A stretch of DNA of 21,877 bases, taken from Promethearchaeota archaeon. GTDB lineage: Archaea > Asgardarchaeota > Lokiarchaeia > Sigyniarchaeales > SOKP01. The translations under genes were made by a program, and so were the position numbers. The stretch's first letter is position 1; each line of letters starts with the position of its first letter. A model generated the notes under the pieces. The model worked only from the letters and a program-made list of their open reading frames with translations. It was not told where the DNA came from and did no database searches. This document shows, piece after piece, positions 1 to 21,877 of this stretch. The stretch lies in NCBI GenBank assembly GCA_048941015.1, contig JBHLNZ010000051.1, positions 1-21,877 of the forward strand, in the 5' to 3' direction.

Positions 1-144
1 TCTTTTTCTCTTTTTTTGAGAGTAAATTTATAATTTATAATCTGAGAGATTAGAACCTGGAATTTTTTTTATATCTATACAGATGAGAATGAGTGGAGAA
101 TACTGATTCTTTGAAATAGGAAATTTATCCTAGTTATAAACTAT

Positions 145-189
145 GAGAAAAACATTTAAATTCTTACCTAACTGCGTTCTTATAACGCA
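145..189 (+). promoter_or_regulatory. Putative archaeal BRE/TATA promoter followed by an inverted repeat (operator-like) upstream of the corrinoid operon
   Basis: Purine-rich GAGAAAAAC (145-153), then TTTAAATT (155-162), then TGCGTT-N5-AACGCA (173-189). GAGGT RBS at 210-214 precedes ATG 224. Confidence 0.45.
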
Positions 190-223
190 ATTATGCTATA
201 AATAAAACTGAGGTAAAAAATTT

Positions 224-847
224 ATGGATGAAATATCTGAAGCAATTAAAGAATTAGAAGAACAAAAGGTTTTAAAATTAGTAAAAGAAAGACTTGATGC
301 TGGTGAGGATCCAATTAAGATATTGGAAGCATGTAGATTTGGAATGACCGAAATTGGTAGAGATGCCGGTGATACTATATTTTTAACTGATCTTATAATG
401 GCAGGAGAGATTTTTAATGAAGCTATGGCTATCTTAATGCCAAAATTAGTCGGATCTTCAACTAAAAATTTAGGAAAAGTAGTTATTGGAACTGTTGAAG
501 GCGATATTCATAATATTGGAAAAGATATTGCTATTAATTTTTTGAAAGCTGAAGGATTTGACGTCATTGATTTGGGTGTAGATGTTCCAGCTCAGAAATT
601 TGTTGATGCAGTAAAAGAACATAACCCACCAGTCGTTGGAATGAGTGGTTTACTTACATTATCAATAGAACCAATGAAAAAAAGTGTAGAAGCTATTACT
701 GCTGCTGGTCTGAGAGACAAAGTGAAGGTGATAATTGGAGGAGAACGAACAGATGAGGAAGTATGTAAACATGTAGGAGCTGATGCTTGGGTTAATGATG
801 CAATTGAAGGTGTAAAAATTATTAAAGCTTGGGTAGGAGGTGCCTAA
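224..847 (+). CDS. Cobalamin-binding corrinoid protein (MtaC/MtbC/MttC-like; cap domain + B12-binding Rossmann domain)
   Basis: GTVEGDIHNIGK (DxHxxG, His axial ligand), DLGVDVP, VGMSGLLT and KVIIGG motifs, with an N-terminal helical cap (GM..IG...FL..LIMAGE). Confidence 0.95.
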   Translation: MDEISEAIKELEEQKVLKLVKERLDAGEDPIKILEACRFGMTEIGRDAGDTIFLTDLIMAGEIFNEAMAILMPKLVGSSTKNLGKVVIGTVEGDIHNIGKDIAINFLKAEGFDVIDLGVDVPAQKFVDAVKEHNPPVVGMSGLLTLSIEPMKKSVEAITAAGLRDKVKVIIGGERTDEEVCKHVGADAWVNDAIEGVKIIKAWVGGA

Positions 848-850
848 AAA

Positions 851-2107
851 ATGGATAATGCAGAAGAATTACGTAAAGCAAAGATTCAAAGAATGGAAGA
901 TGCTGCTGCCGTTAAGGTACCTGATAGAATTCCAATTGGTATAGCAACTTCATATTTCCCTGCAAAATATGCTGGTGTAACTTATGAGGAAATGTGGTAT
1001 GACAACAATAAATATATTGAAGTAGGTGCTAAGTTTTGTAGGGATTTTAATTGGGATGCAGTTAGTTTCCATCGCTCATTTGAAAGTGTCCCTATTGGGT
1101 TAGCTTTAGCGGGTTTCGATGCGGATTTAGCAATTTTGGTAGCGGTCAATTCGGTCTTAGGTGGTGGGGCATCTCATGACATCTTGGCTGATGTATATTC
1201 GTCAAATCCTGGTAGAGAAGTCGGAAAGAACATTGAATCTCAGTGGGTAATTAAAAAACCAGTTATGAATGATGATGAATGGGATTTCTTGATAGAAAAA
1301 CCGTTTGATTTTATGACGGAGACGATATTACCAAGAGCTTATAAAAACCTCGCAGACAAGAGTTCACCAACAGCTGTGGGCTCACTTATAAAATTTGGGA
1401 TGGAAGTTGGTAAATTTCCTGGATTTCTAATGGAGATGGCTGGAAAGTTGAAGGAAGAAGCATGGCTTCCATATTATTATGCAGTAGCCCCCAATCCTTT
1501 AGACTTTATAGGAGCCTTCTATAGGGATTTTGATGTATTATCATTAGATCTTTATAGACATCCAGAGAAAGTTAAAAAAGCCTGTGAAGGCTTAGCTCCT
1601 GTGTTAGCAGCAGTAGGGAAAATGACTGGAAAAATTTCGTTAGATGTTACAGGTTCTCGTAGGGTTTTCTGTCCTATATGGTATAATACTTACTTATCAC
1701 CTGAAAAGTTTAAAGAATTCCATTTCCCATATATTAAACAGATTGTCAATGAATTGGTTGAAGCGGGTTTTACTCCCCTTATGAGTTTTCAAGGTCGTAG
1801 CGACCACCTCTTGGAAATTTATAAAGAACTTCCAGCAGGTAAAGTTATAATGTGGTTTGATAAAACAGATGTCGTTAAAGCTAGGGAAGTGTTAGGAGAT
1901 AAGTATTGTATCGCAGGAGGCGTCCCAAGTAGTCTTCTAATTAGCGGAACACCTGAAAAGGTAAAATCTCATACAGAACAGCTTATTAACAATATGAAAT
2001 CAGGAGGTACCTTTATCGTTTCCTCTGAATTCAATGGTATGGGAGATGCTAAGGTTGAAAATGTAAAAGCCATGACTGAAACAGTCATGAATTATGGAAA
2101 ATATTAA
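851..2107 (+). CDS. Uroporphyrinogen decarboxylase (URO-D)-fold protein, probable corrinoid-dependent methyltransferase
   Basis: PDRIPI N-terminus, DLYRHPEKVKKACE, LSPEKFKEFHFPY, CIAGGVP..LL..GTPE.V and AKVENVKAM. Starts 3 bp after the corrinoid gene, with GGAGGTG RBS at 836-842. Lacks the H-x-C...C zinc motif. Confidence 0.85.
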   Translation: MDNAEELRKAKIQRMEDAAAVKVPDRIPIGIATSYFPAKYAGVTYEEMWYDNNKYIEVGAKFCRDFNWDAVSFHRSFESVPIGLALAGFDADLAILVAVNSVLGGGASHDILADVYSSNPGREVGKNIESQWVIKKPVMNDDEWDFLIEKPFDFMTETILPRAYKNLADKSSPTAVGSLIKFGMEVGKFPGFLMEMAGKLKEEAWLPYYYAVAPNPLDFIGAFYRDFDVLSLDLYRHPEKVKKACEGLAPVLAAVGKMTGKISLDVTGSRRVFCPIWYNTYLSPEKFKEFHFPYIKQIVNELVEAGFTPLMSFQGRSDHLLEIYKELPAGKVIMWFDKTDVVKAREVLGDKYCIAGGVPSSLLISGTPEKVKSHTEQLINNMKSGGTFIVSSEFNGMGDAKVENVKAMTETVMNYGKY

Positions 2108-2139
2108 ATTTTCAATTTTTTTTTATTTATTATTTTTAT
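2108..2139 (+). terminator. Oligo-T tract, probable archaeal terminator of the corrinoid operon
   Basis: Long T-rich run directly after stop 2107, between convergent genes. Confidence 0.5.
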
Positions 2140-2712
2140 TTATTTGAAACAGGCTAAACCAAAACGATAAGAGTATTTATTAGATGGATATTCAATATTG
2201 AGCTTATCCTTTAAACCAAGTACAGTTTTTATTACTTCAATTCCTATAGCTTCCATGGAAAACCTCTTCTCGTTAGGGAATCTGCATGGTTCTCCAGAAT
2301 CAAAAGTACAATCTCCAGCTTTTTGAATTTTACAGTATTTACATGTTCCATCATATAATAAAATTCTTTTTTTATATTTTTTATTATATTCAGTTAGAAA
2401 TTTTTCGAATTCTTCTTCTAAATCCTTCGCTTCAAAACTCTTAGTTAGTAGAAAAGTATTTTTTATATAAAACTCTGATCTTCCTGTCCTTTCTTTTTCT
2501 TTCTTAATATAAGTTTCTAGGTCAAATTTCGAGTAGATCAAATAATAATCTTTATATGTTGATAGAGCTTTCTCAAGAAAGGGTGAATTAGGAGGACAAC
2601 TCCATGAATGTCCATAGAAGGGACATTTAAAACTAGGCGAAATACACATCTCTTGTACTTTAGGATTAAAATGAATATCTTTATATTGAATTTGAATAAA
2701 AGGCATCTTCAT
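2140..2712 (-). CDS. DUF2284 family predicted metal-binding protein
   Basis: C-x5-CPFYGHSWSCPP, GTCKYC..C...CRFP...RFSMEAIGI signature of DUF2284. Confidence 0.85.
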   Translation of the reverse strand: MKMPFIQIQYKDIHFNPKVQEMCISPSFKCPFYGHSWSCPPNSPFLEKALSTYKDYYLIYSKFDLETYIKKEKERTGRSEFYIKNTFLLTKSFEAKDLEEEFEKFLTEYNKKYKKRILLYDGTCKYCKIQKAGDCTFDSGEPCRFPNEKRFSMEAIGIEVIKTVLGLKDKLNIEYPSNKYSYRFGLACFK

Positions 2713-2717
2713 TTTGA

Positions 2718-2757
2718 TAAGAATTAAACTAATTTTAAAGTTAATTCTTAAGAATTA
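2718..2757. promoter_or_regulatory. Triple TAAGAATTA repeat/palindrome in the divergent promoter between DUF2284 and the MtaA-like gene
   Basis: TAAGAATTAA (2718-2727) is inverted relative to TTAATTCTTA (2741-2750). A perfect 16-bp palindrome TAATTCTTAAGAATTA spans 2742-2757. Confidence 0.4.
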
Positions 2758-2811
2758 TTAGATTGGGTTTCATATTATTAAATTATATATTAAAACTATA
2801 CTAATCATCTA

Positions 2812-3834
2812 ATGGAATCATTTGAACGTATATATGCTGCTTTGAAGGGTAAACCAGTAGATCGACCTCCAGTTTTTCCCCAGATTGGTGATCATGCGGG
2901 GATTATAAATAAATTAACATATAATAAAATGTATGAGGATGCTAAATTAGCTGCAAATGCTCATTTAAAAGCATTAGATCTATACAAATACGATATCACA
3001 TCAATACAAGTAGAACCAAGTTGGCCAGTTGCCGAAGCTTGTGGAGCGGAAGTGAATTATCCTTTTGATAAAAATCCTTGGATTACAAAATATTTGATAG
3101 AATCACAAATTGATTTGGAAAACTTGGAAGTACCAGACTTCATGAAAACAAAAAGTTCAAGAGTTATGATAGAAGGCACATCGATTCTTGCTAATGAAGC
3201 GGAAGTCCCTATTGCAGCTTTCATGACAGGGCCAATAACTTTTAGTTTTCAATTAATGCCATATGAACTATTAATAAAAAGAATGGTAAAAGACCCCGAA
3301 TTTACACATGCTTTGGTTAAAAAGAGCGTTATGATAATAAAGGAGTATATTGAAGCTCTGAAAGATGCTGGGGCAACTGTGCTTGTAATTTGTGAACATG
3401 ATTTTCAAATGTTAAAACCAAAACTGATCAAAGAGTATAGTTTAGATTATTTACCAGATCTTTTTGAGATATACCAGTATAATATCCTTCATATGTGTGG
3501 AAAAGTATCATCACATTTGAAAGAATTAGCTGATAATATTAGAAATATTAAAAAATTAAATACTTTGAATATTGGTCCATTTGTTGATATCAAAAATACT
3601 CAAGATCTCTTCAAACACAAGATTGGAATAGCAGGTAATATAGATCATATAAGATTACTTCCATGTGGTAGCCCTAATGAAATAGAGACCGCTGTACATA
3701 AAGCTATAGAATCTAGTGGTGGAGACTCACGCTTTATGGTCGCTCCCGGATGTGAAATTACATCTGACACACCAATTCAAAATGTAAAAGCATTTGTAAA
3801 TGCTACACAAACTTATAACAAAAATATAAAATAA
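2812..3834 (+). CDS. MtaA/CmuA-family methylcobalamin:thiol methyltransferase (URO-D fold)
   Basis: GKPVDRPPVFP start, AEACGAEV, GPIT, intact zinc motif ILH227-M-C229-G ... APGC314E, GNID..L..GSP.EI and TPIQNVKAFV. Confidence 0.85.
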   Translation: MESFERIYAALKGKPVDRPPVFPQIGDHAGIINKLTYNKMYEDAKLAANAHLKALDLYKYDITSIQVEPSWPVAEACGAEVNYPFDKNPWITKYLIESQIDLENLEVPDFMKTKSSRVMIEGTSILANEAEVPIAAFMTGPITFSFQLMPYELLIKRMVKDPEFTHALVKKSVMIIKEYIEALKDAGATVLVICEHDFQMLKPKLIKEYSLDYLPDLFEIYQYNILHMCGKVSSHLKELADNIRNIKKLNTLNIGPFVDIKNTQDLFKHKIGIAGNIDHIRLLPCGSPNEIETAVHKAIESSGGDSRFMVAPGCEITSDTPIQNVKAFVNATQTYNKNIK

Positions 3835-3898
3835 AAATATATATAAAATATTTAAGGTCATTTGAAACAATTAATTTACCCTCTAAGTTCAGAGAAAA

Positions 3899-4357
3899 GT
3901 GATAAATATGGAAGTTAACCTATTATTGGATTTAATTGAATTTTTTATTATTAATCTTTTTAATTTATCTGTATTCGCTCTCTTTTTATCTCGTGTTAGA
4001 AAACCAGAATTATCAAAAAAAATTGGTATTTTTTCAATAGTCCTTGGAATTCCCTCCTTAATGGTTGCAATTATTAATGCTTACCTTCAAAGAGAGTGGT
4101 GGTATTGGATTTTTCCTCTCTTATTTGTAGAATTTCTTCTATTTACTTTAGTAGTAGATTATATTATTAAAATTGAGTTTAGGAATCCTAGAAAGTTATC
4201 TATCTTGGTTCCCTTTTTAATCTTATTTTATGTGAGTATAATTTTAATGTGGGGTTTGACTTGGGCATTAGGCGTGATTTATGGAGTTATCACGCTTATT
4301 ACTTATTTTTTACAATTAATTGGTGCTTATTATGCCGGAAAACATGGTGTAGGTTAA
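3899..4357 (+). CDS. Hypothetical integral membrane protein (~5 TM); start may be ATG 3908
   Basis: Five hydrophobic segments. GTGA upstream of ATG 3908 looks like an RBS, and a T-tract follows near 4392. Confidence 0.75.
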   Translation: MINMEVNLLLDLIEFFIINLFNLSVFALFLSRVRKPELSKKIGIFSIVLGIPSLMVAIINAYLQREWWYWIFPLLFVEFLLFTLVVDYIIKIEFRNPRKLSILVPFLILFYVSIILMWGLTWALGVIYGVITLITYFLQLIGAYYAGKHGVG

Positions 4358-4422
4358 TTATTATTCAAACTAAGAAAGGTTTATTAGAATATTTTTTTTC
4401 TTTGTCTTTCTTATTTAATTAC

Positions 4423-4950
4423 TTATTTTCGATTATAGACATAAATTCCATTATCTATATCTTCATTGACAATTCTTAATTTATGAAAGATAAATGAATT
4501 TGATATAATACGTGCCGTTGGTTTCAGTTCTTTAATTAGTTTCTCTTCTAGTTTATCATTAGTTGTTTGTAGTAAATAACAAACCACTATATCAGCATCG
4601 CTTAAATCATGTTTAAAAAGATTCCCATAAACAATCTTAACTCTACTTCTCAAATGAAGTATCGTTATTAAAAATTGACAACAGAGGTAAAGCAAAAGAT
4701 TAATTTCAATACCGACAGCTTTTGCACCATATTTGCGTGCCGCTATAATAGTAAAACGTCCATCCCCACATCCTAAATCGTAGACGATTTCACCAGGTTG
4801 GATTTCAGCTAGAGTAAGCATTTTCCGTACTTTTTTCATTCGAGTTGGAAACCAAGGGGCTCCCTTTATAAGAGACCAAGAAAGAAAAAATCCAACTATA
4901 ACACCAGTTATAATAATGCCAAGAGCTATAATACGAGCAATCGTAATCAT
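4423..4950 (-). CDS. Membrane-anchored class I SAM-dependent methyltransferase, FAM173/aKMT-like (probable protein lysine methyltransferase)
   Basis: N-terminal TM, then GAPWFPT, VYDLGCGDGR (motif I), AVGIEIN, ADIVVCYL and RIISNSF. Confidence 0.85.
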   Translation of the reverse strand: MITIARIIALGIIITGVIVGFFLSWSLIKGAPWFPTRMKKVRKMLTLAEIQPGEIVYDLGCGDGRFTIIAARKYGAKAVGIEINLLLYLCCQFLITILHLRSRVKIVYGNLFKHDLSDADIVVCYLLQTTNDKLEEKLIKELKPTARIISNSFIFHKLRIVNEDIDNGIYVYNRK

Positions 4951-5012
4951 TTTTGAGACCAGTATAGTGAAATTATGAACATAATAATTTGAATCTTATT
5001 TTTATCACAAGA

Positions 5013-6005
5013 TCACTTTTGTTCTTTTTTATTACGGGAAGAATCACGATTTACTAGTACAATTCCTAAAATCACTAATAATAAGGCAAAAGGATAAATA
5101 AAAAAATCGAATTCTTCATGTAAAAATATAGCTGAGAGCAAAACCCCAAATAATGGCACAAGTGTCTGAAAAATTGCGGCTCTACTAGCATTTAATCGTT
5201 TCACTCCTTCTAAATAAAAGGTATATGCGAGTATTGAAGATAAAAATGCTAAATATGCAATACCTACCCATAAACGAGCCGGAATGCTAAAATATTCTAA
5301 TGGATTTAGATATTGTGGACTAATAATTAATGAAATAGGTATAATAGTTAGAAAACCAAAAAAGGATACCCATGTAATTATCCATAAAGATGATGGTTGA
5401 AAAGAATCACTCCTATTTTGAGTTATATTTAAGAAATGTCGAGAAGTTACTGTATATACGGCGTAAGCAAATGCAGCAGCTAATATTAAGATATCTCCAA
5501 GAATTCGGTTCAAGACATCTACATTTGGAGAAAATCCTACAACAATAACAACGGCCATGAATGCCATCAGAGTTCCAACAACTTTTTTCCAGGTAAAAAA
5601 TTCCGTTTTTAAGAATGTACTAGAAATTACTACAACCCATATAGCATTTGTAGCAACCATTATACTAGCATCACTTGCAGCAGTAAAAATCTCACCGATA
5701 AGATAACCAGCTTGATAAATTGTCACAGAAGTTAACCCCATAAATGTTAAAATTTTCCAATTTTCTTTTGCAAATTGCCAGTTTAATGTTCCTTCTTTAA
5801 ATCTGAGAATTATAAAAAAAGAAATAACTGCTAAAAAATAACGGATAAAAGCAATCATAAATGGTGGTATGGTTGCTCCTCCAACTTCCTCAGAGACTAA
5901 CCAGCGTCCTATTGGCCATGTTCCACCCCAAATAATAGCTGTTAATATTAATAATATATAAGCAATAATTTCCTGTTTCCTTTTGCCATTAATTATTGAA
6001 TTCAT
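5013..6005 (-). CDS. DMT superfamily EamA-type transporter
   Basis: IIWGGTW, AFIRY, LGDILILAAAFAYAVYTV and ASRAAIFQTLVPLFGVLLSAIFLHE; ~10 TM in two EamA repeats. Confidence 0.92.
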   Translation of the reverse strand: MNSIINGKRKQEIIAYILLILTAIIWGGTWPIGRWLVSEEVGGATIPPFMIAFIRYFLAVISFFIILRFKEGTLNWQFAKENWKILTFMGLTSVTIYQAGYLIGEIFTAASDASIMVATNAIWVVVISSTFLKTEFFTWKKVVGTLMAFMAVVIVVGFSPNVDVLNRILGDILILAAAFAYAVYTVTSRHFLNITQNRSDSFQPSSLWIITWVSFFGFLTIIPISLIISPQYLNPLEYFSIPARLWVGIAYLAFLSSILAYTFYLEGVKRLNASRAAIFQTLVPLFGVLLSAIFLHEEFDFFIYPFALLLVILGIVLVNRDSSRNKKEQK

Positions 6006-6150
6006 AGCATATTACGAAATAATTTTCTAATTATGACTCTATTTAATCTAATAAAGATAATAAATATATTAAATATAAGAAAGGATATTAATTCAAATAT
6101 TAAAAAATATACATATCTTAAATAAAAATTTTAAAGAGAGAGATTAAATA

Positions 6151-6894
6151 ATGTCTGGTAGAATTAAAGAAGATTATTATATTAAAAAGAAGGATAAATT
6201 TATGCGTTCCTTTGAGGAACGCTTAACCCATATCCGGAAATTTATTAAAATGAAATTTCCTTCTGAGAATGAAGATGATATGGTAAATCAAATGAAAGAG
6301 GAATATAATATGATACTTCCTGAAATTCCTTATTTAGGAGGGCAAAAAAATCCTCTTACTCAAATTCTCGTTAAATGCATGTCTGATTTAGCTATTTTTA
6401 GTACTTTAGAGAAAAGAGGATTATCATTTCAGGAAATTGGAGAATTCCATTACAATTACGTTATTGAAATACATAAAACTAGAAAGCAAGTTTTAGAAAA
6501 AATGGGGAGAGATCCATCAAGTTATCCATTTGAAACTGAATACGTTAATTACCAAAAGAAATTAACTGAAGATACTCGAAAGAGATTATATCCAGAGAAT
6601 TGGGTTATGGATTTTGTAGAAGGTGATGGTAAATCATTTGAATGGGGCTGGGATGTACATGAATGTGCAATACAGAAAGCTTATAAAAAATTGGGGGCTG
6701 AAAAATATCTCCCTTTGATATGCTTAGGAGATTTTTATGAAGCTGAGGGTTTAGGTTTCGGATTTAAGCGTACAGAAACACTCGGATTTGGTGGTCAAAT
6801 ATGCACACATAGATTTGTGAAAAATTACAAGACTCCTAAAGCATGGCCTCCCTATGATTTAAAAGAATTTAATGCTGTTTTTTGGGGAAAATAG
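6151..6894 (+). CDS. L-2-amino-thiazoline-4-carboxylic acid hydrolase family (ATC_hydrolase/V4R-like) protein
   Basis: PEIPYLGG, W..DF..GDG..F.W..D..ECAI.K........LP.ICLGDF and F.RTETLG.GG..CTHRF three-Cys pattern. Confidence 0.8.
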   Translation: MSGRIKEDYYIKKKDKFMRSFEERLTHIRKFIKMKFPSENEDDMVNQMKEEYNMILPEIPYLGGQKNPLTQILVKCMSDLAIFSTLEKRGLSFQEIGEFHYNYVIEIHKTRKQVLEKMGRDPSSYPFETEYVNYQKKLTEDTRKRLYPENWVMDFVEGDGKSFEWGWDVHECAIQKAYKKLGAEKYLPLICLGDFYEAEGLGFGFKRTETLGFGGQICTHRFVKNYKTPKAWPPYDLKEFNAVFWGK

Positions 6895-7011
6895 CTAAAA
6901 TTGATTTTTGAAGAAAAAAGACTGATTTAATATTAAAAAAATGTGAAACTGTTAATGATTAATTATTAAATTATTAGAATTGCTAGAATCCTAATGTTTT
7001 CACCTTTACCA

Positions 7012-7452
7012 TTAAGTTTTTCCAAACATTTCTTTGGCTGAGAGTATCAGTCCAATCAAGGTTAATAAAGCTCCAACAACAAACGTAATCATACTAGCTC
7101 CAATATAGCCAATTATAATTTTATATACTATGAATGTTCCCCATGTTACACCACCTGCTATTAAAATTGCAAACCAAGCCCATTTTTCCCCCGGAGCATA
7201 TGCTTTTTTCTGAATGAGAAGTATCAAAATAGCAATTACTAATATCATTACTCCTATTAACTTTTTTGTTAATATATAAAACCCCTCTAAGACAGCATCG
7301 GGATGCTCGCCAAACTGATAGCCTGTTACGTGTGCAAAGTCACTTACAAACATAATTTCAGTAACGAAGATCCAAAGTATCGACATTACTAAGGTATAAA
7401 ATCCTAAAAAAAGGATTAACCAAGATCCAATTTCATGATTTGATTTCTTCAT
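7012..7452 (-). CDS. Hypothetical membrane protein (4 TM)
   Basis: Four hydrophobic helices with a GEKWAW loop motif. Confidence 0.75.
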   Translation of the reverse strand: MKKSNHEIGSWLILFLGFYTLVMSILWIFVTEIMFVSDFAHVTGYQFGEHPDAVLEGFYILTKKLIGVMILVIAILILLIQKKAYAPGEKWAWFAILIAGGVTWGTFIVYKIIIGYIGASMITFVVGALLTLIGLILSAKEMFGKT

Positions 7453-7658
7453 ATATTTTATACACTCATATAATATTTTTTATCAATTTTTGATAGATTT
7501 CTATATTAGACATTGTCTAGAAGTATTATTTAAGTATTAACTTTTTTTATTAAACCTTAATTGAATAATCAATAAAATTTATTAATTGACATGGATAATT
7601 TTGCAAATAGTTGCATTATCCAACAAACATAATAAAATAAGAAATAAGTGGAAAGTTT

Positions 7659-9059
7659 ATGACGAAAAAATGGGTTAAAATTGTCATTTTAGCGGTTATA
7701 ATTAGTTCTCCGATAATCGGAATATCATCATTCTTATATATAAGTCAAAAACATTTTGAGGATTCTTACCAAATAAGTGGAGAAGGAATAATTGCTTCTC
7801 AAATTATTATCAATAATCAAATTAAAGTTGGAGATCTCCAATTTCAATTATTAAATTCGAATTCAGAAAATATTTTAGAAGCAGAATGGAAGGTTGACTA
7901 TAATGGAATTTATGATAAGAAGAAGTTTGTTATAATAGATTATATACAAGAAGGTTCTGATTTAAAAATTAATATATACAGTGATATTCATATAGGGACG
8001 GGAAATTACAAGCAAATCAATATTATACTCGATATTTATATAAATCCTGCTTATATTAATTATAGTTTTATTAGTGATAATGAATTTGCTAATCTCGAAT
8101 TCAAAACTTATGGTATAAATTTCGAGAATTTTGAAATAAGGAGTCAAAGTGGGAATGTGGATGTTCAATTAAATAGAAGTTCGATAGATAATGACTTTAA
8201 AATTACAACAACATCTGGAGATATAGATTTGATGTTGGATTTTATTAATTTCACTAATAATTTTATATCTAGTTCAGATTCAGGTGACCAATACTTTGAT
8301 TTTTGGAATATTAAATTTGGTTCCTTAGCTAATTTCAATGCAACATCTTTAACGGGAGTAGTAAATGTACGTTGGGCTAATCATTTCAATAAGTCTCACA
8401 ACGTAAATATTTTCTTGAAATCTGATAATTATGCTTTTTTGAAAATGTGGTCTCCAATTGAAATTATACGGTATGATTTATCATTAGATGCTACAACAGG
8501 AACGACTGATTTTGATACCTCTACGGGCCTTTTTATTGAATTAGAAACCAATCATTATCAATCTTATAATATTAATACAACAGGTGTAGATATGTGCAAT
8601 ATTACAGCAATCACTACTTCTGGCTTAGCTTATGTATTTATAGTAGATTGTTTTAAATGGCAACGTTTATGCGCATGGGGCGGGGACTTTGTACCATATG
8701 ATGTCAATACAATTGGAAATTATACAATTCATAATGAGAGTAGTGTAAACAGTATTGAATTATACAATTTAAAATATATTTACTTAAACACCACTACAAA
8801 TATAACATTAAATTTTGAAACACTTCCTATCAGTAGCGAAAATCTAGTTTATGTAGATTGGGATCTAACCTATACACATGCTATGGGAATAGGTGTCGGT
8901 TCGATTAATTTAATAGTATCAAATACAACACAAGTGGGGGTCTTAAAAGTTTGTATCGAGCTCGATTTCGAACTTGATCGAATATTACCAACATTCACTG
9001 ATTATAATGTTACAGTATTTTATCATCCAAGCTACACTTTTTATAACTATACTGTTTGA
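7659..9059 (+). CDS. Membrane-anchored surface glycoprotein with DUF4097/adhesin-like beta-solenoid repeats
   Basis: N-terminal TM anchor, repeats IRSQSGNVDV, ITTTSGDIDL, SSSDSGDQYF, ATSLTGVVNV and AITTSGLAYV, and more than ten N-x-S/T sequons. Confidence 0.7.
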   Translation: MTKKWVKIVILAVIISSPIIGISSFLYISQKHFEDSYQISGEGIIASQIIINNQIKVGDLQFQLLNSNSENILEAEWKVDYNGIYDKKKFVIIDYIQEGSDLKINIYSDIHIGTGNYKQINIILDIYINPAYINYSFISDNEFANLEFKTYGINFENFEIRSQSGNVDVQLNRSSIDNDFKITTTSGDIDLMLDFINFTNNFISSSDSGDQYFDFWNIKFGSLANFNATSLTGVVNVRWANHFNKSHNVNIFLKSDNYAFLKMWSPIEIIRYDLSLDATTGTTDFDTSTGLFIELETNHYQSYNINTTGVDMCNITAITTSGLAYVFIVDCFKWQRLCAWGGDFVPYDVNTIGNYTIHNESSVNSIELYNLKYIYLNTTTNITLNFETLPISSENLVYVDWDLTYTHAMGIGVGSINLIVSNTTQVGVLKVCIELDFELDRILPTFTDYNVTVFYHPSYTFYNYTV

Positions 9060-9126
9060 TATCTTTTTTATCTCTAATGTTTTTCCTCGCTTGATTAATT
9101 AAGAAAAAGTACTTTTTATGTAGTAA

Positions 9127-9777
9127 TTAAAATAATGGTAATAATTTTCCACATTTAAAACATTTTATATCATTTCTTTTTACCCTTTCTCCACAGTAAA
9201 TGCAATTAATAAATTGCATTTGTCTTTCATTCAATTTGGGAGAGTTATAAAATTCATTTAAGTACCATAGCTCGTAAATTGTATCCTTTAACCAATCTAT
9301 ATATTCCTTCCAAAATGAAGAATTTTCTGGTTTTACGTATAAGTATCCTTTCTTATCAAATTTCATATATTTTTTTGGGTTATATTCCATCTTCCTTAAC
9401 TTTTTGTAAAGATTTACGTAATATACAATCAAAATTCCACCAAATATACTTATTATAATTAGAATTTCATTTATATTATTATAAATATTTGAAATCACGA
9501 AAATAAGAAAAATAATAAAGATTATTCTTTTTAAAATTGATTTAAATAAATTTGATTTGAATCTTTTCCATGCTTGAAATTCTAACATGCATCTCATGCA
9601 TACTGGAACAGATAAATTATGTATTCTATACTTATATTTAGATTCTCTATTTATTACACTCTTTTTATTTAATAGGCTTTCTAATGTTAGGGGAATTGTA
9701 TTATGGACATAACCACATTTAATGCATTTTAAAACCTTAAAAGCCCAAACTAAATCATTATTATCTTCAAGAGACAT
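9127..9777 (-). CDS. Zinc-finger membrane protein (CxxC...CxxC, 2 TM, C-terminal zinc ribbon)
   Basis: CIKCG and CMRC, two TM helices, then C-terminal CIYCG-x9-CFKCG. Confidence 0.75.
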   Translation of the reverse strand: MSLEDNNDLVWAFKVLKCIKCGYVHNTIPLTLESLLNKKSVINRESKYKYRIHNLSVPVCMRCMLEFQAWKRFKSNLFKSILKRIIFIIFLIFVISNIYNNINEILIIISIFGGILIVYYVNLYKKLRKMEYNPKKYMKFDKKGYLYVKPENSSFWKEYIDWLKDTIYELWYLNEFYNSPKLNERQMQFINCIYCGERVKRNDIKCFKCGKLLPLF

Positions 9778-10001
9778 TCATAAACTAATTTATAATTTTT
9801 ATTTCTAAAATAATCATTACCTAAGTAAACTTTTAACTTTTATTAAACAATGAATATCATAAATATGAAATATATGGGAGATATTTCTTCAGATTTTATT
9901 AAACAAAACTTATATTAAAACAAATCAATAGATTTACAATAATTTATTAAATATTGAGCCTAATCTACCATATTATATCATTTAAAAAAAATGGGATTTG
10001 A

Positions 10002-10388
10002 ATGATTTTTGATATACTTAGCGAACTTGACACTTTTGAAGAAATTTTTTGGTTTATTATTTTTTACTTAATTTTTCTGTTAATAATGACGATTTTCTTA
10101 AAAATTGCGATAAGTTTTTTTAGTAGTGCAAGAAATACTGAATTTGGCAAGGTTTTTTTAACATCTTTTATGATTACTATCGTATATTTAATTGTCTTCT
10201 TATTTATCCAAAATTGGGTTGCATGGCTTATCGTTATAATTGTTGCTTGGATCATCATCAGTGCCATGCATAAAATTGGATTTCTTGGAGCAATCCTTGC
10301 CACAATAATTGCGTTCATACTTTATGTAGTTGTAGCATTGATAATTGGGGCTATTCTTGGTATAACTTTAATTGTATTACCTTTTTAA
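10002..10388 (+). CDS. Hypothetical small membrane protein (~4 TM)
   Basis: Almost entirely hydrophobic helices; sits cleanly between neighbouring genes. Confidence 0.75.
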   Translation: MIFDILSELDTFEEIFWFIIFYLIFLLIMTIFLKIAISFFSSARNTEFGKVFLTSFMITIVYLIVFLFIQNWVAWLIVIIVAWIIISAMHKIGFLGAILATIIAFILYVVVALIIGAILGITLIVLPF

Positions 10389-10399
10389 ATACACTTTTT

Positions 10400-10975
10400 T
10401 TACTTCTTATATCCAATAGGAATAATATAAAGCGGATCTATATTTTCTGAAAGATTTAATTCCTTCTTTACTCGTTTATCCTTAAATGCTCCTATTGGAA
10501 CAGATGCCAAACCTAAAGCAACTGCTTCCAAATGTACATTTTGGGCACAATGTCCAACCTCCATATACACATATCTAACTCCACGCTCACCATATCTTTG
10601 AGTAGTTCTTGAATAATCTGCACAAATAATTATATTTATATAGGCTTCACATATAAAATTCTGATTCCAAGACGCATTTGCTAGCTTTTCGCAATAAACA
10701 TCCTTAGATATTAATTCTAAATTATGTTCATTTAAATTATAATGAAAGAGCCCCTTATCTTTGACCAATACATATATTTCTAACGGATATGTAGCACCAG
10801 CAGAAGGTACGGTTCTTTTATTTCCTTTTTTTCCTTGAGTAGCCCACAAAATCTGTGAGATTTTTTCAATTTCAATTTCGCTTTTCTGGAAACTTCTTAT
10901 GCTTTCTCGTTCATATATACATTCTTCAAGGCTTTTATTCCCTTTTGTAAGGGGATTTGGTAATGTAATTTCCAA
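10400..10975 (-). CDS. SagB/ThcOx-family nitroreductase-like flavoprotein
   Basis: SLEECIYERESIRSF, ILWATQG, RTVPSAGATYPLEIY, RYGERGVRY..MEVGH.AQNV.L.A.ALGL...PIGAF. Confidence 0.92.
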   Translation of the reverse strand: MEITLPNPLTKGNKSLEECIYERESIRSFQKSEIEIEKISQILWATQGKKGNKRTVPSAGATYPLEIYVLVKDKGLFHYNLNEHNLELISKDVYCEKLANASWNQNFICEAYINIIICADYSRTTQRYGERGVRYVYMEVGHCAQNVHLEAVALGLASVPIGAFKDKRVKKELNLSENIDPLYIIPIGYKK

Positions 10976-11076
10976 TTAATTATCACTTTTTATTTATTAT
11001 CTAATTTCTGATTTCATAGTTTATTATTTTCTAGATAATAAGTATTTTTATTTGAATTCAAAAAAATATTCTTCCA

Positions 11077-11430
11077 ATGTCTGATTTGAAAGATTTATTT
11101 CAAAAATGGAATGATTTGAATACTAAAGCACAAGCATCGTTTGGAAATTTTGATTTTTCCAAAATTAAAGAAATTAGAGCCAAGCAAAAAAAAATTGAAG
11201 ATTCTATATATGAAATTCTTAAAGAGAATGCATCAGATCAAATAGGAAGTATATTACCTGACGATTGCGGTCAGATGGAAGTGGGTTATGATACAGAAGA
11301 AAACGTCTTTTACTTTGTAATGTTTGATCCCGAATTTGAAGAAGAAGATGAAGCAAAATTAATTGCCATAACTTTGGATATTAATAAAAACGTCTCTATT
11401 AAGAAGGATTTTAAAATTGAAGATTCTTAA
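11077..11430 (+). CDS. Hypothetical acidic protein
   Basis: 117-aa ORF filling the intergenic space, with natural composition (helical N-half, beta-rich acidic C-half). No family recognised. Confidence 0.7.
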   Translation: MSDLKDLFQKWNDLNTKAQASFGNFDFSKIKEIRAKQKKIEDSIYEILKENASDQIGSILPDDCGQMEVGYDTEENVFYFVMFDPEFEEEDEAKLIAITLDINKNVSIKKDFKIEDS

Positions 11431-11467
11431 ATCATGAAAAATAAAAAAAGAAATAAAAAAAATTTTT

Positions 11468-13000
11468 TTAAAATTTATCTGAATCTTCGTACCATTCGGG
11501 GAACCATTGATAATATTCTTTTGGAAAGGCTTTTTGCAAACCTTTGTAAGTTGCCTTCACTAAAACAATTTTATTTTGGCGATCTCGATGTGCTACGATT
11601 AGTTTTTTCTCGATTAGGGATTCAAAAATTTTTCTAATTTCAGATCTACTTCCCCCGATATCTTCTCTTACATCATCTGGGGTCATATATAGTCCAGGAT
11701 TTACTTTATAATCATGACTAATAACTTTAAGAATATTTTCTTCATTAACGTCTAATCCGTTAAATTTTGAATCTTTCTTTGATATTATTGGTGCATTAAC
11801 ATCATCATTCCATCTTAATCTTATAGCTTTATTATACTGGGGTAACATTGCACTAAATCGATAAATAATCATTTTCTGTACTTCATTAGTGCCTGCAACT
11901 ATTTCCCCAATTTTAGCTTCGCGTAAAATGCGTTCTACTGGAAGAAATTTTGTAAGTCCATCTCCACCAAGTACTTGGATTGCTTTTAAACCTACATCTC
12001 TTACGTATTCAGTATTAATCATTTTAGAAATTGAAGCTTCAATCATTGGTTCTTTTCCATCATCTAACATTTTTGCACAATAATATGAGAATAGCCTAGC
12101 AATTTTTGCTTTTGAAATAATATCTGCAATTTCGTTCTGAATTCCAGGAAATTGATTTGTTGTTCTATTAAATTGTACTCTCCTTTTCGTAAAAAAGAAT
12201 AATAATGAAACTAAATCTTCAAAAAGACCACTAAATACAGCAGCGCCAATTAATCTTTCGAAATTTAAACCTGCCATCATTACATTCCAACCTTTACCCA
12301 CTGCGCCGATACGATTTTCATCAGGTATTCTTACATTATTAAAGTCTAAATATCCGTTAGGCACATTATCAAACCCTATAAGTGCATTAACTTTTTCCAA
12401 TGAAAATCCTGGTCTTCCTTTTTCAACAATAAAAGATGTTAAATGGCCATATTGTTTACGGTCTCCTGGTTCTTCGCTAGTTTTAGCATAAATAAAATAA
12501 CGGTCTGACACACCTGCCCCTGTGATAAAGCGTTTTTTTCCATTGATAATCCATTCGTCTCCATCTTTTTCTGCTGTTGTAAATATATTTGCTGCATCAG
12601 ACCCTGCAAATGGTTCTGTTATGCACAATGCTCCTAACTCTTCACCACTAGCAATTTTTGGAAGCCAGTTTTGTTTTTGTTCTTCATCAGCAAATCGTAA
12701 TATTTGTTCTAACCCTGCCAGCATACTTACTGTAAATACATGACCAACAGCATAAAGGCGACCTAACTGTTCAGCAACGATACAACTACCTGTTGCCCCT
12801 AATTCCAAACCCCCGTACTCTTTTGGGACACCTGCTCCAAAATAGCCTTTTTCAGCTACCTTTTTAACTAAAGGCCAAGGAAATTTAGTATTCCAAAAAT
12901 ATTTTTCAGCTTCTTCATAATAATCATCAACAAATTGTCTAACATCATTATAAGCTTCGATCTGTCTTTCATTCCACCAAAAAAATGATTCACTCATCAC
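11468..13000 (-). CDS. Acyl-CoA dehydrogenase with C-terminal winged-helix-like extension
   Basis: VPKEYGG, GALCITEPFAGSD, WIINGKKRFIT, LNFERL, RRVQFN, IQVLGGDG and ERILREAKIGEIVAGTNE, followed by ~125 extra residues. Confidence 0.93.
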   Translation of the reverse strand: MMSESFFWWNERQIEAYNDVRQFVDDYYEEAEKYFWNTKFPWPLVKKVAEKGYFGAGVPKEYGGLELGATGSCIVAEQLGRLYAVGHVFTVSMLAGLEQILRFADEEQKQNWLPKIASGEELGALCITEPFAGSDAANIFTTAEKDGDEWIINGKKRFITGAGVSDRYFIYAKTSEEPGDRKQYGHLTSFIVEKGRPGFSLEKVNALIGFDNVPNGYLDFNNVRIPDENRIGAVGKGWNVMMAGLNFERLIGAAVFSGLFEDLVSLLFFFTKRRVQFNRTTNQFPGIQNEIADIISKAKIARLFSYYCAKMLDDGKEPMIEASISKMINTEYVRDVGLKAIQVLGGDGLTKFLPVERILREAKIGEIVAGTNEVQKMIIYRFSAMLPQYNKAIRLRWNDDVNAPIISKKDSKFNGLDVNEENILKVISHDYKVNPGLYMTPDDVREDIGGSRSEIRKIFESLIEKKLIVAHRDRQNKIVLVKATYKGLQKAFPKEYYQWFPEWYEDSDKF

Positions 13001-13019
13001 TTTTCCCTTTTTTAATTAA

Positions 13020-13046
13020 CTAATATAAGAATTCTTAGATTATTAG
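13020..13046. promoter_or_regulatory. Inverted repeat upstream of the acyl-CoA dehydrogenase
   Basis: CTAATA-TAAGAA|TTCTTA-gat-TATTAG; perfect 12-bp core TAAGAATTCTTA at 13026-13037. Confidence 0.4.
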
Positions 13047-13121
13047 GTGGTAAAATTATTACTATATCTAAAACTTTAGGAAAAGCTAGTTTTTTAGAAA
13101 AATGTAAAATAAGATAAGAAG

Positions 13122-13829
13122 TTAATTAGGAGAAGAAGTTAAATGTTTCTTCCTAAAAGAACTTATAATTGCTATTGCTCCAAATAAAGTAAATATAAGG
13201 AAATAATTACCATAGGGTACTATTATAGTAATGGTATCTCTATTGAGTTCCCATCGATATTCTATAGTACTATTATAAACCTTTTCAATAACCTCAGAAA
13301 TTCCTGTCGTTGTATTTATAGCTAATTCTACGGTGGTTAAATTCCCATCATCTAATATTAATTTATTTTCATTTATAGTATAATTAAATATTCCCTCTCT
13401 TTCAATCGCATCTCCTATTAAAGAAAGATTTACTGGTGTAGGAAAAACAAATAATTTCCCTTCTTTACTCCCCGCTTCTGACCAATTTAAGAAATTTAAA
13501 CTATAATTGTAAGCCATATAGAATGAATTAATATATTCAGGAACCCATGCAAATTTATGGTAATACTCTAAAGTATAGTTAACTATCATACATAATTTAC
13601 TATCATAAGTATCATTGTATATCTTGTCAATTCTAACCTGTAAATAATCGACATCTTTAAACCAAATTTCATCTGAAGCATTAACACAATTCCATTTTAC
13701 ACTTTTACCCTGTTCAATAGGAAATGTCGACTCTCCGATTGTTGTATTCCCTACTACATTTACGTTAAAGGATAACAATAAAATTAAAGAAAATGAAAAT
13801 ATTGCAGATATTTTCTTTAGATTTTTCAT
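13122..13829 (-). CDS. Secreted glycoprotein with Loki-CTERM-like C-terminal sorting/anchor signal
   Basis: Signal peptide (MKNLKK + hydrophobic), 11 N-x-S/T sequons, and C-terminal VPYGNYFL-TM-RKK tripartite signal. Confidence 0.75.
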   Translation of the reverse strand: MKNLKKISAIFSFSLILLLSFNVNVVGNTTIGESTFPIEQGKSVKWNCVNASDEIWFKDVDYLQVRIDKIYNDTYDSKLCMIVNYTLEYYHKFAWVPEYINSFYMAYNYSLNFLNWSEAGSKEGKLFVFPTPVNLSLIGDAIEREGIFNYTINENKLILDDGNLTTVELAINTTTGISEVIEKVYNSTIEYRWELNRDTITIIVPYGNYFLIFTLFGAIAIISSFRKKHLTSSPN

Positions 13830-14011
13830 TTTAGGGAAAGCTCTATTCGATAGAAAATTTTTGTATTTTTGTATTATAGACTGATAATGATTAATATATT
13901 TCTTAGATATTTAAGTTTAATATCTCCAATTAAATTTATGTCAATGAGACTATTGAGAAAAGATATTTTTAAAATATACTCAAAATAATTAATTTAATAA
14001 ATCTTAAGATA

Positions 14012-14038
14012 GAAATAATTTAAACGAAATAATTTAAA
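14012..14038 (+). repeat. 13-bp direct repeat GAAATAATTTAAA x2 upstream of the MFS gene
   Basis: Copies at 14012-14024 and 14026-14038, preceded by palindrome ATCTTAAGAT (14001-14010). Confidence 0.6.
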
Positions 14039-14047
14039 ATAAAAAAA

Positions 14048-15475
14048 GTGAATGAAATGGAAAGCGTAAGTACTCCGCCTAAATTCACAACAACTCAAAA
14101 GGTTCAATGGGCAATGGCTAGTTTTGGTGGGTCGTTGATAAGTGGAATTTATGCTTCTTTACTCCCAATATTTTATGTAGATTACCTAGGTCTCGTGGAA
14201 AACGCTCAAATTATCTATTTCATCCAAATCATCTATTTATTCGTCAATGCATTCAATGATCCTTTATTTGGGATAATTTCTGATCGTTCAAAAGCAAAGA
14301 AGGGAAGAAGAATACCATTCATGAGATATACAGCACCCTTCCTAGCTCTAACGTTTATTTTAGTATGGTTTTCACCAGATCTAAGCTCTGGTGAATGGGC
14401 TATATTTTTATGGATGGTAATTATGACTTGTCTTTATGATACCGCATATACTATTATCTTTTTAGTATATTCAGCACTTCTTCCCGAAGTTACAGAAGAT
14501 GAACAGGAAAGAAATGGTTTGCAAGTTTTCGCATCATTTTTTTCATTAATTGGAATGATTTTTGGATTCTTAATTCCAGATTTATTCCGAAACCAATCAA
14601 GATTTCTTCTTTTAATGTCAATGGTTGTAGTTGGTATTCTGGGTATGGCGTTAATTCTCTACACTTCATATAAATTTAAAGAAAGACCTGAATTTAGAAT
14701 AGTTGATGAACCATTAGGTTTTGTCGATGCGTTAAAATATACATTTAAAAACAAATCTTTTCTCATTGTTGTTGCTGCTAATTTTATGGGGATCTTAATT
14801 CAATCATTAATTGTCGGATCTATGTTCTATTTAGCTGATTATGTTGTTCAGCAATCAACAATTATCCTATTGATATTTCTATTTATACCCCTCCTTCTCG
14901 GAATTTGGTTAACCCCTAAATTTATTAAATGGTGGGGTGTTGCTAGGAGTGATCAATATTTATTAATAGTTGGTGGCTCTGGTTTAATTCTACTTTTCTT
15001 TATAAGTGCATTATCATTAAATATATTAATATATATATCGATAGCAATTGCAGCATTTGGATTTGTTGGTCCTCTTATATTTACAAATGTATTATTTGCT
15101 CAAGTTACTGATGAAGATGAATTGAAAACTGGAGTAAGAAGAGAAGCGGTTTTTTTTGGAATAAATGCTTTATTAACAAAACCAGCTCAAAGTGTAGCGA
15201 TTGTGATACCCGCTGCCTTACTAAGCATAACAAATTTTATTCCTCATGAAATTGGAACTCCTCCAGTACTTCCACAACCTCCTGAAGCTATTTTAGCCAT
15301 CCGCCTTTTCATTGGTTTAATCCCAGGTATAGCATTAATCTTAGCAGCTCTTATTTTACAATTCTACCCGATTAGAGGAGAATATTGGAAAGAAATTCAA
15401 GCACAAGTACTTAAACTTCATGATGAAAAACATAAGAAACTAAAAGAGATGCAAAGAACAAATAATTCTAGTTAA
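14048..15475 (+). CDS. MFS transporter, glycoside-pentoside-hexuronide (MelB/GPH) cation symporter family
   Basis: NAFNDPLFGIISDR...GRRIPF, YSALLPEVT...ER, DEDELKTGVRREAVFFG and YPI; ~12 TM. Confidence 0.92.
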   Translation: MNEMESVSTPPKFTTTQKVQWAMASFGGSLISGIYASLLPIFYVDYLGLVENAQIIYFIQIIYLFVNAFNDPLFGIISDRSKAKKGRRIPFMRYTAPFLALTFILVWFSPDLSSGEWAIFLWMVIMTCLYDTAYTIIFLVYSALLPEVTEDEQERNGLQVFASFFSLIGMIFGFLIPDLFRNQSRFLLLMSMVVVGILGMALILYTSYKFKERPEFRIVDEPLGFVDALKYTFKNKSFLIVVAANFMGILIQSLIVGSMFYLADYVVQQSTIILLIFLFIPLLLGIWLTPKFIKWWGVARSDQYLLIVGGSGLILLFFISALSLNILIYISIAIAAFGFVGPLIFTNVLFAQVTDEDELKTGVRREAVFFGINALLTKPAQSVAIVIPAALLSITNFIPHEIGTPPVLPQPPEAILAIRLFIGLIPGIALILAALILQFYPIRGEYWKEIQAQVLKLHDEKHKKLKEMQRTNNSS

Positions 15476-15526
15476 AATTTAAAAAATATTCAATATATTT
15501 TCTTTTTTTTTTTGAAGATCTTTACT

Positions 15527-16213
15527 CTAAATTTTTTTGGATTTACCTACTCTATTTAGTGCCTTTTGTTCTAACTTTTTCGAATAAGATTCCCATCTGT
15601 CAAGTTCTTCTGGGTTTTTTTTTATAATATTAAATAAGCATGTATTCGCACCTGCTGGAATAGTATGCTTGAATTCAATTTGATAATCTGCCTTTAATAT
15701 TCCAGAGTCTCTAAAAGCGTCAATTATCCCTTGAACTAAGTATCTCTGAACTCTGCAGTCAAATGCTTTATAAACATCTTGTAAAGGACACCATATTATA
15801 TCAAATGAACACTTATCTTCACTTTCAATTCGAGGATCTTCTATCGAAGTCCAAGCTTGGGTATTAACTATTGTTGCAAGAAAACTCATTAATTCAATAT
15901 CTTCGATATCGGCAGGTATTTCGGTGTTAGTTACAATCTCTTTGCCTAAATTATATCCTGTTTTAATTAAAGCGTTTATTACAACTTTTTGCCCTTCTTC
16001 TCCCAGCTTTTTTTCACTCTCTTTTAAGATATTAATTACCGCCATAGCCATAAATAATCCAAACTGTAAAAGAGAAGTAGGGTCGAAGTCTTTACGTCCT
16101 AAAACATCATTTCTGAAAGTATTCAAGGCATTTCGGAAAGGTTCTCCCAGTTTCGTTCTTTTCCAAATTGATTCTTTTCTTTCAGCTCCTTTTAAGATGC
16201 CTTCAGTCTTCAT
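15527..16213 (-). CDS. V4R/ATC-hydrolase-like (methanogen output domain 1-like) protein
   Basis: G.EGQ......L...GY..G helix, F.I.WCPL......DC and F.HTIPAGA.TC.F.I three-Cys pattern. Confidence 0.65.
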   Translation of the reverse strand: MKTEGILKGAERKESIWKRTKLGEPFRNALNTFRNDVLGRKDFDPTSLLQFGLFMAMAVINILKESEKKLGEEGQKVVINALIKTGYNLGKEIVTNTEIPADIEDIELMSFLATIVNTQAWTSIEDPRIESEDKCSFDIIWCPLQDVYKAFDCRVQRYLVQGIIDAFRDSGILKADYQIEFKHTIPAGANTCLFNIIKKNPEELDRWESYSKKLEQKALNRVGKSKKI

Positions 16214-16328
16214 TTAAATATTACCAATACTGTTTAATTAATATTATAAAATTAAAGTTATTAGCAAATTTATATTATATTAAAATATTTTAAAAAATTG
16301 GTCATTTAAGTTTAAGATTAGTGATTTT

Positions 16329-17075
16329 ATGATAAAACTTGTGTTATTAAGACATGGAGAAAGTGTCTGGAATAAAGAAAACAGGTTCACAGGCTGGACA
16401 GATGTAGATCTTTCTATTAAGGGTATTGAAGAAGCAAAAAAAGCTGGTCAGACTTTAAAAAAAGAAAATTATTTTTTTGATGTAGCCTTTACATCTGTTC
16501 TTAAAAGAGGAATACGAACACTATGGATTGTTTTAGATGAAATGGACTTGATGTGGTTACCTGTATATCGATCTTGGAGATTAAACGAAAGACATTATGG
16601 TGATTTGCAAGGATTATACAAATCTGAACTAGCAAAAAAATTAGGAGAGGAACAAGTGTTAATTTGGAGAAGAAGCTATGATATCCCTCCACCACCGCTT
16701 AAAACTTCAGATTCACGTTATCCAGGTAATGATCCACGATATAAAGATTTAAATCCCAAAGAAATTCCACTTACAGAGTGTTTAAAGGATACCGTTGAGA
16801 GATTTCTTCCATACTGGCACGATACATTAGCTCCAATGATTAAAGAGGGTAAAAGAGTTTTAATATCTGCTCACGGTAATAGTTTAAGGGCGCTAGTAAA
16901 ATATTTGGACAATTTATCTGAAGAAGATGTTATTAACTTAGATATTCCTACAGGTATTCCCTTGATTTATGAACTAGATGAAAATTTAAAACCTATTAAA
17001 CATTATTATTTGGGAGATCCTGAAGAAATTGAACGTGCTACACAAGCAGTTAAAGATCAAGGAAAAATAACATAA
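16329..17075 (+). CDS. gpmA: 2,3-bisphosphoglycerate-dependent phosphoglycerate mutase
   Basis: [54 protein letters not shown] and IPTGIPL.YELD. Confidence 0.97.
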
Positions 17076-17108
17076 ACTAAATTTAAAATCAAAAAGAGGC
17101 TATTTTGA

Positions 17109-17897
17109 TTGAATATAAAAACTTTAATAGATAATCCTAGTGTTTCAAATATAGTATTTTATCCTCGAAAGTCTTATATCCCCGAAATTACTGATCCAAA
17201 TGTAAAAGTATTGCAGTTAAAGATAAATGATCAAATTACTATTGGTGGATTCTTTTATTTAAAAGATCCAGAACTCCCTGTAATTTTACTTTTTCATGGA
17301 AATGGAGAAATTGCCTCTGATTATCAATATTTTGCTCCAAAGTTCTTTGATTGCGAAGTCAACCTTGCTGTAGTTGATTTTAGAGGTTATGGATTTAGCT
17401 CAGGTAAGCCTTATTATACTAGTTTAATTTCAGACGCGCTTCCTGCATATGAAGAATTTGAAGAGTGGATTGAAACGAATAGTTTTAATCGGTCTATTTT
17501 TGTACAAGGGAGATCATTGGGAAGCGCTTGTGCTGCCGAAATTGGTTCTCATAACCCAGTAAGTTTAAAAGGTATAATTTTTGAGAGTGGTTTTGCTAGT
17601 ACTTACAATATGATGACTAGATTATTTAGGATTAGTAGTCCGAAGTTAACCCCTTTATCCTTAAATAAATATTCAAACGATACACGTCTAAGAAAATTTT
17701 TAAAACCAGTTTTAATCATCCATGGAACCAATGATTGGATTATTCCACCTTCAGAAGGTGAATTAATTTATCAAAATTTACCTGAAACAACTCAAAAACA
17801 ATTAATCATGATAGAAGGTGCCGGGCATAACGATATTTTGAATTATGGTGAGGAATATTTTGAACCTCTAAGAAATTTTATAAAAACTTACAAATAA
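17109..17897 (+). CDS. Alpha/beta-fold serine hydrolase (ABHD13/ABHD17-like)
   Basis: LLFHGNGE, DFRGYGFSSG, GRSLG nucleophile elbow, HGTND.II and GAGHND. TTG start, 33 bp after gpmA. Confidence 0.9.
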   Translation: MNIKTLIDNPSVSNIVFYPRKSYIPEITDPNVKVLQLKINDQITIGGFFYLKDPELPVILLFHGNGEIASDYQYFAPKFFDCEVNLAVVDFRGYGFSSGKPYYTSLISDALPAYEEFEEWIETNSFNRSIFVQGRSLGSACAAEIGSHNPVSLKGIIFESGFASTYNMMTRLFRISSPKLTPLSLNKYSNDTRLRKFLKPVLIIHGTNDWIIPPSEGELIYQNLPETTQKQLIMIEGAGHNDILNYGEEYFEPLRNFIKTYK

Positions 17898-17900
17898 TTG

Positions 17901-17921
17901 GTTTCACTTTCAATGTGAAAC
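17901..17921. repeat. Inverted repeat GTTTCAC-N7-GTGAAAC
   Basis: Perfect 7-bp arms starting 4 nt after the hydrolase stop, with T-rich sequence at 17939-17955. Could be a terminator hairpin or an operator. Confidence 0.55.
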
Positions 17922-18075
17922 ATCTATCCAATAAATAATTCTTTTTTATTTTTTCCTAACTTCTTATTTTTTAATAGCAAATATTGGACTAAAGATCTTT
18001 TTTTTATTATCATTTTTTACCTAATATTAAATAATGAAAGTTTTGGATTAATGCAAATAATAAGGTAAGCAGATT

Positions 18076-18663
18076 ATGTCAAAAAAATTCTGTCCAAAAT
18101 GTAATACAATGGTTTTAACGAAAAGAGACGATATTGATGTATGTCTATTAATCATTTTAGGTATTTTTACTGGAGGCATTGGTGCATTAATTTATCTTTT
18201 GATTTATTTAAATCATGATCCAGATAGATGTATAAAATGTAACTCAATTTGTACTTATTATCCTTATAATACTTCGAATAAGCCAGGTATAGAAATGAGT
18301 GAAACTATGCATAATCAAGCTGGAAAAAAAAGATACAGCGAGGAGGTTTCAAAATTAAAAAAGGGATTTATCAATTTTTGTCCGAATTGTGGAAATAAAA
18401 TAATAAATTCAAAGTATGAAAATCCAAATTATTGTCCATTCTGCGGAGAAAAACTGATAGAAAAATACCAGAAATCAAGAACTAGAATACAATGTACAAT
18501 ATGCCATATTCATATTAATAATAATGATGAAACTATACAATGCTCATATTGTGGAAGTAAATATCATTATTCTTGTGTGGCGGAATGGCTATCAAAATAT
18601 AATTCCTGTCCAATGTGTCAAAACCAATTTTTAGTCCCAAAAATTCGTGTTTTGAATAAGTAA
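18076..18663 (+). CDS. LITAF-like zinc/membrane domain + zinc ribbon + C4HC3 RING-variant domain; putative E3 ubiquitin ligase
   Basis: C6xxC9-hydrophobic-C52xxC55; C102PNC105..C120PFC123; C140xxC143-x12-C156xxC159-x4-H164xxC167-x3-W171-x6-C178PxC181. Confidence 0.8.
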   Translation: MSKKFCPKCNTMVLTKRDDIDVCLLIILGIFTGGIGALIYLLIYLNHDPDRCIKCNSICTYYPYNTSNKPGIEMSETMHNQAGKKRYSEEVSKLKKGFINFCPNCGNKIINSKYENPNYCPFCGEKLIEKYQKSRTRIQCTICHIHINNNDETIQCSYCGSKYHYSCVAEWLSKYNSCPMCQNQFLVPKIRVLNK

Positions 18664-18747
18664 TTTTTTTTTATTCTCCTCTGAATTTATATTTTGTAAG
18701 AAGCGCGTAATACTTTTAAATATTGATTAAACTAATTTATAAACAAT

Positions 18748-20055
18748 ATGAATCTAAAAACATTATATGATAAAGCAAAAAGAAACAAGAAGAGAATAGC
18801 AAAATCAATTATTATAATTATTTTTACAATCGTAATAAGTCCAATAGCATATTTAGGAGCATGGATTGTATACATGGACCTAAGACCTGCTCCAAATTAT
18901 GTTTATGACCCTATGTTACAATTAACTCATTGGACGGTTGTTGATACTGGAGGCAATCCCGCTAAAAATCATAATTCGAATACCGATTTGATATATTTTA
19001 ATAATTCTTTTTACTTGGTCTTTCAACAATCCAAATGGCATATACAAGACACTAATGGAGTTTTAGTGATTCAAAAATCTCCTGATGCTACGCCAGGAAG
19101 TTGGGAAGAAATTCATAGAATTACTCTTCCTAATACAGATGTTAGAGATCCAAAATTTGCTAATATCAGTGATAGATTATTTGTTTACTTCTTACCTAAT
19201 TATCGATTCGATCCTGCCCCAAATACTACTTTTTATTTGTATAGTGATGATGGTCTCACATTTACTTCTCCTCAAGAATTACAGGTAAACGTAACATACA
19301 CATATGATAATGGAACTATAGAAAATGTCAAAACTGCCGGATGGAATCTTTGGCGACCAAAAACTTATAATAATGCAGACTGGTATGTATTAGCTAGTGG
19401 AAGAAAATATAAGCAAGATCCGGGAAGTGTTGGAGATGCTGATGTAACCGGTACTATGACAATCCTATTAGAAACTCAAGATGGACTTAATTGGACAGAA
19501 GTATCAGAAGTTTATACTACTCATGGGAATGGAGAAGCTTGTCTAGAATTCTTAACTAGTGGAAAAGTCATTACAACTCATCGTGTAGGTTCAATGGGTC
19601 TTCCTGGTTATGCTTTCGGAAATCCTCATGGAGCAACAGTAATCGGAACTTCCTATAATAATCTTCAAAATTGGTCGTTCGCAGTTGAATTTCAAACGAG
19701 ACTAGATGGAGCAACTCTCTTTAAATTGGATGGACGTATATTTGCTGTAGGGAGAAATCATCTTGGTCCACGTCCTGACATGGGAAATCACTTTGCTGTA
19801 AAAAGAACAGCATTTTATGAAGTAAAATCAGATCGATTAATACATTTATTTGATCTACCAAGTAATGGAGATACGGCATACACAGGTGTGGCAATAAAGG
19901 ATGGTTGGGTTTATGCTAGTTATTATACCAATCCTATAAATAAAAATTATGCATGGTTTGTCGGGCAAATCTTTTTAACTAAATCAAATATCAGAATGGT
20001 GAAAGTTAATGCTACAGGATTACTTACATTTGCTGATATGAAAGGAGGTGGATAA
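18748..20055 (+). CDS. Membrane-anchored beta-propeller (sialidase/Asp-box-like) putative glycoside hydrolase
   Basis: Basic N-terminus + TM, HNSNTDL, DVRDPKF, Asp-boxes YSDDGLTF and TQDGLNW, and LPSNGDTAYTG. Confidence 0.75.
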   Translation: MNLKTLYDKAKRNKKRIAKSIIIIIFTIVISPIAYLGAWIVYMDLRPAPNYVYDPMLQLTHWTVVDTGGNPAKNHNSNTDLIYFNNSFYLVFQQSKWHIQDTNGVLVIQKSPDATPGSWEEIHRITLPNTDVRDPKFANISDRLFVYFLPNYRFDPAPNTTFYLYSDDGLTFTSPQELQVNVTYTYDNGTIENVKTAGWNLWRPKTYNNADWYVLASGRKYKQDPGSVGDADVTGTMTILLETQDGLNWTEVSEVYTTHGNGEACLEFLTSGKVITTHRVGSMGLPGYAFGNPHGATVIGTSYNNLQNWSFAVEFQTRLDGATLFKLDGRIFAVGRNHLGPRPDMGNHFAVKRTAFYEVKSDRLIHLFDLPSNGDTAYTGVAIKDGWVYASYYTNPINKNYAWFVGQIFLTKSNIRMVKVNATGLLTFADMKGGG

Positions 20056-20056
20056 G

Positions 20057-20206
20057 TTGGTAGAGCAAGAAAATAAAATAGAACATAAAGCTAGAAGATT
20101 AGAAAGAAAACATATAAAATTAATTTTAGAGTTGATCTTTATGGCTATAGTTGGGTTTTTGGTCCTTTATCCATTTCTGTTATTCTTCTTTAATTTTTTA
20201 ATTTAA
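20057..20206 (+). CDS. Unannotated 49-aa single-pass membrane microprotein (MVEQENKIEHKARRLERKHIKLILELIFMAIVGFLVLYPFLLFFFNFLI)
   Basis: AGGAGGTG RBS (20043-20050) overlaps the end of the upstream gene, 6-nt spacer, TTG start; charged N-half plus hydrophobic C-half. Confidence 0.7.
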   Translation: MVEQENKIEHKARRLERKHIKLILELIFMAIVGFLVLYPFLLFFFNFLI

Positions 20207-20224
20207 CATTAAGAGGTGCTAAAT

Positions 20225-20362
20225 TTGGAATTAAAAAGTATAGGAGGATGGATAAAGAGAAATAAGAACAAAATATGGAATATCTTTAGAATGATTTATT
20301 GGATACTAATCTTTTTCGTTGCGCTAGTTTCAATCATTTTGTTATATTCTGAATTTCTTTAA
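20225..20362 (+). CDS. Unannotated 45-aa single-pass membrane microprotein (MELKSIGGWIKRNKNKIWNIFRMIYWILIFFVALVSIILLYSEFL)
   Basis: GAGGTG RBS (20213-20218), 6-nt spacer, TTG start; basic amphipathic N-half plus TM; followed directly by a T10 tract. Confidence 0.7.
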   Translation: MELKSIGGWIKRNKNKIWNIFRMIYWILIFFVALVSIILLYSEFL

Positions 20363-20386
20363 TTTTTTTTTTATTTCTATTTCCTT
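20363..20386 (+). terminator. Oligo-T terminator closing the propeller-microprotein operon
   Basis: T10 run immediately after TAA 20362. Confidence 0.55.
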
Positions 20387-20466
20387 AATTAAAAATTTAA
20401 ATTCAAAATATTTATTTTCGATTTATAAAATATAGTCATTTAAAAGAATAAAAATTATAATTAGAT

Positions 20467-21357
20467 TTAAATTAATTCTCCTTTTGCAACAATTTTCGCG
20501 TTTCCTCCTACACCTATATAGAATTTTCCTCCTTTTTCTTCCGCTCTTAATAATAGTAAAGATTTCCTGCCTATTTCATATCCTTGCTCAACTTTAATGT
20601 CAATACTTTTCTTTCCAAAATATTCATGCTTAACTAAATATGCCGCTAAACAACCATTGCCAGATCCTGTTGCAGGGTCTTCAGGAACTCCAATAGCCTC
20701 ACAAAAAACACGTACATTCAAATCGTTATTTCTATCATAAGTCTCTGGACAAAACATCAATATTGATTTTGCTTGAGTATTTGTAATTAACTCATAATAT
20801 TTTTCGCGGTTTAATTTAGCTCTTCTTATCGCATCTAGACTTTTTAAAGGAACAATTATAAAAGGAACTCCAGTAGAAACCTCTTGTATTTGAAATCGGC
20901 CATCAATATCTTCTTCGTTTAAATTTAAAACTTCAGCAAGTAAATTGGGTAAAAAAAAGCCATAAAAAGTAGGTTCTTTTTGCTCCATCCACATTTCATT
21001 TATTGTATCTCCTTTATACTTGAATAGAACAGCAATTTGCCCAATTTTCATATTTAATAATAATGTTGTTAATTTTTCTTTTATCAATTTTTGCTGAAAT
21101 ACATAAGCTGCACCTAAAGTTGGATGGCCTGCGAAAGGTAATTCCACTTCAGGAGTAAAAATCCGAATTTCATAATTATCTATTGAGGTTATAAATACTG
21201 TTTCTGAATAATTCATTTCTTTTGCTATTTTTTGCATCATTTCTGTTGTTAATTTTTCGTTACAAACGAATACTGCCAGCTGATTTCCTTCAAATTTTAT
21301 TTCTGTGAACACATCAACAATATAAAATATACACTCTTCAGGTTGGATTTCTTTCAT
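20467..21357 (-). CDS. PhzF-family (diaminopimelate epimerase-like) isomerase
   Basis: VDVFT...FEGNQLAV, AKEMNYSETVF, RIFTP..ELPFAGHPTLG, EDPATGSGNG.L and EQGYEIGR.S. Confidence 0.95.
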   Translation of the reverse strand: MKEIQPEECIFYIVDVFTEIKFEGNQLAVFVCNEKLTTEMMQKIAKEMNYSETVFITSIDNYEIRIFTPEVELPFAGHPTLGAAYVFQQKLIKEKLTTLLLNMKIGQIAVLFKYKGDTINEMWMEQKEPTFYGFFLPNLLAEVLNLNEEDIDGRFQIQEVSTGVPFIIVPLKSLDAIRRAKLNREKYYELITNTQAKSILMFCPETYDRNNDLNVRVFCEAIGVPEDPATGSGNGCLAAYLVKHEYFGKKSIDIKVEQGYEIGRKSLLLLRAEEKGGKFYIGVGGNAKIVAKGELI

Positions 21358-21500
21358 ATAACAACCCTTAATTTAAAATATATTTTTTAATTATTTGTTA
21401 TATTTTATTATTCTTAAATCTATGATACTTTTATACTATTCTAAATAATAAATTTTATTGACAGTATTGCTATCTTCTCAAGGAAAATTAAAATGAAAAT

Positions 21501-21877
21501 ATGATGAATGCAAAAGAATTCCAAGATATAAATTCTGAAAATTCAAAATTGAAGAAATTTACAATTAGGGAATTAGGAGGAGCATTAGGTGACTGGGGAA
21601 CATTAATACCATTTATAATCGGATATGTTTCCATAGTAGGTATAAATCCAGCAGGGATCTTTTTTTGCTTAGGGATAACAAATATTGTATTAGGAATAAG
21701 ATTTAATCTTCCATTGCCAGTACAACCTCAAAAGACAATAGGTACTGTAGCTATTTCTCAAAAATGGAATCCTTCTCTCGTTGTGTCGACAGGATTCGGG
21801 ACAGGAATTATATGGACAATGTTAGGATTTACAAAGCTACTCGAAAAGATTGTAAAAAAAGTACCAACTGTAACTGT
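21501..21877 (+). CDS. Putative molybdate/sulfate transporter (MOT1 family), truncated at the window end; absent from the ORF track
   Basis: Hand translation from ATG 21501 gives MMNAKEF...RELGGALGDWGTLIPFIIG...FNLPLPVQPQKTIGTVAI, matching the MOT1 signatures E..G..GD.GT..P and P.PVQP.K. Confidence 0.85.
   Translation, partial: MMNAKEFQDINSENSKLKKFTIRELGGALGDWGTLIPFIIGYVSIVGINPAGIFFCLGITNIVLGIRFNLPLPVQPQKTIGTVAISQKWNPSLVVSTGFGTGIIWTMLGFTKLLEKIVKKVPTVT

Follow-up and report, generated by a model that had tools for sequence, protein, structure and literature searches.

A predicted membrane-anchored RING-finger protein with an N-terminal LITAF-like zinc ribbon in a Promethearchaeota genome

LITAF proteins of eukaryotes carry their membrane domain at the C-terminus, behind a proline-rich region through which ESCRT-I and, as separate proteins, E3 ligases with WW domains are recruited. 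The gene described here, P0001, raises the question of whether an archaeon may unite the two functions, a LITAF-like membrane anchor and a RING-type ubiquitin-ligase module, in a single small protein. It lies in a contig of a Promethearchaeota archaeon, in a window (the whole stretch of DNA analysed) of 21,877 nucleotides. An earlier note, made from the DNA letters of this window, had described the architecture and interpreted it as membrane-localised ubiquitination in a prokaryote; the observation itself was confirmed, and the interpretation was supported in part.

According to the list of open reading frames and the translation, P0001 occupies positions 18076..18663 of the forward (+) strand, stop codon included, and codes for a LITAF-like/zinc-ribbon/RING protein of 195 amino acids. 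The reading frame starts with ATG, and stop codons abound on the opposite strand. Three zinc modules can be read from the translation within these 195 residues, exactly as the earlier note had claimed with respect to the frame, the motif spacing and the ligands. In 10 homologues of full length (39-91% identity), no cysteine or histidine of the motifs varies, nor do W171 and P179. Since the ligands are invariant in these homologues and both the RING finger and the middle ribbon score above their Pfam cut-offs, the motifs are not a product of chance. The LITAF-RING architecture is real as well, because it recurs across independent assemblies as well as four species-level genomes. A scan of P0001 with the NCBIfam profiles gave nothing near any cut-off.

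The N-terminal module and its relation to LITAF-like domains

The first module, a LITAF-like zinc ribbon delimited by AlphaFold2 (AF2) and hhalign, comprises residues 1-60 (positions 18076..18255, + strand). It starts with the knuckle CPKC at residues 6-9 (C6/C9), which is followed by a beta-hairpin, a hydrophobic hairpin and the second knuckle CIKC at residues 52-55 (C52/C55). A hydrophobic stretch of about 23 residues between the two knuckles had been noted before; it is present (residues 23-45, with the central motif T32-G-G-I-G36), and the interval additionally holds a beta-hairpin (about 13 residues) and a linker (about 6). Hydropathy reaches peaks of 2.4-2.5 across residues 22-43. According to DSSP of both AF2 models, the helical hairpin, presumed to be a membrane-inserted anchor, covers residues 22-46 (positions 18139..18213, + strand) and consists of a helix from 22 to 31, the T32-G-G-I-G36 turn and a helix from 35 to 46. 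The full-length model reaches a pLDDT of 93-98 over residues 1-60 and a model of the domain by itself gives the same secondary structure, so that AF2 returns a confident fold of zinc knuckles and helical hairpin. An insertion into the membrane as a monotopic helix-turn-helix would agree with these models, although they do not prove it.

The relation of this module to the LITAF family depends on the method of comparison. Neither whole P0001 nor its residues 1-75 match the Pfam family PF10601 (cut-off 23.8 bits), even at E<=10, and the earlier claim of a LITAF-like domain thus fails as a direct Pfam match. The relative P0020 exceeds the cut-off with 26.8 bits. Matches to PF10601 were found at E<=0.01 for 33 of the 86 scanned sequences in the family alignment A2, not all of which possess the N-terminal module, and at E<=5e-5 for 7 of the 70 sequences in alignment A3, all of which do. 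Where the claim holds is at the level of the superfamily: the A3 profile was aligned by hhalign with a profile of six archaeal LITAF-like reading frames from the same genomes (98.5% probability, E 3e-15, 68 columns in which both knuckles and the hairpin are included), a value to be read with the caveat that hydrophobic segments can inflate profile-profile scores. These six sequences all pass PF10601 (best E 1.4e-8) and are not eukaryotic LITAF proteins. By profile comparison, the N-terminal module is a member of the superfamily of LITAF-like zinc ribbons.

Searches against known structures gave little. The best hit of the module in a fold search against the PDB has a Z of 2.2 among 48,161 chains, and searching the PDB sequences with the family of the N-terminal module returned generic ribbons only and no LITAF chain. 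In BFVD, a fold search with the module alone found nothing significant; an iridovirus LITAF model stood at rank 7 (E 2). Among the language-model look-alikes of residues 1-66, for the most part small bacterial and phage proteins without a name, a cluster named “putative LITAF domain” appears at rank 12 and is taken as a lead only.

The weak direct matches, that is, the missing PF10601 hit of P0001 and the lack of a matching solved structure, would also suit a single-pass (bitopic) membrane protein whose first CxxC motif lies outside the cell and whose likeness to LITAF is convergent. The length of the hydrophobic segment, fixed at 22-24 residues, would indeed be enough for one transmembrane helix. 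Conservation in the 70 relatives speaks against this, as the four knuckle cysteines are nearly invariant and so are T32, G34 and G36 of the T-G-G-I-G turn. Furthermore, each AF2 run predicts a pair of short helices joined by a turn and models the knuckles as one confident unit, the hhalign alignment with sequences of Pfam standard extends over both knuckles and the hairpin, and Lys/Arg residues are found on both flanks of the hairpin (3.1 vs 2.4 on average). A bitopic arrangement is therefore considered quite improbable, and the zinc-clamped hairpin is the preferred reading of the N-terminal module.

The middle zinc ribbon and the RING finger

Residues 61-99 (positions 18256..18372, + strand) form a linker which is probably disordered: its pLDDT is 50-63, it shows no secondary structure, and it is poorly conserved, with a gappy and variable alignment. 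It leads to a C4 zinc ribbon at residues 100-128 (positions 18373..18459, + strand), recognised by the Pfam family DZR (PF12773; 29.3 bits against a cut-off of 27.3, best stretch 100-128) and by the invariant cysteines C102, C105, C120 and C123 of the motifs CPNC (102-105) and CPFC (120-123). The ribbon is common to relatives consisting of the N-terminal part only and to short relatives with ribbon and RING. It also gives rise to the thought that P0001 might be a nucleic-acid- or ribosome-binding zinc-ribbon protein, as JGI names a member of the cluster [quoted passage not shown] and weak matches to ribbons of ribosomal proteins and RNA polymerase occur. All of these ribbon matches are below their cut-offs, however, and reflect generic CxxC ribbons only. 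Together with its variant of a PHD-type reader, on which the C-terminal domain bears, this explanation is highly unlikely.

The third module is a RING finger with C4HC3 ligands on a RING-H2 scaffold at residues 139-182 (positions 18490..18621, + strand), delimited by Pfam, a PDB profile search and AF2. Its motif in the translation reads C140-x2-C143-x12-C156-x2-C159-x4-H164-x2-C167-x3-W171-x6-C178-P-x-C181, and these eight ligands do not vary among the relatives, of which 10 are full-length and 13 short. They are predicted to form one zinc site from C140, C143, H164 and C167 and a second one from C156, C159, C178 and C181. Pfam zf-RING_2 (PF13639) matches residues 139-182 with 32.7 bits (cut-off 27.3), and the same RING reached 36.2 bits in a scan of the whole genome. 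The Prokaryotic RING finger family 1 (PF14446) stays below its cut-off of 29.1 with 23.0 bits and covers residues 137-168 only; at E<=0.01 it is matched by 26 of the 86 sequences scanned in A2. In the PDB profile search, the list is led by Arkadia, EL5, RLIM and RNF165 with E-values of 1e-7 to 1e-6. Ser161 is aligned with the ligand-4 histidine of EL5, Arkadia and RNF165, and hence the canonical C3H2C3 order is absent; the invariance of Cys156 suggests that this residue replaces the missing histidine, which would result in C4HC3. This pattern is usual for prokaryotic RINGs according to a review (PMC11354881).

The predicted fold is in line with the sequence. AF2 models the RING with a pLDDT of 90-95, and the best structural match of the model is the RING of RNF165 (Z 7.8, 1.7 Å over 49 residues), the matched RNF165 structures being derived from E2~Ub complexes. 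With the predicted model as query, the best 50 structural matches are all RING or U-box domains. A PHD finger, the second variant of the reader hypothesis, would fit the C4HC3 spacing too, and Pfam PHD (PF00628) does give 16.7 bits; this is well below its cut-off of 24, whereas the RING family exceeds its own. The best PHD in the Foldseek list is found at rank 38 with an rmsd of 9.9 Å, and none is present among the best 50 of VIA-align, an absence which alone does not exclude this fold; on the scores and matches together, the PHD reading was set aside. Sequence and predicted fold both identify the C-terminal domain as a cross-brace of the RING-H2 type, which upholds the RING, as opposed to a PHD finger, of the earlier note. 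Its comparison with NSE1-type RINGs did not stand: the NSE1-like C4HC3 spacing is present, yet it is not specific to NSE1, and the human NSE1 RING (2ct0) has an E-value of 0.021 in the search that gave Arkadia and EL5 about 1e-7. With RING-H2 ligases matching far better (E ~1e-7 vs 0.02), the NSE1 reading was abandoned.

With regard to function, the candidate E2-contact residues are of particular relevance. I142 is nearly invariant, and the tryptophan and the CP position already pointed out in the earlier note (W171 and P179) proved invariant in the relatives. In a small RING protein (srfp) of Caldiarchaeum, the mutants I30Q and W58A were impaired in ubiquitylation (PMC5654768). Judged by their RING consensus position, I142 and W171 of P0001 would correspond to I30 and W58, and by analogy with the two mutants they may be functionally relevant. 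The linchpin position after the last zinc ligand is occupied by Gln182 and not by Arg or Lys. This glutamine is invariant in the 10 full-length forms, while most short relatives have Gln and a few Leu or Lys; the adjacent Asn183 is invariant in both groups.

The linchpin gives weight to the possibility that P0001 is a membrane-anchored RING-like adaptor devoid of ligase activity, with RING and ribbon as mere protein-binding modules, whose role would be, for example, to hold an E2, a ubiquitin-like modifier (Ubl) or some other partner at the membrane, or to team up with an active RING protein. The linchpin mutant R69A impaired the Caldiarchaeum enzyme (PMC5654768), and the fourth zinc ligand of P0001 is rearranged. 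However, the usual E2-contact positions I142, W171 and P179 are strongly conserved, the nearest relatives in sequence and structure are all active monomeric RING-H2 ligases, and glutamine should still be able to form hydrogen bonds. The adaptor is thus regarded as unlikely, although it is the most plausible of the alternatives, and an active RING is preferred.

Host genome and origin of the fusion

All 80 related loci belong to Promethearchaeota, which bears out the Asgard origin presumed in the earlier note, and the components of a ubiquitin system expected there were found in the host genome: ubiquitin-like genes including a GG-ended ubiquitin gene, E1, two canonical E2s, a JAB protease and ESCRT-III (Snf7) genes. 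Both E2s possess the HPN...Cys active site, and one of them is encoded in an operon together with Ubl, E1 and JAB genes. Contig C29 carries the E1 (410 aa), the E2 of 175 aa and Ubls ending in Ala-Gly; the other E2, of 169 aa, is on C90, and the GG-ended ubiquitin, of 83 aa, on C126. Asgard cascades of E1, E2 and RING proteins have been found to work in vitro (bioRxiv 10.1101/2023.07.25.550441). No Ubl, E1 or E2 gene adjoins P0001 itself, and the genome harbors several other RING proteins; the missing operon link and these potential active partners are further points in favor of an adaptor. The neighbors of P0001 are genes for a phosphoglycerate-mutase-type phosphatase, an alpha/beta hydrolase, a protein without Pfam family and PhzF. 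As they are metabolic or unknown, a functional link to them was rejected. Conserved synteny is limited to the two upstream genes and served as a marker of orthology, not as evidence for a shared function.

This marker reveals the origin of the fusion. Short zinc-ribbon and RING proteins of about 95-110 amino acids, so far uncharacterised, are widespread in Promethearchaeota as positional orthologues of P0001. They share 44-56% identity with its residues 94-195, and at no fewer than 27 loci their gene immediately follows the same alpha/beta-hydrolase gene, usually with a phosphoglycerate-mutase-type gene further upstream. Residues 1-95 of P0001 have no counterpart in these proteins, which hence lack the membrane module. 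The fusion occurs in 4 of the 161 genomes of the class, all from one genus; it arose by addition of a paralogous membrane module to a conserved small RING gene and is a recent invention of a few species in this genus. The “one-polypeptide LITAF-E3 link” proposed earlier is an analogy. Being narrow in distribution and the result of module addition, the fusion therefore says little on the ancestry of the eukaryotic LITAF pathway. LITAF-like hairpin zinc ribbons as such pass PF10601 in 96 of the 161 genomes of the class.

Proposed function and comparison with known systems

Taking these results together, P0001 is most likely a monotopic membrane-anchored E3 ligase of the RING type for ubiquitin or a ubiquitin-like modifier, with activity and topology being predictions. 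In the proposed working, the C6/C9 and C52/C55 knuckles would bind one zinc ion and clamp the ends of the 23-residue hydrophobic helix-turn-helix. The hairpin would dip into the cytoplasmic leaflet, leaving both ends of the N-terminal module in the cytoplasm, and a flexible linker of about 40 residues would lead to the C4 ribbon and the C-terminal cross-brace RING. The latter could dock a charged E2 (E2~Ubl) via I142, W171 and P179 and promote the transfer of the modifier to proteins on the membrane or close to it. The middle zinc ribbon may contribute to the binding of E2, modifier or substrate. In this scheme the binding of zinc and of an E2, the topology of the hairpin, the ligase activity and the choice of partner E2, modifier and substrates are elements that we infer.

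As a candidate for an archaeal RING ligase tethered to the membrane, P0001 is small and tractable, and the soluble positional orthologues of about 105 amino acids offer a natural comparison. It also directs attention to the LITAF-like membrane zinc ribbons that form a family in Asgard genomes of the Loki type. In the literature searched, no paper linking LITAF with Asgard archaea was found. It is conceivable, but rather doubtful, that such Asgard ribbons were the stock for the eukaryotic LITAF/CDIP1 domain and that monotopic anchors brought ubiquitin-ligase activity to membranes in cells with ESCRT-III before eukaryotes existed. The weight of the finding is limited by the confinement of the fusion to a few species and by the fact that Asgard RING ligases are already known and active in vitro.

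Short archaeal proteins with a RING-H2-like cross-brace have been described before, namely srfp of Caldiarchaeum subterraneum (PMC5654768) and the RING E3 of Helarchaeia (bioRxiv 10.1101/2023.07.25.550441). With the archaeal srfp, P0001 has in common the Ile and Trp at their RING consensus positions and a host with E1, E2, Ubl and JAB genes. In contrast to it, P0001 is located outside a ubiquitin operon, possesses a membrane module at its N-terminus as well as a zinc ribbon, and has a Gln linchpin, C4HC3 ligands and a ligase role that is predicted.

The eukaryotic RING-H2 ligases RNF165/Ark2C, Arkadia, EL5, RLIM and RNF13 are the best matches in sequence (E 1e-7 to 1e-5) as well as in fold (Z 6-7.8, rmsd 1.7-2.7 Å) and share with P0001 the motif C-x-I-C ... 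H-x2-C-x3-W ... C-P-x-C. Unlike in these ligases, Ser161 takes the place of the ligand-4 His, Cys156 is located three residues before ligand 3, and the linchpin is Gln. RNF13 is likewise anchored in the membrane; the anchor of P0001 is a predicted zinc-clamped hairpin in place of a transmembrane helix. ZNRF1 and ZNRF2, which are attached to membranes by N-myristoylation and not by a protein hairpin, have a zinc finger directly before the RING, as in P0001. The family profile aligns to ZNRF1 over ribbon and RING (5ywr_B, query 96-173, E 6.5e-5; Z 5.5), a likeness which is weak for the ribbon part and may be generic there.

Compared with eukaryotic LITAF, P0001 lacks PPxY and P(S/T)AP motifs, and taken alone it remains below the PF10601 threshold. 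Its second knuckle is also without the H-x-C-P-x-C...G-R signature of the Pfam description. The domain stands at the N-terminus and the E3 module is part of the same chain. What P0001 shares with LITAF/SIMPLE and CDIP1 is a pair of CxxC knuckles clamping a hydrophobic segment (about 23 residues) that is flanked by beta-strands on either side.

Three zinc modules and the RING finger

The 195-aa protein P0001 is read from an ATG start on the plus strand of the window (18076-18663, ORF list and translation). The gene is real; in a reading-frame check, many stops close the opposite strand. Three zinc modules lie in the translation where the earlier note had placed them: an N-terminal module in which the knuckles CPKC (residues 6-9) and CIKC (52-55) bracket a hydrophobic segment (23-45), a middle zinc ribbon (CPNC 102-105, CPFC 120-123), and the RING motif C140-x2-C143-x12-C156-x2-C159-x4-H164-x2-C167-x3-W171-x6-C178-P-x-C181. 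A search of 5.8 billion proteins yielded eight full-length relatives with 48-91% identity, the closest (91%) being labelled 'RING finger domain-containing protein [Candidatus Thorarchaeota archaeon]', and P0033 (39-40% identity) came to light in an exhaustive search. All listed Cys and His residues are kept in every full-length relative, as are W171 and P179, the Trp and CP positions singled out previously as E2 contacts.

In Pfam, the C-terminal finger scores above the cut-off for zf-RING_2 (32.7 versus 27.3 bits) and below it for PHD (16.7 versus 24) and Prok-RING_1 (23.0 versus 29.1). When the family profile was compared with all PDB sequences, the active RING-H2 ligases Arkadia, EL5, RLIM, RNF165, ZNRF3, RNF13 and RNF126 ranked first (E 1e-7 to 2e-5), and the proposed NSE1 type is not supported, NSE1 reaching only E 0.021. 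In the profile alignments Cys159 corresponds to ligand 3 of RING-H2 and Ser161 occupies the place of the ligand-4 His, while Cys156, three residues upstream of Cys159, is invariant; this points to a RING-H2 scaffold whose ligands follow the C4HC3 pattern, usual among prokaryotic RINGs according to a review (PMC11354881).

That P0001 is instead a nucleic-acid-binding or PHD-type zinc protein is very improbable. The Pygopus PHD did appear in the PDB profile search (E 0.0024), matching part of the domain only. Residues 140-182 were modelled by AlphaFold2 from an 86-sequence alignment with pLDDT 90-95, and the top rows in Foldseek and VIA-align were all RING or U-box domains, led by the RING of RNF165 in complex with UbcH5b~Ub (Z 7.8, rmsd 1.7 Å, 49 residues), with the best PHD row of the Foldseek list at rank 38 (rmsd 9.9 Å). 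By these matches the predicted fold looks like a cross-brace RING rather than a PHD or a non-cross-brace type.

Among the relatives I142, W171 and P179 are conserved. By RING consensus position, not by alignment, the first two are the counterparts of I30 and W58 in the small RING finger protein (srfp) of Caldiarchaeum, mutation of which impaired ubiquitylation (PMC5654768). The same held for R69A, at the Arg/Lys 'linchpin' after the last Cys (PMC5654768), a position taken in P0001 by Gln182. This Gln and the missing operon linkage of the gene favor a non-catalytic, RING-like adaptor, which we consider unlikely. We lean towards the reading of P0001 as a membrane-anchored RING E3 ligase, for which it is a candidate.

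The LITAF-like module

Neither P0001 nor its first 75 residues matched PF10601, the Pfam zf-LITAF-like model, in a Pfam search even at E 10. The relative P0020 passes it (26.8 bits, cut-off 23.8), and matches were obtained for 7 of the 70 sequences in the alignment of proteins with the N-terminal module (E<=5e-5) and for 33 of the 86 family sequences scanned (E<=0.01). The 70-sequence profile was also aligned by hhalign with that of six stand-alone Asgard ORFs, all past the PF10601 cut-off (best E 1.4e-8). The two profiles match with 98.5% probability and E 3e-15; the 68 aligned columns take in the two knuckles together with the conserved Arg, the turn T-x-G-h-G and the Y-L motif. Because of this match, the module can be placed, at the level of profiles, as a divergent branch of the LITAF-like zinc-ribbon superfamily. 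The LITAF-like domain proposed earlier thus stands as superfamily membership, but not as a Pfam match of P0001 itself, and the tie to eukaryotic LITAF runs via the Pfam model only.

Both AlphaFold2 runs predict a beta-hairpin (3-16), a helix (22-31), a G33-G34 turn, a second helix (35-46) and then short strands, with pLDDT 93-98 for the module in the full-length run. The hydrophobic segment measures 22-24 residues in all 70 relatives, has near-invariant T32, G34 and G36, and carries Lys/Arg on both sides. These features fit the monotopic, zinc-clamped anchor described for LITAF (PMC5142333), and a monotopic hairpin is suggested for P0001 by analogy. A single-pass membrane protein whose LITAF likeness is merely convergent appears improbable.

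PF10601 passed its cut-off in 96 of the 161 genomes surveyed from the class of the source genome; the 14 control genomes gave no such match. In the class the matches are mostly stand-alone ORFs, orthologous to one another and with open frames measuring about 75-115 aa, such as the 80-aa ORF on contig C58 of the same genome (locus L013, 1444-1686, minus strand, 27.3 bits). In the literature searched, which left aside supplementary tables and subscription journals, no paper was found linking LITAF with Asgard, Lokiarchaeota or Heimdallarchaeota, nor one on a LITAF domain in archaea; within this scope the domain appears undescribed in Asgard.

Neighborhood and origin of the fusion

The neighbors of the gene are unrelated: a histidine-phosphatase of the phosphoglycerate-mutase type, an alpha/beta hydrolase, a 435-aa protein and PhzF. 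The 435-aa protein, encoded directly downstream (18748-20055, plus strand), has no Pfam match and carries an N-terminal hydrophobic segment. The fused gene also occurs at the two other species-level loci L021 and L022: in L021 it is again adjoined by the 435-aa protein (89% identity), which has no counterpart at that position in L022. At both loci an additional ORF of 132-134 aa separates the hydrolase gene from the RING gene (L021 1740-2138; L022 5276-5680), whereas the window has just a 178-bp spacer there.

An exhaustive search detected a handful of three-module proteins, together with many of about 115-140 aa comprising the LITAF-like module and ribbon, and many of about 95-110 aa comprising ribbon and RING. 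At no fewer than 27 loci (>=27) a short ribbon+RING gene directly follows the same alpha/beta-hydrolase gene as in the window, in most cases with the phosphoglycerate-mutase-type gene further upstream, and the spacing leaves no place for an N-terminal extension; by position, the short gene is thus orthologous to the P0001 gene. On contig C36 (L106), two tandem paralogues of 125 and 123 aa (334-711 and 1179-1550, minus strand) combine LITAF-like module and ribbon without a RING. The first, 44% identical to P0001 residues 1-128, is a likely donor type, and in the simplest history a paralogue of this sort supplied the conserved small gene with its membrane module. Four of the 161 genomes, all in one of 30 genera, have the three-module form; among all species genomes only two further loci hold it. 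In a quick, weakly resolved tree of ribbon+RING (101 columns), all 12 fused forms group with one short form (SH-aLRT 97), which is compatible with a single origin.

Ubiquitin system of the host and known cascades

The source assembly, in which the window is contig C124, comprises 3.59 Mb and is 95% complete. All 80 loci related to P0001 among 185,579 species genomes belong to Promethearchaeota (Asgard), bearing out the presumed Asgard host; submitter labels on them differ (Thor-, Hod-, Hermod-, Odin-, Promethearchaeia). The genome also holds the expected ubiquitin, E1 and E2 genes. A ubiquitin-like operon on contig C29 (L101 5296-11780; L101 = C29:14000-27000) encodes two free Ubls of 129 and 111 aa that end in Ala-Gly (in the 111-aa Ubl four more residues follow), a predicted 223-aa regulator between Ubls, a membrane-tethered Ubl (264 aa, the Ubl domain being C-terminal), an E1 (410 aa), an E2 (175 aa) and a JAB protease (277 aa). 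Next comes a polytopic membrane protein of 377 aa whose C-terminus bears a RING-like Cys/His motif and which has no Pfam match. This gene order was read from the sequence itself, and the case for membrane-linked tagging in Asgard archaea does not depend on P0001. Elsewhere are encoded an 83-aa ubiquitin ending in GG and more ThiF-type E1s, one adjoining an E2-like gene; canonical E2s with HPN...Cys motifs and Snf7/ESCRT-III genes number two each.

Further RING-like proteins are present. Contig C118 (L102) encodes a 193-aa protein with an N-terminal RING (zf-RING_2 30.6 bits) followed by a helical tail (2916-3497, minus), head-to-head with a 522-aa protein containing a small-GTPase-like region (3600-5168, plus). 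A 176-aa protein on C101 (L103 2785-3315, plus) ends in a finger C-x2-C-x12-C-x2-C-x4-H-x2-H, with His as sixth ligand and 22.7 bits, under the Pfam RING cut-off. The C-terminal RING of a large protein on C15 (L107 1471-3156, minus, open frame 686 aa) is 64% identical to that of P0001, and orthologues of about 680 aa with a closely related C-terminal RING are widespread in Promethearchaeota. The C15 protein has a long helix-rich region, coiled-coil by eye.

As a ligase, P0001 would be kept at the cytoplasmic face by its hairpin, the linker, flexible and about 40 residues long (pLDDT 50-63), would let ribbon and RING reach membrane-near targets, and the RING would activate E2~Ubl. E1/E2/RING cascades of Asgard (bioRxiv 10.1101/2023.07.25.550441) and Caldiarchaeum (PMC5654768) are active in vitro, which by analogy makes a ligase function plausible for a RING of this lineage. 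RING ligases are already known in Asgard archaea; new in P0001 are the anchor and its combination with a RING. The fusion is narrow and recent in distribution (4/161 genomes), which speaks against its being a direct ancestor of the eukaryotic LITAF-NEDD4-ESCRT pathway. The 'one-polypeptide version of the LITAF-E3 link' proposed earlier is an apt analogy for how P0001 may work.
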